Source of the DNA: Candidatus Altimarinota bacterium | GTDB taxonomy: Bacteria > Patescibacteriota > Gracilibacteria > CAIRYL01 | Assembly (NCBI GenBank): GCA_965250085.1 | Contig: OZ252287.1 | Span: 928,001 to 992,000, forward strand | Direction of reading: 5' to 3' | DNA length: 64,000 nucleotides | Part shown: positions 1 through 64,000 of the stretch, piece by piece | Layout: every line of letters begins with the position of its first letter | How positions within the stretch are numbered: position 1 is the stretch's first letter | Translations under genes and position numbers: made by a program | The notes under the pieces: generated by a model | What the model saw: the letters and a program-made list of their open reading frames with translations, nothing else | Database searches by the model: none | What the model was told of the DNA's origin: nothing

Positions 1-328
1 TTGTTCTTTTCTTAGCAATTTCTTTCCTGAAGCCTCTTATGTCCTTCTTCCACTTTTTAGCATGGTATTCGTAATCTTGCCGAGTATTCTCTTTCCAGTA
101 GTTTTTATTTTTTGTAGTGGGATCTTTAATGTACCCTTCATGTTCTTTTCTCCGCTTATTATATGATCTCATTCCCTTTTTTTCACGCCTAATCTGTTCT
201 TTAATTTTTAATATTTCCTCCTTTCTCATCGCCGAAGGCAAATTGCTCATCCCATGAGCTGTCATGGCAACACCAGTAACAGAAACACCGGCAGAAGTTC
301 CACATCCTACAGCTCCACCTGCAGTACT
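1..328 (-). pseudogene. Orphan Rhs/polymorphic-toxin C-terminal fragment (5'-truncated, runs off window)
   Basis: Not in the ORF track. Manual translation of the minus strand from 328 is open to base 1: STAGGAVGCGTSAGVSVTGVAMTAHGMSNLPSAMRKEEILKIKEQIRREKKG...YHAKKWKKDIRGFRKEIAKKRT. A Gly/Ala-rich pre-toxin-like segment precedes a basic helical domain. It lies downstream of the Rhs/immunity pair on the same strand. Confidence 0.55.
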
Positions 329-867
329 TAAGCGGGAGCAGGTGTGCCTTGTGCCACCTGGTCCTGATACTCAAAAGGGTCAGCAATTGCAAGAGGACCA
401 TGGGGACAAGCAGATGAATGTAGCCAGTACTCTGGCCTAGCCACATATGTTCTTTTTACAGGATTATTTTCTATATATTCTTTTTTTTGCCAAAAATAAT
501 CCTCAGATTCAATAACCTTGGGCATATTTGTTTTTTCCCAAATACAATACTTTCCATTTTTCATAAAAGCCGATTCTAAAGATGGTTCTGTGGAACGAAT
601 ATTTTGCATCAATTCATATGCTGTATACTTTTTAAAATCACGGACAAATCCTGCTACATCAGGACATTGTATGATCATGTGAATATGATTGATCATAAAT
701 ACGTATGCAAAAATTTGCAGGTCTTTATTTTGCTGACAGTATTCAAGTGAATTTGTGAGAAGACCCCAACGATCATAGCGGTCCAAAATATATAGCCAAT
801 CTTTGATGGTACAGGTTACAAAATACAGAGAGCTGTTCATATCTTTAGAAACACGTATAGAAGGCAT
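328..867 (-). CDS. REP-associated tyrosine transposase (RAYT, Y1/HUH family)
   Basis: YFVT near the N-terminus, HUH motif (YVFMINHIHMI), DFKKYTA and catalytic YIENNPVK...PEYWLHSSA. Start moved to MPSIRV at 867 because the duplicated copy starts at the equivalent codon. Confidence 0.88.
   Translation of the reverse strand: MPSIRVSKDMNSSLYFVTCTIKDWLYILDRYDRWGLLTNSLEYCQQNKDLQIFAYVFMINHIHMIIQCPDVAGFVRDFKKYTAYELMQNIRSTEPSLESAFMKNGKYCIWEKTNMPKVIESEDYFWQKKEYIENNPVKRTYVARPEYWLHSSACPHGPLAIADPFEYQDQVAQGTPAPA
331..360. repeat. REP-like element at RAYT 3' end
   Basis: GCGGGAGCAGGTGTGCCTTGTGCCACCTG; CAGGTG/CACCTG stem. Same GGGAGCAGGTGT core as the copies at 918-950 and 1186-1226. Confidence 0.7.
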
Positions 868-1222
868 AGGTTTTGTGAATAAGGCGGCTAAAGATTGTGA
901 GTGAAGGATGATGGAAGTCATTCGCCTCGCTCAGAACACCTGCTCCCGCGGAAGATATGATTGATCATAAATACGTATGCAAAAATTTGCAGGTCTTTAT
1001 TTTGCTGACAGTATTCAAGTGAATTTGTGAGAAGACCCCAACGATCATAGCGGTCCAAAATATATAGCCAATCTTTGATGGTACAGGTTACAAAATACAG
1101 AGAGCTGTTCATATCTTTAGAAACACGTATAGAAGGCATAGGTTGTGAACAAAGTAGAGTTAAAAGATTGTGGGTGAAGGATGATAGGAGCAGGTGTCAT
1201 TCGCTTCTCTCAGAACACCTGC
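683..1222. repeat. ~270-bp tandem direct duplication (about 683-943 and 955-1222)
   Basis: The coding parts are identical. The upstream parts have diverged, and both end in GTCATTCGC...TCAGAACACCTGC. Confidence 0.9.
918..1139 (-). pseudogene. Truncated 5' duplicate of the RAYT gene
   Basis: About the first 62 codons are identical to the 328..867 protein (MPSIRV...MINHI). The frame then runs into the REP sequence. Confidence 0.85.
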
Positions 1223-1226
1223 CGCG
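1186..1226. repeat. REP hairpin
   Basis: GCAGGTGT-CATTCGCTTCTCTCAGA-ACACCTGC, an 8-bp perfect stem that overlaps the stop of the 1210..1779 gene. Confidence 0.75.
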
Positions 1227-1779
1227 TGGAGCTTGATTTTATTAAGAGTGGAAAGACCAACAAAAATACTAATAATAAAATCTTGAAGACATGAAATGCA
1301 GAAAATAAAAAATCAGAAGGATCATATAAAAACCAAACATATAAACTATAAAAAACAATGCCAATAAGAGTAGAAAAAAAAATAAAAAAACAAGAAAAAA
1401 ATCCAAGCTTTTTATAAAAATGAAAAGAAATCAAATATGCAAAAACCCAACCTATTGAACCAATTATAACCCCTTGAAAAAAGAACCATCCAGCAAGACC
1501 ATTAAATGTGCGAAAAGTAGAAATGTAATCATGAATCGAATAAACAATGCAAAGAAGTGATAAAGAAACAACTATTTTTAAGAGTGCCGACTCAAAACAA
1601 AAAGAAGAAAAGTAATAATTAGCCAGGCTGAATACAATAAATGATAAAAACACTGGCAATAAAATATGAGTATAGGGAATTGGATAACTCATAAAAATTA
1701 GAAAAACCAAACTGATAACGACTGATGTTACACAGCATCCATAACTTACTTTTTTGACAGCCTTAGGAAAATTATTCAT
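1210..1779 (-). CDS. Multi-pass membrane protein, probable immunity protein of the Rhs toxin
   Basis: About six hydrophobic segments, very AT-rich, starts 17 bp downstream of the Rhs stop on the same strand. Confidence 0.65.
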   Translation of the reverse strand: MNNFPKAVKKVSYGCCVTSVVISLVFLIFMSYPIPYTHILLPVFLSFIVFSLANYYFSSFCFESALLKIVVSLSLLCIVYSIHDYISTFRTFNGLAGWFFFQGVIIGSIGWVFAYLISFHFYKKLGFFSCFFIFFSTLIGIVFYSLYVWFLYDPSDFLFSAFHVFKILLLVFLLVFPLLIKSSSTRQVF

Positions 1780-1796
1780 ATGACAAAAAGAAAAAC

Positions 1797-4700
1797 TTAT
1801 TCTTTTGAGCCCTCTTCCTGCTTCTTTTTTATAGTTTCTCGATTACGAAGGCTTCGAATCATAGTTCCGATATCACTCCAGGCTTGATCACTTCTTATCC
1901 AACTGTGGATATCTATTTTTTCTTGTGTATAACTCAAAGGCTGATTAAATTCTAAATTAGAAGTTCCACTTGCTCCTCTCCAAGGATGTCGAGGTTTTTC
2001 ATCCGTTCCCTCAGCACCAGCCCATTGAACAATATCTTCTACATGATACACATTATAAACCTCATGAATATTTGTTGTATCTAATTCATAATCTGATCTA
2101 TTTGGAGTTGCCAATAACACTAAAGCATCAACATTTCTGCGAATTCTTTCATTATTAATAGCTTCAATGGCAACATTTCCACCATGACTATGCCCTACTA
2201 TATTTAATTGCTCACCTTCTGCAAATTCGTAATGTTCATTTATATATTTTGCAAGAGCCATAGCAGCTACGGATCGTTCGGACTTATTGTTTCCACCAGA
2301 CCATCGCATATTAATATATTTATTGTCACCCAAGTCAGCGGAGGCTTTTTTCATATAACTTTCTGAGAAAGGATTTGCATCTTTCCTTGGCAAAACAGTT
2401 CCATGAATAAAGATAGTGAGAAGTCCATCAGGATCAATTGCACCTAAAGGATTATTCCGCACATAAGTATAAGAATTAGACTGTTGTGGATCAGTTAAAA
2501 AGGTTTCTGGGATATATCTGGCAATCGGATCCACACTCACAAACCTCCCAATCCCAGAATCATAATACCTCGCCTCATAATAATACAACCCCGTATCTTC
2601 ATCCTTCTCTTTCCCCGTAAACTTATAATCATTTTCATAAGAAGAAGACTGTTCATCCAACCTCACATCTCCATAGGGATAATAGTCGAGGACTTCCAAT
2701 ACATTTCCCATATCATCCGTATCTACATTAGACCCTGTCAGATGATCTGCATGATGGTACACAATCGCAGGAGTGCCGCCCTCTGCCGGAGGTTCCCCTC
2801 CTCCTCCATTCCCATGATCCACCGTAATCGCACCGGAACTGTATACCATGACCGGTGCATTGACCCCATCGTCAATCACTCCATAGACATATTGATCCCC
2901 TTCAGGCAGACCTGAGGTGTCCCATGTATAGCTGTCAGACACATCATCTTCAGAGATCCCCTGCTCGTTGATACTCCTTCCATCAAATCCTTCAGTATCT
3001 GTATCAGAAAAGAAAGAAACAGACGCATCGTCATCGGGATCAGAGTCTGTCCAGGTAATCACAAATGAAGTATCGGCTGTGTCATCCACTCCATCAGGTT
3101 CCACAAGAGTGAGCGTGGGAGGCGTGTTATTCGTCCCTCCTGTATCTCCATGATCTACTGTCACTGGTCCCGCACTGTATACCGTGACCGGAGGATTGAC
3201 CTCATCGTCAATCACTCCATAGACATAGTAGTCTCCACTCAGAAGATCTGTCGTATCCCATGTATAACTATCGGTCGCATCGTCTTCAGAGGTTGCCACC
3301 AGCAGTCTTCCATCAGCACCACTATTATCTGCATCAGAAAAGAAAGAGAGGGAGGCGTCATCATCCGGGTCATCATCTGTCCAGGTAATCCCAAACGACG
3401 TATCGGCTGTGTCATCCGTTCCATCTGGTTCCACAATCGTCAATGAAGGAGCAGTATTCCCCGACCCCCCGCCTTCGTGATATACAAAAACCGAACCCCC
3501 GCTATATGCGATGACGGGTGCATTGACCCCATCGTCAATTATTGCTGAGAGTGGATATTCTCCCTCTGGAATTGCAGAGGTATCCCACAAAAAAGAGTCG
3601 GTCGTATCGTCTTCACTGAGCAGTGGAGACGTAACGGAGACAAATTCAGTTCCATCATGATATCTCACATCGATGGATGCATCGTCATCTGGATCAGAAT
3701 CCGTCCACGTGATGAGAAAACTCTGGTCAGCACCATTATCTTGGTCAAATGCGGGGAAAAGGAAGGTAAATGTGGGCGGAATGTTTCCTTGTGCGTGTGC
3801 GGAAGAAAAAAGCATAGAAGAAAACACGGACGGGATATCGAGATATGAAGAACGCCCATTATTGCCATTTCCGTTCCCGTTGCCATTCCCATTCCCATTC
3901 CCACCGCCCGATGGAGGGGGAGAACCGGGAACAATCTCGGCGTTCGAGAGAGTTGCAACTTTCATACCGCCGGCTGGCAGGGAGACAAAATTCTTCACCT
4001 CGCCATCTTCAATGTCAGAATATTCATTGACATATATTGTCTCTTTTCCACTGGTCGCATTGACCTTTTTCACTCTCGCGCCTCCTTCATCATACTCATA
4101 ATTCACGGTGCTCACTCCATCTGTAGAGCTCAGCATGCGGTCTTTGTAGTCCCAGCTATGGGTCCACGTATCATTGGAAAGAAGATTTCCATTTTTATCA
4201 TATGTGTACGGAACGGTTTGAGATTTCCCTTTCACTTTTGGTGTTATGATTTGAGTAACGGCATGGGGATTCGCTGTCGTCCCAGAACTGGTAGCAGAAC
4301 CTCCTCCTGCATAGGCATAGGTGCCAGCTTCTGAATGGCTCAGCATATTGCCAATGATATCATAGGTAAATTCACGAGTATAATTGTCTCCATTGGCGGC
4401 ATTGGTCACGGTTGCGGAGAGCAGTCTGTCCAGATCGTCATAGGTATAATTCACGGTTTTTGCAGAATTGGTGCTAGACGCATCTACTATTTGGGTAATG
4501 TTTCCCACCGGATCAAAGGTGTAGCTGATGTCTTGTAGTAGGGGCTCAAGATTTTGAGCCTCTACGATAGTGGTTTTATTGGTCAGTCGGTAGATCTGAT
4601 TGATATCATAGGTGTTTACGGTGCTCACGCCATTGGCGGAGTCGATTTGAGAGATACGTCCAATGGGAGAGGAGTCAATATTTGTTATCACCGGTGAAGA

Positions 4701-7700
4701 ACTCAGTCCATCACATCCATTCGTCATGCCAATATCACTGTCAGAAAAACATTGCGAAACAGTTTCTAATTGCCCCGCTCTGCCATATCCATATTCCACC
4801 GCTGTTTTTCCGTCAGGATACGTGATACTCAGCTGGTTCCCCACTAAATCATAGGTGAACGAAGTGGTATAAGTTGTCGCGTTGATATCTTTACTCTCAC
4901 TCAAAACTCGTCCCAAGATATCGTAGGCATAGTCTTTTTCCACGGCTGAGGAAACAATCCGCCTCAGACGTCCGGTGCCATGGGTGCCGAGATCATAGGT
5001 ATAGGTAGCTTGGAGCTGGGAGTCGGGAGCTGGGAGTGTGCGAGAAGACTCTGTCAGCACTCGGTCGAGCTCATCATAGGCATACGTGATTTCCTGATCC
5101 TTTGGATCAATTTGAGAGATGAGATTGCTATTGGCATCATAGTCATAACTCCAGGTGCCAAAGGTGGTATCTCCAGAGGTATGCAGATCCTGCATGGTGA
5201 GACGGCGACCAAGCAGGTCGTAGGTCATACTTCGTTCGTTTCCCTTGGCATCGGTAATCTTCGTGAGATTATTCAATTGATCATAGGTGTAGTTTGTATT
5301 GAAAGTACTGCCATCGAGGTGTTCAGTGACTTGCACCAGATTGCCCCTCGCATCGGATGCAAAATCTTTGGAATGTCCATTGGCATCGGTCACGGTTTGT
5401 GACCATTGGTCGTAGCTGGTAGAAGTGGTGCCGACGGGAGTGGTAATACTCGTGACACGATTGATCGTGTCATACGAGAGCTGGGAGCCAGGAGTTTGGA
5501 GCTGGGAGGAGTCGTAAGAACTTCCGGTCTCAAATGTGGGAAGGGTTTGTTTCTCCACATTTCCCCGATTATCATACTGAGTACTGAGTACTGTGTACTG
5601 ATTACTTCCTTCAGCTTCAGTTCTCGTTTGGATGGTTCTGCCAAAGCCGTCCAGGTACACAATCCCCTCTATCAAAATCTCCCCCAGCCCCTCTTTGCGA
5701 AAGAGGGAGGGTGTATGGGTGTGGGTCGTCGTCGTTACACTATTGGGCACTGAAGAGGTATTGTAGCTATATGTAGCGGCAGTTACTTCGTTCGCAGGTG
5801 ATGCGGGATTGGTGACTCGTGATTCAACCACTCGTCCCAGACTATCTAGCACGGTAATTGATTTCGCTCCATTGGGATCGGTGACTTGTGTGGGTACTCC
5901 GAAAAGGTAATTATATTCATAATTTGTACTGTGTGATTTGGCATTGGTAATTGTCTTGGGATACAGATTTACTGAATCATAGATAATATTAGTGTCGTAT
6001 CCACGGGGATTGGTGATCTTGGTCGGAAGACCGTATCCATTGTATTGAGTTTTCGTAGAAATCCACTGCTGACTGCTGACAACTGACAACTGACTCCTTT
6101 CTGTTCTGTTTCCAATGGAGACCTGCCCCAGCGGGAGATCATCATAATACATTTTGCTTTCTCCAATGACGTTTCCACCATTATCGAGTAACTCCTGTCT
6201 TTTAGGGAGAGAGAGGATATGATCGGTGGTGCTTAGGGCGTATTCAATATTGCTGGTGAGGGTATCGGAGCCGATGTCGGTAAAATTTCCCGCACCATCC
6301 ACAGCATTGACTTCTCCATAGTCAATTTGCTGTGTCATATTTCCGTACGCGTCGTAACTGAATTCTGAAGCGGTAGCTTTGTAATTGACGGAGCTTTGTT
6401 CGGAATAGGTCAGGGCGATGTTTTTTTCTAGGAGTGATTCATAACTATTGGTTCCACGAGGTTTAATATCGTAGAAGTTTTTTACTTCTTGTAATACATC
6501 TCCTACAGGAGTGTATATTTTTTGATTTTTCAGAGATCCTTTGCCGGCAAAATTTTGTGAAGGACTTCCCTGCTCGTATTCGGTCACAACTTTGGAACCA
6601 TCTGGCAGTGTTTTGGTGACGGTTTGAAATCCCAGAAGCTCCTGCTCCTGCACATGATTTCTATACATTTTCCCTCCGGTATATTCGTAGTTTATTTCAC
6701 TGGTATTTCCCAAACCGTCATTTGTAGAGAGTTTAGAAAGTGTCAGGCGGGGAATCGGAAGTTCAATATTAGCGGCACTTCCATCAGCATTGGTATAACT
6801 GGAAGCAGGAGTGTATTCAAAGCTTGCTGACCCTCCGAGAGGACTTGTCACACTGGTAAGGACAGGAAGGTCAAAAATAACGTCTTCTAATTCTGGAGAA
6901 ATATTTCCTTCGTCCATTTCCCGATATCTGTAACGAATATATTTTTCCTGGATACCATCATGGTTGATGTCTGTAAAATCATACACCGCATGAGCATCAG
7001 GATTATTCGGGTTTCCAAATTTCAAATCATTTCTCTGTATAAACGCATCTTCCCAACCGTTCCCATTATTGAGATACACCATACCAAGTGATTGAAAATA
7101 CATATCTGGTAGTCCATCACGATTGATGTCCATGAGTTTCGCATCTGCAAGATATCCATCATACTCGCAAGAATTCTCACCAGGAGTGCTTGAACTGTTG
7201 CAATCTTGCCCACGTTGTTCATACATGCGTGCCGGTAGAATGAGTTCTTCAGTGATATCATCCCATCCTTCTCCAGTGTTTAATAATATTTTCTTGCTCT
7301 CTACAAATGACCCAGGAATAGGATTTTCGTAGTCATAATCATAAAAAGCTTCGTATTGATAATCATGCACCAGGTCATCGAGACCGTCATTATTGATATC
7401 GATAAAAGTGCTTCCTGCTTGATGGTACACATCGTTAGGTATATACCACGCATGATTTGTGTCATCTTCATCAAGCCATCTGTCAGCCCCCTGACCGTTA
7501 TTTTTATAGAATATGTAGTCTTTTGTATTATTTCTTCGCCTTTCTCCATAATTAAACGCATCGAGAAGTGAGTCTTTATTCACATCGAGAAAAAAGTATC
7601 CGTATTTATATTCCGCATTCTCAGAGAGAAGCCACTGAAATGGTTCATTCGGGTCACAGACAAAACGATCACTCTGATTATTTCCATCATCAACACAGTG

Positions 7701-9167
7701 ATTGAGTTCAATATCACCGTTAAAATCAAGATATGATGACGATACAAGAGATTCTCCATCGTGAAGATCATGAAGGCCATGATTAAGAGGTATTACTTCT
7801 TCTGTCAGATCGCCATTCCCCTGATTCAGGTACAGCTTCATTTCATACTCATCATTTCCTACATATCGATTAGCAAAATAATCTTGCCAGCCATCGCTAT
7901 TATAATCGCCAAAAATATAGTGGTAGAGTCTATTTTGCCAATGTCCCCCTAAATTCGGATCCCAATAAGCCGGAAAATCAAGAGAGAATGACCGGGAACC
8001 ATCATAGGATTCATACTCAAACACAGTGGGAGGAAGGGACAGCTCACTTCCATTGGAGACCCCCTTTTGTTCTACGTTTTCCAGAAAAACAATGGTGTCC
8101 TGAGTGGCATAAGAAAATGTATACACGACTTTGTCTCCCGAAAATGGATCGATGACTTCTATCTGATCCAATACATCTCGTTGCTCCACCACTGGAAACA
8201 GTCTGGAATACGATGGGAGCATATCAAATTGTTCAATAGTGCCGGAAAAATAGGGTTCAAAACGAACTTCATAGGGCTGAGTTTCATTTCCATACACAAT
8301 ACGCTGTAAATAGACAGCTCCCTGACTTTTGGTATATTCATACGATATTGTATTGCCATTGGTATCTTTCATTTCCGTAACATACCAGGCGTACATCCTG
8401 CCTCCATCATCACTCTGCTCCCGTGCATCTGACATGGTTCCAAAACGATATATTGTGCCGGTAGCATCAATAATTTCCCAGGTATTATCTATTTTGAATT
8501 CATGGCGCACTACTCCAGCCTGTACCTTGGGAATGTACGTTCCATATCCATTGGCATCAATAGATTCAATGGTGAGTTCTCCACTGCCACCGGCAAAAGG
8601 AGAGAGGAAATTGTTGTTCGTGTACAGATCTTCTACCCCCGTGCGTGAGTATCGTTCTATCTTGGGAAGACTCAAACTCCATCCGGTGCCCAGTTCAGAA
8701 TTGACTTCTTTATTGCTGGCGGAATAGCTCAATTGAACTGAAGGAGTAAAGCCATTCCTTCCGGGTGGCACGAAAATGGGATATGAATACTGCACATCTC
8801 CGGTGAATTCACTCACGGTGTATTCACCACCGAGACCGACAACATTGCTCAAAGGATCCAAATTCATTTCTGGCACAAAGGTAAAATCATCATCTTGTCC
8901 GACTGCATTAGCAGATGAAGAAGCGGCAGACTCAAGAGATTCAGAATCTTGTGTTTCAAGAAGAGGTTCAGCAGAAGATAGTTCTTCGGAAGAATCTTCT
9001 CCAACAGGATTTTCCGCCTCATTGGTAGCAATTGATTCTTCTATAGCCTCTTGTGAATCCAATGTTACAGATTCATCTACCGTCGAAGCGTCCTGTGCAA
9101 ATGCGACAGGCAATATTCCTCCTTGAAGGAGGATAAAAGTACATAAAAAACATAATAATTTTTGCAT
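1797..9167 (-). CDS. Secreted RHS/YD-repeat polymorphic toxin (SpvB-like N-terminus, FG-GAP repeats, RHS core, alpha/beta-hydrolase toxin)
   Basis: Signal peptide (VAFAQ); SpvB/TcB-like YSYPIFVPPGRNGFTPSVQLSY...GTGWSL; DxNxDGxxD repeats; YD repeats; RHS core YKFTGKEKDEDTGLYYYEARYYD...DPDG; C-terminal IHGT...GHSHGG. Confidence 0.93.
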   Translation of the reverse strand: MQKLLCFLCTFILLQGGILPVAFAQDASTVDESVTLDSQEAIEESIATNEAENPVGEDSSEELSSAEPLLETQDSESLESAASSSANAVGQDDDFTFVPEMNLDPLSNVVGLGGEYTVSEFTGDVQYSYPIFVPPGRNGFTPSVQLSYSASNKEVNSELGTGWSLSLPKIERYSRTGVEDLYTNNNFLSPFAGGSGELTIESIDANGYGTYIPKVQAGVVRHEFKIDNTWEIIDATGTIYRFGTMSDAREQSDDGGRMYAWYVTEMKDTNGNTISYEYTKSQGAVYLQRIVYGNETQPYEVRFEPYFSGTIEQFDMLPSYSRLFPVVEQRDVLDQIEVIDPFSGDKVVYTFSYATQDTIVFLENVEQKGVSNGSELSLPPTVFEYESYDGSRSFSLDFPAYWDPNLGGHWQNRLYHYIFGDYNSDGWQDYFANRYVGNDEYEMKLYLNQGNGDLTEEVIPLNHGLHDLHDGESLVSSSYLDFNGDIELNHCVDDGNNQSDRFVCDPNEPFQWLLSENAEYKYGYFFLDVNKDSLLDAFNYGERRRNNTKDYIFYKNNGQGADRWLDEDDTNHAWYIPNDVYHQAGSTFIDINNDGLDDLVHDYQYEAFYDYDYENPIPGSFVESKKILLNTGEGWDDITEELILPARMYEQRGQDCNSSSTPGENSCEYDGYLADAKLMDINRDGLPDMYFQSLGMVYLNNGNGWEDAFIQRNDLKFGNPNNPDAHAVYDFTDINHDGIQEKYIRYRYREMDEGNISPELEDVIFDLPVLTSVTSPLGGSASFEYTPASSYTNADGSAANIELPIPRLTLSKLSTNDGLGNTSEINYEYTGGKMYRNHVQEQELLGFQTVTKTLPDGSKVVTEYEQGSPSQNFAGKGSLKNQKIYTPVGDVLQEVKNFYDIKPRGTNSYESLLEKNIALTYSEQSSVNYKATASEFSYDAYGNMTQQIDYGEVNAVDGAGNFTDIGSDTLTSNIEYALSTTDHILSLPKRQELLDNGGNVIGESKMYYDDLPLGQVSIGNRTERSQLSVVSSQQWISTKTQYNGYGLPTKITNPRGYDTNIIYDSVNLYPKTITNAKSHSTNYEYNYLFGVPTQVTDPNGAKSITVLDSLGRVVESRVTNPASPANEVTAATYSYNTSSVPNSVTTTTHTHTPSLFRKEGLGEILIEGIVYLDGFGRTIQTRTEAEGSNQYTVLSTQYDNRGNVEKQTLPTFETGSSYDSSQLQTPGSQLSYDTINRVTSITTPVGTTSTSYDQWSQTVTDANGHSKDFASDARGNLVQVTEHLDGSTFNTNYTYDQLNNLTKITDAKGNERSMTYDLLGRRLTMQDLHTSGDTTFGTWSYDYDANSNLISQIDPKDQEITYAYDELDRVLTESSRTLPAPDSQLQATYTYDLGTHGTGRLRRIVSSAVEKDYAYDILGRVLSESKDINATTYTTSFTYDLVGNQLSITYPDGKTAVEYGYGRAGQLETVSQCFSDSDIGMTNGCDGLSSSPVITNIDSSPIGRISQIDSANGVSTVNTYDINQIYRLTNKTTIVEAQNLEPLLQDISYTFDPVGNITQIVDASSTNSAKTVNYTYDDLDRLLSATVTNAANGDNYTREFTYDIIGNMLSHSEAGTYAYAGGGSATSSGTTANPHAVTQIITPKVKGKSQTVPYTYDKNGNLLSNDTWTHSWDYKDRMLSSTDGVSTVNYEYDEGGARVKKVNATSGKETIYVNEYSDIEDGEVKNFVSLPAGGMKVATLSNAEIVPGSPPPSGGGNGNGNGNGNGNGNNGRSSYLDIPSVFSSMLFSSAHAQGNIPPTFTFLFPAFDQDNGADQSFLITWTDSDPDDDASIDVRYHDGTEFVSVTSPLLSEDDTTDSFLWDTSAIPEGEYPLSAIIDDGVNAPVIAYSGGSVFVYHEGGGSGNTAPSLTIVEPDGTDDTADTSFGITWTDDDPDDDASLSFFSDADNSGADGRLLVATSEDDATDSYTWDTTDLLSGDYYVYGVIDDEVNPPVTVYSAGPVTVDHGDTGGTNNTPPTLTLVEPDGVDDTADTSFVITWTDSDPDDDASVSFFSDTDTEGFDGRSINEQGISEDDVSDSYTWDTSGLPEGDQYVYGVIDDGVNAPVMVYSSGAITVDHGNGGGGEPPAEGGTPAIVYHHADHLTGSNVDTDDMGNVLEVLDYYPYGDVRLDEQSSSYENDYKFTGKEKDEDTGLYYYEARYYDSGIGRFVSVDPIARYIPETFLTDPQQSNSYTYVRNNPLGAIDPDGLLTIFIHGTVLPRKDANPFSESYMKKASADLGDNKYINMRWSGGNNKSERSVAAMALAKYINEHYEFAEGEQLNIVGHSHGGNVAIEAINNERIRRNVDALVLLATPNRSDYELDTTNIHEVYNVYHVEDIVQWAGAEGTDEKPRHPWRGASGTSNLEFNQPLSYTQEKIDIHSWIRSDQAWSDIGTMIRSLRNRETIKKKQEEGSKE
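2766..3800 (-). repeat. Three ~105-aa acidic beta-domain repeats inside the Rhs gene
   Basis: NxPPxxxxxxPxxxxDxADxSFxITWTDxDPDDDAS...SxxWDT...IDDxVNxPV occurs three times. DNA similarity is visible (ATTGACCxCATCGTCAAT near 2860, 3195 and 3522). Confidence 0.85.
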
Positions 9168-9642
9168 AGTCTAAAAAGAAAAAATTAAAAGACTAGAGCC
9201 TCTCCACTTTTTGTGGAACTAGGCTTTTAGGATCTGTTTCCGCAAAACTCTCCATTTTCTGCTATTCCTCCAGACACTTCTCCAGCCTCTTCGCCTTATC
9301 CAATACATCATCGCAGCATTCCAATGGATCGGAGGCAAACTCGTCATACGATAATAAAAATGAATAAAAATATAAAAATACCGAATAAGTAAACAATATA
9401 CTATATAATTTATTTAAAATAATTCCTCTGGAGACCCCATATTTCTCTAAAAAGCAAGAAGTGGTCAATGATTTTCTTTTACTTTTTAATAAACCCTTAA
9501 TGTTTCATTAAAGGTGTTTTTATGAAAAATGCATGGTTCTACTGCCTCAAAAGTCAGTATTTGCAATTCATATTTTTAAGAAGCGTCAAGAGTAAGTGAG
9601 AAAGTGAATCAATGAATCAGTATATAAGTTGTCAGTATATTC

Positions 9643-9673
9643 AATTACAAATTACGAATGACAAATTACGAAT
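9643..9673. repeat. Heptamer tract (AATTACR)n
   Basis: caattacaaattacgaatgacaaattacgaatt. The same unit recurs near 10675, 11283, 40152 (reverse complement), 54880, 54961 and 55231 (reverse complement). Confidence 0.8.
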
Positions 9674-9744
9674 TCAGTGCTCGGTTCTCAGGGTCGAGAA
9701 AAGGGAGCCTTTATCAAAGATCTTTTTAAGAAAGGAAGCAAAAA

Positions 9745-9860
9745 CGTCATTCTGAGCGAATGAAATGAGCGAAGAATCTGAAAAATACTATACGAGAACT
9801 CTTTGACGCATACCGAAACGAGATCCTTCAGTCGTCACTTATTCCTCCTTCAGGATGACG
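9745..9860. repeat. REP-like palindromic element (GTCATTCTGAGC...AGAATCT...AGATCCTTC...CAGGATGAC family)
   Basis: Terminal inverted repeat CGTCATTCTGAG/TTCAGGATGACG. It supplies the tatD stop codon. A related half element lies at 56629-56704. Confidence 0.75.
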
Positions 9861-10623
9861 ACAAGCCAAAAAATTGTTCAGCATTTCCAGTCGTAATGCT
9901 GGCAAATTCTTCAAGCTCCATATTTCTCAAATCTGCAATATATCTCGCGGTGTCGGCGACAAATGCCGGTTCACATCGTTTGCCTCGATGAGGAACAGGA
10001 GCGAGGAACGGAGCATCGGTTTCGACCATAAGGTTTTCCAGAGGTATCTTTTTGGCGACGCGCTGAATCTGTAGGCTTTTGGGAAATGTGACAATGCCCG
10101 TAAAGGAAATCATTCCTCCCAATTCGATCACTCTCTCTGCAGTTTGAAAATCTTCAGAAAAACAGTGCCACACAAAAGGGTGTCCATCAAAACCCTGAAG
10201 CATGTCCAGTGTTTCATCTCGTGCAGATCTGGAATGAATGACGAGCGGCTTCTCCAGTTTTTTTGCCAGTTCAAAATGTTTCTCAAATGCATTTTTCTGG
10301 ATTCCTTCTAAAGGGTTGGTCTCACGAAAAAAATCGAAGCCCGTTTCTCCGATAGCGACAACTTTTTTGTGTTCAGCAAACTCTCTAATATGCTCAAAAT
10401 CTTTCTCAAAACTTTTTTCGATATCTGCCGGATGAATAGAAACAGCACCAAAACAATTTTTATACTTCTCAATAATGCGTAGTGTTTTTTGAGCATCTGG
10501 AACGCGACAACCGATACAAATCAATTTTTTTACGCCAGCATGATGTGCGCGCTGGAGAATTTCTGCGCGATCTGAGTCAAAACTTTCAAAATGAATATGA
10601 CAGTGGGAATCAATGAAACGCAT
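9850..10623 (-). CDS. tatD: TatD family DNase
   Basis: DSHCH, IHP, AIGETGFD, IHSR, WHCFS, VETDAPFLAP motifs. Confidence 0.95.
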   Translation of the reverse strand: MRFIDSHCHIHFESFDSDRAEILQRAHHAGVKKLICIGCRVPDAQKTLRIIEKYKNCFGAVSIHPADIEKSFEKDFEHIREFAEHKKVVAIGETGFDFFRETNPLEGIQKNAFEKHFELAKKLEKPLVIHSRSARDETLDMLQGFDGHPFVWHCFSEDFQTAERVIELGGMISFTGIVTFPKSLQIQRVAKKIPLENLMVETDAPFLAPVPHRGKRCEPAFVADTARYIADLRNMELEEFASITTGNAEQFFGLSSS

Positions 10624-10905
10624 TATGACTTTTTTAAAAAATCAAAAATGTCTATTGATAAATGTACAGAGCTCAATTACGAATTACAAATTACGAATTA
10701 CAAAAAAAATAAAAAAAGAAGAAGCTTGTCTGTTAGATATCTGTAGAGGAGGGGTTTCCTCCTCCATAAATACTTTAAGGTTGCGGCGGACAAGCAAAGA
10801 AGGGGGGAAGTAGAAAGAAAGGAACAACGCACTAACTGAATGATGAAATTCAGAACTTCTTTCGCCAAACGGGAATGAGTTAGTGCGTTCTTACAAAAGA
10901 AAAGA

Positions 10906-10934
10906 TTGCATTTATTAAATTTTTATTCTATAAT
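10906..10934 (+). promoter_or_regulatory. sigma70-type promoter
   Basis: TTGCAT-17 bp-TATAAT, about 40 bp upstream of the 10976 ORF. Confidence 0.7.
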
Positions 10935-10975
10935 ATACTTAGTTTCTCCTCATCTCCACACGCATATTTTTTTTC

Positions 10976-11260
10976 ATGTCTATGAGTGTTTCCAAATCTC
11001 AATATTCCTCACATCATATTGATACCAAGCATCCGGCAGTACAGCCAGTGTTGGAGGTGCTTGAAAAGCAACAAAGTGCACACTTCTTTCTCCAACGAAA
11101 ATTCAATCTTCTGCTCTTTGGGGCGCTATTTATTATCAGCATTCTTTCGCTTCTCTACGCAGAGGCAAAGATAGAAAACCATACGCAAGCAAATCTTCTG
11201 AGTGCACTTATGGCGCCAGAACAAGGGATGCATGCGGCAGGAGAGGAAGAAAGTGAGTGA
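10976..11260 (+). CDS. Small single-TM hypothetical protein
   Basis: One hydrophobic segment (FNLLLFGALFIISILSLLYA) and its own consensus promoter. Confidence 0.7.
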   Translation: MSMSVSKSQYSSHHIDTKHPAVQPVLEVLEKQQSAHFFLQRKFNLLLFGALFIISILSLLYAEAKIENHTQANLLSALMAPEQGMHAAGEEESE

Positions 11261-11295
11261 GTGAATCAGTTGTCAGTATTTTCAATTACAAATTA

Positions 11296-11326
11296 TCCGC
11301 CTTCGCTAGGGCTACGGCGGACAGGC
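11296..11326. repeat. REP-like hairpin (TCCGCC...GGCGGAC family) embedded in a heptamer tract
   Basis: tccgccttcgctagggctacggcggacaggc, flanked by aattac repeats. A related, longer copy lies at 54899-54960. Confidence 0.65.
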
Positions 11327-11337
11327 GAATTACGAAT

Positions 11338-11820
11338 TTAGAGTTTTACAAACCGCACATTGCACTTGGTCCATTCCAAATACTTCTGGAAGTCTGAAGA
11401 ACTGATGCCAATGGTAGCAGTATTGATATTGGGATGAAAGAACACGGTGTCGTATTCCAAAAGATCAGCGTCGATAATGACGTTTACTTCTTTCGCACTT
11501 TCATAGATAAGTCCCATAGGTGTTACTGATCCTGGAGTGAGGCAAAGGTATCTTTGAAGTCGCTCCGGAGAAGCAAAACTCAGCTTTGATTCTTTGGTGA
11601 GCTTTTTGATGAAACCAAGGTCAGCTTTTTTATGTCCTTCAATGACCACCAGATAGTGTTGATCTCCTTTTTTATTTCTCAAAAAGAGATTTTTGGTATG
11701 TCCCCCTGGAGGCATTGATTTTTTATACTGTTCTCCTTCTTCTACGGTAAAAATAGCAGGATGGGGATACTCGGTGTATTTGATGCCGAGGCTTTGGAGG
11801 AGTTGATACGGGTCTTGCAT
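11338..11820 (-). CDS. YbaK/ProX-type prolyl-tRNA editing protein
   Basis: HPAIFTVEE, TKNLFLR, LSFAS, PGSVTPMGL, FHPNINTAT. Confidence 0.92.
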   Translation of the reverse strand: MQDPYQLLQSLGIKYTEYPHPAIFTVEEGEQYKKSMPPGGHTKNLFLRNKKGDQHYLVVIEGHKKADLGFIKKLTKESKLSFASPERLQRYLCLTPGSVTPMGLIYESAKEVNVIIDADLLEYDTVFFHPNINTATIGISSSDFQKYLEWTKCNVRFVKL

Positions 11821-11859
11821 GGAGAGAATAGTTTTTAATATTAAAGCTTTGCAGAGACA

Positions 11860-12114
11860 CTACTGCCATTCACCAGAGATAAGGCGACTCTTTTTTGCAC
11901 GTGTCCATTTTTTAATCTGAATTTCGCGCTTACGTGCCTCAGACTTTGTTTCAAACAATTGGGAAGAGTACACCAACTGGAAAGGACCTTGATCCTTTGC
12001 AAATTGAGAACCCTTTCCAAGATTATGATCCTTGATGCGTCTCAGAGGATCTGGAGAGATCCCAGTATAAAATCTTCCCGTTCTTGCTTGGGCGATATAA
12101 ACATACCAAGACAT
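11860..12114 (-). CDS. Small GIY-YIG nuclease (UPF0213/YhbQ-like)
   Basis: WYVYI...FYTGIS...RRIKDHN.G...SEARKREIQIKKWTRAKK. Confidence 0.92.
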   Translation of the reverse strand: MSWYVYIAQARTGRFYTGISPDPLRRIKDHNLGKGSQFAKDQGPFQLVYSSQLFETKSEARKREIQIKKWTRAKKSRLISGEWQ

Positions 12115-12140
12115 TTTTATTTCTTAAAGATAAGATCGAG

Positions 12141-12292
12141 GCCCTTCGATAAATACAGCGTAGCTGTATTTACTCAGGGTCATTCGACTCTTAGAGAACG
12201 GTTTCCCCCTAGAGAATGGCTAACCCTTAAAGAATGGTTTCCCCTTAGAGAATGGTTTACCATGAGCGATCCCGCAAAGCGGGAGAGTCGAA
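12141..12292. repeat. REP-like hairpins plus four 18-bp tandem repeats between tRNA-Leu and the GIY-YIG gene
   Basis: CCCTTCGA-TAAATACAGC/GCTGTATTTA-CTCAGGG hairpin; CATTCGACTC...GAGTCGAATG inverted repeat; 18-mers (consensus TTAGAGAATGGTTTCCCC) at 12191, 12209, 12227 and 12245. Confidence 0.85.
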
Positions 12293-12379
12293 TGGTGCCG
12301 ATGGAGAGACTCGAACTCTCACGAACCGAAGTTCACAGGCACCTGAAGCCTGCGTGTCTACCAATTCCACCACATCGGC
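12293..12379 (-). tRNA. tRNA-Leu(CAG)
   Basis: GCCGATG acceptor stem, GGAATTGGTAGAC D-arm, CAGGC-TTCAGGT-GCCTG anticodon arm, long variable arm, GTTCGAGT T-loop, encoded CCA. Confidence 0.97.
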
Positions 12380-12480
12380 GCAAAAAGTATTGTGGCAGAA
12401 ATAAAATATTTCGTCACGAAAAACCCGCCTCTGACATTCCTGTCAAAAGCGAATTATTCGGTCTTAAAATCGAGGAAAAA

Positions 12481-12726
12481 TTATCCCATATTCTCTCCAC
12501 CACCCTTCTTGTGGCAAGGGCATTTGTGAGCGAAGAGTTTCATTACTCCAGCAACACCAATAAGGAGATAGACGATATTTTCTACCGCCGGCATGCTCCC
12601 CAAGAGCATGTTGACAACATTCCAATTGCCGCCAAAAAAATGACTAAGGCCTACAAGACCCCAGTTGAGCGCTCCAATAACTACCAAGAGGCAGATGAGC
12701 TTACACATACTGCAAGGCTTTGACAT
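12481..12726 (-). CDS. DUF378 family small membrane protein
   Basis: LVVIGALNWGLVG...IVYLLIGVAG. Confidence 0.92.
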   Translation of the reverse strand: MSKPCSMCKLICLLVVIGALNWGLVGLSHFFGGNWNVVNMLLGSMPAVENIVYLLIGVAGVMKLFAHKCPCHKKGGGENMG

Positions 12727-12932
12727 AAGAAAAGAGGGAAAGAAATAAAAAGCTGAGGTGAGTGTATCATTTTATCAGGAATTTTTACAATTTTCTGAAG
12801 CTCAGCGGTCATCGGCAAGGAAATACGTTGTCAGTTGTAAGTGGTCAGCAGGAAGAATCATGGGGCATCTTCGGGGCTGACAACGTATTTACCGACTTTC
12901 TAATTCACTTCTCTACGAGGTATGTACACCTC

Positions 12933-14447
12933 TCAGAACCGCGACCGGTATTGCAGCGCTTCAGCAACATGCTGTTTCTCAATATTTTTTTCTTTCGTAA
13001 GATCTGCAATAGTTCGCGCGACCTTTAGAATCCGATGGAACCCTCGGGCAGATAAATTCATCTGGCCCATAGCCATGCGAAGAATTTCTTTTGTCTGCAG
13101 GTCAACTCCGCAAAATTTTTTTACTTCTTCCACATGCATCTGCGCATTTGAAAAAATGGAAGACTCCTGAAATCTTTGCACTTGTATGTCACGAGCTTTT
13201 TGAACACGTTCTCGAATTCTACTGGAGCTTTCAGAAGGATGGTCTCCTGTGAGTTTTTCAAATTGGACCGGTGCGACATCTATATACAGATCTATACGAT
13301 CGAGTAATGGACCAGAAAGCTTCTTTCGATATTTAGGATCAATCTCAAATGAGGTTCCATCAGAACCAGGATCATACCCAGATGGACTCGGATTCATAGC
13401 GGCAATAAGGAGAAAGTTGCACGGAAAAGAAGCACTGCCACTTGCGCGAGAAATGGTGATGGTCCTGTCTTCAAGCGGCTGCCTCAAAACCTCAAGAGTA
13501 CTGGCGGGGAACTCCGCGAGTTCATCGAGAAAAAGGACTCCATGATGAGCGAGAGATATTTCTCCCGGACGAGGATCTTTGCCACCCCCCACCAAAGACA
13601 CACTCGACGCGGTATGGTGTACAACTCGGAAGGGACGAGCAGAAATAAGTGGAGATTCTGGCGGAAGAAGATTTGCTATGGAATAAATTTTTGTTGCCTC
13701 GAGTGCTTCTTCTTTTGTCATTTGTGGAAGAATGGATCGCACAGCGCGCGCCATGAGGGTCTTTCCAGACCCAGGGGTGCCATTCATAAGGATGTTGTGA
13801 CCACCTGCAGCGGCAATTTCCAGAGCTCTTTTGGCATTTTCCTGCCCTTTAATAGAAGCAAAGTCCTGAAGAGATTCTTCGCCCACTTCTATATCGTGCA
13901 TCTGAGTGGTAGGAGTGGGATCAAGAGCTTTCTCTCCCAGAAGGTGTGACAAAACCTCCAGGAAATTTTCGGCACCATAGACCTCAATACCTTCGACCAA
14001 GGCAGCCTCTTTGGCATTTACTTTGGGCAAAAAAACACGAGTATATCCTCTTTTTTTTGCCTCTGTGCAAATGGGAAGAACGCCATTTATGCTCCGCAAA
14101 TTACCATCAAGAGCCAATTCTCCAAGAAAGATGCTTTCCTGAAACACATTCGAAGAAACTTCCAGCTGATTATTAATAATAGTAATTCCCAGGGCAATAG
14201 GAAGATCAAACCCCGGACCAATTTTTCGAATGTCAGCTGGAGCTAAATTGACGGTAATACGAGTGCTGGGGAATCGAAACCCTGAATTTTTCACAGCTGA
14301 ACGAACTCTTTCTTTTGCTTCCTGAACAGCAGTGTCGCCCAACCCTACAATAAAGAATTTCGGCATGCCTCTGGCAACATCAACTTCAACTTCTACGGGG
14401 AGGCACTCCAGTCCCCGGACGGCCATGGAGTGAATTTTTATTGGCAT
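12933..14447 (-). CDS. comM: YifB/ComM Mg-chelatase-like AAA+ ATPase
   Basis: VGLGDTAVQEAKERVRSA, TVNLAPAD, GTPGSGKT Walker A, PGEISLAHHGVLFLDE, LSARGFHRILKVARTIADL. Start set at MPIKI. Confidence 0.95.
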   Translation of the reverse strand: MPIKIHSMAVRGLECLPVEVEVDVARGMPKFFIVGLGDTAVQEAKERVRSAVKNSGFRFPSTRITVNLAPADIRKIGPGFDLPIALGITIINNQLEVSSNVFQESIFLGELALDGNLRSINGVLPICTEAKKRGYTRVFLPKVNAKEAALVEGIEVYGAENFLEVLSHLLGEKALDPTPTTQMHDIEVGEESLQDFASIKGQENAKRALEIAAAGGHNILMNGTPGSGKTLMARAVRSILPQMTKEEALEATKIYSIANLLPPESPLISARPFRVVHHTASSVSLVGGGKDPRPGEISLAHHGVLFLDELAEFPASTLEVLRQPLEDRTITISRASGSASFPCNFLLIAAMNPSPSGYDPGSDGTSFEIDPKYRKKLSGPLLDRIDLYIDVAPVQFEKLTGDHPSESSSRIRERVQKARDIQVQRFQESSIFSNAQMHVEEVKKFCGVDLQTKEILRMAMGQMNLSARGFHRILKVARTIADLTKEKNIEKQHVAEALQYRSRF

Positions 14448-14590
14448 GAGCATTCTTAAAAAATCCTTCATACCAAAACAAAAATTTACACAGAGAGGGA
14501 AGAAAAAAAGGTAAAAACTTAAGAAGTGCTTAATAATTTCTTTAAAACTTTTCTTAAGAAACGTTTGATTTTAAAAAATTCGTGCAATAC

Positions 14591-14622
14591 AAAAAAAGCA
14601 CAGCAAGCTGTACTCTTTTTGT
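14591..14622 (-). terminator. Intrinsic terminator, minus strand
   Basis: Minus strand reads AGTACAGC-TT-GCTGTGCT followed by a T run. One stem position is a G-U pair only on this strand. Confidence 0.7.
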
Positions 14623-15140
14623 TTGTGTATTTGTTCTGATAGTTCCGGCATCGGAAGACACGAAAGTGCTTGAGCGCGGAGTCAGAAACTTCATTGACGA
14701 GATGAAAATTCTCCACTGGCCTGGGGAAGTGTTTTGGTCTTTCCGTGACCTGCTCCATGGGTGTTCTTCGCGTCTCTCGGCAACCAGGGCTGAAAGGGAA
14801 AAACGGAGCAATTTTCGGTGTGGAATCTAGAGATCGTCGAGGTCTAAAGATCCGCATCGGAAAGTAAAGAAAGGAGAGCCTCTTCTCTATCCGCTCAAGA
14901 CAAATATTTTTTCTTCATGTGTGGTCGGAGAGAAGAACGGCTCACCTTTTCTCACTTTCTCGAAAGAGGAGAAAAGGATTGATATCAAGTGGTGGAAAGG
15001 AACAGGGGGTATGTATTTGTATTCTTTTATCCTTTTATATGAGGATGTATATTTGTTTTGAAGGGTTTTGAAACGAGTGGGAGAAGAAAGTGAAGACCGT
15101 TGTCGAAGGTTCGTTAGCCCATTTCTATCTCAACGTTTCA
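14623..15140. ncRNA. Candidate large structured ncRNA or leader, family not recognised
   Basis: No credible ORF, GC-richer than its flanks, at least eight hairpins, bounded by a minus-strand promoter and terminator. The functional strand is ambiguous (see findings). Confidence 0.55.
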
Positions 15141-15144
15141 GGCA

Positions 15145-15173
15145 ATCGTATCAAACGAAATACAAATTGTCAA
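15145..15173 (-). promoter_or_regulatory. sigma70-type promoter firing toward comM
   Basis: TTGACA (15173-15168)-17 bp-TACGAT (15150-15145). Confidence 0.75.
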
Positions 15174-15415
15174 CAGAAACCAATTGCGATATTCTATAAA
15201 CATTTCAAAAGGACACTTTAAAAAAAAATCAAAAATTCTAATATCAAAATCTGAAACAAAATCAAATGTTCAAAATTCAAAAAAATAGCAGAGATGAATG
15301 TTTTTAAAGTTAATTTTTTTAAGAATCAAAATTTGTTTTGAAATTCCGATTTCGCACTGTTTCGAATATATTGAAAATTATGCAGGTGTATACTCTATGC
15401 GTATTTTTTCACACA

Positions 15416-16273
15416 ATGATTCCAGGGCTTCTCCTTGTCAACAAACCATCGGGGAAAACGAGCTTTGACGTCATTCAGCAAATTCGAAAGACACTCAACA
15501 CAAAAAAAGTAGGTCACGCGGGGACACTCGATCGCTTTGCCACAGGTCTTGTTGTCGTAGCAGTTGGAGAAGCCACAAAGGTCCTCTCTGAGCTTCTTTT
15601 GTCAGACAAAACATATATCGCGGAACTTCACTTTGGGATTACTTCTGATACTGATGATTCGGAAGGAGAAAAGATAATCATGCCAAATATTAAGAAGTTT
15701 TCTCGATCAGATTTGCAGAGCGTACTCTCCAAATTTTTGGGAAAAATTCAGCAAATGCCCCCACTCTATTCAGCACTGAAATCTCAGGGAAAACGACTTT
15801 CTGATCGCGTCCGACGCGGAGAAGATATGCAAGTAATTCAACAGCAGAAAACAAGGGAGGTTGAAATACTCTCCATAGAAATTCTTGAATTTGCATTTCC
15901 AAAAGTGACGATAGAGGTGCAATGTGGCAGCGGAACATATGTTCGCTCTTTGGCACGAGATCTCGGAAAGGAAATGCAAACAGGAGCGCATCTTTCCGCC
16001 CTTCAAAGAACTCAGATTTGGCCCTTCCGTATTATCAATGCAAAATCCCCTGATGAGATTCATCGAGAGGACGTCTTGCCATTACAACCAATTTTTTTTC
16101 CATTTCCCAGCCGAGAAATTTCAAAACAAGAAGCACATGATATTCGGCATGGAAAATCAATCTTTTTAAAAGGAGTACACTCGGGAAAAGTAAGTCTGTT
16201 TCATGAAAGAGCACTTGTGGCGTTTGCAGAAGAGGAACAAGGAAAAATATTTCCCAAACGAGTATTTCTCTAA
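15416..16273 (+). CDS. truB: tRNA pseudouridine(55) synthase
   Basis: NKPSGKTSFD, KVGHAGTLDRFATG, QMPPLYSALK, CGSGTYVRSLARDLG. Start set at MIPGLL. Confidence 0.96.
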   Translation: MIPGLLLVNKPSGKTSFDVIQQIRKTLNTKKVGHAGTLDRFATGLVVVAVGEATKVLSELLLSDKTYIAELHFGITSDTDDSEGEKIIMPNIKKFSRSDLQSVLSKFLGKIQQMPPLYSALKSQGKRLSDRVRRGEDMQVIQQQKTREVEILSIEILEFAFPKVTIEVQCGSGTYVRSLARDLGKEMQTGAHLSALQRTQIWPFRIINAKSPDEIHREDVLPLQPIFFPFPSREISKQEAHDIRHGKSIFLKGVHSGKVSLFHERALVAFAEEEQGKIFPKRVFL

Positions 16274-16276
16274 AAC

Positions 16277-17242
16277 TTATTCCACAAAGGTCAGCCATTT
16301 TTTATATTTTTCCTTCCCGTTAAGACCCTCAATATCTCCGTGAACGATTCGCAAATAGAACTCGCTCAATTGAGCGGTAATTGCCCCAATAGTACCATCG
16401 CCTATTATATGACGTCCTTCTGGAGATACTGCATTTGGATTTATAGTAATACTTCCTATTGGTTTTACTTCCGCGGCAGTTCCAGTAAAAAACATTTCAT
16501 CTGCGAGCAGGAGTTCTTCGGGAAGGATGTTTCGCACTTCTGTACTGATGCCCAGTTCAAGCTTGGCAATAGTCATAATTGTACCGCGGGTAAATCCAGG
16601 GAGAATATGGTCTTCTTTAGGAGTGATGAGTTTTCCATTTTTTATCAAGAAAATATTGGTTCCAGGACCTTCTGCAACATTTCCGTCTACTGAGTCTAAC
16701 TGGAGAGCTTCATCGAACCCTCTTTTGTTCCTGGCATCTCTACTTGCTCTGCGTCCATTTCCATAATTCTGACTCACCTTTGCCTTCATATCTGCTGTGT
16801 CAGGATGCAGGCGTCGTATTTTTGAAATACCAACATTGAGGACCCCCTCAAGATATGAGAACGGCTCTACAAAGGCAGAAAAATGAACAGAAAGATCATT
16901 TTCGTGAAGACCAAGTTTTTCTGGTCGCCAAAATCCAGGCCGAATATAACGATCTTTTTTCTCCACTTCTCTAGCAGCACGAACAAGCTCTAAAATCGCT
17001 TCTCGAACTTGATCTCTGGACAGAGTCATCACCATGTCCTCAGATTCTGCAGAATGAAAAAGACGATCGACACAATCATCGAGGCGGAAGATAACGGCTC
17101 TTCCGTCATCCATCTCTCTGACCCGAATGCCATCCCAAGCTTTACCTGCGTATTCGACACTATGGCTCCCAACAGAAATCCGAGCCTCCTCTTCGGGGAC
17201 AAGTTCATCGATATGCCATACGGGAACACCTTTTTCTGGCAT
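16277..17242 (-). CDS. ilvE: Class IV PLP aminotransferase (branched-chain amino acid aminotransferase-like)
   Basis: AKVSQNY catalytic Lys, VAEGPGTNIF, ILPGFTR, EMFFTGTAAEV. Confidence 0.85.
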   Translation of the reverse strand: MPEKGVPVWHIDELVPEEEARISVGSHSVEYAGKAWDGIRVREMDDGRAVIFRLDDCVDRLFHSAESEDMVMTLSRDQVREAILELVRAAREVEKKDRYIRPGFWRPEKLGLHENDLSVHFSAFVEPFSYLEGVLNVGISKIRRLHPDTADMKAKVSQNYGNGRRASRDARNKRGFDEALQLDSVDGNVAEGPGTNIFLIKNGKLITPKEDHILPGFTRGTIMTIAKLELGISTEVRNILPEELLLADEMFFTGTAAEVKPIGSITINPNAVSPEGRHIIGDGTIGAITAQLSEFYLRIVHGDIEGLNGKEKYKKWLTFVE

Positions 17243-17400
17243 TTTATAAATCAAAAACAGGAGCGCAATTATTCACATTATTGTGCCAATTGTCAATTTA
17301 GAAACAAGATCAAAGTGAGATACAAACGAGATCTATTGCCAAGTAAAAAATTGACAACATCTTTTTAAAATAGTTTAATAGATATCCTGTTACTATTTTT

Positions 17401-19119
17401 ATGGCAAAATCTCTTGAAGGATCTTCTGCATTGTCGCTATCTTCATTAGCAATGGAAGAGTTTTTTAGCCATGCAACGACGCAAGAACTAATGAAGGGAA
17501 TACTATCCGATTCAGACGATGAATCGCGTGCCTTAGAACAAATATTAAAAAATCCTCAACTTTTATTGCAATTATATGCGGACTGTATGCAGGTACGCAT
17601 AGAAGATGTTCCGTTTGAAAAGATAGAAAGCATCAGACTCTTTTTTCACGAACGCATTGCCACCCTCTGTCTTAAAAATCAAGAAACAAAGCAGTATGAG
17701 ATACAGCATCTTCAGTTCTTTCAAGAACATGCCCTCATGTTCATGGCTAATGGTTTTGTGCCCGTGTTGTGTGGAGAGAGGGATAATGCATGGGGAGCTC
17801 CCCTATATCCACTTTATGGAAGGATTGGAGGAGAAACGAATGGAACAGCATTTCCAGCCGAGCATATTAAACTTCTCAAGCTTCCTGAAGGAATAACAAT
17901 GGCTGATTTTGTGGAGCCTGCTGACAGAGAAGAGGTGATGCAAAAAGCGCAGAAAGGAACTCTGGGATTTAGCGAAGAGAACATAGCTCCGTATATGAGC
18001 GTACTTACGATGTCCGCGCATCGACAAGAAGGTCAGATCGATCATGTGGAATGTTCAAGCCCCATCACGGTTCCCATTGGAAATATTGCATCACATCCAC
18101 TAGAACAAGTGAGGCAGTATGGGACAGGGCTTTTTGAAGGGATGGCAGCAGAAAGAGGTCCTGATGGAGATATATATATTTTTGGACTGCAAAATCATTG
18201 GAAAAGAATGAACAAGGGAGCTGTCTTTCTCGGAATGCCAAAGGTTCCGATGGAAGCTTTTAAAAAAATGGTGATAGACACCATAAGAGCCAATGTGGAT
18301 TCCATCCCTCCGGCGGGGCAGGGAAGACTGTATCTTCGCCCCAATCTCTGGGACCATGGAGAGAAGATACACGTCGATACGTCTGATAAGTGTTTTGCGC
18401 TTTTGATTTCTGCCGTTACGATTGGAAGTCTGGAGAGTTATTTTGCCAAAGGAGAAAAAATATTTTTTATGCCTACAAATTTTCATCGAGCGGTAGACAG
18501 AGGCCTTGGCCAAACAAAGGCTATCGGGAACTACTCAGGCACTATTCAGCTTTTACAAAAGCTTGAGCAGCACAGGATGCATGGAGTGGTCTTTCTTGAT
18601 CCAAAGCAAAAGCGGATAGAAGAAACAAATGCATCTGGCGTGATTTTCATTCAGAAGACAAAAGACGGAGACTATCGGATCATTACACCAAGTCTCAAGC
18701 ACCAGACGATTCTGGACAGCATTACCCGAAAAACAATACTGGCTCTTGCCAAAGATAAGGGATGGGAAGTCGAAGAAAAAGATATCCATCCAGATGAAAT
18801 CTACGCGCTCACCCAAGAAGATGCAGAAGAACCAATTGTTGAAATGTATGCCATAGGAACTGGCGCAGGAATGGCTCCAGTTAATAAGCTTCAAATGGGA
18901 ACATTTACTATTGATGATGAAACAGGAGAAGGGTATTTGAAAAAAGAGGGGAAACCTCTTGTGGTCAGTGAGTATGATTTACAAAATCCATGGGGAGAAG
19001 CCGGAAAAATAATTTTAGAAAAATTACTCAAGGCAAAAAATGGAGTACTGGCAACAGAACACCCAGAAAAAGAATATTTACAGTGGGTAACAAGGATCAG
19101 CCTTGATTCCACAGACTAA
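17401..19119 (+). CDS. Class IV aminotransferase (BCAT-like) with a ~190-aa unrecognised N-terminal extension
   Basis: QYGTGLFEGM, LYLRP, TKAIGNY, IEETNAS, ILDSITR, AIGTGAG. Confidence 0.82.
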   Translation: MAKSLEGSSALSLSSLAMEEFFSHATTQELMKGILSDSDDESRALEQILKNPQLLLQLYADCMQVRIEDVPFEKIESIRLFFHERIATLCLKNQETKQYEIQHLQFFQEHALMFMANGFVPVLCGERDNAWGAPLYPLYGRIGGETNGTAFPAEHIKLLKLPEGITMADFVEPADREEVMQKAQKGTLGFSEENIAPYMSVLTMSAHRQEGQIDHVECSSPITVPIGNIASHPLEQVRQYGTGLFEGMAAERGPDGDIYIFGLQNHWKRMNKGAVFLGMPKVPMEAFKKMVIDTIRANVDSIPPAGQGRLYLRPNLWDHGEKIHVDTSDKCFALLISAVTIGSLESYFAKGEKIFFMPTNFHRAVDRGLGQTKAIGNYSGTIQLLQKLEQHRMHGVVFLDPKQKRIEETNASGVIFIQKTKDGDYRIITPSLKHQTILDSITRKTILALAKDKGWEVEEKDIHPDEIYALTQEDAEEPIVEMYAIGTGAGMAPVNKLQMGTFTIDDETGEGYLKKEGKPLVVSEYDLQNPWGEAGKIILEKLLKAKNGVLATEHPEKEYLQWVTRISLDSTD

Positions 19120-21329
19120 AGATAGATTTCCCTTGGTTTCGCTCCTCTTGCCGGTCCGATCATTCCTTTCTCTTCCAAAATATCGAGAATACGTGCCGCA
19201 CGCGCATATCCTACGGAGAGACGTCTTTGCAGTAATGATGCTGAAGCTTTTCCTGTACTGCGAATTACCTCTATGGCAGCTCCTTCCAGATCATCGCTCC
19301 CCCCACCCCCTCCAAATCCTCCTCCATGTGCGTTGGGGGCTGCATTCTCTTCAGAGATAAGGTCAATTTGTTCCGCATCCCCTGCGGTCAATTTTACATG
19401 ATTCACCACCCGCTCAGTCTCTTTCCCGGAAATATAAATTCCCTGAATGCGCTGCGGCCTGGAAAGCTTGGGATTGGTATAGAGCATATCTCCTTTTCCG
19501 AGGAGATCTTCAGCCCCAATACTGTCGAGAATTGTCCTTGAATCGATAGAAGAAGTTACTGAAAAAGAAATACGGGTAGGAATGTTTGCCTTAATCAGTC
19601 CGGTCACCACATCCACAGAAGGTCTTTGAGTCGCAATCAGCAAGTGCATACCCACAGCTCGTGCCATCTGTGCAATACGGCAGACCATCGCTTCGGTATC
19701 TTTTTTGTACTGCCGCATCATCAGATCTGCCAGCTCATCAATGACCAAGACAATCTTGGGAATCTTTTCTTCTTCATTGGCATTATATTCTCCAATATTT
19801 CGGTATCCCTTTTCACTAAATTCTGAATAGCGACGCATCATTTCATTGACACTCCACCTGAGAGCAGAAAGAGCCTTGTCGGCATCAGTAATTACTGGTG
19901 TAAGAAGATGAGGAATACCATTAAATGGCATGAGTTCTACTCGCTTTGGATCAACGAGAACAAGGCGAAGATCTGCTGGTGAATTTTGGAACAAGAGAGA
20001 AGTCAAAAAAGTATTCATCGCCACTGATTTTCCCGAGCCAGTAGCACCGGCAATAAGCAAGTGTGGCATATCTGCCAAATCTGCGACGATAGGATCTCCA
20101 GAAACGTTTCTGCCAATCGGCAGGCGAAGCATTCCAGAGGCTTCTGCAAATTCTGGAGAGTCCAAAATTTCCCGAAGGTGGACCACAGTCCGCTCGATAT
20201 TTGGGATTTCGATCCCCACCAGATTTTTACCCGGAATAGGAGCTTCGATACGCACGCTCTTGGCGGAAAGTGAAAGTGCCAATTCGTTTTTAAGGTTTGT
20301 AATCTTCGAAAGCTTCACCGCTTCGTCAGGAACGAGAGTAAATTGCGTCACGGTTGGGCCAATGTGTGCCGTGCGCATCTCTACCGGAATGCCAAAGTTG
20401 GCAAGTGTCTTTTGAATCTCTTCCGCCATGCGCTTGAGCTCACTATCCTTTGTATGAATTTCTGAAACGGAAGGATCCAACAAATCAAGGCCTGGGGGCT
20501 CCCAGTTAGAAGCATCAACGGTAGGAATTGTCTTAGGCGTAGTTTCTTTTTTCTGAGAAGAAGGGTTTTCAACTTTTGGAAATGACGGGCGTTTCACCTG
20601 GAAAGCATCTTTTTCACGTTCTTTTTCCAGAGCTTTTTTCATACCCTTTTCGACTTCTTTCTGCAGAAATTCTGGCCGCAGGATAGTAATTTTTTCAGCA
20701 GATTTTTTTCGAGATCCTTTTTTCTTTTTTCTGGGCACAAAAAAAGTAAGAAGTGACCAGAGCCATATCCCCACCTCTTTGAGGGAGATTTGAAATGCGA
20801 CCAAAACACCAATAAGAAAGAATCCAAACAAGAGCAAAAGAGCGCCTATATCTCCTAAGGACATGCGAAATAAAAGGCTGGAAGCAACTCCAAAAAGCCC
20901 CGCGGCTTCTTCAGGATGATTGAGAAATGGCGAACTCATGTAGATCGAAGGCATACGCCATGTATGAAAAACTCCAGATGCACCAAAAAGTACAAAAAAG
21001 CTTCCCAAGAGAGTTGTGAAATTAAAATTTGTTTTCCGGCCGAAAAATGCTGCAAAACTTAGCCCGGCAAAGAGAAATGGCAAAATCCATGCACCCACTC
21101 CAAAGAGAGTAATTAAAAGCGCACTCGTTTTCTCACCCACGATGCCAAGATTTCCTAAAAGACTCAGCAGAAAGAGGGTTCCGAGGAGTGCAAAAATAAC
21201 CCCCGCTACTTCCTGCGATATTGACTTTGGAATATCGATTTCCATTTTTGGCATTTTTGGAAAGAGAGGAACGCTTTTTTGTTTTTTTCTACGAGGAGTG
21301 GCGCGCCGGCGTCTTCTGCGAATAGCCAT
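19116..21329 (-). CDS. ftsK: DNA translocase FtsK/SpoIIIE
   Basis: N-terminal TM domain, RIEAPIPGK, HLLIAGATGSGKS, IDELADLM, ATQRPSVDV, gamma domain SLLQRRLSVGYARAAR. Confidence 0.97.
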   Translation of the reverse strand: MAIRRRRRRATPRRKKQKSVPLFPKMPKMEIDIPKSISQEVAGVIFALLGTLFLLSLLGNLGIVGEKTSALLITLFGVGAWILPFLFAGLSFAAFFGRKTNFNFTTLLGSFFVLFGASGVFHTWRMPSIYMSSPFLNHPEEAAGLFGVASSLLFRMSLGDIGALLLLFGFFLIGVLVAFQISLKEVGIWLWSLLTFFVPRKKKKGSRKKSAEKITILRPEFLQKEVEKGMKKALEKEREKDAFQVKRPSFPKVENPSSQKKETTPKTIPTVDASNWEPPGLDLLDPSVSEIHTKDSELKRMAEEIQKTLANFGIPVEMRTAHIGPTVTQFTLVPDEAVKLSKITNLKNELALSLSAKSVRIEAPIPGKNLVGIEIPNIERTVVHLREILDSPEFAEASGMLRLPIGRNVSGDPIVADLADMPHLLIAGATGSGKSVAMNTFLTSLLFQNSPADLRLVLVDPKRVELMPFNGIPHLLTPVITDADKALSALRWSVNEMMRRYSEFSEKGYRNIGEYNANEEEKIPKIVLVIDELADLMMRQYKKDTEAMVCRIAQMARAVGMHLLIATQRPSVDVVTGLIKANIPTRISFSVTSSIDSRTILDSIGAEDLLGKGDMLYTNPKLSRPQRIQGIYISGKETERVVNHVKLTAGDAEQIDLISEENAAPNAHGGGFGGGGGSDDLEGAAIEVIRSTGKASASLLQRRLSVGYARAARILDILEEKGMIGPARGAKPREIYL

Positions 21330-21451
21330 ACAGAATTAAGAGAGAACAAGTCTCCGCCATTTTCTCAGAGTTCCATGGCAGAGGCAAGGAAGGAGATCCT
21401 TTTGGAATACTTTCCTAATAGTATATATTTAAAAAAGCCCTTCCCCCAATT

Positions 21452-22405
21452 ATGTCTCAATTACAAACAGCAAATACTATTGCCTTGATACGCCCCGCCA
21501 ATTTTACCTGGAATACGGAGACAAATGATAATGCGTTTATTCAGTATAATGCCAATATTTTGGACGAACAACAAAAGGCATTAGAGGAATTTGATCGTTT
21601 TTCTCATCTTCTTCAAGATCATGGCATTACTGTTCTCATTTTTAATGACTCCTCTGAGCCTCATACACCCGATAGTATCTTTCCCAACAATGCGATTTCA
21701 ACTCACGTGGATGGAACTCTTTGTTTCTACTCTCTCAAACCACAAAACAGGCGACTTGAAATCATAAAACACAAAGAGTGGATGAATACTCTTCGAGAAA
21801 AATTCACGATATCTAAAATATATGACTACTCTTTCGAACACGAAAAGAAAATATTTCTTGAAGGCACTGGGAGCATGGTCCTGGATCGAGAAAATAAAAT
21901 TTGTTACGCTGCTATTTCTGAGCGAACAACACCACAGATGTTATGTCAGTGGGAAGCCGATCAAGGATATAAAGTGATTTCATTTCACACTTCGCACAAG
22001 TCCTCTGGAACTGAGAAAACGAGCCCCGTATACCATACAAATGTGCTGATGAGCGTGGGAACTCATTTTGTGGCGATATGCTGGGAAGTTATTTCTGATA
22101 AAAATGAAAGAAAAAAACTTCGCGATGCATTTGAAAGTACCAAGAAAACAACAATTGCTATTACACCAGAACAAATGGATCATTTTGCTGGAAATATATT
22201 GGAAGTTCGGAATCAAGAGAATGAACATTTTATCGTCATGTCCCAGAAAGCCTTCAGAAGTTTATCTTTGGATCAAAAAGAACATTTAAAGAGGAAAGGA
22301 GGCAATATTTTAGCCCCTGATATTTCCACAATAGAAACGGTTGGCGGCGGAAGCACCAGATGCATGATGTTAGAAATATTTTTGCCACAAAAAAATACTA
22401 TTTGA
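21452..22405 (+). CDS. Amidinotransferase / CtlX-like citrulline-utilisation hydrolase
   Basis: TPDSIFPNN, FLEGTGSMVLDR, YHTNV, GGGSTRCM. Confidence 0.88.
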   Translation: MSQLQTANTIALIRPANFTWNTETNDNAFIQYNANILDEQQKALEEFDRFSHLLQDHGITVLIFNDSSEPHTPDSIFPNNAISTHVDGTLCFYSLKPQNRRLEIIKHKEWMNTLREKFTISKIYDYSFEHEKKIFLEGTGSMVLDRENKICYAAISERTTPQMLCQWEADQGYKVISFHTSHKSSGTEKTSPVYHTNVLMSVGTHFVAICWEVISDKNERKKLRDAFESTKKTTIAITPEQMDHFAGNILEVRNQENEHFIVMSQKAFRSLSLDQKEHLKRKGGNILAPDISTIETVGGGSTRCMMLEIFLPQKNTI

Positions 22406-23096
22406 TAACCTGTAAAACCCATCCAGCAAATACATCGAGCCACCCAAAAAAGAAAGCGATTCCTGTGAGGATCAATATCCATCCCATAATGTGATGTGTA
22501 TATTTAGCAATACGTGAAAGTTTTTTTAGCATTTTTTTCACCTCCGGCACAAAAAGACTGCAAATCAGAAAGGGGATGGTGAGACCCAAAGAAAAGAATA
22601 TGAGAAGCCACATTCCAGCGCGAGCAGTTGCTTCACCGGTTGCCAAAAACAAAATCGATCCCCAAATAGGCCCCGTACAGGCAAGAGAAGCAAATCCGAA
22701 GGTAGCTCCGAGAAGAAGATCACGCATGACGCGAGAGGAGGAGTGAAGACGGCTCATAATACCTCCTGGATTCACAGCAGGAAGAGGGATAATATCCAAA
22801 AGCATCAGCCCAAAAATTATAAAAAGAACGCCACCTATGCGCTGAAATAGTTCTTTGTGAACTGCAAGAGGGGTTCCGAGAAAGCGGACACTCATTCCGA
22901 TCAGAGCAAACGCAGTAGCAAAACCAAAGGCAAAGATAAGAGTATTGCCAAATATCTTCCAGCGAGAATTTTTTTGGACAGCACTGCCTCCCAGAAATGC
23001 AAAGAACCCAGGAAGGACAGGAATGATGCACGGCGAAAAAAAGGCCGCAATTCCAGCAAGAAATGCGACCCAAAGTGTAATATTCGCAAGTTCCAT
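22398..23096 (-). CDS. ccdA: CcdA/DsbD-type membrane electron transporter
   Basis: FFSPCIIP and ACTGP cysteine motifs, six TM segments. Confidence 0.9.
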   Translation of the reverse strand: MELANITLWVAFLAGIAAFFSPCIIPVLPGFFAFLGGSAVQKNSRWKIFGNTLIFAFGFATAFALIGMSVRFLGTPLAVHKELFQRIGGVLFIIFGLMLLDIIPLPAVNPGGIMSRLHSSSRVMRDLLLGATFGFASLACTGPIWGSILFLATGEATARAGMWLLIFFSLGLTIPFLICSLFVPEVKKMLKKLSRIAKYTHHIMGWILILTGIAFFFGWLDVFAGWVLQVIK

Positions 23097-23102
23097 AATA
23101 TT

Positions 23103-23885
23103 CTATGAGCTGACTTCTTCAATAGCGGCATTGAGAGTCGCCTCAGGAACAGCCCCTGGCACAAGCCTCACCTTTCCAGTTTTTGTGTTGAGTAGAATGT
23201 TCCCAGGAGTTCCGATCACACCGATACTGGCCCCTTCTGTGAAATCTGCTTGAACACGACCAGCCATCTCATCTGAATCAAGACAATTTTGGAAAGCATC
23301 AGCATCAATGCCTATACTACTGGCAATCGCACCAAGACCCTCCACCTTATGAGATCCAAATTCTTCTCCAAAAATGACATCACTAAACTTCCAGAAAGCT
23401 TCATCATCTCCGAGTTTTGCAACACATTCACTCGCTTCGCCTTTCTTTTGAGCTCCAGCATGAATACTCAACGGAAAATGCCGATAAATCCATGCGACTC
23501 GTCCACCAGAATTGTCCACAACGGATTGAGCAGTAGGATGAAATCGTTGGCAATACGGACACTCAAAATCAGAATATTCAATCAAGAGGATCTCTGCATC
23601 GCGGGAACCAACAACATGATCAGATTCGCGCAACCCAGGAACCGATTCGGCTTTTTCTGCAGCTTCTTTTTGCTGAACCTCTTGAGCATTACGAGCTTCT
23701 TCCTCCTGACGACCAACATATCGATCAATTCCTGCATCTACAGCAGAGTCAAGACCTTTCAAATAGTCTCCCAAAGGGGGAACGCCAGTAAAAAGGAAAA
23801 TAAGAACCAGGAGATTCAACACTGACAAAATAGCAATGACAGCATGAATAATTTTTGAAAGAGAAGGATTTTCTTTTTTGGACAT
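23103..23885 (-). CDS. Membrane-anchored DsbA/thioredoxin-fold oxidoreductase
   Basis: EYSDFECPYC, YRHFPL, GVIGTPG; N-terminal TM. Start set at MSKKEN. Confidence 0.92.
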   Translation of the reverse strand: MSKKENPSLSKIIHAVIAILSVLNLLVLIFLFTGVPPLGDYLKGLDSAVDAGIDRYVGRQEEEARNAQEVQQKEAAEKAESVPGLRESDHVVGSRDAEILLIEYSDFECPYCQRFHPTAQSVVDNSGGRVAWIYRHFPLSIHAGAQKKGEASECVAKLGDDEAFWKFSDVIFGEEFGSHKVEGLGAIASSIGIDADAFQNCLDSDEMAGRVQADFTEGASIGVIGTPGNILLNTKTGKVRLVPGAVPEATLNAAIEEVSS

Positions 23886-23978
23886 AAGGAGATAAGAAAG
23901 AGTAAAAATAAGTGCGGAAAATAGTGTCGCGAAATTCTGAAGAAAAGTAAAACACTTTCTCCTGCACATATGTGAGAT

Positions 23979-25748
23979 TTATTCCTGCAAAGAAGGGAAC
24001 CGTTCATTTCTGAGTTTAATAGAGATGTTTTCTGGAAGAGAGGGAATTCGCCTGTTCCAAAATGGCCAAAGAGAGATCTCTACTGCAGAAACTTCTTCTC
24101 GATTGGACAGCAAAGCTTCCGCTTCTTCTTTTGAAAGACCTGTGATTTGTGATTTTATTTCATTTACAAATAAAATCCCTGCTTCACTCCGAGGATCAAT
24201 CAAAAATTCTTCTGCTCCTCGAGAAGGAATAGAAATTTTCAAAAATCCCTCTTGTTCATTTTTTTCGAGAAGCTCAGCTGCATTTTCATTGATATCAATT
24301 GCAGCCAGCCTCATTGAAGAATCAGTTTTAGTAGAAAGATGTGCCCAGAGAAGTTTTCTGAGTTCAGAATCAGAATATGCCCAAGCGCGGACGCGTATTT
24401 TTGCAGCAATAGTAAAGCTTTCTTGCGTCGTTCCAAGAATATCTTTTTCTATTTCCAAGTCCAGAACCTCTTTTTCCACAAAACCTTTTCCCAAAAGCAA
24501 AACAAGATCTGTACTTTCCTCATGATTTTTTTCTTGCAAGAATCGCAAAATATCTTTTTCAGCACCTTCCAAAAGCTCTGACTCAATTTTATTTTGCGCC
24601 GCCTCTATATCGACTTCCGCAATTCTCGGAATCCAATCAGTAAATCCTCCAGAAAAATGTTCTTCAGATTCTGCCCACAGTCCTGTTTGAGAAGACTCTG
24701 GAAGACCCGGAAGAAAAAACTTTTGTGGACTTATATTTCCTCTTTCTCCAACAAATTCTCCAAAAACATCTTGTTCATCGGCAACCACCGGCATTTTAAG
24801 CGTGCCCGGTACTAATTCGCCATTGGGATTTGTGATGGATGAAGGGATAATGACCCAATCTTCTATACGAAAAACAAGTCCTACATTGTTTTGAAACCTC
24901 GTAGTGGGACGAAGACGCTTCTCCTCAGGAAACGCGTTATAAATCACAATTTCTCCATTTGCATTGGTCCCTTGAAACTCTTTGGAGACAGTGGGAAATT
25001 CTATAGCTTTTTCGAAAACAGATTCGAGAGGAACTCCTATCACGTGATCTTCTTTCAAAATATCAGGATCAACATTTCCTTTTTCTGCGTTAATGAGCTG
25101 CAAATTCGTAATGGTTTCAATAGCTTTTGTTTCTGGAGTAATAAAAACAGTTGACCCGGGAAAAGCGACAAAGGAAAGAAAAAAGAATAACGCCACAGAA
25201 AAAAGAAGAAGGAGAGAAAGAGCTTGCCAAGAAGGCTCTGTCAAAAACTCTTTCCAACTCTGAGGACGATGAAATGTGTAGTGAGGATTTTCTTCTATGG
25301 TAATAGGAACTTTTCGTATGGAGGATGGAAAGTCTTTTTCCGTGTTTTTTTTGGCAACAATAGCATCCTTTGGTGCCTTTTTCCCCCAGTGCTCAAGGGA
25401 GGGATGTGCTTCTATAAGGGCCGTTTCACACATTTTACGACCCTTTGGATAATGTGTAATAATTATGAGATTTTTCCCATTTTTTTCTGCTTCTGTGTGA
25501 AGAATTTGAAGATTGACAATACTCTCAAAGATAATAGATTTTCGAGAGAGCACAAATACAGTTGTATCTGATTTACAATTTTTCATGCTTTGGATCAAAT
25601 CTGAGAGATCTGCATTTTGATCCATATAAAAAACTCGCTCATTCATGCTCTTTTTCTTCAAAAAATCAGGCAGAAAGAAAGATACGGACTTTTCTCTTTT
25701 TTGTGAAGAAGCAAAATATCTGTCATGTTTTTTTGAACTCCAAAACAC
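23979..25748 (-). CDS. Membrane-anchored protein with a probable baseplate-J-like extracellular region
   Basis: N-terminal alpha/beta domain, one TM, then ANGEIVIYN...TRF...GERGNI...FSGG and a terminal EISLWPFW...IP motif. Confidence 0.6.
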   Translation of the reverse strand: MFWSSKKHDRYFASSQKREKSVSFFLPDFLKKKSMNERVFYMDQNADLSDLIQSMKNCKSDTTVFVLSRKSIIFESIVNLQILHTEAEKNGKNLIIITHYPKGRKMCETALIEAHPSLEHWGKKAPKDAIVAKKNTEKDFPSSIRKVPITIEENPHYTFHRPQSWKEFLTEPSWQALSLLLLFSVALFFFLSFVAFPGSTVFITPETKAIETITNLQLINAEKGNVDPDILKEDHVIGVPLESVFEKAIEFPTVSKEFQGTNANGEIVIYNAFPEEKRLRPTTRFQNNVGLVFRIEDWVIIPSSITNPNGELVPGTLKMPVVADEQDVFGEFVGERGNISPQKFFLPGLPESSQTGLWAESEEHFSGGFTDWIPRIAEVDIEAAQNKIESELLEGAEKDILRFLQEKNHEESTDLVLLLGKGFVEKEVLDLEIEKDILGTTQESFTIAAKIRVRAWAYSDSELRKLLWAHLSTKTDSSMRLAAIDINENAAELLEKNEQEGFLKISIPSRGAEEFLIDPRSEAGILFVNEIKSQITGLSKEEAEALLSNREEVSAVEISLWPFWNRRIPSLPENISIKLRNERFPSLQE

Positions 25749-25835
25749 ATACTATTTTTCGGATACTAATCGGCTTACTTTGCAATCCATTTTCTTTTCT
25801 GAGAAAATAGCGGTCGTATTTTACTTATACGCGCT

Positions 25836-27665
25836 ATGACTCCTGAAGAAGAAAAAAACGTGTTTCTCGAATCACTCAAAAAAGGACAAGAAGCCTCCGA
25901 AGGTCAAAGCCAAGGAAGAAAGAAAAAAGGGCTTTCCGGAATAGCGCTGTTTGCAACGTTGTTTTTGCTGTTTCTTCTGGTGATCACTCTCCTGATCTTC
26001 ATTATTTCTATTGGAGGGGCTAATAATCCTATTCTGCAGAGCTTTGGAATCGACAGCGCAGAGGTCAAAGAGTTTCTCAAGTCACTGGTCAATTGGGTTT
26101 TTGGTGCGCTGACAATTCTCTTGCTCCTGCTCTTCTCCATAGGGCTCTTTCGTGCTATTTCTGCCAAAAAAGAAGAAAAACAAAAAAGGAGAAGATCACT
26201 TCTTTTTGGAGTGGTGTGTGGAGGGCTCATTTTTGCAGTAGTTCTCGCATGGCTTGGTATGTTTACGTACATTACGAACTTGCCAGAGCCAGACTTGGCA
26301 GAAAAATACAAAATTCAGGCTATGAATATGAATGTGACAGACTCCATTACCGCTCCCGCAACACTTTCTTTTTCCGCAGGAGATATTGAAGAAATACTCA
26401 GGCAGCAGGGAAGAAAAGTACAACGATTTTTATGGGACAAAGAAGGGGATGGTATTTTTGAAATCGATAATGGAAAGGATCCCAATATCGATCTGTATTT
26501 CTCTGACCAAGGCCGACAAACGATAGCTCTTCTTGTGGAGCTCGAAAATGGAGAAACAGAAAAATTTCAAATCGCATTCAACATTTCCCAAGTTGTATTT
26601 GAAGCTCTTCCATCTTCAGGAGAAGTCCCTCTCACAGTTGAATTTAACGCCTCTGAAGTTACCAGGGACTTAGCAGTGAGAACATATGAATGGGATTTTG
26701 AAGGAACAGGGGAATACGAGTCTTCATCAAGCCCAAAAACAATTCATACATTTGAAACAATAGGAATTTTTCCAGTAAAACTCAGAGTGATTTTACAAGA
26801 CGATCGTGTAAAAAACTTTGAGAGGGAAGTTACTGTTCTCGGATCACTCTCTGAAGACACAACAAATGCCCCTTCTCTTTTTATGACTACAAATCCAAGA
26901 GCAGACGATCAGGGAAGGATACGAGCAGAAAAAAGTCCATTACTCGTATCTTTTGATGCTACGAAAACAACAGATGCAGAAGATGATATTGTTTCCTTCG
27001 AGTGGGACTTTACGGGAGACGGTATTCCAGATGCATATGGAGAAAAAGCAGAGTACGAATTTATTACCTCGGGCACTTTTGCCGTAACCCTCACAGTTAT
27101 CGACGCAAAAGAGAACAGAAGTACAAAAGAGATTTTGGTCATTACCCAAAAAGATGCTGTATCAGCAATTATTCTTGCAACCCCAGAAACAGGGGCTGCG
27201 CCGCTCACCATAGAGTTTGATGGTTCACATTCCACATGTGGAGACGAATGCCACATTCTTTCTTATGAATGGAATTTTAATGACGGAACACCAGTCCAAG
27301 TAACAGGAGCACACACGACTCACACGTATACCAAGGTAGGAACATTCTCAGTGCAACTTAAAGTGACGACTGACAGTGGAGAAACAGCCGAAGGAGAAAA
27401 AATTGTAGCCGTTCGTGTTCCACCGTTAAGCGCCTGCTTTACTTCTAGCAGGATTCAAGGAACTGCGCCATTGACCATTACATTCCAAGATTGTTCTGAG
27501 GGAACGACTTCTTTCTGGAAATGGGACTTTGGAGATGGCTTCCTTTCCGAGGAACAAGCACCTACGCACGTATTCCAGGACTCAGGAGAATACACAGTGA
27601 TTCTTTCTATTACAAATGAGAATGGGACTACTTCCCAAGCGTCAGAAAATATTACAGCGCAGTAG
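25836..27665 (+). CDS. Membrane-anchored PKD-repeat surface protein
   Basis: Three N-terminal TM segments, then repeated PLTV.F...YEWDF.G/WDFGDG...HTY PKD motifs. Confidence 0.9.
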   Translation: MTPEEEKNVFLESLKKGQEASEGQSQGRKKKGLSGIALFATLFLLFLLVITLLIFIISIGGANNPILQSFGIDSAEVKEFLKSLVNWVFGALTILLLLLFSIGLFRAISAKKEEKQKRRRSLLFGVVCGGLIFAVVLAWLGMFTYITNLPEPDLAEKYKIQAMNMNVTDSITAPATLSFSAGDIEEILRQQGRKVQRFLWDKEGDGIFEIDNGKDPNIDLYFSDQGRQTIALLVELENGETEKFQIAFNISQVVFEALPSSGEVPLTVEFNASEVTRDLAVRTYEWDFEGTGEYESSSSPKTIHTFETIGIFPVKLRVILQDDRVKNFEREVTVLGSLSEDTTNAPSLFMTTNPRADDQGRIRAEKSPLLVSFDATKTTDAEDDIVSFEWDFTGDGIPDAYGEKAEYEFITSGTFAVTLTVIDAKENRSTKEILVITQKDAVSAIILATPETGAAPLTIEFDGSHSTCGDECHILSYEWNFNDGTPVQVTGAHTTHTYTKVGTFSVQLKVTTDSGETAEGEKIVAVRVPPLSACFTSSRIQGTAPLTITFQDCSEGTTSFWKWDFGDGFLSEEQAPTHVFQDSGEYTVILSITNENGTTSQASENITAQ

Positions 27666-27716
27666 AGCTCTCAATATTTACAAATAACTTCTTTAAAAAA
27701 TCTTATATTTATTTTT

Positions 27717-27827
27717 ATGAATAAAAAAACGCAAAAAGCCATGGTAATGACACTCGCCCTTCTTTCTATTCTTGCCCTTCTGGGAAGTGTAATACTCCCG
27801 TTCCTTCCAATTGCGACTGGAAATTAG
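27717..27827 (+). CDS. 36-aa single-TM peptide
   Basis: Below the ORF-track cutoff. MNKKTQKAMVMTLALLSILALLGSVILPFLPIATGN*, preceded by the AT-rich leader seen before other genes here. Confidence 0.55.
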   Translation: MNKKTQKAMVMTLALLSILALLGSVILPFLPIATGN

Positions 27828-27921
27828 GCTTTTTACCTCGAAACATTTAAATTTTCTCAACTTCAGAAAATAGAATCTCTGATTTTAAAACGTGGAACAA
27901 TGATATATCTCAGGATAATTA

Positions 27922-27998
27922 TGGGGCGACCGATGGGATTCGAACCCACGACATCCGGGATCACAACCCGACGTTCTAACCCCTGAACTACGGTCGCC
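27922..27998 (-). tRNA. tRNA-His(GTG)
   Basis: G-1/C73 pair, GCGACCG acceptor stem, anticodon loop TTGTGAT, GTTCGAAT T-loop, CCA end. Upstream TTGCAT-17-TAAACT promoter. Confidence 0.97.
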
Positions 27999-28168
27999 AC
28001 AATACAATAGGTATAAAGCCAAGAAAGTTTAGTGATTCAATATTGAAAATGCAAGATTCAATTTTGGATTTTTTATTTCACATCTTTTTATGTGTGAGAA
28101 AAAGAACAAAGTTGATACGTACATAGCAGAGAGTCTTGCAAATGGGAATTATTTGTCCATAATATCTG

Positions 28169-28741
28169 ATGATGGAAGCAGAGCATATTATCGGTGAGCA
28201 TGTTTTACAAAATGCTCAAGAAGGAGATCAGGAAGCTTTTGAAGAAATTTTTGAAGCTTTTCTCGCTCCCATTTATAGATTCGTTCTTTTTCGAATTGAT
28301 GACATAGAAAATGCAGAAAAACTAACAGAAGAAATTTTTCTCACCATATGGAAAAGGATTAAAAGATTCAAAAAAGACGGAAAAGCACCTTTTGCAGTAT
28401 GGGTATTTCAGATAGCACATAAAAAAATAGTAAACTTTCTAGAAAGAGTAAAAAAAACAAGCCCTGAAAGACAACAGTTTTTAGAAGAAAGTAAAAGAAA
28501 AAAAAGGGAAGAATTAGAAAGAATCTCTTTCGAGGAACAAGAAAAAAGCATGTTGTCTCGGGCACTTGCAAAAACCCCTTCATCTCAAGCAGAGGCAGTT
28601 ATTCTCAAGTATTTTTGTGGGCTTACCAATGAAGACATTGGAATGATTCTTGAAAAAACAAGTGGAGCCGTCCGAATATTACAATCCAGAGGACTCAAAA
28701 AACTAAGAGAAGCATTTGAAGAAGAAGGTCAGGTAACTTAG
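28169..28741 (+). CDS. ECF-type RNA polymerase sigma factor
   Basis: GDQEAFEEIF...AEKLTEEIFL...WVFQIAH region 2; region 4 LTNEDIG.IL.KT.GAVRILQSRGLKKLR. Confidence 0.92.
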   Translation: MMEAEHIIGEHVLQNAQEGDQEAFEEIFEAFLAPIYRFVLFRIDDIENAEKLTEEIFLTIWKRIKRFKKDGKAPFAVWVFQIAHKKIVNFLERVKKTSPERQQFLEESKRKKREELERISFEEQEKSMLSRALAKTPSSQAEAVILKYFCGLTNEDIGMILEKTSGAVRILQSRGLKKLREAFEEEGQVT

Positions 28742-28756
28742 GAAACATAAATTCTT

Positions 28757-30637
28757 ATGGAAAATTCTTCCGCGTCACTTGAACGGCGACTCTATGAAGG
28801 AAGACACGTTGTTCCTTCAGAGAAATTCCGAGAATCACTAAAGGCTTTTCTCTTTTCACACATGGGAGAGGCAAATGAGGCATGGATACTTCCACTTGCT
28901 CGGAAAATAGGAGAGCAAGAAGACCTCACTCATATTAGAGATATTCTCTGGGAAAACATTGGAACACAAAAAGAATATGAAGAGCAGAGAGAAGCACTAA
29001 ATCCATTGGCACTTCTTAAAAAACCAAAAATCCAAAAAGGAATTACGGCTATCCTTTTGATCACTATCCTCATTTTTGGAGGTGGAAAATTTATACTCGG
29101 CACACAAACAGTAGGAACACATGAGACGTCTGTCGTAAGCACTTCAGAAGAAGCATTTCTTTTACAAGGATCAATTCGTGAGCAACTCACAACAAGTGCA
29201 AATCTTTTAGAAGGCGATACTTTCAGCACCAAGGAAGACACGGCAACGATTTCATTTTTTGACGGGACACTTCTTCATATGGGAAAAAATACGAGCCTTA
29301 TTTTGCAAAGAAATATCCCCCACCCCTCTTTTCCTGACACAGGAGAAATAGACCTCCTTTTAGAGGAAGGACAGATTTGGATTCAAACGAATTCAACTTC
29401 TAATCAAAGCGCAGGCGTTTCTATTATAGCTGGCGATATTGTAGTAATCCCTGAAGCTGCTACGGCTGATATTACGAAAGAAGGCAACACTGTGATGGTA
29501 AGGATATGGGAAAGGAGCGTGAATATCCTTGATCGAAAAAGTCAAAAAAGAGGGATCTTCATAGCGGGAATGAAAGCACGTTTTTCTTTAGTAGAAGAGC
29601 CCATGGTCGAATCGATACAGGGGCAAGATGAATCTGAAGAGTGGATTCGAGGAAGCAAAAATATCGAGAATCAGTATAGCATTGCATCTCGAAAAGAAAT
29701 TTTGGATTCGTACAAGAACCAAACAGGAGTACTCCCAGGCTCTATTTTCTATTTGATAAAAAGGTCACTTGAGAAAGGAAAAGAACTGAGCAACAATCCG
29801 GAAAAACAGTTCCAGAATATAGAAAAAAGATTCCAAGAAGCATTTTTGCTTTCAGAAAAATCAAGAGGAGACCTCGTGCAAAAGACACTTGCCGAAGGAG
29901 TCACATCACTGCAGTCTCTTTTAAGAGAATCTCCGGAATTTAAGCCTTTTGCACTTCATCTCTTTACAAAATTGAAGAAAGAACTTGCCTTTTTTGCAGG
30001 AGATTTACGATATACTGAGATACAAAAAGTCGTTACGGCATCAGAAGCAGAAGTATTTTCGGAAGACCCCATTTTTCTGCATCAGAATATTCTTGAATCC
30101 TTGTGGAGCATTCAATATACTTTTACGGAAAATAAAAATTATGTTCCCAAGGATGAATTTGCAAGATACACAGCACAAAAAGAACTTCTGAGAAATGCCG
30201 TTGCAAAAACTCCAGAACAAAAGAGATCTCTTTTGCAAATCAAGATTCAAGAGCTCCGACTTCTAAACTTTCTCTTTACTAGACTTTTTGCAAAGAGAGA
30301 TATTGAGAGTGGCGAAGAACGTGTTATAGAGGAAGTACTTTCTTTGACAGAAGAACAAGAAAATGTTGCACATCTCCTTTGGAATCCAAAAGCTTTTTCC
30401 AAGTCAGAAAACCCTGTATTGATTTTTGCAGAAAAAGTAGGGATATATGAAACTTTGCAGGGAAAAAAAAATCAGATAGTGCAGCTACTTAGGGAAATAG
30501 AAGACACCCCGCGGTCGCTACCTCTTCTCCACGAAATTCGAAAAGAACTTAACGATGAACTCAGGGACACCCTTACCGAAAAAATGATTGATATAATTGA
30601 AATTGAATTACAACAAACTCTTTTAGCAACAAATTAA
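28757..30637 (+). CDS. Probable anti-sigma factor (TM, FecR-like domain, DUF5667-like segment)
   Basis: Directly follows the sigma gene; one TM; FecR-like ATISFFDGTLLHMGKNT..L.EGQIW; LPGSIFYLIKRSLE motif. Confidence 0.72.
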   Translation: MENSSASLERRLYEGRHVVPSEKFRESLKAFLFSHMGEANEAWILPLARKIGEQEDLTHIRDILWENIGTQKEYEEQREALNPLALLKKPKIQKGITAILLITILIFGGGKFILGTQTVGTHETSVVSTSEEAFLLQGSIREQLTTSANLLEGDTFSTKEDTATISFFDGTLLHMGKNTSLILQRNIPHPSFPDTGEIDLLLEEGQIWIQTNSTSNQSAGVSIIAGDIVVIPEAATADITKEGNTVMVRIWERSVNILDRKSQKRGIFIAGMKARFSLVEEPMVESIQGQDESEEWIRGSKNIENQYSIASRKEILDSYKNQTGVLPGSIFYLIKRSLEKGKELSNNPEKQFQNIEKRFQEAFLLSEKSRGDLVQKTLAEGVTSLQSLLRESPEFKPFALHLFTKLKKELAFFAGDLRYTEIQKVVTASEAEVFSEDPIFLHQNILESLWSIQYTFTENKNYVPKDEFARYTAQKELLRNAVAKTPEQKRSLLQIKIQELRLLNFLFTRLFAKRDIESGEERVIEEVLSLTEEQENVAHLLWNPKAFSKSENPVLIFAEKVGIYETLQGKKNQIVQLLREIEDTPRSLPLLHEIRKELNDELRDTLTEKMIDIIEIELQQTLLATN

Positions 30638-30649
30638 GCACTCATATTT

Positions 30650-32374
30650 ATGAAAAGATTTGCAGATGTCATCGTAACAGGCACTGAGCAAAAAATTGCT
30701 CAAGAAATCATCACTACTCTTCTGAGAGAAGGAAAAGATTGGAATGCAAAAGATATTGAAGAACTTAAAAGCAGATGTACCCGAGGGAATGATATCTCTA
30801 GTTTATCCAATATGAAGATTCTCAAAAGCTATCGTCATCTTATCGCTACCAAGCAAATCCCGGAAACTCCATGGCTCCAAAAAAAACTCCGCAAAAGATC
30901 TATCCGTACTCTTTCCGGCATTGCTCCGATTACGGTACTCACCAAGCCATTTGCGTGCCCTGGTAGATGTGTCTATTGCCCGACGGAGCGTGCTTCAAAA
31001 GATGGGAAGACACTGTTTGAACTCGACTCGGAGAAAAAATATGGAAAACAAAATGTACCCAAAAAGTATAAACGCCCTGGGGCACTTGTCATGCCCAAAA
31101 GTTATATTTCTTCAGAACCAGCAGCAATGAGAGCACTTCTGAACTCATTTGACCCTTGGAAACAAGTCACAAACCGTTTGCAATCCCTGAGAGATACTGG
31201 ACATGAAACCGATAAGTGCGAACTTATTGTGCTGGGAGGAACATTTTCTTTTCTTCCCAAGCGGTATCAAAACTGGTTTGTCAAAAGATGCCTGCAGGCG
31301 ATGAATGGAGACAACACATCTCGCATTCAAAGGAAGACTGTTCAAAAACAAAATGAAGGAGCTGCACATCGATCTATCGGTATTGTGCTGGAAACACGGC
31401 CAGATCATATGGATGAAAATGAAGCACGTCGATTTCGATATATGGGATGTACTCGAGTAGAAATGGGAGTACAAACTCTCAACGACACTGTTTCTGAATA
31501 CACAAAGCGTGGCCACGGAAAGGCAGAAGCAGCGAGAGCTACAAAAATACTCCGCGATGCGGGATATAAAATCTGCCACCATATGATGCCAGGACTCCCC
31601 GGAAGCACTCCCCAAATAGACAGAGAAAGTTTTCATGAACTCTACACATCCTCAGATTTTAAGCCTGATTATCTCAAGATTTATCCCTGCTTGGTTACAC
31701 CTTATTCCGAACTGGAAAAATGGCATCGGGACGGCAAATTTGTCCCCCAAACAGAAAAAGATCTCATTCCTCTTTTACTCGACATCAAAGCCATGACTCC
31801 GCCATGGGTGCGCATTACTCGTTTGATTCGAGATATTCCTCGCACTGCTATCCTTGGAGGATCCAAAACCACAAATTTACGTCAGAATTTGGCAGAGATA
31901 TGTAAAAAACGAGGAACACTTTGCCAATGTATTCGGTGTCGGGAAATCCGAGATGATACTTTTGACCCAGATCAGGTGCGACTCAAAAGGATTGATTATG
32001 AAGCAAATGATGGACAAGAAATTTTTCTCAGTTTCGAAACGTCAAACAACAGGCTTATTGCTCTTTTGAGACTTCGGATTCCTTCTTGGTTTTTTCCAGA
32101 AAAAAATCCAGGAAAGCCAATTTTTACATCTTTGAAGAGTTGTGCGCTTATTAGAGAATTGCATACCTATGGAGAACTAACTCCTATTGCTCAGAAGAAG
32201 GGCACTTCACAGCATCGTGGATGGGGAAAAAAACTCCTCAAGGAAGCAGAACGGATCGTGCGAGAAGAATTTGGTATTCCCCAAGTGGCAGTTATCTCTG
32301 GCATCGGCACCAAAGAATACTATCGGAAACGAGGATACCATGACGAAGCGACCTATATGATTAAATCGCTTTGA
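30650..32374 (+). CDS. Elp3-type radical SAM/GNAT tRNA uridine(34) acetyltransferase
   Basis: IRTLSGIAP, CPGRCVYCP, GGTF, ETRPD, EMGVQ, YLKIYP, RLIRDIP, CQCIRCRE, RELHTYG, QHRGWG, VISGIG. Confidence 0.95.
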   Translation: MKRFADVIVTGTEQKIAQEIITTLLREGKDWNAKDIEELKSRCTRGNDISSLSNMKILKSYRHLIATKQIPETPWLQKKLRKRSIRTLSGIAPITVLTKPFACPGRCVYCPTERASKDGKTLFELDSEKKYGKQNVPKKYKRPGALVMPKSYISSEPAAMRALLNSFDPWKQVTNRLQSLRDTGHETDKCELIVLGGTFSFLPKRYQNWFVKRCLQAMNGDNTSRIQRKTVQKQNEGAAHRSIGIVLETRPDHMDENEARRFRYMGCTRVEMGVQTLNDTVSEYTKRGHGKAEAARATKILRDAGYKICHHMMPGLPGSTPQIDRESFHELYTSSDFKPDYLKIYPCLVTPYSELEKWHRDGKFVPQTEKDLIPLLLDIKAMTPPWVRITRLIRDIPRTAILGGSKTTNLRQNLAEICKKRGTLCQCIRCREIRDDTFDPDQVRLKRIDYEANDGQEIFLSFETSNNRLIALLRLRIPSWFFPEKNPGKPIFTSLKSCALIRELHTYGELTPIAQKKGTSQHRGWGKKLLKEAERIVREEFGIPQVAVISGIGTKEYYRKRGYHDEATYMIKSL

Positions 32375-32377
32375 TTT

Positions 32378-32698
32378 TTAAGCAGCCTTCCTCTTTTCTT
32401 CATTGTTAAGAAAACTGGTGATTCGACCTACCGTTTTTCTAAGAATAGGAGGATGAGAATCTTTTCCAGGGAGACTCAATAGCGACTCGATTTCATGAAG
32501 ATAATTTGAAAGAAGTGCAGCAATAATATCCGTTTCAGAGCTCTCCAAATTTATTCGCTGCAAATCTTTACGAGAAAGACGGATGCCACAAGTATTACCC
32601 AATTGACACTCATTATTAATATACGATTGAGTACGAGTAGCGCCTCCTGACCTTGCTAAATCTTCTTGAATGCATTGCTTGATATCAGGCGATGGCAT
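32378..32698 (-). CDS. Hypothetical protein
   Basis: Fills the gap between Elp3 and prsW with an AT-rich upstream region; no motif recognised. Confidence 0.5.
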   Translation of the reverse strand: MPSPDIKQCIQEDLARSGGATRTQSYINNECQLGNTCGIRLSRKDLQRINLESSETDIIAALLSNYLHEIESLLSLPGKDSHPPILRKTVGRITSFLNNEEKRKAA

Positions 32699-32867
32699 AA
32701 ATAAAATAAACAAATATTAAAAACAAAGCAATTTTAACAATAATAAAAATATATTGCAATAAAAAAGCGAATGTACGAACAGTTGAATATTTAGAATTAA
32801 TATTCCATTTTTGTCAAATATGTGTCATAATAGAGAGAAGAAAAATAAATGAATTCTTCCCTTTTCT

Positions 32868-33752
32868 ATGCCACAGATCTTTACATGGACAGCAGCGGTC
32901 TTTTACGCCATTTTGCCAGCTATTTTTTGGCTCATCATATGGTACAAAAAAGATTCTCTCCAGCCGGAACCAAAAACTATGATTTTGAGAGCTTTTTTCT
33001 TAGGAATGCTGGGAGTACTTCCCTTTTTTGGTATTCAGTTCATGCTTCAAGACAGCTCACACCTTATTTCACTTTGGGAAATTCTTCAGACAAAATACTT
33101 TCTCCTTTCTACCTTTTTCTTTGTGCTGGTATTGGCGGGGCTAGAAGAATTTTTTAAACATTTTTCAGTGGTCTGTATGGGGCGAAAGCTCGATATATAT
33201 TTTGATCAGATTGTAGATGGCATTGTATATTCTGTATCTGCAGCACTGGGATTTGCTTTTATGGAAAATGTTGTGTATTTCGCCAATGCACTCATGCTTG
33301 ATGGTATCTCTCCCTCTTTTCTGAGAATCTTTATTTTTAGAAGTTTTGGAACAATGCTGGGCCATACTATCTTCTCCGGTATTTTTGGGTATTTCTGGGG
33401 ACACGCTCGACTTTCACACACTGTATGCAAAAAAGAACGAAGAATGCACTTTCCTCATTGGCACAATGCACTTCAGACCCTCGAACTCCATATTATTTTT
33501 CACCACATCCTCCACCATCATTCCACAAAAACACACCATCATCGCAGGAGAGATCTTGTCCGAGAAGCCTTTTTCCTCGCGACCTTTGTGCACACAGTCT
33601 TCAATCTTCTCATTATTTTTGAAATCTTTGGCACTACGCTTACACCGCTGATAGCCCCCTTTCTCCTTTTGGGATTTCTCTATCTTTCCCATCAATTTTT
33701 GATCAAGCAAAATATCAAGATTTGGAAGATTCCAAAGCCCAAAAGAGTATAA
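32868..33752 (+). CDS. prsW: PrsW family intramembrane metalloprotease
   Basis: KKD..QPEP, LEEFFK, DGIVY..SAALGFAFMEN, H..FSG..GY, terminal H..FN. Confidence 0.9.
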   Translation: MPQIFTWTAAVFYAILPAIFWLIIWYKKDSLQPEPKTMILRAFFLGMLGVLPFFGIQFMLQDSSHLISLWEILQTKYFLLSTFFFVLVLAGLEEFFKHFSVVCMGRKLDIYFDQIVDGIVYSVSAALGFAFMENVVYFANALMLDGISPSFLRIFIFRSFGTMLGHTIFSGIFGYFWGHARLSHTVCKKERRMHFPHWHNALQTLELHIIFHHILHHHSTKTHHHRRRDLVREAFFLATFVHTVFNLLIIFEIFGTTLTPLIAPFLLLGFLYLSHQFLIKQNIKIWKIPKPKRV

Positions 33753-33770
33753 TACTTTTTGTAAGAACAT

Positions 33771-34151
33771 ATGGCAGACAATCAGACGACATCGGCAGGA
33801 GTTGTCATTCCAGATGACGCGAAGCAAAAATACCCAAAACTCGTAGAATTCATTCTGCAGAGTGAATCAATGAATACAGAAGAGCGGAACTACTGGCTTC
33901 AGGTTCTCCCAGTGATGACTCCAGAGCAAGTAAAAGAGCTCGAAGATATTCTTACAAATGAAAAGAAAAAGCTGGCGGCTATAGATGAAAAATATTCTGT
34001 AAAAAAAGCGGAAGAACCAGCAATTGATATCGAAGAAATAGAAAAGAAGCGAAAAAAAGCCAGAGAAGCAAGACGGACAAAAGAAGAACAAAACAAAGTA
34101 ACTGATGAAAAAACAGCAGAAGCACTTTTAGAACAATTGGAGAGTCTATAA
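33771..34151 (+). CDS. Small helical/coiled-coil hypothetical protein
   Basis: Charged helical protein; shares a motif with 60731..61042. Confidence 0.8.
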   Translation: MADNQTTSAGVVIPDDAKQKYPKLVEFILQSESMNTEERNYWLQVLPVMTPEQVKELEDILTNEKKKLAAIDEKYSVKKAEEPAIDIEEIEKKRKKAREARRTKEEQNKVTDEKTAEALLEQLESL

Positions 34152-34229
34152 GAAGCAGTAGACAAAAATATATTTTAGTCTTGTGTAAAACATGATCGAA
34201 TGTATACTCAAGACGTATTTTAAAAGAAT

Positions 34230-34763
34230 ATGACTGAAATTGCCATATCCCCAGAGTCCGATATTTCTGGATCAGCAAGAGACAATTCTGAATCAGTAGA
34301 AAGAAAATCAAGACTACAGATAGCGAGGAATCTTATCTCGAGCACAAATCAACTTGTAGCCGACACTAAAATCCCACCAATAGAAGGTGCTGTGTCGGAA
34401 AATTTGACAGAACAGGAGGAAGTCATTAGAAGGGCAGTCAATCGCTTTCATTGTGCGTTTGCGGTATTTCTCGGTTCCATGCCCTTTTTCCTAAAAGATT
34501 TCATCGCTTCATCAGGACCTGATGAAGTGACAATGGGAATAATAGCGGCAGCTGCAAGTGGAATAGCCTTGGAGGTTGCAATGATTCTTCAAAAGAGACA
34601 AAAAAGCAACATTAAGGATCAATTTAGAGATATAGCGCCAATCGTAAGGAAAAAATTACAAGAACTTAATGTGAGTATGACTTTGCCAGAGGCAATCCGA
34701 TGCCAGATAGAACAATTGACAGAGCAAACAGAGTCTTTGACAGAGGAGAGATACACGTGCTAA
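34230..34763 (+). CDS. Hypothetical protein with two hydrophobic segments
   Basis: 177-aa ORF with a disordered N-terminus and a hydrophobic hairpin. Confidence 0.65.
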   Translation: MTEIAISPESDISGSARDNSESVERKSRLQIARNLISSTNQLVADTKIPPIEGAVSENLTEQEEVIRRAVNRFHCAFAVFLGSMPFFLKDFIASSGPDEVTMGIIAAAASGIALEVAMILQKRQKSNIKDQFRDIAPIVRKKLQELNVSMTLPEAIRCQIEQLTEQTESLTEERYTC

Positions 34764-34791
34764 CTCTTTTCAAAAAGATCACATCATAAGA

Positions 34792-35454
34792 TTATATGAG
34801 AGAAATTATACTTCCATTTCTTTTTGAGTCCCCATTTCTGTGGCTCCAAAATCTTTGTTGTGAGTCACTGTGAGTACAAAATGCAGGCATTTCAATATTG
34901 CTTGCAGCTACGCCATTTTCTAAAAGCTCCTTTTTTGCTATCTGCCAGAGATCAATTTGATTTTTTTGATGTATAAAGGGATGAAAAAACTCGGGAGTTT
35001 CTTTTTGAGGATTTGTAAACTCCGGAAGATGAATGCTGGGAGAAAGGGCAAGGACAATGTTATGAGGGTGTACAAAATATCTTTTTTGCAAAACGCCAAT
35101 TGTTTTAGTAAATATTTTTTGAGCTAAGCCACGCCAGCCGGCATGGACAGCAGCTATTACCTCTGTTTTTGGGTCATACATAAGAGCTGCCATGCAGTCA
35201 GCAACTTTTACCAAAAGCGGCAGATTTTTTTCAGTCGTAATAAGGGCATCGGTGTTCTCATTTTTTCCAGAAACATCGACTCTTTGGACACTATCGCCAT
35301 GGGCTTGTTTCATAAAAGCAGGAGCAGGAAGATCAAGCTTTTTCCAATCAGAAATATTGTCATTTTCATCTTCCAAAAAGTTGAGTGGCTTCCCACAAAA
35401 CCGGACAAAGACTTTGTCTAAAAATGGCTGAAAGATTTGAGGAGATATCATCAT
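34792..35454 (-). CDS. pgeF: PgeF/YfiH polyphenol-oxidase-like nucleoside phosphorylase
   Basis: QAHG, TDALIT, VKVADC, AVHAGWRG, CT...FWSHR. Confidence 0.92.
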   Translation of the reverse strand: MMISPQIFQPFLDKVFVRFCGKPLNFLEDENDNISDWKKLDLPAPAFMKQAHGDSVQRVDVSGKNENTDALITTEKNLPLLVKVADCMAALMYDPKTEVIAAVHAGWRGLAQKIFTKTIGVLQKRYFVHPHNIVLALSPSIHLPEFTNPQKETPEFFHPFIHQKNQIDLWQIAKKELLENGVAASNIEMPAFCTHSDSQQRFWSHRNGDSKRNGSIISLI

Positions 35455-36245
35455 TTTTTGTATTCTTCAAAAAGAACCTTTGGAAAAATATTGAGCATTT
35501 CTTCTGCAGAAAAGGAGGACTGCTTTTTTGCAAGGATTTCACCACACCTGCCCCAAAGACATGCACCCGATACACATGCATCAAGAGCAGGTATTCCTTG
35601 GGCAACAAAACCAGCCACGATACCGGCAAGAGCATCGCCAGTACCACCAATGCTCATTTGAGGCACTCCAGTTGTGTTGTGAACATCTTTCCCACTTGGG
35701 TGGGCGATGATATCCATCGGGCCTTTTTTTAAAATTATACAATTATATTTTTGGGCCATTGATGCGATATTTGCCTCGCCTGCCTCTCCTCCAAATATTC
35801 TTTCAAATTCTCCTGCATGAGGTGTCAATATCCACTGAGATGTTTTTGGTATTTGCAAAATTTCTAAAATCAGAGCGTCAGCATCAATGACCACCGGGAC
35901 TGATACTTGAGAGAGAAATTGTATAATAGCAGAATGTGTTTCCGGATGCTTCCCCAGTCCGTTTCCAATGACAAAAACATCAGAGTCCGTTTTTAAAATA
36001 GAAGGTAAATCCTTCTGAGTAAAATGCGAATCCTGGAATTCATGGAGAACAAAATTAAGACCCGCCTTTTCCACAGCTTTTCGATGCTCAGAAGGAAATG
36101 CCACAAAAACAAGGTCTACTCCACTTTTTTCCGCACCAAGCGCGGTAAGAATAGGCGCTCCATAAAAATGCTCACTTCCTCCAATGACATAAACTCTGCC
36201 ATTTTGCCCTTTGTGCGATGATGACTTTCGAACAGGGAGTTTCAT
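35451..36245 (-). CDS. nnrD: ADP-dependent NAD(P)H-hydrate dehydratase
   Basis: SHKGQNG, IGGS, GNGLG, DADAL, LTPHAGEF, GGTGDALAG. Confidence 0.94.
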   Translation of the reverse strand: MKLPVRKSSSHKGQNGRVYVIGGSEHFYGAPILTALGAEKSGVDLVFVAFPSEHRKAVEKAGLNFVLHEFQDSHFTQKDLPSILKTDSDVFVIGNGLGKHPETHSAIIQFLSQVSVPVVIDADALILEILQIPKTSQWILTPHAGEFERIFGGEAGEANIASMAQKYNCIILKKGPMDIIAHPSGKDVHNTTGVPQMSIGGTGDALAGIVAGFVAQGIPALDACVSGACLWGRCGEILAKKQSSFSAEEMLNIFPKVLFEEYKK

Positions 36246-36345
36246 GACCTAGAGTGTGTCATATTTTATGTACTCCGAAAAGGATTGCCAAGTGCTAAAA
36301 ACAGTAACATAATATCGCCATTTTAAATCAATTTTCGTAATACAC

Positions 36346-36768
36346 ATGGGAAAAAGAAGACTTCTGAGGGTCTCTCATTGCACTGAAGTGGATGATATCT
36401 TTGAAACAGAAGAGGGAATGCATGCTGTTGAAAGAGTGACAAAAAGTTTTTTCCGTTCGTCAAATAATGATCGAAAAGAGAGTGGAGAAGGTATCAAAAA
36501 TAAAAAATGCCAATATATCACGGGTTCTATCATGCAAGCCGCCTATTTACGAGATATGGATACATTATGGAAATGGGAAGATGATCCCGTTGGACGTCAA
36601 AATCTAAGAGAACTATTAGATAAATTGCCTGAATTGAAGCAGTATGTATTAGACGCCAGCCGATTTTCAAGATCCCATTCTCATCAAGAAAGTATGGACT
36701 TTATAAAGCTATTAGATAAAGCTTCGAATAAAATAAAAAAAGCTATTGTGGCTGTCCTTTGTAGTTGA
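36346..36768 (+). CDS. Hypothetical protein
   Basis: 140-aa ORF filling an intergenic gap; no motif recognised. Confidence 0.55.
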   Translation: MGKRRLLRVSHCTEVDDIFETEEGMHAVERVTKSFFRSSNNDRKESGEGIKNKKCQYITGSIMQAAYLRDMDTLWKWEDDPVGRQNLRELLDKLPELKQYVLDASRFSRSHSHQESMDFIKLLDKASNKIKKAIVAVLCS

Positions 36769-36828
36769 AAAATAATTTGATAATTTATCAATAATAACTT
36801 TTAATACGCTAGACTTTTAAATCCCCGC

Positions 36829-37860
36829 ATTCTGTGGTGAAGTGCACCACTTGGGATAAAAAGATATTAGAGATTGTTATAGAAGTCAAAGACATGGGTG
36901 GGAGTTCTAAAGCCGAGAACTTTCATGGGAGTGTTGTTAAGAGTATCAACAAAGGATTGTAACTGGTTTTGAGAGAAATTCTTGAGGTCAGCTTTCTTAG
37001 GGACAAATTTTCTAAGTTTTCCAATGGCGTTTTCTACAGAGCCTTTTTGCCAAGAAGAGTAGGGGTCACAAAAATAAATAGGGATTCTTAAGTCTTTATA
37101 TCTGGTGTTTTCTACACCGTTGTCCAAGGTAAGTGAGTATGCAGGGAGTTGGTGCAGAATGTCTCCAAATCCCTGCATGGATTCTCTGAGCCGAGACACC
37201 TTCTTCACGAATATTTTACGAGAGAGTCGTTCTCTAACGATGACAAGAGTTTGTGGGGAAGCTTTCTTGGGTCTGCCCATGGTATCTCCTTCGTAGTGTC
37301 CAAATCTTTTCTTCTGGTTGATATGCTGAGGTCTTTGGGCAATAAACACTCTATCTTTGATGATTTCATGCTTTGATTTCTTCTTTCTCCGTTTACGCTT
37401 CCTATATCTCTTGCGATAAAGAAGAGGACATAGGTCTTGTCCGTGTGCACTGTAGAGATATGTATAGATGGCATCTTTCCCAATACGAACTCTCTTCTCC
37501 AAGTACAGTACTCCTGCAATCTTCTCTGGTGACCATTTTAACAACATCTTTTCTCGCATATACTTCTCTATCTCATCATCCTCACGTACCTTCATTCCTT
37601 GGTATTTACTAAATCTTCTTTTGTTCTGTGCTTTTTGATGAGCCTTACACGCATCGTATCCTCCTCTCTTCATCTTCCGCTTGAGCTCTCTGCTGATTGT
37701 AGAGTGACTCCTGTTCATCGCTTTGGCTATCGATCTCATCGAATACCCTTTGGAGTGGAGTATTAAGAGTTCTTGTCTCTCGCTCTTACTGAAGTGTTCA
37801 TAGTTGTTCATGCACCTAGAGTATTAAATTCTTCCGAGGTGGTGCACTTCAAACTCGAAT
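36829..37860 (-). mobile_element. IS30-family insertion sequence
   Basis: Imperfect terminal inverted repeats ATTCTGTGGTGAAGTGCACCACTTGGGA (left) and the reverse complement ATTCGAGTTTGAAGTGCACCACCTCGGA (right) enclose the transposase. No clear target duplication. Confidence 0.88.
36867..37811 (-). CDS. IS30 family transposase
   Basis: HTH SMRSIA...STISRELKR, WSPEKIAG, GHYEGDT, TLDNGVE, FCDPYSSWQKGSVEN, LNNTPMKVLGFRTP. Confidence 0.95.
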   Translation of the reverse strand: MNNYEHFSKSERQELLILHSKGYSMRSIAKAMNRSHSTISRELKRKMKRGGYDACKAHQKAQNKRRFSKYQGMKVREDDEIEKYMREKMLLKWSPEKIAGVLYLEKRVRIGKDAIYTYLYSAHGQDLCPLLYRKRYRKRKRRKKKSKHEIIKDRVFIAQRPQHINQKKRFGHYEGDTMGRPKKASPQTLVIVRERLSRKIFVKKVSRLRESMQGFGDILHQLPAYSLTLDNGVENTRYKDLRIPIYFCDPYSSWQKGSVENAIGKLRKFVPKKADLKNFSQNQLQSFVDTLNNTPMKVLGFRTPTHVFDFYNNL

Positions 37861-38139
37861 TGAGGATCCATTTCATCTGAAACCATGCAACCAATGGATA
37901 AACTCTTCGGACCTGACGATAGACCGGTAGATCAAAAAGAAAATTTGATCCAAGAATTGTACACGAGATTCTCTCAAAAGTTATCAAAAATAACACGAAG
38001 CACCAAAGACAAAATAGCGCGATTTTTGCATTAAGCTCTCCGTCAAGAAGGTTCTTGTGATGAAAAAGAAGAATCTCAAAAATGAGAAGAAGAAAAATCC
38101 ATTTTCTTCTTCCTCAGAACATGCAAAACTACTATCCGC

Positions 38140-39261
38140 ATGAATTTTGAACCACCCAAAAAACGATTACCAATATGGCTTGTTTTTTTGGCGCTCCTTA
38201 TCATCTTCCCGTTCTTAGGAAGATTATTCCCACTCCTCATTCTTTTTTGGCTTTTTTCCAAGACAAAGTTGTATGATGTGTGGAAAAAAAAATTTACAGA
38301 AGCGCAAAAACGGGGGTTCGACATTTCTCGCTTTCAAAACAAGGCTTCTTCTGTGCCTTCTGAAAAATCAGCTCAAAGTTCGCCTTTTTCATCATCTTTT
38401 TCTTCTCCCATGAATGATTTTCGTCTTCAACCAAAGCATATCTTTGGCGCCATAGGAACACTCCTTCTTGCATTTCTTATCATTGATGGATTTTACAATG
38501 TCCCCCCGGGGCATGTGGGAGTGATTTATGATCGAGGAAGGGGGGTCCTCGACGAAGAAAGGCCAGAAGGACTCCATGTTAAAGTTCCTTTTTGGCAGGT
38601 GGCAACCATCATGGATACGAGGCTTCAGGCCTATACAATGAGCATTGCTACACATGAAGGACAAAGATCCGGAGATGATTCTATAGAAGCACTCACCAAA
38701 GACGGACAAAAGGTAGATATTGATGTTACGATTCAATATCGGATTCAGGGAAAAAAAGCCTCTGATATTTTCCAAACAGTAGGACTCGACTATGAAATCA
38801 AGATCATTCGTCCAGAAGTACGAAGCGTGATTCGTGAAGTTGTGACAGGATATGAATCCAAACAGCTTTTTAATTTGGAGTCGAGACAAGAAGCCTCCAG
38901 TCAAATGGAAGTCAAGCTTTCTGAGCAATACAGAGGCAACGATATTATTTTAGATGCACTGCTTTTGAGGAATGTACGATTTTCTGATGTATACCTCAAT
39001 GCAATTGAAGAAAAACAAGTGGCACAACAGAAGATAGAAAAAGCAGAATTTGAACGCCAGGAAGCAGAGATCATTAAGGAAAAAGTAATCATCGAAGCCC
39101 AGGCAGAATCTGAATCTATCAGGCTCAAGGGAGAAGCGCTTTCTCGTAATCCGGAAGTTATTCAACTCGAATTTGTAAACAAAATGTCCGACCAGGTCAA
39201 TTGGGGCATACTTCCAGATGGAGTATTGCCACTACTGGATTTGAAAAATTTACAAAATTAG
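38140..39261 (+). CDS. SPFH/prohibitin (band 7) membrane protein
   Basis: VPPGHVGV, EGLHVKVPF, TKDGQKV, AIEEKQVAQQ...AEAESI coiled coil. Confidence 0.92.
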   Translation: MNFEPPKKRLPIWLVFLALLIIFPFLGRLFPLLILFWLFSKTKLYDVWKKKFTEAQKRGFDISRFQNKASSVPSEKSAQSSPFSSSFSSPMNDFRLQPKHIFGAIGTLLLAFLIIDGFYNVPPGHVGVIYDRGRGVLDEERPEGLHVKVPFWQVATIMDTRLQAYTMSIATHEGQRSGDDSIEALTKDGQKVDIDVTIQYRIQGKKASDIFQTVGLDYEIKIIRPEVRSVIREVVTGYESKQLFNLESRQEASSQMEVKLSEQYRGNDIILDALLLRNVRFSDVYLNAIEEKQVAQQKIEKAEFERQEAEIIKEKVIIEAQAESESIRLKGEALSRNPEVIQLEFVNKMSDQVNWGILPDGVLPLLDLKNLQN

Positions 39262-39428
39262 TCGTTAACTACGAGTCTTTCACTTTCTTCAATGAGAGCG
39301 ATGAAATGAATGTTCTCATCAAGAAATTGATGACAAACGACAAACGACTGACAACTGACGACAGATGACTTTTCCGGTATCATCCTTCTGAAGCTACTAT
39401 ATATTAATCTCTCTTACACCCACACCCT

Positions 39429-39980
39429 ATGCGCGTTGCACTTTTTATCGATGGCTCCAATATTTTTTATACCGAAAAGACACTCGGGTGGAAAATTGAC
39501 TTCTTTAAAGTGTATAAATACTTTGATTCAAAATTTGCTGTCTACAACGCATTTTACTACACCGCCGAACCAGAAGAAGAGGAAATACGGAAAAAATATC
39601 AAGAATACAGTCTGGCGAGTTACACTATGAGGCTCAAAAAAACGAAGGAAATTCGTGACAGTCGCGGCAAAATTGTCGCCAGAAAGGCCAATCTTGATAT
39701 CGAAATGGTGTTGGATATGTTTAATGCCAAGGACAACTATGATCTTGCTGTTCTCTTTACGGGAGACTCTGATTTTATGAGACCAGTAGAACTTCTCAGA
39801 ACCCATGGGAAGCAGGTGTTTGTTTTCTCGACCAAAGGACACTCCTCTGTGGAGCTGATCAATGCTGCTGATAAGTTTTTTGATTTCACACAGACAAAGA
39901 AAATGTTTGCTGAAACTGAAGAAAAACCGAAAGCAACTGCCAAGAGAACGAAAAAATCCACAGGGGCGAAAAAGAAATGA
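39429..39980 (+). CDS. NYN-domain (LabA/DUF88) PIN-like nuclease
   Basis: FIDGSNI, KANLDIEMVLD, LFTGDSDF, ELINAADKF. Confidence 0.92.
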   Translation: MRVALFIDGSNIFYTEKTLGWKIDFFKVYKYFDSKFAVYNAFYYTAEPEEEEIRKKYQEYSLASYTMRLKKTKEIRDSRGKIVARKANLDIEMVLDMFNAKDNYDLAVLFTGDSDFMRPVELLRTHGKQVFVFSTKGHSSVELINAADKFFDFTQTKKMFAETEEKPKATAKRTKKSTGAKKK

Positions 39981-40006
39981 GAATATGAATACAGCTCTTA
40001 GTCTTT

Positions 40007-40060
40007 AGCAATAAGCAATAAGCAATAAGCAATAAGTACTCAGTACTCAGTACTCAGTAC
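40007..40060. repeat. Tandem heptamers (AGCAATA)4 then (AGTACTC)~4
   Basis: Read directly from the sequence. Confidence 0.9.
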
Positions 40061-40181
40061 CTCATGCGTAATTCCCCGAAGAGAATTTTTTTTACAATTT
40101 TACATTTAAAATTTAAAATTTTCTCGATACAATCCTTGTACTTAATTTCTCATTCGTAATTCATAATTCGTAATTCGCTAT

Positions 40182-40853
40182 ATGGCAATTCTCAAAGTAA
40201 ATCCAACGCGAGTGAATCTTCTTTCACTCAAAAAGCAAATAAAAACTGCTTCTCGGGGCCATAAGCTTCTCAAAGACAAGCGTGATGGACTGATGAAAAA
40301 ATTTATGGAGATTATTCGTGAGGCTCGAGAACTCAGGCATCAGGTAGAGGAGCAAATGGGAGAGGCCTTTAATCTATTCCTCTTTGCCAGTAGTGCGATG
40401 CCCAAGCATGCCATTGAAAACGCACTGCTTTCTCCCACTACAAAAGTAGACTTGAGTGTTTCCACAAAGAATGTAATGAGTGTCCATATCCCCGAATTTG
40501 ATGTGGAGTTTTCTGGAGATACGCTCACGTATTCTGCAGTAAATACTTCCGGAAATCTCGATCTGGCACTTCTGAAATTTCAAGAAATTTTTCCGCATCT
40601 TCTCAAGCTCGCAGCAGTAGAAAAAGCGGCCGAAGCACTGGCCGATGAGATTGAAAAAACCAGACGTCGAGTAAATGCACTCGAACACATTATGATCCCA
40701 AATCTCAAAGATACGGTAAAATACATCGTCATGAAACTGGAAGAACAGGCGCGGGATGCACTGGTAGGGGTGATGAGGATAAAATCTATGATCGAAGAAA
40801 AAGAAAAAATCGCGCGGAGAAAAAAGAAGTCAGAAGCGATGGCGATGGCATAA
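40182..40853 (+). CDS. atpD: V/A-type ATP synthase subunit D
   Basis: VNPTRVNL, RGHKLLKDKRD, NVMSVHIP, EIEKTRRRVNALEH. Confidence 0.95.
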   Translation: MAILKVNPTRVNLLSLKKQIKTASRGHKLLKDKRDGLMKKFMEIIREARELRHQVEEQMGEAFNLFLFASSAMPKHAIENALLSPTTKVDLSVSTKNVMSVHIPEFDVEFSGDTLTYSAVNTSGNLDLALLKFQEIFPHLLKLAAVEKAAEALADEIEKTRRRVNALEHIMIPNLKDTVKYIVMKLEEQARDALVGVMRIKSMIEEKEKIARRKKKSEAMAMA

Positions 40854-40867
40854 TTCTCCCTCTTCAT

Positions 40868-42082
40868 ATGCACCATTTTTTTTTGAAAACAACAAGCATC
40901 TTTGTCTTTTTGGTGTTTTTTTCTGGATGTACTTTTTCTTCTTCGAATCAACCAAACAAAGACACGACAGAAGACACAGTTCAAGAAATTCTTTCCTGGA
41001 GTGACGAAGAATTCCATGAAAAGGTTCAAAGCTCATATGAAGCAGGAAAAACATGGTTTCTTCAGAGTTTTCGCGCAAAAGGCCTCTTTGCATATCAATA
41101 TGATCCTCAGACGGATACCTCTTCTTCTGAAAACAATATGATACGCCAGTTGATGGCGTCTCGACTTCTCGCTGAGATAAGTCAGGAAGAAATAGGTCTC
41201 AGGAAGATGCATCGTACCAATTTGGAATTTATAAGAAAATACTGGTATCGAGAAACAGAAAATGGGAAATATGGATATATTTTTTTCAACAACAAATCCA
41301 AACTGGGGGCAAATGCGATGGCACTCAGAACACTCGTTTGGAGTCCATTTTTTGAAGAATATACTCAGGAAGCCCAAAAACTCGCTGATGGGATCATATC
41401 TCTTCTTCATGAAGATGGATCTTTCGAACCATGGTTTATAGAACCTTCTTATCAATATGATAAAAATTATCTCCTTACCTTTTATTCAGGAGAGGCAATT
41501 CTTGCTCTTGTAGAATATGGATCACTGGAAGGGAATGATCGATACAGAGAGCTTGCAGAAAAGGCTCAAGGTTTTTATATCGATCGATATGTAGCCAATA
41601 TGGACAAGAACTATTATCCTGCCTACGTCCCATGGCACACACTTGCGCTCAATAAGCTCTATAAACTTACGGGAAATGCTGAGTATTCAAATGCTCTCTT
41701 TGCACTTAATGACAAGCTTCTTGAATTGCAAGATGTCAAAGAACATATCGGAAGATTTTATAACCCCCAAACACCTGAATATGGCAGTCCACATGTGGCA
41801 TCTGATGGAGTGTATACAGAAGGACTCATATATGCATATGAAATTGCCGAGATCACAGGAGACAAAAAACATCAGAAGAAGTATAAACAGGCATTAAAAC
41901 TTGCCTTTTCTCATCTTTTAAAGTTGCAATACACACAAAATAATCTCCTGAAAGGGTTTAACAGTCACAAATCGATAGGAGGATTTCATGCGCGGAAAGA
42001 AAGATACAAGATTCGTATTGATAATGTGCAACATACACTCGATGCATATCGAAAGATTTTGGAAGTATTTCCAGACGAATAA
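40868..42082 (+). CDS. Lipoprotein, probable (alpha/alpha)-barrel six-hairpin-like fold
   Basis: Lipobox-like FFSGC; helical repeats with KLGANAMAL, YSGEAILAL and RIDNVQH. Confidence 0.6.
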   Translation: MHHFFLKTTSIFVFLVFFSGCTFSSSNQPNKDTTEDTVQEILSWSDEEFHEKVQSSYEAGKTWFLQSFRAKGLFAYQYDPQTDTSSSENNMIRQLMASRLLAEISQEEIGLRKMHRTNLEFIRKYWYRETENGKYGYIFFNNKSKLGANAMALRTLVWSPFFEEYTQEAQKLADGIISLLHEDGSFEPWFIEPSYQYDKNYLLTFYSGEAILALVEYGSLEGNDRYRELAEKAQGFYIDRYVANMDKNYYPAYVPWHTLALNKLYKLTGNAEYSNALFALNDKLLELQDVKEHIGRFYNPQTPEYGSPHVASDGVYTEGLIYAYEIAEITGDKKHQKKYKQALKLAFSHLLKLQYTQNNLLKGFNSHKSIGGFHARKERYKIRIDNVQHTLDAYRKILEVFPDE

Positions 42083-42085
42083 AAT

Positions 42086-42120
42086 TTGCAGGAGACACAA
42101 ATTCGTATCTCCTGCAAAAA
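42086..42120. terminator. Hairpin between convergent genes (bidirectional terminator or REP-like)
   Basis: TTTGCAGGAGA...TCTCCTGCAAA. Confidence 0.65.
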
Positions 42121-42144
42121 GAAAAAGGGGAAGAAGGAACGAAA

Positions 42145-43608
42145 TTAAAAACTATTCCACAACATTTGATTTGTCACTTCATGGTGATATATAACTTCAC
42201 CAGTTTTGATGATTGTTCCCAATTCTGCTGGACTTCGATGAGCAATTTCTTGTTTGAGGTCTGTATACTTTTTGTGATTCTCTGTTCCGAGAGCTTTTTG
42301 TAAAAATCCTGATGCCTTAAATGCCTTAAGAGCACCTCCGACATTTCCCCAAAGCACACGTTTTTTTCCAAGGGTTTTTTCTATCTCTGCATACATTTTT
42401 TTAGAAGAATCCATACCAGAAAGTCCAGCTTGAAGAAGGCAAAAAGAAGCAAGATATGGATTGGAATCAGGGGCTACAGAGCGGACCTCGATTCGTGCTG
42501 ATTTTTCATTCCCAATAGGAACTCGTATCATCGCACCTCTATTACTGGGAGACATCATTATTTCATTAGGAGCTTCGTAGTTTGGATCCAGCCTTCTGTA
42601 AGAATTTACACTCGCATTGATGGTAAGACATAGATCATTTGCATAATATAAAATACCATGCGCAAATTTGATCGCACTCTCTGAAAGAGAATCTTTTCCG
42701 CCTTTGGAATAAAAAATATTTTTAGTTCCTTTGGAAATACTGATATTGCAATGCATCCCGCTCCCATTAATTCCTACGACGGGCTTGGGAAGAAAACTTG
42801 CCGTGCATCCCATAAGTTTCGCAACTTGGCGCGCAATGAGCTTGTAGAGCAGGATTTGATCACATGTATTGAGTATCTCTGTGTACTTAAAGTTAATTTC
42901 AAATTGTGCTGGTGCTACTTCCCCATGATCTTTCTCATTTTCAAATGCCATAGCCCGCTGTACTTCGGCTGTAGTATCAATAAATTGTCGAAGTTCATCC
43001 TTTGGTAAAGCATTAAAATATCCACCACGCGTTGCGAGTTCAAATCCATCTTGGCTGTGATAGTTTTGCTCCGCATCTATTCCTCTCATAAGAAAACCTT
43101 CAATCTCTGGAGACATGAGGACCGTATGCCCCTTTTTCTTGTAGAGTTCATCCGTAAGATCCTTAAGTCTTCCACGAAAATCACCGGAATACTGAGACCC
43201 GTCTTGATTGCGTACAAAGGCAAAAATAAACACCTTTCCTGGCCCAAAAATATCAGCTGGCATCCATCGGAATGAACCCCAGTCAACTTTAAATCTTAGA
43301 TCAGATTCCCCTAGATTAGAAAATCCATGTATGGACGATCCATCAAAAGTGAGATTGTCATGTGAAGTTAAAAAGAATTTTTTGTCATAATCAAGCATAT
43401 GAAGCCTCCCTTCCAAGTCACAAAAAGCAACCGTTACTGCCTTTATACGCATTTCACCTTTTAGATATTTTACGATTCTTTCCCGAAAAAACCCTTCAGA
43501 TTTTCTTTGCAGCCTAAATTTTTTCATTTCCAAATTCTTTTTCTCTAATTCGGAATATGAAAGTAATAAAAAATCCCTCAGGCTTTCAGAAAAAGGCGGA
43601 ATAGTCAT
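42145..43608 (-). CDS. glnA: Glutamine synthetase type I
   Basis: FDGSSI.GF, PEIEGF, HGEVAPAQFEI, FLPKP..GINGSGMH, NSYRRL.P.YEAP, NRGAMIRVP, RIEVRS. Confidence 0.95.
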   Translation of the reverse strand: MTIPPFSESLRDFLLLSYSELEKKNLEMKKFRLQRKSEGFFRERIVKYLKGEMRIKAVTVAFCDLEGRLHMLDYDKKFFLTSHDNLTFDGSSIHGFSNLGESDLRFKVDWGSFRWMPADIFGPGKVFIFAFVRNQDGSQYSGDFRGRLKDLTDELYKKKGHTVLMSPEIEGFLMRGIDAEQNYHSQDGFELATRGGYFNALPKDELRQFIDTTAEVQRAMAFENEKDHGEVAPAQFEINFKYTEILNTCDQILLYKLIARQVAKLMGCTASFLPKPVVGINGSGMHCNISISKGTKNIFYSKGGKDSLSESAIKFAHGILYYANDLCLTINASVNSYRRLDPNYEAPNEIMMSPSNRGAMIRVPIGNEKSARIEVRSVAPDSNPYLASFCLLQAGLSGMDSSKKMYAEIEKTLGKKRVLWGNVGGALKAFKASGFLQKALGTENHKKYTDLKQEIAHRSPAELGTIIKTGEVIYHHEVTNQMLWNSF

Positions 43609-43790
43609 ATCTTAGAAAGATTAAAAAATAAGAAACACGATCATTATCCATATTCATATATGAAGATCAATCTTGAGAAGGGCCAAAAATAAACTTGTAG
43701 AAATCTTCTACAACACTATAATGAAGTCATTCTGCGGGAATAAAATCGCATACAAATTGTATCCGTTAAGAAAAAATTACACATTGACGA

Positions 43791-44534
43791 ATGGACAAAA
43801 ATATTCTTACTCAAAAACTGCAAAACATCGGACTTCAAAAAAATGAAGCCAGGATATATCTCTCTACCCTTGAGAGCAATACCAGTCCGGTTTCTCAAAT
43901 TGCAAAATGCGCTCAAATGAACAGAGTAAGCACTCATAGCATTCTTCTCAGGCTTTTGGAAAAAGGGATGGTGATACGAAGTGAGCGAAAAGGGATCAGC
44001 TATTTTACCGCTCTGAACCCAGAAATTCTTATCAGAAATACTGAACAAAAGGCACACTCCCTCGCAGAAAGTCTTCCGTTTTTAAGATCCATCGCAGGAG
44101 AGAAGATCGTGCACCCCAGTGTTCGATTTTTTGAAGGAATAGAAGGCATTAAAGAGGCCTATTATGAATCACTTACATCACAAACAGAAATACTCAATTA
44201 TGCAAATTCAAAGAATATTCGGGATCACTGGAGCCAATATGATGAAGAATATGTCTTGGGAAGAGCTGAAAGAAACATATTCCTCAGAGGCCTTGCCCCA
44301 GACGACAAAGATGGAAAAATAGTACAAAACCAAGATGCGAAATATCATCGCGAAACACGACTCATTCCAGTTGAACATTTTCAGATTGAGAATGAGATCA
44401 AGATTTTTGATGAAAACATGCTTATTACTTCCTTTGAACCCTTTCCATTTGCGCTCATTATTACTTCCAAAGCAGTAGCAGACACTCAGCGACAGATATT
44501 TCAAATCGCCTGGAACTCTGCTCAAAGATCTTGA
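43791..44534 (+). CDS. TrmB-family transcriptional regulator
   Basis: IGLQKNEARIYL wHTH, PSVRFFEG.EGIK, effector domain EIKIFD. Confidence 0.88.
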   Translation: MDKNILTQKLQNIGLQKNEARIYLSTLESNTSPVSQIAKCAQMNRVSTHSILLRLLEKGMVIRSERKGISYFTALNPEILIRNTEQKAHSLAESLPFLRSIAGEKIVHPSVRFFEGIEGIKEAYYESLTSQTEILNYANSKNIRDHWSQYDEEYVLGRAERNIFLRGLAPDDKDGKIVQNQDAKYHRETRLIPVEHFQIENEIKIFDENMLITSFEPFPFALIITSKAVADTQRQIFQIAWNSAQRS

Positions 44535-45766
44535 GAAGTGGCTTGAAAAATAAGAGCAACAAAAAACGCAGAGAGAAAAAACCCTATCTCTGAAGTCAGA
44601 ATAAGGTGTTCAAAAAACAAAAATGAAGCAAGAACTCCAGAAAGACCAAGAAACATTGTTTTCCTTCTTCTCTTTTTTTTGAGAGACTTGATGAGAGACC
44701 AGAGACGTACAAGAAAAGCGCTAAAGATAACAAATGCCAGGATGCCCAATTCACTCATAACAAGGAGAAAAGTATTATGAACCGGTTGCAATTGCCAAGG
44801 AAAGAAAGTATCAAATCGAGCCATAAAATAAGAAAAATTCCCCCAACCGATACCGATAAATGGATGAGAAGTAACCAAATCAAATGCAATAAAAGTTTGA
44901 GATATTCTCTCAAAAGAAGAGGTGGAGAAATCATCCAAAAGAAGTCGGAGTATAACTCCTACCAAAGCCACGAAAATTAAAAGAAAGAAGTGCTTATGTG
45001 ATTTTTGTGAAGAATCCTTCCTCAACACATATGCCAAAAATCCACCCAAAGAAAGCGCTACAAATGCTGAACGAGAAAAGGTACACACAAGACCCAAAAG
45101 AAGAACACCCCTGAATATCCACCATTTCTTTTCGAGAATTTCTGAAAGAAAAAAAATACTTACCAGAAAAAATCCAAGAATATTCGGATGCAAAAAGCTT
45201 CCATGGGCCCTCAATACTTCACGAAATTCAGACTTAAGAAGAAATGCTCCCGGAGGAAGATCTACTGAAGAGAGAAGAGTGGGAAATGTTTGCAGGATTC
45301 CAAAGATAGCTTCTGCAACTCCAGCGATCAGAAGAACTATTACAATGTATTTTGTTCGCACGGAGTGAAACCATAGCAAAAAGACAAATAATCCGCCCAA
45401 AAGCCATAAAAGGAGAAAAAAAGCACCACTCTCCCATGCAGTGTTGAGCCATATAGAAATGCCGCTGAGAATAAAAAATAATCCCCACAAAAGGCTTTCT
45501 CTGTAAAAAAGAGCAAGAAAAGAGGAGGATGTTTTTTTTTGAAAAAGCTCAATACCCGAGAAGACAAGTAAGAGAGAAAGCACACAAAGACTTGCAGACC
45601 AAAAAAGAGTAGAAAGCGAAGAAAACCCACCTTGCCAAAAAGAAGCAGCTTCACCGATATGAGTTTGAAGAGGAAAAAGAAGAGAAAGGAAAAAGACACT
45701 TGTGAAAATCTCAAATTTCCACTTGTCGTACACAGAAACTAGATATTTCCAAGAGAAAAAATTCAT
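44522..45766 (-). CDS. O-antigen ligase/Wzy_C family membrane protein
   Basis: RAHGSFLHPNILG, TFSRSA, HPFIGIGWGNF, PVHNTFL..SELG. Confidence 0.9.
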   Translation of the reverse strand: MNFFSWKYLVSVYDKWKFEIFTSVFFLSLLFPLQTHIGEAASFWQGGFSSLSTLFWSASLCVLSLLLVFSGIELFQKKTSSSFLALFYRESLLWGLFFILSGISIWLNTAWESGAFFLLLWLLGGLFVFLLWFHSVRTKYIVIVLLIAGVAEAIFGILQTFPTLLSSVDLPPGAFLLKSEFREVLRAHGSFLHPNILGFFLVSIFFLSEILEKKWWIFRGVLLLGLVCTFSRSAFVALSLGGFLAYVLRKDSSQKSHKHFFLLIFVALVGVILRLLLDDFSTSSFERISQTFIAFDLVTSHPFIGIGWGNFSYFMARFDTFFPWQLQPVHNTFLLVMSELGILAFVIFSAFLVRLWSLIKSLKKKRRRKTMFLGLSGVLASFLFFEHLILTSEIGFFLSAFFVALIFQATSQDL

Positions 45767-47220
45767 CAGAGATCAAAACAGTTTTCATCAAGTTCGGGCT
45801 TTGAACGCTTTGCCAGAATACAATTCATTCTTCGTTCTGCTATCTTAACGCCTTCTTCTGGAGATATTCTATTTTTGACTATATTGTCGTTTATGTCGGC
45901 AAAAATGGCAAAAAATGATCCAGGGTCAAGGGTCTGTAAACTCTTTGCATATGCAGCTTGGAGTGCAAATATTCCAAAGAATTTTTCGATAGACTGTTCT
46001 TCTACCATGTCAAGCCTGGATGTGGGTTTTTTTGTTTTTTCATGGTACAAAGCAAGGCTTTCTGGAGAGGTAAGAAATTCCAAAAGTTGCCAAGATTCTT
46101 CGGGGTACTGGCTATTTCGAGAAACTACCAAAGGATAATATTTCGCAAAGGCTTCTCGTTTTCCAGATTCCGCAGTAGCTGAAAACTGAGGTACTGGGGC
46201 AATACCAATATCTTCCACCTGAATAGAGTATTTATTGGCACGAGCGAATCCATCAATGATGACTTTGACCTGATCATATGTTGATGAAAACCCGAACATC
46301 ATAGCTGTTTTTCCACGAGCAAATGCCCCTAGTTCCTTTTGATCCGTATACAGTCCCGTAAGTGGCAAATTCCAAGAAAAATGACGAGAGCTGGGGAGTG
46401 CAAATCCCGTATAGAGTTTGAGAGATTCTAAAACGGGGAATGACTGCTGACCAGTGCTGGGATTTACTCCTTTTGCTTTTGAAAACAGGGCTCTTTTTTG
46501 TTCTGCATCATACAAACTTGCTTCTTGTTGAATAAGCAGAAGAGAGAGGATGTCCGGAAAATGCAGTATATTGGCAGCGTACCCCAAAGCAATTCCAGAA
46601 AGAGAAAATCGTTCGATACTATTGTCTGTTTTCGTAAGCCCAAAAACTTGTTCCTTGAGAGCGGTCCATGTTTCGGCTGGCTTATTTGTGGAAGGAAGGA
46701 AATCTCGAAAAAGCTGCTTATTGTAGTACAGTGCGAGTGTATCCACAAAGAGTGACACGCCCCAAATTCGATCATTGCCTTGTTCGTCAGGGAGGATTAA
46801 ATCTTCATTTACTATCGGAAGGAAAATATCTGAAAATTTTTCAGGAACATAGAGAGAATTTGGAGCGGGGAAAAGCTTTCCTTGATAGCTTGAAATCCAG
46901 TCATTACGAATGGCAAAAATATCAGGCCCTCTTCCTTCTGCCAGCTCGTTGAGCAGGAGAGCTTGATATTCATCTATATTATGAAATTTTTTATACGTAA
47001 TCTTTACATCTTTGTACGTGCTTTGAAATGCCTGAATTTGTCCCTTAAGCGTGTCCTCCGGATCGAAGAGATTATAGAAAACAATCTCTTTTTTTTGAGT
47101 TCTGACCTGTTCTGTATCGTCAGGGCTTTCTGCTTGCTTGCGTTCACACGCCCCAAAAGACAAGACAAGTACACTGCTCAAAACAAGAGAAACCAACTTT
47201 TTCATAAAATCTATTCTCAA
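45766..47220 (-). CDS. Extracellular solute-binding lipoprotein (sugar-type SBP)
   Basis: Lipobox SFGAC, GRGPDIF, LALYYNK, FARGKTAM, WQLLEFL. Confidence 0.88.
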   Translation of the reverse strand: MRIDFMKKLVSLVLSSVLVLSFGACERKQAESPDDTEQVRTQKKEIVFYNLFDPEDTLKGQIQAFQSTYKDVKITYKKFHNIDEYQALLLNELAEGRGPDIFAIRNDWISSYQGKLFPAPNSLYVPEKFSDIFLPIVNEDLILPDEQGNDRIWGVSLFVDTLALYYNKQLFRDFLPSTNKPAETWTALKEQVFGLTKTDNSIERFSLSGIALGYAANILHFPDILSLLLIQQEASLYDAEQKRALFSKAKGVNPSTGQQSFPVLESLKLYTGFALPSSRHFSWNLPLTGLYTDQKELGAFARGKTAMMFGFSSTYDQVKVIIDGFARANKYSIQVEDIGIAPVPQFSATAESGKREAFAKYYPLVVSRNSQYPEESWQLLEFLTSPESLALYHEKTKKPTSRLDMVEEQSIEKFFGIFALQAAYAKSLQTLDPGSFFAIFADINDNIVKNRISPEEGVKIAERRMNCILAKRSKPELDENCFDL

Positions 47221-47265
47221 TGATATACATTTTCTATTTTCTCCTTTTTTAGAGGGTGGCGCAAA

Positions 47266-48606
47266 TTATTTTCTCCAAAGCTTTTGATATAGCTTCTGAA
47301 AAAAGGCTCTTCCACCTCTTTCCTTGTAAAAAGCTACAGCGGAAAAAATATGATTCTTCACATTTGTTTGTAAAAAAACTCTTTTTGTATGAGCAAGATT
47401 GTAATTAGATTTTTTTGTCCATTCCCGAAAAGATTTCATAGTTTTTTGAGGAGACCAAAGAGAGATTGCTACTTTTTGTGCATTTTGAGAGAACCGAAGT
47501 CGCAATTCAGGACCTTGTTTCATTGTCAGAATCGCCTCTGCGAGAAGTTCAATATTGCCACTTTTGACAACCTTGCCACCTTCAAAGGATGAAATGTCGT
47601 ATGAAATTTCGCTTCCCTCTGTCATTAGGACCGGAATACCGTATGCAATCATCTCGTTTATTCTGTTTCGGGCACCTGTCTCTGTTTCCGTGCAAAAAAT
47701 ATCTGCGAGAATACCAATGTCGCTTTCATGGTATACGAAAGGCATTTTTTCTGAATCGACCCATCCCAGAAAATGGAAATGATCTCGAAACGAAGAAGCG
47801 TCCACTCGTTTTTTAAATCGCTCAAATGGATGTTCAGCAATGTGATCAATTGCTCCACCTGTAGACACAAAATATATATTTGAATCTTGAGAGATGGCCT
47901 TTTCAAGTGCATGAAACAACGTTTTCTCATCACACCAGTTATTAAAACCTCCTATTTGAGCTACGACAAAAGCTTCTCTTGGCACTATTTTTCCTCTAAA
48001 CAGAGAATCTTTCTCTGAGTTCTGAAACTCATGTGCTTGAGCGGAAGGCAGTGCATTGGGAATTACATGTATCCATTTTCTTCCAAAATGAGATCGATTT
48101 ACTCGCCCGAGAGAAGCGGCTTCACCGAGAACGGCAAATTTTTGAGGAGTAGAAACGGTAGAAATCTGATCTGCTCGCAAAAGAATACTTCGTTCCTGAT
48201 TCCAGCCATGAGAGAGATAAGAGTCATGCCCAAGGCCTGCGCTTTGCGCTTCCATTTCTGCCATAATCCATCCATTGAGATCCGCCCAAAAGGGCGTATT
48301 GCGATTGAGGCACTTAGAAGCAACATACGCTGGGAATGTATTAACCCCAAGAACCAAATCATACGCAGAAGAATGCAACCATTTTTTAGCACATTTAAAC
48401 AGATCTTGGTGGCTTCGAGAAATAAGAAGATACTTTTCTCCTTCTTTGTAGACACCTTGTTGATCCGTAATCAAAAAAAGAAAATAAGAATGCCCCTCTT
48501 CCTCGAGAGAGTCTACGAACTGCTGAGTCCTGAGTTGAACTGCAGACCTGAAATGAGGAGACATTTCTGGTAAAGGGCCATTTCCAAAAACAAGAATTTT
48601 TTTCAT
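47266..48606 (-). CDS. Glycosyltransferase family 4
   Basis: VIPNA, FLGWV, EMIAYGIPVL, GT-B C-terminus. Confidence 0.85.
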   Translation of the reverse strand: MKKILVFGNGPLPEMSPHFRSAVQLRTQQFVDSLEEEGHSYFLFLITDQQGVYKEGEKYLLISRSHQDLFKCAKKWLHSSAYDLVLGVNTFPAYVASKCLNRNTPFWADLNGWIMAEMEAQSAGLGHDSYLSHGWNQERSILLRADQISTVSTPQKFAVLGEAASLGRVNRSHFGRKWIHVIPNALPSAQAHEFQNSEKDSLFRGKIVPREAFVVAQIGGFNNWCDEKTLFHALEKAISQDSNIYFVSTGGAIDHIAEHPFERFKKRVDASSFRDHFHFLGWVDSEKMPFVYHESDIGILADIFCTETETGARNRINEMIAYGIPVLMTEGSEISYDISSFEGGKVVKSGNIELLAEAILTMKQGPELRLRFSQNAQKVAISLWSPQKTMKSFREWTKKSNYNLAHTKRVFLQTNVKNHIFSAVAFYKERGGRAFFQKLYQKLWRK

Positions 48607-48693
48607 TAAATACAATTGACTATGAACTGTATATGAATTCTTGCCGAAAAGTGCTATTTTTGCAAAGATTTCCCTCAGATTGTCTTTCCATAC

Positions 48694-50094
48694 ATGGAGT
48701 TTGTTCTTTACAACACTCTTTCACGCGCAAAAGAAAAATTTGTTCCACTTCACAAAGACCGAGTGGATTTTTACTCTTGTGGCCCTACAGTGTACAACCG
48801 AGTGCATATAGGGAATTTGCGTGCATTTTTAATGGCAGACACGCTTTATAGGTGGCTTCGACATGGTATGAAATATAATGTCAGATGGGTCATGAACATC
48901 ACAGATGTAGATGATAAGACTATTCGTGACTCGAAAGCGAAATATCCAGAAATAGAACCAAAAGCAGCGCTCAAAAAACTCACGACTTCTTACGAGGAAG
49001 AGTTTCTTCAGGATCTTGAGGCTCTCAACATATCTCAGTCCTCGTTTTATGCTCTTCCAAGAGCGACAGAGCATATCACTGATATGCAAGACCTTATACG
49101 GAAAGTGTATAAAAATGGATATGCGTATGAAAAAGAGGGATCTCTCTATCTTTCCATTGAAAAATATGCCAAAAGTCATGTCTATGGACGGCTTAAAAAT
49201 ATTAGTCGTTCCGAACTAAAATCTGGCACACGCACACTTGCTGACGAAGGGAATAAGGATTGTATTGATGACTTTGCCCTCTGGAAGACACAAAAAAAAG
49301 GAGAGCCTTATTGGGATTTTGATCTCAATGGGGTCAATTATCCGGGTAGACCGGGGTGGCACATTGAGTGCAGTGCAATGGAGCACAGTACATTTGGGAG
49401 TCTCCCCTTTGACATTCATTCTGGAGGAGTGGACTTGTGCTTTCCTCACCATGAAGATGAAATCACACAATCAGTCGCCGGATACAAAGAAGAGCCAACC
49501 AAATATTGGTTTCACAATGAGCATCTCATGGTAGAGGGAAAAAAAATGTCAAAGTCACTTGGAAATTTTTATACCCTTGAAGATTTACTTCAAAAAGGGC
49601 ATTCAGCAGATGCCATTCGATTTTTTCTTATTACCAATCACTATCGAACGAAACTCAATCTTACTCAAGAAGCGCTCATAGCGACCGCGCAGTCACTACA
49701 GCGAATCCGAAATGCACTCTTGGATCTTCCACAAAACCCTTCAAAAAAGAGAGGATCATCTCACGCAGAAAAAAAACTCGAACAATCTTTCTGTGACGAC
49801 TTAAATACCCCTGCCGCTACAGCGGCTATTTTTACGGTACTAGGCGAAAAAAAATATTCCCATCAGGAAAAACGACAATTTTTTGAGTATGCAGAAAAAC
49901 TTTTTGGAGTACGATTCTTGGCAAAGAATCATATAGTTCCTTCAGAAATAAAGCTTCTCGCAGAACAGAGACAACAAGCCAAAAAAGAAAAAAACTTTGA
50001 AAAGGCTGACTTCCTGAGAAATGAAATAAGTGCCAAAGGATTTGAAATTAGAGATTCGGGAAACGATTTTACTCTCGTTCCCAAGCAACTATAA
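48694..50094 (+). CDS. cysS: Cysteine--tRNA ligase
   Basis: CGPTVY, HIGN, DFALWK, GRPGWHIECS, FPHHEDE, KMSKS. Confidence 0.97.
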   Translation: MEFVLYNTLSRAKEKFVPLHKDRVDFYSCGPTVYNRVHIGNLRAFLMADTLYRWLRHGMKYNVRWVMNITDVDDKTIRDSKAKYPEIEPKAALKKLTTSYEEEFLQDLEALNISQSSFYALPRATEHITDMQDLIRKVYKNGYAYEKEGSLYLSIEKYAKSHVYGRLKNISRSELKSGTRTLADEGNKDCIDDFALWKTQKKGEPYWDFDLNGVNYPGRPGWHIECSAMEHSTFGSLPFDIHSGGVDLCFPHHEDEITQSVAGYKEEPTKYWFHNEHLMVEGKKMSKSLGNFYTLEDLLQKGHSADAIRFFLITNHYRTKLNLTQEALIATAQSLQRIRNALLDLPQNPSKKRGSSHAEKKLEQSFCDDLNTPAATAAIFTVLGEKKYSHQEKRQFFEYAEKLFGVRFLAKNHIVPSEIKLLAEQRQQAKKEKNFEKADFLRNEISAKGFEIRDSGNDFTLVPKQL

Positions 50095-50507
50095 AAAAGC
50101 ACGAGACAGACTCCAATCTTTTCGCTTGCAAATATCGTCGTCAAAGGACAGAAAAATACAATCCTTCAAAAAATAAAGCATAGCGCTTCTCTTAAGGGCT
50201 GAGACAGGATATGGATTGATAAATGTCGACACCATAGACAACTGGTTCTTTTTTGTCGACAACAATACACTGTTTTACAAATAACAAAAAGCATTGAAAA
50301 GTATATTTTTATAGAAACAAACTGCTTTTTAGGCTCGTTAGACACGAGACACATTCACGTGAAACGCTCTTTTTAAATTTTAACACTAAATTGTAATATA
50401 AATTTTTATATATTCCCTTTTTAAAGCCAAAAAATGAAGACTTATATTGTTTCATTTTTTCTTAAAAAATACGTTTCACTTTGCTCAAAAAAGCCCCTCT
50501 GTTTTCA

Positions 50508-50536
50508 TTGACTCACTACTCTGGATTTTCTATCAT
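50508..50536 (+). promoter_or_regulatory. sigma70-type promoter of the S-layer gene
   Basis: TTGACT-17 bp-TATCAT. Confidence 0.72.
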
Positions 50537-50541
50537 ATGAG

Positions 50542-50839
50542 ACGGTGATAAATGAAGAGCTGTATACGCAGTGATTCAGGCGAGGAATCTTTCGATTTTG
50601 CCTTGCAGGTGGCCAAACGGTCACAAGAAGAGTTTGCCCTTTGACATCACAAGAGAGACAGATACACCTGTCTTGAAACGGAAGAAGCACTTGGAGAAGC
50701 TTGTAAGAACTGTGTGCAATACGGTTTCTTGTAGAAAAATATGTATTCCCTGAATTACAAATGCAAGTGGGGGTCCGCCTTAGGCGGATCAAGAAGGCCT
50801 GCTTGTAGGTATTATTTTTATTCTTTTATTTTTTTATTT
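50542..50839 (+). promoter_or_regulatory. ~300-nt structured 5' leader
   Basis: At least six hairpins whose G-U pairs favour the + strand, lying between the promoter and the signal-peptide start. Confidence 0.6.
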
Positions 50840-53800
50840 ATGAGTACACTCAAAAGATTATTTGCGGGTGTTGCTGGTATAGCCATCCTTATGGCTGCTT
50901 TGTCATTCTCTGTATTTGCATACGATGACACCGCAGGACACTGGGGAGAAGACTATATTAACGACCTTGCAGATCTTGGGATTGTAGATGGTTCAAAAAC
51001 CAACTATTTCCCAGATCAAAATCTAACACGAGCCGAACTCACCAAGATGGCTGTAGAAGCTTGTCTTGGAGGTATCGACTCAGATGTGCTTCCTGATACT
51101 CCAACATTTAGTGACCTTGATGGTCATTGGAGTGAGGATTATGTAGAAACTGCATACGCATATGACGTAGTAGGAGGTTATGACGATGGAGCATTCCTTC
51201 CAGAAAACCCTATTACTCGTGCAGAAACAGTAAAAATCCTTTCAGAAGCATGTCAAACACCAACTGACCTTGACCCCAGTTCACCATTTGGTGATGTCGG
51301 AGCAGGAGATTGGTTTCACGACTATGTTGTCAGTGCAACCAATCACTGTATCGTACATGGTATGGGTGGAGCATCTGACGTGTTTGCCCCAAATAACCCT
51401 ATGACCCGAGCAGAAGTTGCTAAAGTAGTGTCCAACACTATGAGAGTAGCTGATGGCGAAGATATTTGTGGAGTAGTAGCACTTCCTGGAGATCAGGACG
51501 GTGATGGTGTAGCGGATGCTGACGATAACTGTCCAGACGATGCTAACGCTGATCAAGCAGATGCTGATAGTGATGGAACAGGAGATGCCTGTGAAGCCGG
51601 ACCTACCGCTTCTGATGGAACGGTAGAAGTTAGCCTGAATGCTGATAGTCCAGGAGAAACAACTATTCCTAAAGGAGGATTCAATATTCCTTTTATGTAT
51701 GTTGATATTACCGCTGGTCCGGGAGAAGACGTGGAATGTACTAATTTCATTGTTTCCCGATCAGGACTTGGTGATGAGGCTGATATTGACAAGGTAAAAA
51801 TCTTTGAAGGATTCACTCAGCGTGGATCTGATAGAGGATTTACTTCTGACGAAGAAATTGCCGCTCTCAATCTCAATGCTGATCCGGTTATGATTCCAGC
51901 GGGCAGTACTACCCGAATAGGAGTACTGGCAGATATTGATGCAGGTGCCATTGCACAAGGAGAGCACATGTTCTCTTTTGACCTTTCAAGCGACGTTCTC
52001 TGTTTTGGGGCTGATACTGGTGGACCAGTACCGGTTACGGGAGATTTCCCGATCATGAGTGAAACCATGGCTATTGGTTCTGTTGCCGTTGGAACTCTGG
52101 ACTTTGAGTTCAAAACCGTTGCCGATGACGAAATTGAAGTCGGGGACACTAGTTCTGAACTGTGCCGCGTACAAGTAGAAGCTGGAGCAGCAGAAGATGT
52201 TCTTCTGCGGGCAGTAACTCTTGAATTTGACGGACTCAATGACGGAGAACTGGTAAATCTATTCCTGAGCCATCAAGGAGAAGCTATCTCTGATGTAGTT
52301 GATTCAACTAGCAACGAGGAAGCAACCTTTGATTTGACAGGTCTTCCTGATGGAGGATTCTTCTTTGAAGATGGAGACAGCAGAGTGCTCCGATGCTTTG
52401 GAGATGTTGTCGGTGGTGTAGATGACACTTTGAACGTTGCATTTGATGACGTTCAGAATGATGTTGTTGCCACTGGTCTTCGATTTGGATTTGGAGTAAC
52501 CGTGACCGAATCAGGTCTTCTTGCTGGAGATCCTATTGATATCCTCGGAGGTGACATCACTTTTGCGATAGATTCTACTATCCGTGATGTGGCGACCGAT
52601 ACTGACCAGGTCAGTTTTGGAACTCTTACGATCAGTAACCTTGGTGAAGCGGTAGAATTCCAGGATGGAATGACGCTTTTCCTTGATACTCTTGGTATAG
52701 TTGGAGGTGATGCTGTTGCAGCGGCTTCCTTTACTGATATCAAGTTGACAGACGTTGAGTCAGGAGCCACTATTTTGGGTCCAGATGATCTTGTTGATGG
52801 TGGTGGTGCCAATGATGTTTCTGTTATATTCAGCGATGAATTTGTAATGGAAACAAACGAAACCCTCGTTCTTGATATCATTGGTGATATTGAAGACGCT
52901 GGCTTTGGACTCCTTGAAGGAGACGAATTCTTCTTCACACTCGATATGGATACTGTCATGGTAGAAGGAATTGAATCTGGTGATAATTCTGGTGGAGGTG
53001 GTGGTGCATTCGGACCACATGAGATTACTCCTATTGGAGATCCAACCACTCAGACATACACTATTGAAGATCCAACTCTTACCGTCAGTATTCAGTCTGA
53101 ATCTGATGATATCTATGTTGCGAAAGCGGATGATAAACTTCTATGGAACGGTACTGTCCGCGCTAATAGCGTAGAAGACCTGATTATACGGAGTATTAGC
53201 TTTGACAACACTGGAACATCAGTTGACGCAGATGTGGATCAATTCTCTCTCTATACCGTAGATGGTGCTACGAGCACTCTTCAGGAAACTGGTGAAGACC
53301 TCTCCGGAGGAACTCTCACGTTCTCTGAACTCGATTCAGATGGTTCTGCTGGTATCCTTGTTGGTGCCGGAGAAGAACTCGGACTTGAGATCCACGGTGA
53401 CATTGCTTCTACCCTCAGTGGTCTAGGAGTTACTGTCATCCTTGAAGTAGGTGCAGCTATCGATGCTGAGGTTGAAGATGATGAGGGAGATGAAGCAGCA
53501 GTAGACGGTACCTTTACCGTTACTGGTGCGACCTATACTCTCATCGATTCTGGTGTGCTTGACGTAAGCATTAAGGCAAACGAAACACCAGATTCTATGG
53601 CCTTCTCAGCTGAGGGTTCTGACACCTGGTATGATGTTGGTGTCTTTGAATTTGAAGCAGATGACGAAGATGTCAAAGTTGCTGAAATGACCGTTGATAT
53701 TGTAGGCGTTTCATTTGACATTGGAGGCAGTGGTGGCGATGACAGTTATGACTGTGATGGTGTACCAACTTCTCCTCCGGATGACATCACCTGTTATCCA

Positions 53801-54712
53801 GATGCAATTGATGCATTGGCTCTCTTTTATGACGACGGAACACCAGTTCTGAAGGACGGAGGAGCTGCTGCTGAAACCAGCGACGTTGCTGATGGAACTG
53901 CCCTCTTTGAAGACCTGGACTTTCTTGTCGCAGCTGATCAAGACATGCTTATGTTTGTGAGAGCGCGACTCAACGAAGTATCTGATAGTCAACCAGGACG
54001 AAGTGGTATGACATTTGCTGTCAATCTCTCATTTGACGACACAACAGATGAAAGCCAGATACAGGGTGAAGAATCCGGTTCTGAGCTTACTGTTGGTGGT
54101 GGAGAACTCACTGTAGATGGCGCTGGCTTTGATACTCTTGCCGGAGACACTATGTTTGTCTTCCGCCAACGTGTTACCGCAGAACTTTCTGGTAGTCAGA
54201 CGACTACTCTTTCTGCAGGGACACGAGAAGGTCTGAAGTTTGACGTCATCGCTACTGGTGGCGAAGAAGCATACCTCAAAGAAATAGATGTCAATGTTGC
54301 GACATCAGGTGCTGATTTGGGAGTATGTGAACTGTACCTGAAAGATGGATCTGACATCCTTGCTGATGTCGACACAGGAGCCGCTCTTGTTGGAGATATC
54401 CTCCTGACAGTTGGTACTTGTGCCAACGGTCCTTGTGCTCCATCTGAGCCAACCCGTCATGTAGTTGATACCGGTGGAGACACCTTTACACTTGAGGCAG
54501 TTATCGAAAATGCAGCTTGTGCTGGAGTACCTGTCTTTGGTGATAATGACGACCTTACTTTCGAGCTTGATGTCAACGGAACCCTTCCAGGATTCGATGA
54601 TATCCTCTGGGAAGATTATGGTACTGACGGTACTGACGGAGCTTTGGTCCGATGGATTGACCTTGGTGAAGACGATGAGTCTACCACTAAGGTAACCAAT
54701 ACTCTTGAGTAA
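50840..54712 (+). CDS. S-layer protein (three SLH domains, TSP3-like Ca-binding repeat, acidic beta-rich body)
   Basis: Signal peptide MSTLKRLFAG...VFA; SLH motifs LTRAE, ITRAE, MTRAE; DQDGDGVADADDNCPDDANADQADADSDGTGDAC. Start set at 50840. Confidence 0.9.
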   Translation: MSTLKRLFAGVAGIAILMAALSFSVFAYDDTAGHWGEDYINDLADLGIVDGSKTNYFPDQNLTRAELTKMAVEACLGGIDSDVLPDTPTFSDLDGHWSEDYVETAYAYDVVGGYDDGAFLPENPITRAETVKILSEACQTPTDLDPSSPFGDVGAGDWFHDYVVSATNHCIVHGMGGASDVFAPNNPMTRAEVAKVVSNTMRVADGEDICGVVALPGDQDGDGVADADDNCPDDANADQADADSDGTGDACEAGPTASDGTVEVSLNADSPGETTIPKGGFNIPFMYVDITAGPGEDVECTNFIVSRSGLGDEADIDKVKIFEGFTQRGSDRGFTSDEEIAALNLNADPVMIPAGSTTRIGVLADIDAGAIAQGEHMFSFDLSSDVLCFGADTGGPVPVTGDFPIMSETMAIGSVAVGTLDFEFKTVADDEIEVGDTSSELCRVQVEAGAAEDVLLRAVTLEFDGLNDGELVNLFLSHQGEAISDVVDSTSNEEATFDLTGLPDGGFFFEDGDSRVLRCFGDVVGGVDDTLNVAFDDVQNDVVATGLRFGFGVTVTESGLLAGDPIDILGGDITFAIDSTIRDVATDTDQVSFGTLTISNLGEAVEFQDGMTLFLDTLGIVGGDAVAAASFTDIKLTDVESGATILGPDDLVDGGGANDVSVIFSDEFVMETNETLVLDIIGDIEDAGFGLLEGDEFFFTLDMDTVMVEGIESGDNSGGGGGAFGPHEITPIGDPTTQTYTIEDPTLTVSIQSESDDIYVAKADDKLLWNGTVRANSVEDLIIRSISFDNTGTSVDADVDQFSLYTVDGATSTLQETGEDLSGGTLTFSELDSDGSAGILVGAGEELGLEIHGDIASTLSGLGVTVILEVGAAIDAEVEDDEGDEAAVDGTFTVTGATYTLIDSGVLDVSIKANETPDSMAFSAEGSDTWYDVGVFEFEADDEDVKVAEMTVDIVGVSFDIGGSGGDDSYDCDGVPTSPPDDITCYPDAIDALALFYDDGTPVLKDGGAAAETSDVADGTALFEDLDFLVAADQDMLMFVRARLNEVSDSQPGRSGMTFAVNLSFDDTTDESQIQGEESGSELTVGGGELTVDGAGFDTLAGDTMFVFRQRVTAELSGSQTTTLSAGTREGLKFDVIATGGEEAYLKEIDVNVATSGADLGVCELYLKDGSDILADVDTGAALVGDILLTVGTCANGPCAPSEPTRHVVDTGGDTFTLEAVIENAACAGVPVFGDNDDLTFELDVNGTLPGFDDILWEDYGTDGTDGALVRWIDLGEDDESTTKVTNTLE

Positions 54713-54730
54713 AATAACTCTATGAGTAGT

Positions 54731-54867
54731 ACTGAGAATGAGTCCTTCCCTTTTGGAAGACTCTTCTCAGTTTAGGACCTTCATCTTTCTCGTTGATCTT
54801 CCTTCAGATCATTTAAGATACCAAAAACTAGAGACCCCTTGATCATCCCTGATCAGGGGGTTTTTTG
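54731..54867 (+). terminator. 3' hairpins and intrinsic terminator of the S-layer gene
   Basis: ACTGAGAA...TTCTCAGT long stem (54731-54771); ACCCCTTGATCA-TCCC-TGATCAGGGGG followed by a T run (54834-54867). Confidence 0.8.
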
Positions 54868-54879
54868 GGGTAAGGGGTG

Positions 54880-55261
54880 AATTACGAATGTACAAATTAT
54901 CCACCTTCGTCCCGCATTGCGGGACTGCCTGCCTGTCGGCAGATACGGTGGCGGACAGGCGAATTACGAATGAGAAAAGGAATCATCAAGACCTTCTTCC
55001 CTTAACAAGGGGAGATAAGAGAGGGTTTTCTTTGCTGGCTTTCTGCCCGTCGGAGTCCTTTTCAAGAGATTCCAGCGGGAAGGAATTGAGAGAGCTTTAA
55101 ACCCACCTAACCTCCCTCCCTTTGGGCAATGGAGGGACAAAACGACACTGGTGACAAGTACTTAATTGCAATCAACTTAAAGTTTTTTTCATTCAACATT
55201 TAGAATTCATCATTTCTTCCTCCAGCTTGAAATTCGTAATTTGTCATTCGTAATTCGTAAT
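54880..55261. repeat. Stack of heptamer and REP-like repeats
   Basis: AATTACG tracts, a TCCACC...GGCGGACAGGC element containing GCCTGCCTGTCGGCAG, and CCCTT...AAGGGG-type elements near 54991 and 55100. Confidence 0.7.
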
Positions 55262-55293
55262 TTTTTTGTTCTGCTGAACTCTTTACTGTTTGT

Positions 55294-56589
55294 CTATGGA
55301 AGCATCTTCCCATCTCTCATTTTCTCCTCCCCTCCCACAAACACCCGCTCCACCTTTCCCTGCAGCTCCATGCCTTCAAAGACACTATTGCCGCCTTTTG
55401 TTTCCATGTCATCAACCCGCACCGTCCATTGTTTCTGCAGATCAAAGATAGCAATATCGGCATCAGCACCGAGAGAAAGTGTTCCTTTGGGAATATCAAT
55501 CACTTTCGCGGGAAATGTAGTCATTTTTGCAATCACATCTTTGAGTTCTAAGAGCCCTTTTTGCACCAAAGAGGTATATCCCAGCGCAAAACTGGTTTCG
55601 AGTCCCACAGAGCCCCAAGCGGCCTCCTGAAAAGTAATCTCCTTTTCTTCCTTTGTATGAGGAGCGTGATCAGTACTGATAATGGAGAGGGTTCCATCCT
55701 GCAAGCCTTCAATCACTGCCTGACGGTGACTTTCAGACCTGATGGGCGGATACATCTTGCCGTAGGTGTTCATTCCATCGCATATCTCATCCGTCAGGCA
55801 GAAATACTGCGGACAGGTTTCTGCTGTGACCTGAACTCCTCGTTGTAATGCTTCCCGAACATATTGAATTGCTTGTTTTGTGGAAACATGGAGAAGGTGA
55901 AGCTTTACTCCTGCTTCTTCGGCAACTGCAATATTTTGTCGCACCGCTTCATCTTCTGCTTCTGCCGGCACTCCTTTCAGGTTCAATTTTTGTGAAATGT
56001 TTCCTTGGTGCACCACTCCGCCATCGGAAAGATCTTTTGCTTCCGAATGAGGCATGACCACCAGATCGAGTTCCTTTGCTTTTATCATCGCTTTTCTCAG
56101 GAGATCTTTGTTCTGCACATCGCTCCCATCATCGGTGATACCCACTATTCCGGACTGTTTCATATTCTCCATGTCTGCCAGTTCTTCACCGTTTTGCCCC
56201 TTAGTGATGGCTCCAGCCACAAACAGATTTCCCAAATGGAGATCCTTTGCTTTTTTGAGTTGGTATTCCACTGTTTTGCCTGCATCAGTCACCGGATCGG
56301 TATTAGGCATGGTAACCACTGAAGTCACTCCTCCAGCAAGAGCAGATTTGAGACCCGTTTCAATCGTTTCTTTTTCTGGAAATCCCGGATCACGAAAGTG
56401 TACCTGCAGATCAATAAGCCCTGGCACCACGAGTTTTTCACTTACATCAATGCATTCACACTCTGATGAAACATCTTGTTTCACTCCCACGTGGATAATC
56501 TTGCCATCTTTGACAATGACATCACCCACCATGTCGATATTGTTGGCAGGATCAATGATATGGCCATTGGTGAGAACGAAGTCATGCAT
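55294..56589 (-). CDS. pyrC: Dihydroorotase
   Basis: PGLIDLQVHFRDPG, GGVTSVVTMPNT, HLLHVS, KMYPPIR, STDHAPH, GADADI. Confidence 0.94.
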   Translation of the reverse strand: MHDFVLTNGHIIDPANNIDMVGDVIVKDGKIIHVGVKQDVSSECECIDVSEKLVVPGLIDLQVHFRDPGFPEKETIETGLKSALAGGVTSVVTMPNTDPVTDAGKTVEYQLKKAKDLHLGNLFVAGAITKGQNGEELADMENMKQSGIVGITDDGSDVQNKDLLRKAMIKAKELDLVVMPHSEAKDLSDGGVVHQGNISQKLNLKGVPAEAEDEAVRQNIAVAEEAGVKLHLLHVSTKQAIQYVREALQRGVQVTAETCPQYFCLTDEICDGMNTYGKMYPPIRSESHRQAVIEGLQDGTLSIISTDHAPHTKEEKEITFQEAAWGSVGLETSFALGYTSLVQKGLLELKDVIAKMTTFPAKVIDIPKGTLSLGADADIAIFDLQKQWTVRVDDMETKGGNSVFEGMELQGKVERVFVGGEEKMRDGKMLP

Positions 56590-56745
56590 GTACAATTTTT
56601 AATTTTGTAATTTTTGTATCCTTCTGAAAGATTCTTCGGCTTATGTTTCACCGTATTGCTGTACACTCAGATATATCATGAAGTAATTGAAGCCTCAGAA
56701 TGACGGAGAATTAAAAATGAAGCATTAAAAATTTCAAAAATCTTT

Positions 56746-57720
56746 TTAAGATTTTTGCTTCCCATCTTTTCTATCACAGGCAAGCCAGAGAAGCGCCTTT
56801 CGGACAGCAAGCCCATTTTCTACTTGCCTGAGGACTCGATTTCTCTCATGATCCATCAGTCCATCGGCAATATCCCGATTTCGAACAACAGGACCAGCAT
56901 GCATCAAAATTGCTGTATCTTTTGCTTTGGCAAACCGATCAGCAGTCATGCAATATTTCTGAGCGTACTCTTTCATACTGCCAAAATCAGCAGACTTTCC
57001 TCGTTCGGTTTGTACTCGAAGCGCATACACAGCATCACTACCTAGTAAGGCATCTTCAACAGTTTCAAAGTGTTTCACTGGCAATGAATCGATGCTTTCT
57101 GGAAGAAAGATCTCAGGACAACTCACTCTGATCTCAGCGCCCAAGCGAGGCAATATTTTTACCAAAGAGCCAAATACTCGTGAATGACTCACATCTCCTA
57201 CAATGGTCACAGTTCTTCCTTCCAGACCTCCAAATTCATCCAGCATTGTACGCGTATCTAGGAGAGCTTGTGATGGATGCTCATTGCCCCCATCTCCCGC
57301 ATTCAAAATTGCTGGGGAGACTTCTTTACAAAGTGGCTTCAATACTCCTGATTCTGCGATTCGGATGACCAGTGCGCTTGGTTGCAAGGCGGCAAGTGTT
57401 TGAGCTGTATCAAGCAGGCTTTCTCCTTTTTTCACAGAGGATCCCACCGCTGAAATGTTGGTTACATCGGCACCCAAATGTTTCCCTGCCAGTTCAAAGC
57501 TGGCTCTGGTACGAGTTGAATTTTCATAAAACAGATTTATTACTGTTTTTCCGCTCAGCAGTGGAATTTTTGCAGAGCCACTTTTCCGAAAGATGTTTGC
57601 CAGCTCAAAAATTAAGGCAATGTCATCATCAGCCAGGTCATCAATTGATACAATATCAAAAACAGAAAGATCACGACCTGCGCGAGCTTTTTCCAATGTT
57701 TCTTTCCAGTTTGTAGACAT
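56746..57720 (-). CDS. pyrB: Aspartate carbamoyltransferase catalytic subunit
   Basis: FYENSTRT, KGESLLDT, NAGDG.NEHPSQ, GDVSHSRV, LRVQTER, MHAGP. Start set at MSTNWK. Confidence 0.95.
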   Translation of the reverse strand: MSTNWKETLEKARAGRDLSVFDIVSIDDLADDDIALIFELANIFRKSGSAKIPLLSGKTVINLFYENSTRTRASFELAGKHLGADVTNISAVGSSVKKGESLLDTAQTLAALQPSALVIRIAESGVLKPLCKEVSPAILNAGDGGNEHPSQALLDTRTMLDEFGGLEGRTVTIVGDVSHSRVFGSLVKILPRLGAEIRVSCPEIFLPESIDSLPVKHFETVEDALLGSDAVYALRVQTERGKSADFGSMKEYAQKYCMTADRFAKAKDTAILMHAGPVVRNRDIADGLMDHERNRVLRQVENGLAVRKALLWLACDRKDGKQKS

Positions 57721-57895
57721 GGTGCAAAGAGGTTTTTTGCTACACAAATGGTAGCGCAAAGGGGGGGATTTGGGGAAGAGGAAATGAAGGATCTTCTTTT
57801 TGAAGCCAAAAAGAAGCAATCCGCCACAGGCGGACTCCTGTGGAAAAACAGAAAAAAAATAAATAAAATCCAATCCAATTAAATTCAATTTTCTT

Positions 57896-58951
57896 CTATG
57901 CTATGTATTCAAAAATTTCTGCGAAGGTAATTTTTCCATTCAAGAACTTTTGCACCGCTTCTGTATTTTTCTGACACAGTTCTGCACATGCTTGTTCTCC
58001 TCTTTTCAGCGCTTTCCGAGCTAACTGGAGAGATGGGAATCGTCCTTCATCTGGCAAAAACAAGTGTCCAATTTGGTCTAGAGAATCCATTTTGTGCAGA
58101 TATCCAGATGATTTTTTTCCTTCAAAAAGAGCATATTTTGCAAATATTTTCATGTCAGGAGGCGCACGGTGTGCCCAAAGACTCCCATTCTCAAATTCAA
58201 CTGCTGCATGCAGCCTTCCCTCTGGATGAATCACCACTTCTATTTTTTCTTGCGATATTCCAAAAAGCCTTACGAGTGAGATAATTTCAAATGCTTTGTT
58301 CATAAGTGTTGCCGAATCTATGCTGATTTTTGGCCCCATATTCCATACGGGGTGTTGAAGAGCTTGATGAGGTTCAACAGTTTTTAGTTTTGTATCTGGC
58401 CACTGTTTCGCATCAACAAATGGTCCTCCGGAACAAGGAAGATATACTTTTTTTATTTTTTTCCGAGGATTTTTTTGGAGAATCTCCCACAAGGCCGTTT
58501 GCTCTGAATCCAAAGGATAGACAGGAATATTATTTTTTTGAGAGAGTCGCATCAATTTCTCTCCTGCCATCACTAAAGACTCCTTATTCGCCAATATGAG
58601 CTTCTTTTTTTTCTTGAGGACCAACAAACTGGAGTCTACACCAGTAATATCGGCAAGAGCATTAACCACAATATGAGACGTGTGCACATCAATGATTTCT
58701 TCATATCCATTTTTACCGCTCACAACTTTTGTATGAGGATATTTTTGGGAAATCATTTTTGCAATTTCCACATTGAAGACATGAGCACATTCAGGAGAAA
58801 ATTCAGAGATGATATTTTCTAGTTTCTTTGGATCTGACCCATATGCAGAGAGTGCTCGAAGTTTCAAATTGCTTGGAAATTCTCGGAGTACCTTCAAAAC
58901 AGAGCTCCCGATAGACCCAGTAGCACCCAAAAGAGTAATGGAAGTAGGCAT
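57896..58951 (-). CDS. dxr: 1-deoxy-D-xylulose-5-phosphate reductoisomerase (divergent)
   Basis: LGATGSIG, LANKESLV, DSEQ, SGGPF, HPVWNMGPKISIDSATLMNK, PDM. Confidence 0.9.
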   Translation of the reverse strand: MPTSITLLGATGSIGSSVLKVLREFPSNLKLRALSAYGSDPKKLENIISEFSPECAHVFNVEIAKMISQKYPHTKVVSGKNGYEEIIDVHTSHIVVNALADITGVDSSLLVLKKKKKLILANKESLVMAGEKLMRLSQKNNIPVYPLDSEQTALWEILQKNPRKKIKKVYLPCSGGPFVDAKQWPDTKLKTVEPHQALQHPVWNMGPKISIDSATLMNKAFEIISLVRLFGISQEKIEVVIHPEGRLHAAVEFENGSLWAHRAPPDMKIFAKYALFEGKKSSGYLHKMDSLDQIGHLFLPDEGRFPSLQLARKALKRGEQACAELCQKNTEAVQKFLNGKITFAEIFEYIA

Positions 58952-59078
58952 TTATATGAAAAAGCGCATCTCGTATAATGTACAGTCCTCAATTGCGAAT
59001 GACAAATGAGACAATTTTGCAGTTTTGCAGAGAGCTTTTCATTTGTATTGGGAGATGATACAATACAAAGAAGGGTGT

Positions 59079-59106
59079 TTGACAAAGATGCCCTTGAGAA
59101 TATAAT
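59079..59106 (+). promoter_or_regulatory. Consensus sigma70 promoter
   Basis: TTGACA-16 bp-TATAAT, preceded by the inverted repeat TTTGTATTG/CAATACAAA (59042-59069). Confidence 0.75.
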
Positions 59107-59128
59107 ACGCACCTCTTTTAAGAAAAAA

Positions 59129-59674
59129 ATGAAGACTCTTCCTCAGAAGGATGAACAAGCGGCAGACCAGGTACAAAGCAAAGGTTCTCCTGAAGGACTC
59201 AATATGAAAAAAATTGAATCTCATACAGCTGAAAATGTGGTAACAGTAGAGGCCACTTCTGGAGCGAGTGAAATACTCGCAGGAATGGAGGGAAGCGAAA
59301 TAAATGAAAAGGATCATTCGATTTCTGAAAAAAAATCAAATACATCTCAGGCATCTTCTGCTTCCTCCAAAAAAAATGAAGATGCAATTCGATCTCATTT
59401 GAGCAAAGGAGTTCTTCTTCCTACACAAAAGATAATGGTGCGAAAAGTAAAAACTGCTCTCCATCACGAAGTTAAGCAGGTACACAAGCAGGTCAAAAAA
59501 CTCAAACGAAACTCAATACGTTTTGCTCACGAGCTCGCAAAGGCTTTTCAAAAGCTCAAAACGCTCAAATATCTTCTTAAAAATATTACAACCTTTGCAC
59601 TAGATTTTGTGCAAATGCTTTTTGAGAAAGTCCAAAAGAATGAATCTTTGGCGCAGGTCACCATTTCAGAATAA
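59129..59674 (+). CDS. Hypothetical protein (disordered N-terminus, basic helical C-terminus)
   Basis: Start placed at the ATG just downstream of the consensus promoter. Confidence 0.7.
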   Translation: MKTLPQKDEQAADQVQSKGSPEGLNMKKIESHTAENVVTVEATSGASEILAGMEGSEINEKDHSISEKKSNTSQASSASSKKNEDAIRSHLSKGVLLPTQKIMVRKVKTALHHEVKQVHKQVKKLKRNSIRFAHELAKAFQKLKTLKYLLKNITTFALDFVQMLFEKVQKNESLAQVTISE

Positions 59675-59731
59675 AAGTATTTGCAATGATATAGATGGAG
59701 CATCACAATGAGTTCACTCTTTTTGGTGTAC

Positions 59732-60658
59732 ATGGGAAAAGAAAGATATACACCATCGGTAACCCAGCAAAAGCTGATAGATGAAATTAGAAAACTGAAG
59801 AAGAAAAAAAACGCTATTCTTTTGGCTCATAACTATATGCGTCCTGAAATTTTTGAAGCCGCAGACTTTTGTGGAGACTCTTTTGATCTGTCTCAAAAAG
59901 CATCTGAAACAGATTCAGAAATTATTATTTTTGCAGGAGTCCATTTTATGGCTGAATCAGCAAAACTCTTAAGTCCACAAAAAAAAGTTCTCCTTCCCTC
60001 TCTTAGAGCAGGGTGTTTTATGGCCGATATGATCAGCGCCGAAAGACTCCAAAAAATGAAAGAGAAATATCCAAAGGCTGGAGTATGCCTGTACGTGAAT
60101 TCTGCAGCAGCAGTAAAGGCTCTCGCAGACGTCTGCTGTACCTCTGCAAACGCAGTGGAAGCAGTCGAGAGTTTGCCACATGAAGAAGTCATTTTTGCTC
60201 CAGACAAGCATTTAGCCGAATATGTTGCTTCCAAGACAAAGAAGCGAATCATTCCGTGGACAGGATTTTGCCATGTCCATACAAAATTTTCTGAAGAAAA
60301 AATTCTGCGAGCAAAAGAAAAATATCCAGATGCTAAGATCATCATGCACCCAGAAACCCCAGAAGAATTTCACCACTATGCTGATTATATTTGTGGTACT
60401 GGTGGCATGATTTCCTATTCTCAGAAAGATTCTGCAGAGCAATATCTTGTTGCAACCGAAGAAGGGATGGTGTGGAGGCTCAGGAAGGAAGTACCCGAAA
60501 AAGAGTTTTATCCAATTATGGGGAGCTGCATCAACATGAAGCAAATTACTCTAGAGAACATTCGAGACTCACTTTTTCAGGAAAAATATGAAATCACTAT
60601 TGCTCCAGAGATTTTTGAACCCGCTCGAAAAAGTCTAGAGCGAATGATGAAGATTTGA
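59732..60658 (+). CDS. nadA: Quinolinate synthase
   Basis: LAHNY, GDSF, GVHFMAES, AGCFMAD, YVNS, CCTSANA, PDKHL, CHVH, HPE, C.NMKQITL. Confidence 0.96.
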   Translation: MGKERYTPSVTQQKLIDEIRKLKKKKNAILLAHNYMRPEIFEAADFCGDSFDLSQKASETDSEIIIFAGVHFMAESAKLLSPQKKVLLPSLRAGCFMADMISAERLQKMKEKYPKAGVCLYVNSAAAVKALADVCCTSANAVEAVESLPHEEVIFAPDKHLAEYVASKTKKRIIPWTGFCHVHTKFSEEKILRAKEKYPDAKIIMHPETPEEFHHYADYICGTGGMISYSQKDSAEQYLVATEEGMVWRLRKEVPEKEFYPIMGSCINMKQITLENIRDSLFQEKYEITIAPEIFEPARKSLERMMKI

Positions 60659-60730
60659 AATTAAAAGGCTAAAATCCATTGATTTGAAGCCAAAAAAATG
60701 AGATAATGGAAGGAATAAAAATACAAAAAC

Positions 60731-61042
60731 ATGAGTCACTCTCATATCCATAAAAAATTGCGACTACAACGCTTGAAGCATTCAGTTTCGGAGCACTCTC
60801 TTCATGCGCAAAAAAAAGAAGAAACAGAGCAACAGCTGAGAAACCTTATTTCCGGAGCCATTTTTTTGGAACATGAAGAAAAAAGGAAGCAGATATGGAC
60901 AGATGCACTCCCTTCACTCACGTTGACAGAAATGAGAGTGCTATCCGGAGCCATCATACGCGAGAACCTCCGCGCAAAAAAACGCGAACGGAATCTGCAA
61001 TTTGAAAAAATTCCTCAAAACATTTCAGCCATAGCCGCATGA
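60731..61042 (+). CDS. Small helical hypothetical protein
   Basis: 103 aa; its stop overlaps the next start (ATGA); shares a motif with 33771..34151. Confidence 0.7.
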   Translation: MSHSHIHKKLRLQRLKHSVSEHSLHAQKKEETEQQLRNLISGAIFLEHEEKRKQIWTDALPSLTLTEMRVLSGAIIRENLRAKKRERNLQFEKIPQNISAIAA

Positions 61043-64000
61043 GTACTGCTCCTAATCCACAGGCACGAAATCCGGAATCTCCAGAGGAATCTTTAGCACA
61101 AGATGACGAGAGAGTGTTAGAAGCGTTTGACACAAAAGCACTTCAAAAGGCTGAAGAACAGAGCGTGGAAGTAGCAGATAAGATGGGGATAGATCGCCTG
61201 AATGGTGTTCCTGTGAAGATCGATGACGATGATTTTGAAAGAGCTCCTGAGGAAATTGAAGATAAGCTCGATGCCCTTGCGATAAACTCGTTTTTAGCAC
61301 TGGGAGATCTTTTTGATTCATTCGACCCTGAAAGCTTTGACCAACAAAAACAACAGTTAAAACAACAACCAGATGCATTTCTTACACATTTACCTCTCTA
61401 TGAAAAAAATGCTCTGGAAATCATTTCAATGTGCTTCGCTGAAGAGAAATCAGAAACTTCACTGGGGAAATATATCCAAAGCGCGTGGCCAGGACTCGTT
61501 GACTCAGTGTCTGTTTCTTTCCTTCTCGCAAAACAAGCTCAATATGAGGTACAGGGAAGGGAGGGGAGATTTTCTTCGGAACAAATAGATACAGCACTTG
61601 CAAATATTGAGGATGAATCACAAGAAAAAAAAGGAGCATTGAAAACACTTTTTGAAGGAATAGGAGAAAGCGTGAAGGAAGTGGGGAATTTTCTCAAAAA
61701 ACATAAGAAAGAAGTCGGAATTTTCCTCGTGATTACGACAGCTCTCTATGTCGCTAAAGGTCTTTTTGGGAAGAATGACAAAGAAGGAAAGGGATTCTTC
61801 GACTGGATCAAAGGGGCACTTGGCATTGGTACTCTGGGAGGAGCAGGAGTATTGCTGGAAAAATTTCTCTCTGGTGATTTTGAGGGTCTCTTTGGCGCTT
61901 TTCAAAAAAAAGTTGAAGAGTGGGGAGAAGAAAAGGCACAGAAATGGATTGCAGGAATACTTGGAGAAGAGAATGCAGAGAAATTTTTGAATTGGGCACA
62001 GCAAAAGCGTGAGGTTCTTGATGGAGGGTTTGAAAAACTCTCTGATGAGTGGCAGCAGAGAAAAAAACAGATTACAGAATGGTGTAATACCAATGGGATC
62101 AATACAGAATGGTTGCCTGATTTTAAAAATATATACGAAGAATACATTGCTGCAAATCCTGCCCTCTCTGCAACAGCGATTACCCTGACGCCAATTTTGA
62201 CGTGGTGGTTTTTTCGTTCAGTGGGAGGAAGTGGTCTCAAAGTATTTCTGGGAGGATTGATTTCCAAAAAAGCAATTGTAACTGTCGGTACTTTGACAGC
62301 ACTTTCAGTAATTCTTTTTGAAGATGAAGAGTTGATTCAAAATGGACTCAAAAAATTAGGATTTACTCCAAATGAAGATGGAAAAGTGGAGTTTCTTAAG
62401 GAGATAGCAGAAAAAACCATAGATGCTGCCAAGTGGCTCAATGGGAAAGTGAATAGCATTCTCTATGCTTTTGGGTTTGAGCAAGCGGGAGCCAATGTGG
62501 TCAAAGGAGGAGCTGCTTTGCTTACAGCACGATATGGGAAGGAAACTCTGCAGATCGCAAAAATTGCTCTTCCCTTGGGTGTTGTTGCTACCGCGCTTTA
62601 CGGGATTGATGAAGTTATAAAGAATTCAGAAGAATTTTCTGAATTTCCCAATACAATTGATGGTCAAACAGCATTGTTGCAGGAAATTATCAGACAAATT
62701 GCAGAAAAAGATGAAGAAGTCCTTGCATTTAGAGATGAGCTCTTGGAATTTTTGATGAATCCAGAAGAGATGGCAAAATCATTTCGTGAAAGATACGAAG
62801 AAAAAATTGTTTATAAATTAGGAATCAAGGGAACCAATTTTACCGGAAACTTTATCGCTGCATTTGGGATGCAAAGCCTGGACCTTCTGACAACTCTTGC
62901 TGAAGATACAGACGGGAACACTCATACCAAAGAACTTCTTCAGGAGGCATCAGAAAGGGGATTTGAAGGGTTCGACATTTTTCGCTTTATGCGCGCACTT
63001 TATAGTGATGGTCACGAAATCATGATAGACAAAGGACGCATACAAATACTTTGGAAAACAGGGAAATGGGTAGTCCTTACAAAATCCAAGGTTCATATAG
63101 ATGCGATGGTAGAGGCCGTCAAATCACCCTTTTCCAAAGAACATTCTTGGTTGGGGCAAAAAGGAATGCTCGAAACATTTGTCATGGGGAATTCATTTTT
63201 TATAACTATTGGCGCCACGGCAGGGGGTATTAAAAACTTCGCTTCTCCTGAGCATGGAATAGGAAGGATGAAAAGTATGGCAAAGGGGGCGGCACGAGGA
63301 GCAACTTTTGAAATGCAACTGGCCAAAGCTCCATTCCTTACAGAAAGAATCTGGCGTGAACCGGCAGAATGGGCAAAGCTTAAAAGACTTAATGTTGAAT
63401 ATAGAACCCTTCGTGCTCTTGAGGGAACTCGAGTAGTAGGATTAATGCCAAAGCCAACACAAGTAAAAGCTCTAGAAGAAATGTATCGCGTTGCCTATAA
63501 AAATAGACTCTTTTGGGAAGAAGGAAAAGGAAAGGGAAAACAAAGCTGGACAAAGCAAGGACGTGTAAATGTGTGGGCAAAGAAAATGGACAATATAGAG
63601 AAAGTCTTAAAAACAAAACGATTTGGAATGAACGATGCAGATGTTGAGGATTTTCGAAACAAGGTTCGTAATACTCCTGAAATGAGAGAGCTTGCAAAAA
63701 GATGTGCAGAACAAAACGCACGTCGCGTATCTCTCAGAGAACGCATTCAGTCACGTTTTTCTCGTTCGACTTCATCACAAAAAACATCCCCAAATCCCCA
63801 TCCACAAGCAGTGTCAAAGCCAGTAACGGTAGAATCTCCAAAAGTTAAGGCAGCTCTTAATGAAGCAACTCCAACTGAAAAAAAAGCCATATTAGAAATA
63901 TTAAAACATCCAAAGTATCAATCATTTCTTCAAAATGCGATGAAATATGGAGGCGTCACTCTGACGTGTACGTTTTTGTATTCTTTTGAACAAGCCGACG
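61039..64000 (+). CDS. Large helical protein with several hydrophobic segments (>980 aa, 3'-incomplete)
   Basis: Absent from the ORF track because no stop occurs in the window. Manual translation is open from MSTAPNPQARNPESPEES to the window end. Confidence 0.85.
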   Translation, partial: MSTAPNPQARNPESPEESLAQDDERVLEAFDTKALQKAEEQSVEVADKMGIDRLNGVPVKIDDDDFERAPEEIEDKLDALAINSFLALGDLFDSFDPESFDQQKQQLKQQPDAFLTHLPLYEKNALEIISMCFAEEKSETSLGKYIQSAWPGLVDSVSVSFLLAKQAQYEVQGREGRFSSEQIDTALANIEDESQEKKGALKTLFEGIGESVKEVGNFLKKHKKEVGIFLVITTALYVAKGLFGKNDKEGKGFFDWIKGALGIGTLGGAGVLLEKFLSGDFEGLFGAFQKKVEEWGEEKAQKWIAGILGEENAEKFLNWAQQKREVLDGGFEKLSDEWQQRKKQITEWCNTNGINTEWLPDFKNIYEEYIAANPALSATAITLTPILTWWFFRSVGGSGLKVFLGGLISKKAIVTVGTLTALSVILFEDEELIQNGLKKLGFTPNEDGKVEFLKEIAEKTIDAAKWLNGKVNSILYAFGFEQAGANVVKGGAALLTARYGKETLQIAKIALPLGVVATALYGIDEVIKNSEEFSEFPNTIDGQTALLQEIIRQIAEKDEEVLAFRDELLEFLMNPEEMAKSFRERYEEKIVYKLGIKGTNFTGNFIAAFGMQSLDLLTTLAEDTDGNTHTKELLQEASERGFEGFDIFRFMRALYSDGHEIMIDKGRIQILWKTGKWVVLTKSKVHIDAMVEAVKSPFSKEHSWLGQKGMLETFVMGNSFFITIGATAGGIKNFASPEHGIGRMKSMAKGAARGATFEMQLAKAPFLTERIWREPAEWAKLKRLNVEYRTLRALEGTRVVGLMPKPTQVKALEEMYRVAYKNRLFWEEGKGKGKQSWTKQGRVNVWAKKMDNIEKVLKTKRFGMNDADVEDFRNKVRNTPEMRELAKRCAEQNARRVSLRERIQSRFSRSTSSQKTSPNPHPQAVSKPVTVESPKVKAALNEATPTEKKAILEILKHPKYQSFLQNAMKYGGVTLTCTFLYSFEQAD

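What the first reader, a model, noticed from the sequence alone, without database searches (positions are those of the whole stretch)
14591..15173. ~550-nt structured non-coding unit whose transcription signals and folding signals favour opposite strands
Seen: a minus-strand promoter TTGACA-17-TACGAT (15173-15145) predicts a start near 15139, exactly where a 72-nt hairpin (TGAAACG...CGTTTCA) begins. A minus-strand terminator sits at 14622-14591, and there is no credible ORF between them. The interior is densely paired: TTCTGAT/GTCAGAA (14634/14681) closing two hairpins; TGCTCC/GGAGCA; TTTTCGGTGTGGA/TCCGCATCGGAAA (14812/14851); GAGCCTCTTCTCT..CCG/CGG.AGAGAAGA..GGCTC (14876/14926); CCTTTTCTC/GAGAAAAGG (14945-14977). 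The 14812-14863 arm has four G-U pairs on the + strand that would be A-C mismatches on the transcribed strand, and two stems carry GAAA loops on +. A couple of positions favour minus instead. RNase P and tmRNA hallmark motifs are absent. Inference: an unrecognised large ncRNA with an antisense partner, a long attenuating leader for comM, or a template whose complementary ssDNA/cDNA copy is the folded species. No reverse transcriptase is present in this window.
Basis: partly seen in the sequence, partly recalled or inferred. Interest (0 to 1): 0.8.

Follow-up and report, generated by a model that had tools for sequence, protein, structure and literature searches.

The report
New large structured RNA gene
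The gap between comM and truB holds a stand-alone gene for a roughly 550-base, intricately folded non-coding RNA that matches no catalogued RNA family and is conserved in part of a group of tiny-genome (candidate phyla radiation) bacteria; what it does is unknown.

Summary
Window 15140-14591, minus strand, is a stand-alone gene of about 550 nt for a structured non-coding RNA. It has a near-consensus promoter, a 5' hairpin and a 3' terminator hairpin.

A covariance model of its core finds full-length homologs in 17 of 20 genomes of the order and 24 of 151 genomes sampled from the class. It finds none outside the window's own family in a 151-genome phylum sample.

The helices covary: 89% of cells pair against 65% when shuffled, and 66 of 69 pairs change on both sides. 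I also found a covarying kissing loop between two hairpin loops, in 26 of 26 sequences, which 0 of 5000 permutations matched.

The "opposite strands" paradox dissolves:
- promoter, terminator and C>G composition all lie on the minus strand in the homologs;
- G-U outnumbers A-C 187 to 53 on that strand;
- the plus strand's lower energy comes from its G/U-rich composition.

No Rfam 15 family matches. It is not RNase P RNA, tmRNA, SRP RNA or 6S RNA. It is not a comM leader, because neighbours vary. It is not a reverse-transcriptase template, because the RT does not co-occur. Function is unknown; my best guess is a stable trans-acting RNA that binds a protein partner.

The parts
15145..15173 (-). 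Sigma-70-type promoter: -35 TTGACA (15173-15168), 17-nt spacer, TG-extended -10 TACGAT (15150-15145)
   Evidence: 10 of 12 positions, TG present. The same layout, a -10 followed 2-6 nt later by TGAWW, is found in 23 of 27 homologous loci. Two of the four without it are cut by contig ends.
14591..15140 (-). Whole predicted RNA, about 550 nt. Start at about 15140-15138 (yUGAAAC), end in the U-run 14597-14591.
   Evidence: nhmmer matches to G001 and G004 at E about 1e-44 over the whole length. Single copy in this genome.
15069..15140 (-). P1: 5'-terminal 72-nt hairpin, UGAAACG (15140-15134) pairing with CGUUUCA (15075-15069)
   Evidence: A 5' UGAAAC or UGAUU hairpin start is seen in the homologs.
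14990..15068 (-). A/C-rich, G-poor linker with little predicted structure (41-nt G-free run from about 15072 to 15032)
   Evidence: Present in most homologs with variable length. In G000 the run length is not exceptional for the genome: 8.5% of 2488 genome windows have a run as long.
14860..14959 (-). P3: long, nearly perfect hairpin; its length varies between families
   Evidence: Helices 2-4 of model R1: 87-90% of cells paired, 29 of 31 pairs changed on both sides; window coordinates.
14823..14853 (-). P4 hairpin; its loop carries kissing-loop strand a, GACGA at 14838-14834
   Evidence: Helices 5-6 (92% and 83% paired, 10 of 10 pairs changed on both sides); loop complementarity; coordinates.
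14751..14810 (-). P5: UGCUCC (14810-14805) pairs with GGAGCA (14756-14751) and encloses a variable hairpin
   Evidence: Helix 7 (97.5% paired, 6 of 6 pairs changed on both sides). For G000 the true register was read from the sequence, because the model alignment is shifted there.
14736..14750 (-). P6: GGUC/GACC hairpin with a 7-nt loop ACGGAAA (invariant GG). Together with the following AAAA..CC..AG..CAGC junction (14735-14707) this is the most conserved sequence of the family.
   Evidence: Helix 9 (97% paired; CG 14, GC 9, AU 2 at the closing pair); alignments.
14690..14706 (-). P7 hairpin; its loop carries kissing-loop strand b, UCGUC at 14700-14696
   Evidence: Helix 11: 26 of 26 sequences have at least 4 contiguous complementary bases with the P4 loop; a further 5 of 5 sequences read by eye.
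14634..14687 (-). 3' domain: closing stem UUCUGA(C)/(A)UCAGAA around internal hairpins
   Evidence: RNAalifold on A1, columns 477-482 with 531-536, with changes on both sides. A comparable closing stem is readable in more distant homologs.
14591..14622 (-). Intrinsic-terminator-like hairpin flanked by an A-run and a U7 run
   Evidence: All 23 homologs with defined ends have a T6+ run 67-120 nt after the core. Not listed by the simple scan.

Best explanation
SHOWN
- This is a stand-alone gene for a non-coding RNA of about 550 nt, read from the window's minus strand.
- Transcription would start at about 15139 from a strong sigma-70-type promoter and end at the hairpin plus U-run at 14622-14591.
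- The sequence conserves a 5' hairpin, a long variable hairpin (P3), and a conserved core of four helices (P4-P7). A kissing interaction between the P4 and P7 loops is predicted to tie the core together.
- The core keeps a set of nearly invariant unpaired bases around the P6 hairpin.
- The RNA belongs to a family that is not in Rfam 15 and that I found in no paper.
- The family is restricted to some families of one class of small-genome bacteria. One relative's record is titled Candidatus Gracilibacteria.

INFERRED, NOT SHOWN
- It acts in trans as a stable, abundant, folded RNA whose conserved core is a binding or active site.
- Most likely it is the RNA part of a ribonucleoprotein or a protein-binding RNA (about 0.4).
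- Less likely it is a base-pairing regulator that uses its C-rich single strands (about 0.15) or a ribozyme (about 0.1).
- Its 5' and 3' terminal hairpins would protect it from exonucleases.
For: Homologs: full-length model matches in 17 of 20 genomes of the order, 24 of 151 of a class sample with R1 and 26 of 151 with the sequence-only model R2.

Covariation:
- 89.1% of 1803 cells pair, against 65.4% in shuffles (0 of 500 shuffles reach it).
- 66 of 69 pairs change on both sides.
- Slid controls give 37-52% pairing.

Kissing loop:
- 20 distinct sequence types; cognate mean 5.1 nt against 3.71 +/- 0.17 in derangements, 0 of 5000 reaching it.
- 5 of 5 further sequences fit by eye.

Strand:
- A -10 element followed by TGAWW in 23 of 27 loci, and a T6+ run after the core in all 23 with defined ends.
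- C>G in 23 of 23.
- G-U 187 against A-C 53.
- 6 kissing-loop types need G-U on this strand.
- The RNAalifold covariation term is -4.28 on minus against -0.74 on plus.

Stand-alone and non-coding:
- Neighbours differ between genomes.
- No conserved ORF.
- No Rfam match in the window or in 15 homolog loci.
Against: - No expression data. No RNA run is available, so the transcript, its ends and its abundance are predictions.
- All genomes other than the window's own are draft assemblies of unnamed organisms.
- The pair counts were made on an alignment fitted to the model and its strand, which leans towards both.
- Two positions flanking P4 carry conserved A-C juxtapositions that would be G-U on the plus strand. 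The raw folding energy is lower on the plus strand (-172.6 against -140.6 kcal/mol).
- The simple scan did not call the terminator.
- The distribution is patchy: 0 of 31 genomes in a sister family, and most families of the class are negative. This may reflect limits of the models.
- Nothing I ran points to a particular partner or activity. The functional part is inference only.
Confidence: 0.85

Rival explanations
1. It is a long cis-acting leader or attenuator that controls comM downstream on the same strand.
For: comM (12933-14471, minus) starts 120 nt after the terminator hairpin in this genome. In G001 a long ORF lies downstream on the same strand.
Against: The element ends in its own conserved terminator. 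In G004 the next gene is on the opposite strand. In 11 more distant genomes the flanking genes are unrelated: ECF sigma factor, Pif1 helicase, ferredoxin, M23 peptidase, MgtC, Mur ligase, LGT, AcrB and others.
Confidence: 0.02
2. The plus strand, an antisense RNA or a reverse-transcribed ssDNA/cDNA copy is the folded functional species.
For: The MFE is lower on the plus strand. A-C juxtapositions flanking P4 on the minus strand are conserved. One RT gene exists in the genome.
Against: Promoter and terminator orientation is conserved on the minus strand. G-U outnumbers A-C 187 to 53 on minus. Kissing-loop G-U pairs work only on minus. The z-score is better on minus. The RT is about 375 kb away, and relatives of it occur in only 4 of 20 genomes of the order, against 17 of 20 for the RNA.
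Confidence: 0.03
3. It is a functional stand-in for 6S RNA and sequesters RNA polymerase.
For: No 6S RNA was found in this genome, and it was found in 0 of 7 genomes of family f1 and 1 of 7 of f2. The RNA has a strong promoter and contains a long rod-like hairpin.
Against: Eight genomes hold both this RNA and a 6S match at E<=0.001: G029, G046, G069, G079, G088, G123, G137, G144. Four of those 6S matches are above Rfam's cut-off. The long hairpin has no central bubble and is short in family f12. The conserved part is a multi-helix core with a kissing loop, unlike 6S.
Confidence: 0.05
4. It is the RNA of a mobile element or prophage, as many ROOL and GOLLD RNAs are.
For: Six genomes have two copies. 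In G130 a roughly 530-nt direct duplication flanks 5.7 kb of genes with no Pfam match.
Against: It is single-copy in G000, between the housekeeping genes comM and truB. There is no match in 50,697 phage records. The one IMG/VR pattern hit is not a homolog. The distribution follows taxonomy: f1 6 of 7, f2 6 of 7, f12 7 of 13 with R1 and 11 of 13 with R2.
Confidence: 0.05
5. It is a very divergent copy of a universal RNA: RNase P RNA, tmRNA or SRP RNA.
For: Its size and its housekeeping-type promoter. No SRP RNA was found in the genome.
Against: RNase P RNA (189 bits) and tmRNA (108 bits) are found elsewhere in the genome. ARAGORN finds nothing here. Ffh and FtsY are not found in the genome, and no real SRP54-domain match occurs in 151 genomes of the class, so an SRP RNA would have no partner.
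Confidence: 0.01

Closest known systems
OLE RNA (ornate, large, extremophilic; Firmicutes). Properties recalled, not from a call.
   Same: A stand-alone bacterial ncRNA of several hundred bases, with many covarying helices and conserved unpaired bases, a lineage-restricted distribution, and a function not obvious from sequence.
   Different: No match to any Rfam model, which includes OLE. Different phylum. No conserved neighbouring genes, whereas OLE sits in a conserved gene neighbourhood with partner protein genes (recalled).
ROOL and GOLLD RNAs (large ornate RNAs, often in prophages). Properties recalled.
   Same: The size class, the elaborate fold with tertiary contacts, and the occasional second copy in a genome.
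   Different: No Rfam match. Not found in phage records. The distribution follows host taxonomy, and in G000 the gene lies between housekeeping genes.
raiA motif RNA (Firmicutes and Actinobacteria). Properties recalled.
   Same: A stand-alone structured ncRNA of unknown function. The raiA motif is often found near competence genes, and here comM is adjacent in G000 and probably G001.
   Different: No Rfam match. About 2.5 times longer. The link to comM is not conserved.
6S RNA
   Same: Housekeeping-type promoter, a predicted abundant trans-acting RNA, and a long helical element.
   Different: Different architecture, and it coexists with 6S in 8 genomes.
RNase P RNA and tmRNA
   Same: Comparable size, a stand-alone gene with a strong promoter and a terminator, and long-range tertiary pairing.
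   Different: Both are encoded elsewhere in this genome. There is no tRNA-like domain.

Membership tests
Any Rfam 15 family (4227 models, including OLE, GOLLD, ROOL, HEARO, raiA, 6S, SRP, RNase P, tmRNA) | Covariance-model score at or above the family's gathering threshold | tested here: not met
   Whole window: only 2 tRNAs. Region 14400-15450 at E<=10: 17 weak matches, the best 25.1 bits against a cut-off of 60 (a microRNA model). 15 homologous loci: 0 matches.
RNase P RNA | It is the genome's match to the RNase P model | tested here: not met
   The match (189.3 bits) lies at G000:C1:557071-557527, not in the window.
tmRNA | tRNA-like domain plus tag reading frame; model match | tested here: not met
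   The tmRNA match (108.3 bits) lies at C1:672461-672908. ARAGORN finds no gene in 14400-15400.
SRP RNA (4.5S or large) | Model match, and presence of the partner protein Ffh | tested here: not met
   No match to the small or large SRP RNA models in the genome. No SRP_SPB or SRP54 domain. No ORF combining DTAGR with a P-loop. Only weak P-loop-only matches in 30 of 151 class genomes.
6S RNA | Model match, or at least mutually exclusive occurrence with bona fide 6S | tested here: not met
   No 6S match in G000. Eight genomes carry both a 6S match and this RNA.
Retron or other RT-templated RNA | A reverse transcriptase encoded next to the RNA, or co-occurring with it | tested here: not met
   One RVT_1 gene lies at C1:567331-568296, about 375 kb away. 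Relatives occur in 4 of 20 genomes of the order, against 17 of 20 for the RNA.
Cis-regulatory leader or riboswitch | A conserved downstream gene on the same strand, with no independent terminator before it | tested here: not met
   A conserved terminator ends the element, and the downstream genes differ.
Large ornate stand-alone bacterial ncRNA (an operational class, not a homology family) | Over 400 nt, many covarying helices, a tertiary or pseudoknot contact, no ORF, and its own transcription signals | tested here: met
   Lengths of 371-701 nt in the 23 homologs with defined ends; the 701-nt value rests on a doubtful promoter call. Covariation. Kissing loop. No conserved ORF. Promoter and terminator.

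The most novel reading that the evidence does not exclude
This is the first lineage-specific large ornate RNA of the candidate phyla radiation. On this reading it is an indispensable ribonucleoprotein or ribozyme core, kept in roughly 1-Mb genomes that have shed even the signal recognition particle. Its kissing-loop-locked core with invariant unpaired bases would perform a catalytic or machine-like task not yet known for RNA in bacteria.
Probability: 0.2. Interest if true: 0.9.

Novelty: categorically new. Interest (0 to 1): 0.78.

Why it matters
New classes of large, intricately folded bacterial RNAs are rare. Each earlier one (OLE, GOLLD, ROOL, raiA; recalled) opened a line of structural and functional work.

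This one comes from bacteria with genomes of about 1-1.5 Mb, where 550 bases kept under strong structural constraint suggest an important job. It gives a concrete, testable object: defined ends, a secondary-structure model, and a covarying tertiary contact that can be tested by compensatory mutation.

The concept of a large ornate RNA is known. What is new is the family, so 'categorically new' here means no known family or mechanism fits. It does not mean a new function has been shown.

Tried and rejected
- BLAST with the window sequence found only 3 relatives among 41 genomes. One of them (G006, 35 nt) was not confirmed by nhmmer. The covariance model was needed to see the family.
- The pattern scans with a 25-nt degenerate motif were unproductive. 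Genome contigs gave 17 hits, of which only 1 is a real homolog, identical in score to G001. Viral contigs gave 1 hit, not a homolog. Metagenome contigs gave 21 hits, none a homolog.
- RNAalifold found no consensus pair on the MAFFT alignment A6, so model R2 is sequence-only.
- Sequencing runs: no RNA holder listed. The 4 holders are contigs from one study, so I did not lay reads.
- Hfq and CsrA were not found in G000, so sponge models for those proteins were dropped.
- I first thought the G-free A/C-rich linkers were a strong signal. In G000 the 41-nt run is matched or exceeded in 8.5% of genome windows, so I keep it only as a consistent strand bias.
- An alternative pairing of 14977-14969 with 14953-14945 is perfect in G000 and present in its family, but it is not family-wide: 90 of 2000 permutations reach the observed mean.
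- The duplicated copies in G130 flank genes with no Pfam match, which told me nothing about function.
- Literature searches listed no paper on such an RNA. I saw only the search listings and abstract starts, plus one passage of PMC8080830. Subscription-journal papers and supplements were not searched.

Full report
WHAT IS AT THE SITE

The finding lies in the 866-nt gap between comM (12933-14471, minus; Mg_chelatase/ChlI domains) and truB (15338-16273, plus).

- The minus-strand promoter TTGACA-17-TACGAT, with TG before the -10, is at 15173-15145. It is the best of four promoter-like sites in the region.
- The minus-strand sequence begins, about 6 nt after the -10, with UGAAACG. This pairs with CGUUUCA 60 nt further on to give a 72-nt hairpin.
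- At 14622-14591 there is a hairpin followed by U7. The simple terminator scan did not list it, probably because the preceding A-run pairs with the U-run.
- Neither longer ORF in the region has a Pfam match.
- Both strands fold better than all 100 dinucleotide shuffles. The z-score is -3.68 on minus and -2.75 on plus, although the raw energy is lower on plus.

IT IS A CONSERVED FAMILY

BLAST found relatives in only two other genomes of the family, G001 and G004. A third short hit was not confirmed. nhmmer aligned G001 and G004 over essentially the whole element at E about 1e-44.

I built a covariance model of the 282-nt core (R1). Its results were:
- 17 of 20 genomes of the order matched, most as full-length matches. 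A few were weak (18-24 bits) or cut by contig ends.
- 24 of 151 genomes sampled from the class matched, in families f1, f2, f12, f10, f5 and f34.
- In a 151-genome sample of the phylum only G000 and one genome of its own family matched.
- 0 of 31 genomes of sister family f9 matched.

A sequence-only model of the most conserved 88 positions (R2) matched 26 of 151 class genomes: f1 6 of 7, f2 5 of 7, f12 11 of 13.

Six genomes have two copies. G000 has one.

One relative's public record is titled Candidatus Gracilibacteria bacterium. G000 itself reads TGA as stop: table-11 stop-to-stop frames of at least 200 aa cover 85% of the genome.

WHICH STRAND

Across the family every independent signal points to minus.

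- Promoter: a -10 element followed 2-6 nt later by TGAWW, with a -35 match, is found upstream of the core in 23 of 27 loci. The -35 match is 6 of 6 in six loci, 5 of 6 in seven, 4 of 6 in seven, 3 of 6 in two, and a doubtful 2 of 6 in one. Two of the four loci without it are cut by contig ends.
- Terminator: all 23 loci with defined ends have a T6+ run 67-120 nt after the core. In the loci I read, a hairpin precedes it.
- Composition: the RNA strand has C>G in 23 of 23, with G at 10-21%.
- Pair types: in the model-aligned pairs, G-U occurs 187 times and A-C 53 times on this strand.
- Kissing loop: six of the loop types need a G-U pair that would be A-C on the other strand.
- RNAalifold: on the three close sequences the covariation term is -4.28 on minus and -0.74 on plus, while the plain folding term is better on plus.

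So the plus strand's better raw energy is a composition effect. The RNA is rich in C and A, its complement is rich in G and U, and the complement can therefore add wobble pairs.

Two positions flanking P4 are A-C juxtapositions in 17 of 27 and 11 of 27 sequences. The five-pair extension they belong to is not well kept on either strand. I read it as a conserved non-canonical junction rather than as evidence for a plus-strand fold. This remains unexplained.

STRUCTURE

On the model alignment 89.1% of 1803 cells form standard pairs, against 65.4% in shuffles. 66 of 69 pairs have changes on both sides. Sliding the partners by 1-3 columns drops pairing to 37-52%. The alignment was fitted to the model, which leans towards it.

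Reading the aligned loops, I noticed that the P4 loop and the P7 loop are complementary, and that the complementarity changes together:
- GACGA/UCGUC in G000
- GACCA/UGGUC in G001
- GACCG/CGGUC in G004
- GACUA/UAGUC in family f12
- GAACG/CGUUC in three f2 genomes
- GAGCCA/UGGUUC in G015
- others besides

All 26 sequences have at least 4 contiguous complementary bases. Over the 20 distinct types the mean is 5.1, against 3.71 +/- 0.17 in 5000 derangements, none of which reaches it. Six of the 52 loops were corrected by hand. Five further sequences not used to form the idea all fit by eye, but all are of the GACUA/UAGUC type.

The most conserved sequence is the P6 hairpin, a 4-bp covarying stem with a 7-nt loop holding an invariant GG. 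It is followed by the junction AAAA..CC..AG..CAGC.

STAND-ALONE AND NON-CODING

The gene sits divergently beside a truB-sized ORF in G001 and G004 as it does beside truB in G000 (those two ORFs were not scanned against Pfam). Beyond them the neighbours are unrelated. The 20 flanking ORFs of 11 more distant loci include an ECF sigma factor, a Pif1-like helicase, a ferredoxin, an M23 peptidase, MgtC, a Mur ligase, LGT and AcrB. The longest ORFs on either strand differ in length and sequence among the 23 homologs.

KNOWN FAMILIES EXCLUDED

- No Rfam 15 family reaches threshold in the window, in the region at E<=10, or in 15 homologous loci.
- RNase P RNA and tmRNA are elsewhere in the genome.
- SRP RNA, Ffh and FtsY were not found in the genome. 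No real SRP54-domain match was seen in 151 genomes of the class. A passage of PMC8080830 states that two SRP subunits are absent in many CPR bacteria, so that loss is already in print.
- 6S RNA was not found in G000, but it coexists with this RNA in eight genomes, so this RNA is not a general replacement for 6S.
- The one reverse transcriptase is distant and does not co-occur with the RNA.
- There is no match in phage records.

HOW IT LIKELY WORKS

Shown: transcription signals, fold, a tertiary contact, and independence from neighbouring genes.

Inferred: a stable RNA, capped by hairpins at both ends and made from a near-consensus promoter, that acts in trans through a compact core displaying invariant unpaired bases.

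I rate a protein-binding or ribonucleoprotein role as most likely (about 0.4). A base-pairing role through the C-rich single strands comes next (about 0.15), then catalysis (about 0.1). Nothing I ran discriminates between these.

CAVEATS

- No expression data exist for this organism in the runs on offer.
- The relatives are unnamed draft assemblies.
- The family's limits depend on two models of modest reach.
- The literature searches cover open-access text only, and for all but one paper I saw only listings and abstract starts.

Noticed in passing
whole genome G000 (outside the window) and 151 genomes of its class: No Ffh, FtsY or SRP RNA. There is no SRP54 or SRP_SPB domain and no ORF with DTAGR plus a P-loop in G000. 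Only weak P-loop-only matches occur in 30 of 151 class genomes, while all 14 control genomes ring. A passage in PMC8080830 says SRP subunits are absent in many CPR bacteria, so this is known.
   Followed up: partly
window 14843-14853 and 14818-14823 (flanks of P4): Conserved A-C and C-A juxtapositions on the RNA strand, in 17 of 27 and 11 of 27 sequences. They would be G-U pairs on the other strand. Possibly a non-canonical junction; unexplained.
   Followed up: partly
window 14969-14977 with 14945-14953: An upstream pyrimidine tract, CCUUUUCUC, is perfectly complementary to part of the 5' arm of the long hairpin and competes with that hairpin's own 3' arm. It appears in the window's family only: G000, G001, G004, G005, G006, G008. 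It could be a folding intermediate or a switch. The permutation test is weak, with 90 of 2000 permutations reaching the observed value.
   Followed up: partly
L118 (G130:C35:19000-30500), 2184-2713 and 7862-8387: The RNA gene is duplicated as a direct repeat of about 530 nt, 5.67 kb apart. The repeat flanks four ORFs without Pfam matches, two of them paralogs.
   Followed up: partly
G000:C1:567331-568296 (outside the window): A lone 322-aa reverse transcriptase (RVT_1, 63 bits) beside ORFs without Pfam matches and a DUF4256 gene. Its type was not determined.
   Followed up: partly
whole genome G000: The genome reads TGA as stop: table-11 frames cover 85% of the genome. Yet one family member's record is titled Candidatus Gracilibacteria, a group better known for reading UGA as glycine (recalled).
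   Followed up: partly
window 16277-17254 (-) and 17401-19119 (+): Two divergent class-IV aminotransferase-fold genes lie next to truB. The second is 572 aa, with an N-terminal 240 residues that have no Pfam match.
   Followed up: no
window 11959-12723 (+) overlapping tRNA 12296-12379 (-): A 254-aa ORF without a Pfam match overlaps a tRNA gene on the other strand, so it is probably not a gene.
   Followed up: no
L035 / G002:C14:9272-9619: A degenerate RT-like fragment (5 TGA and 1 TAA inside, E 6e-5) lies about 1.4 kb downstream of the RNA gene in G002. Probably coincidence.
   Followed up: no
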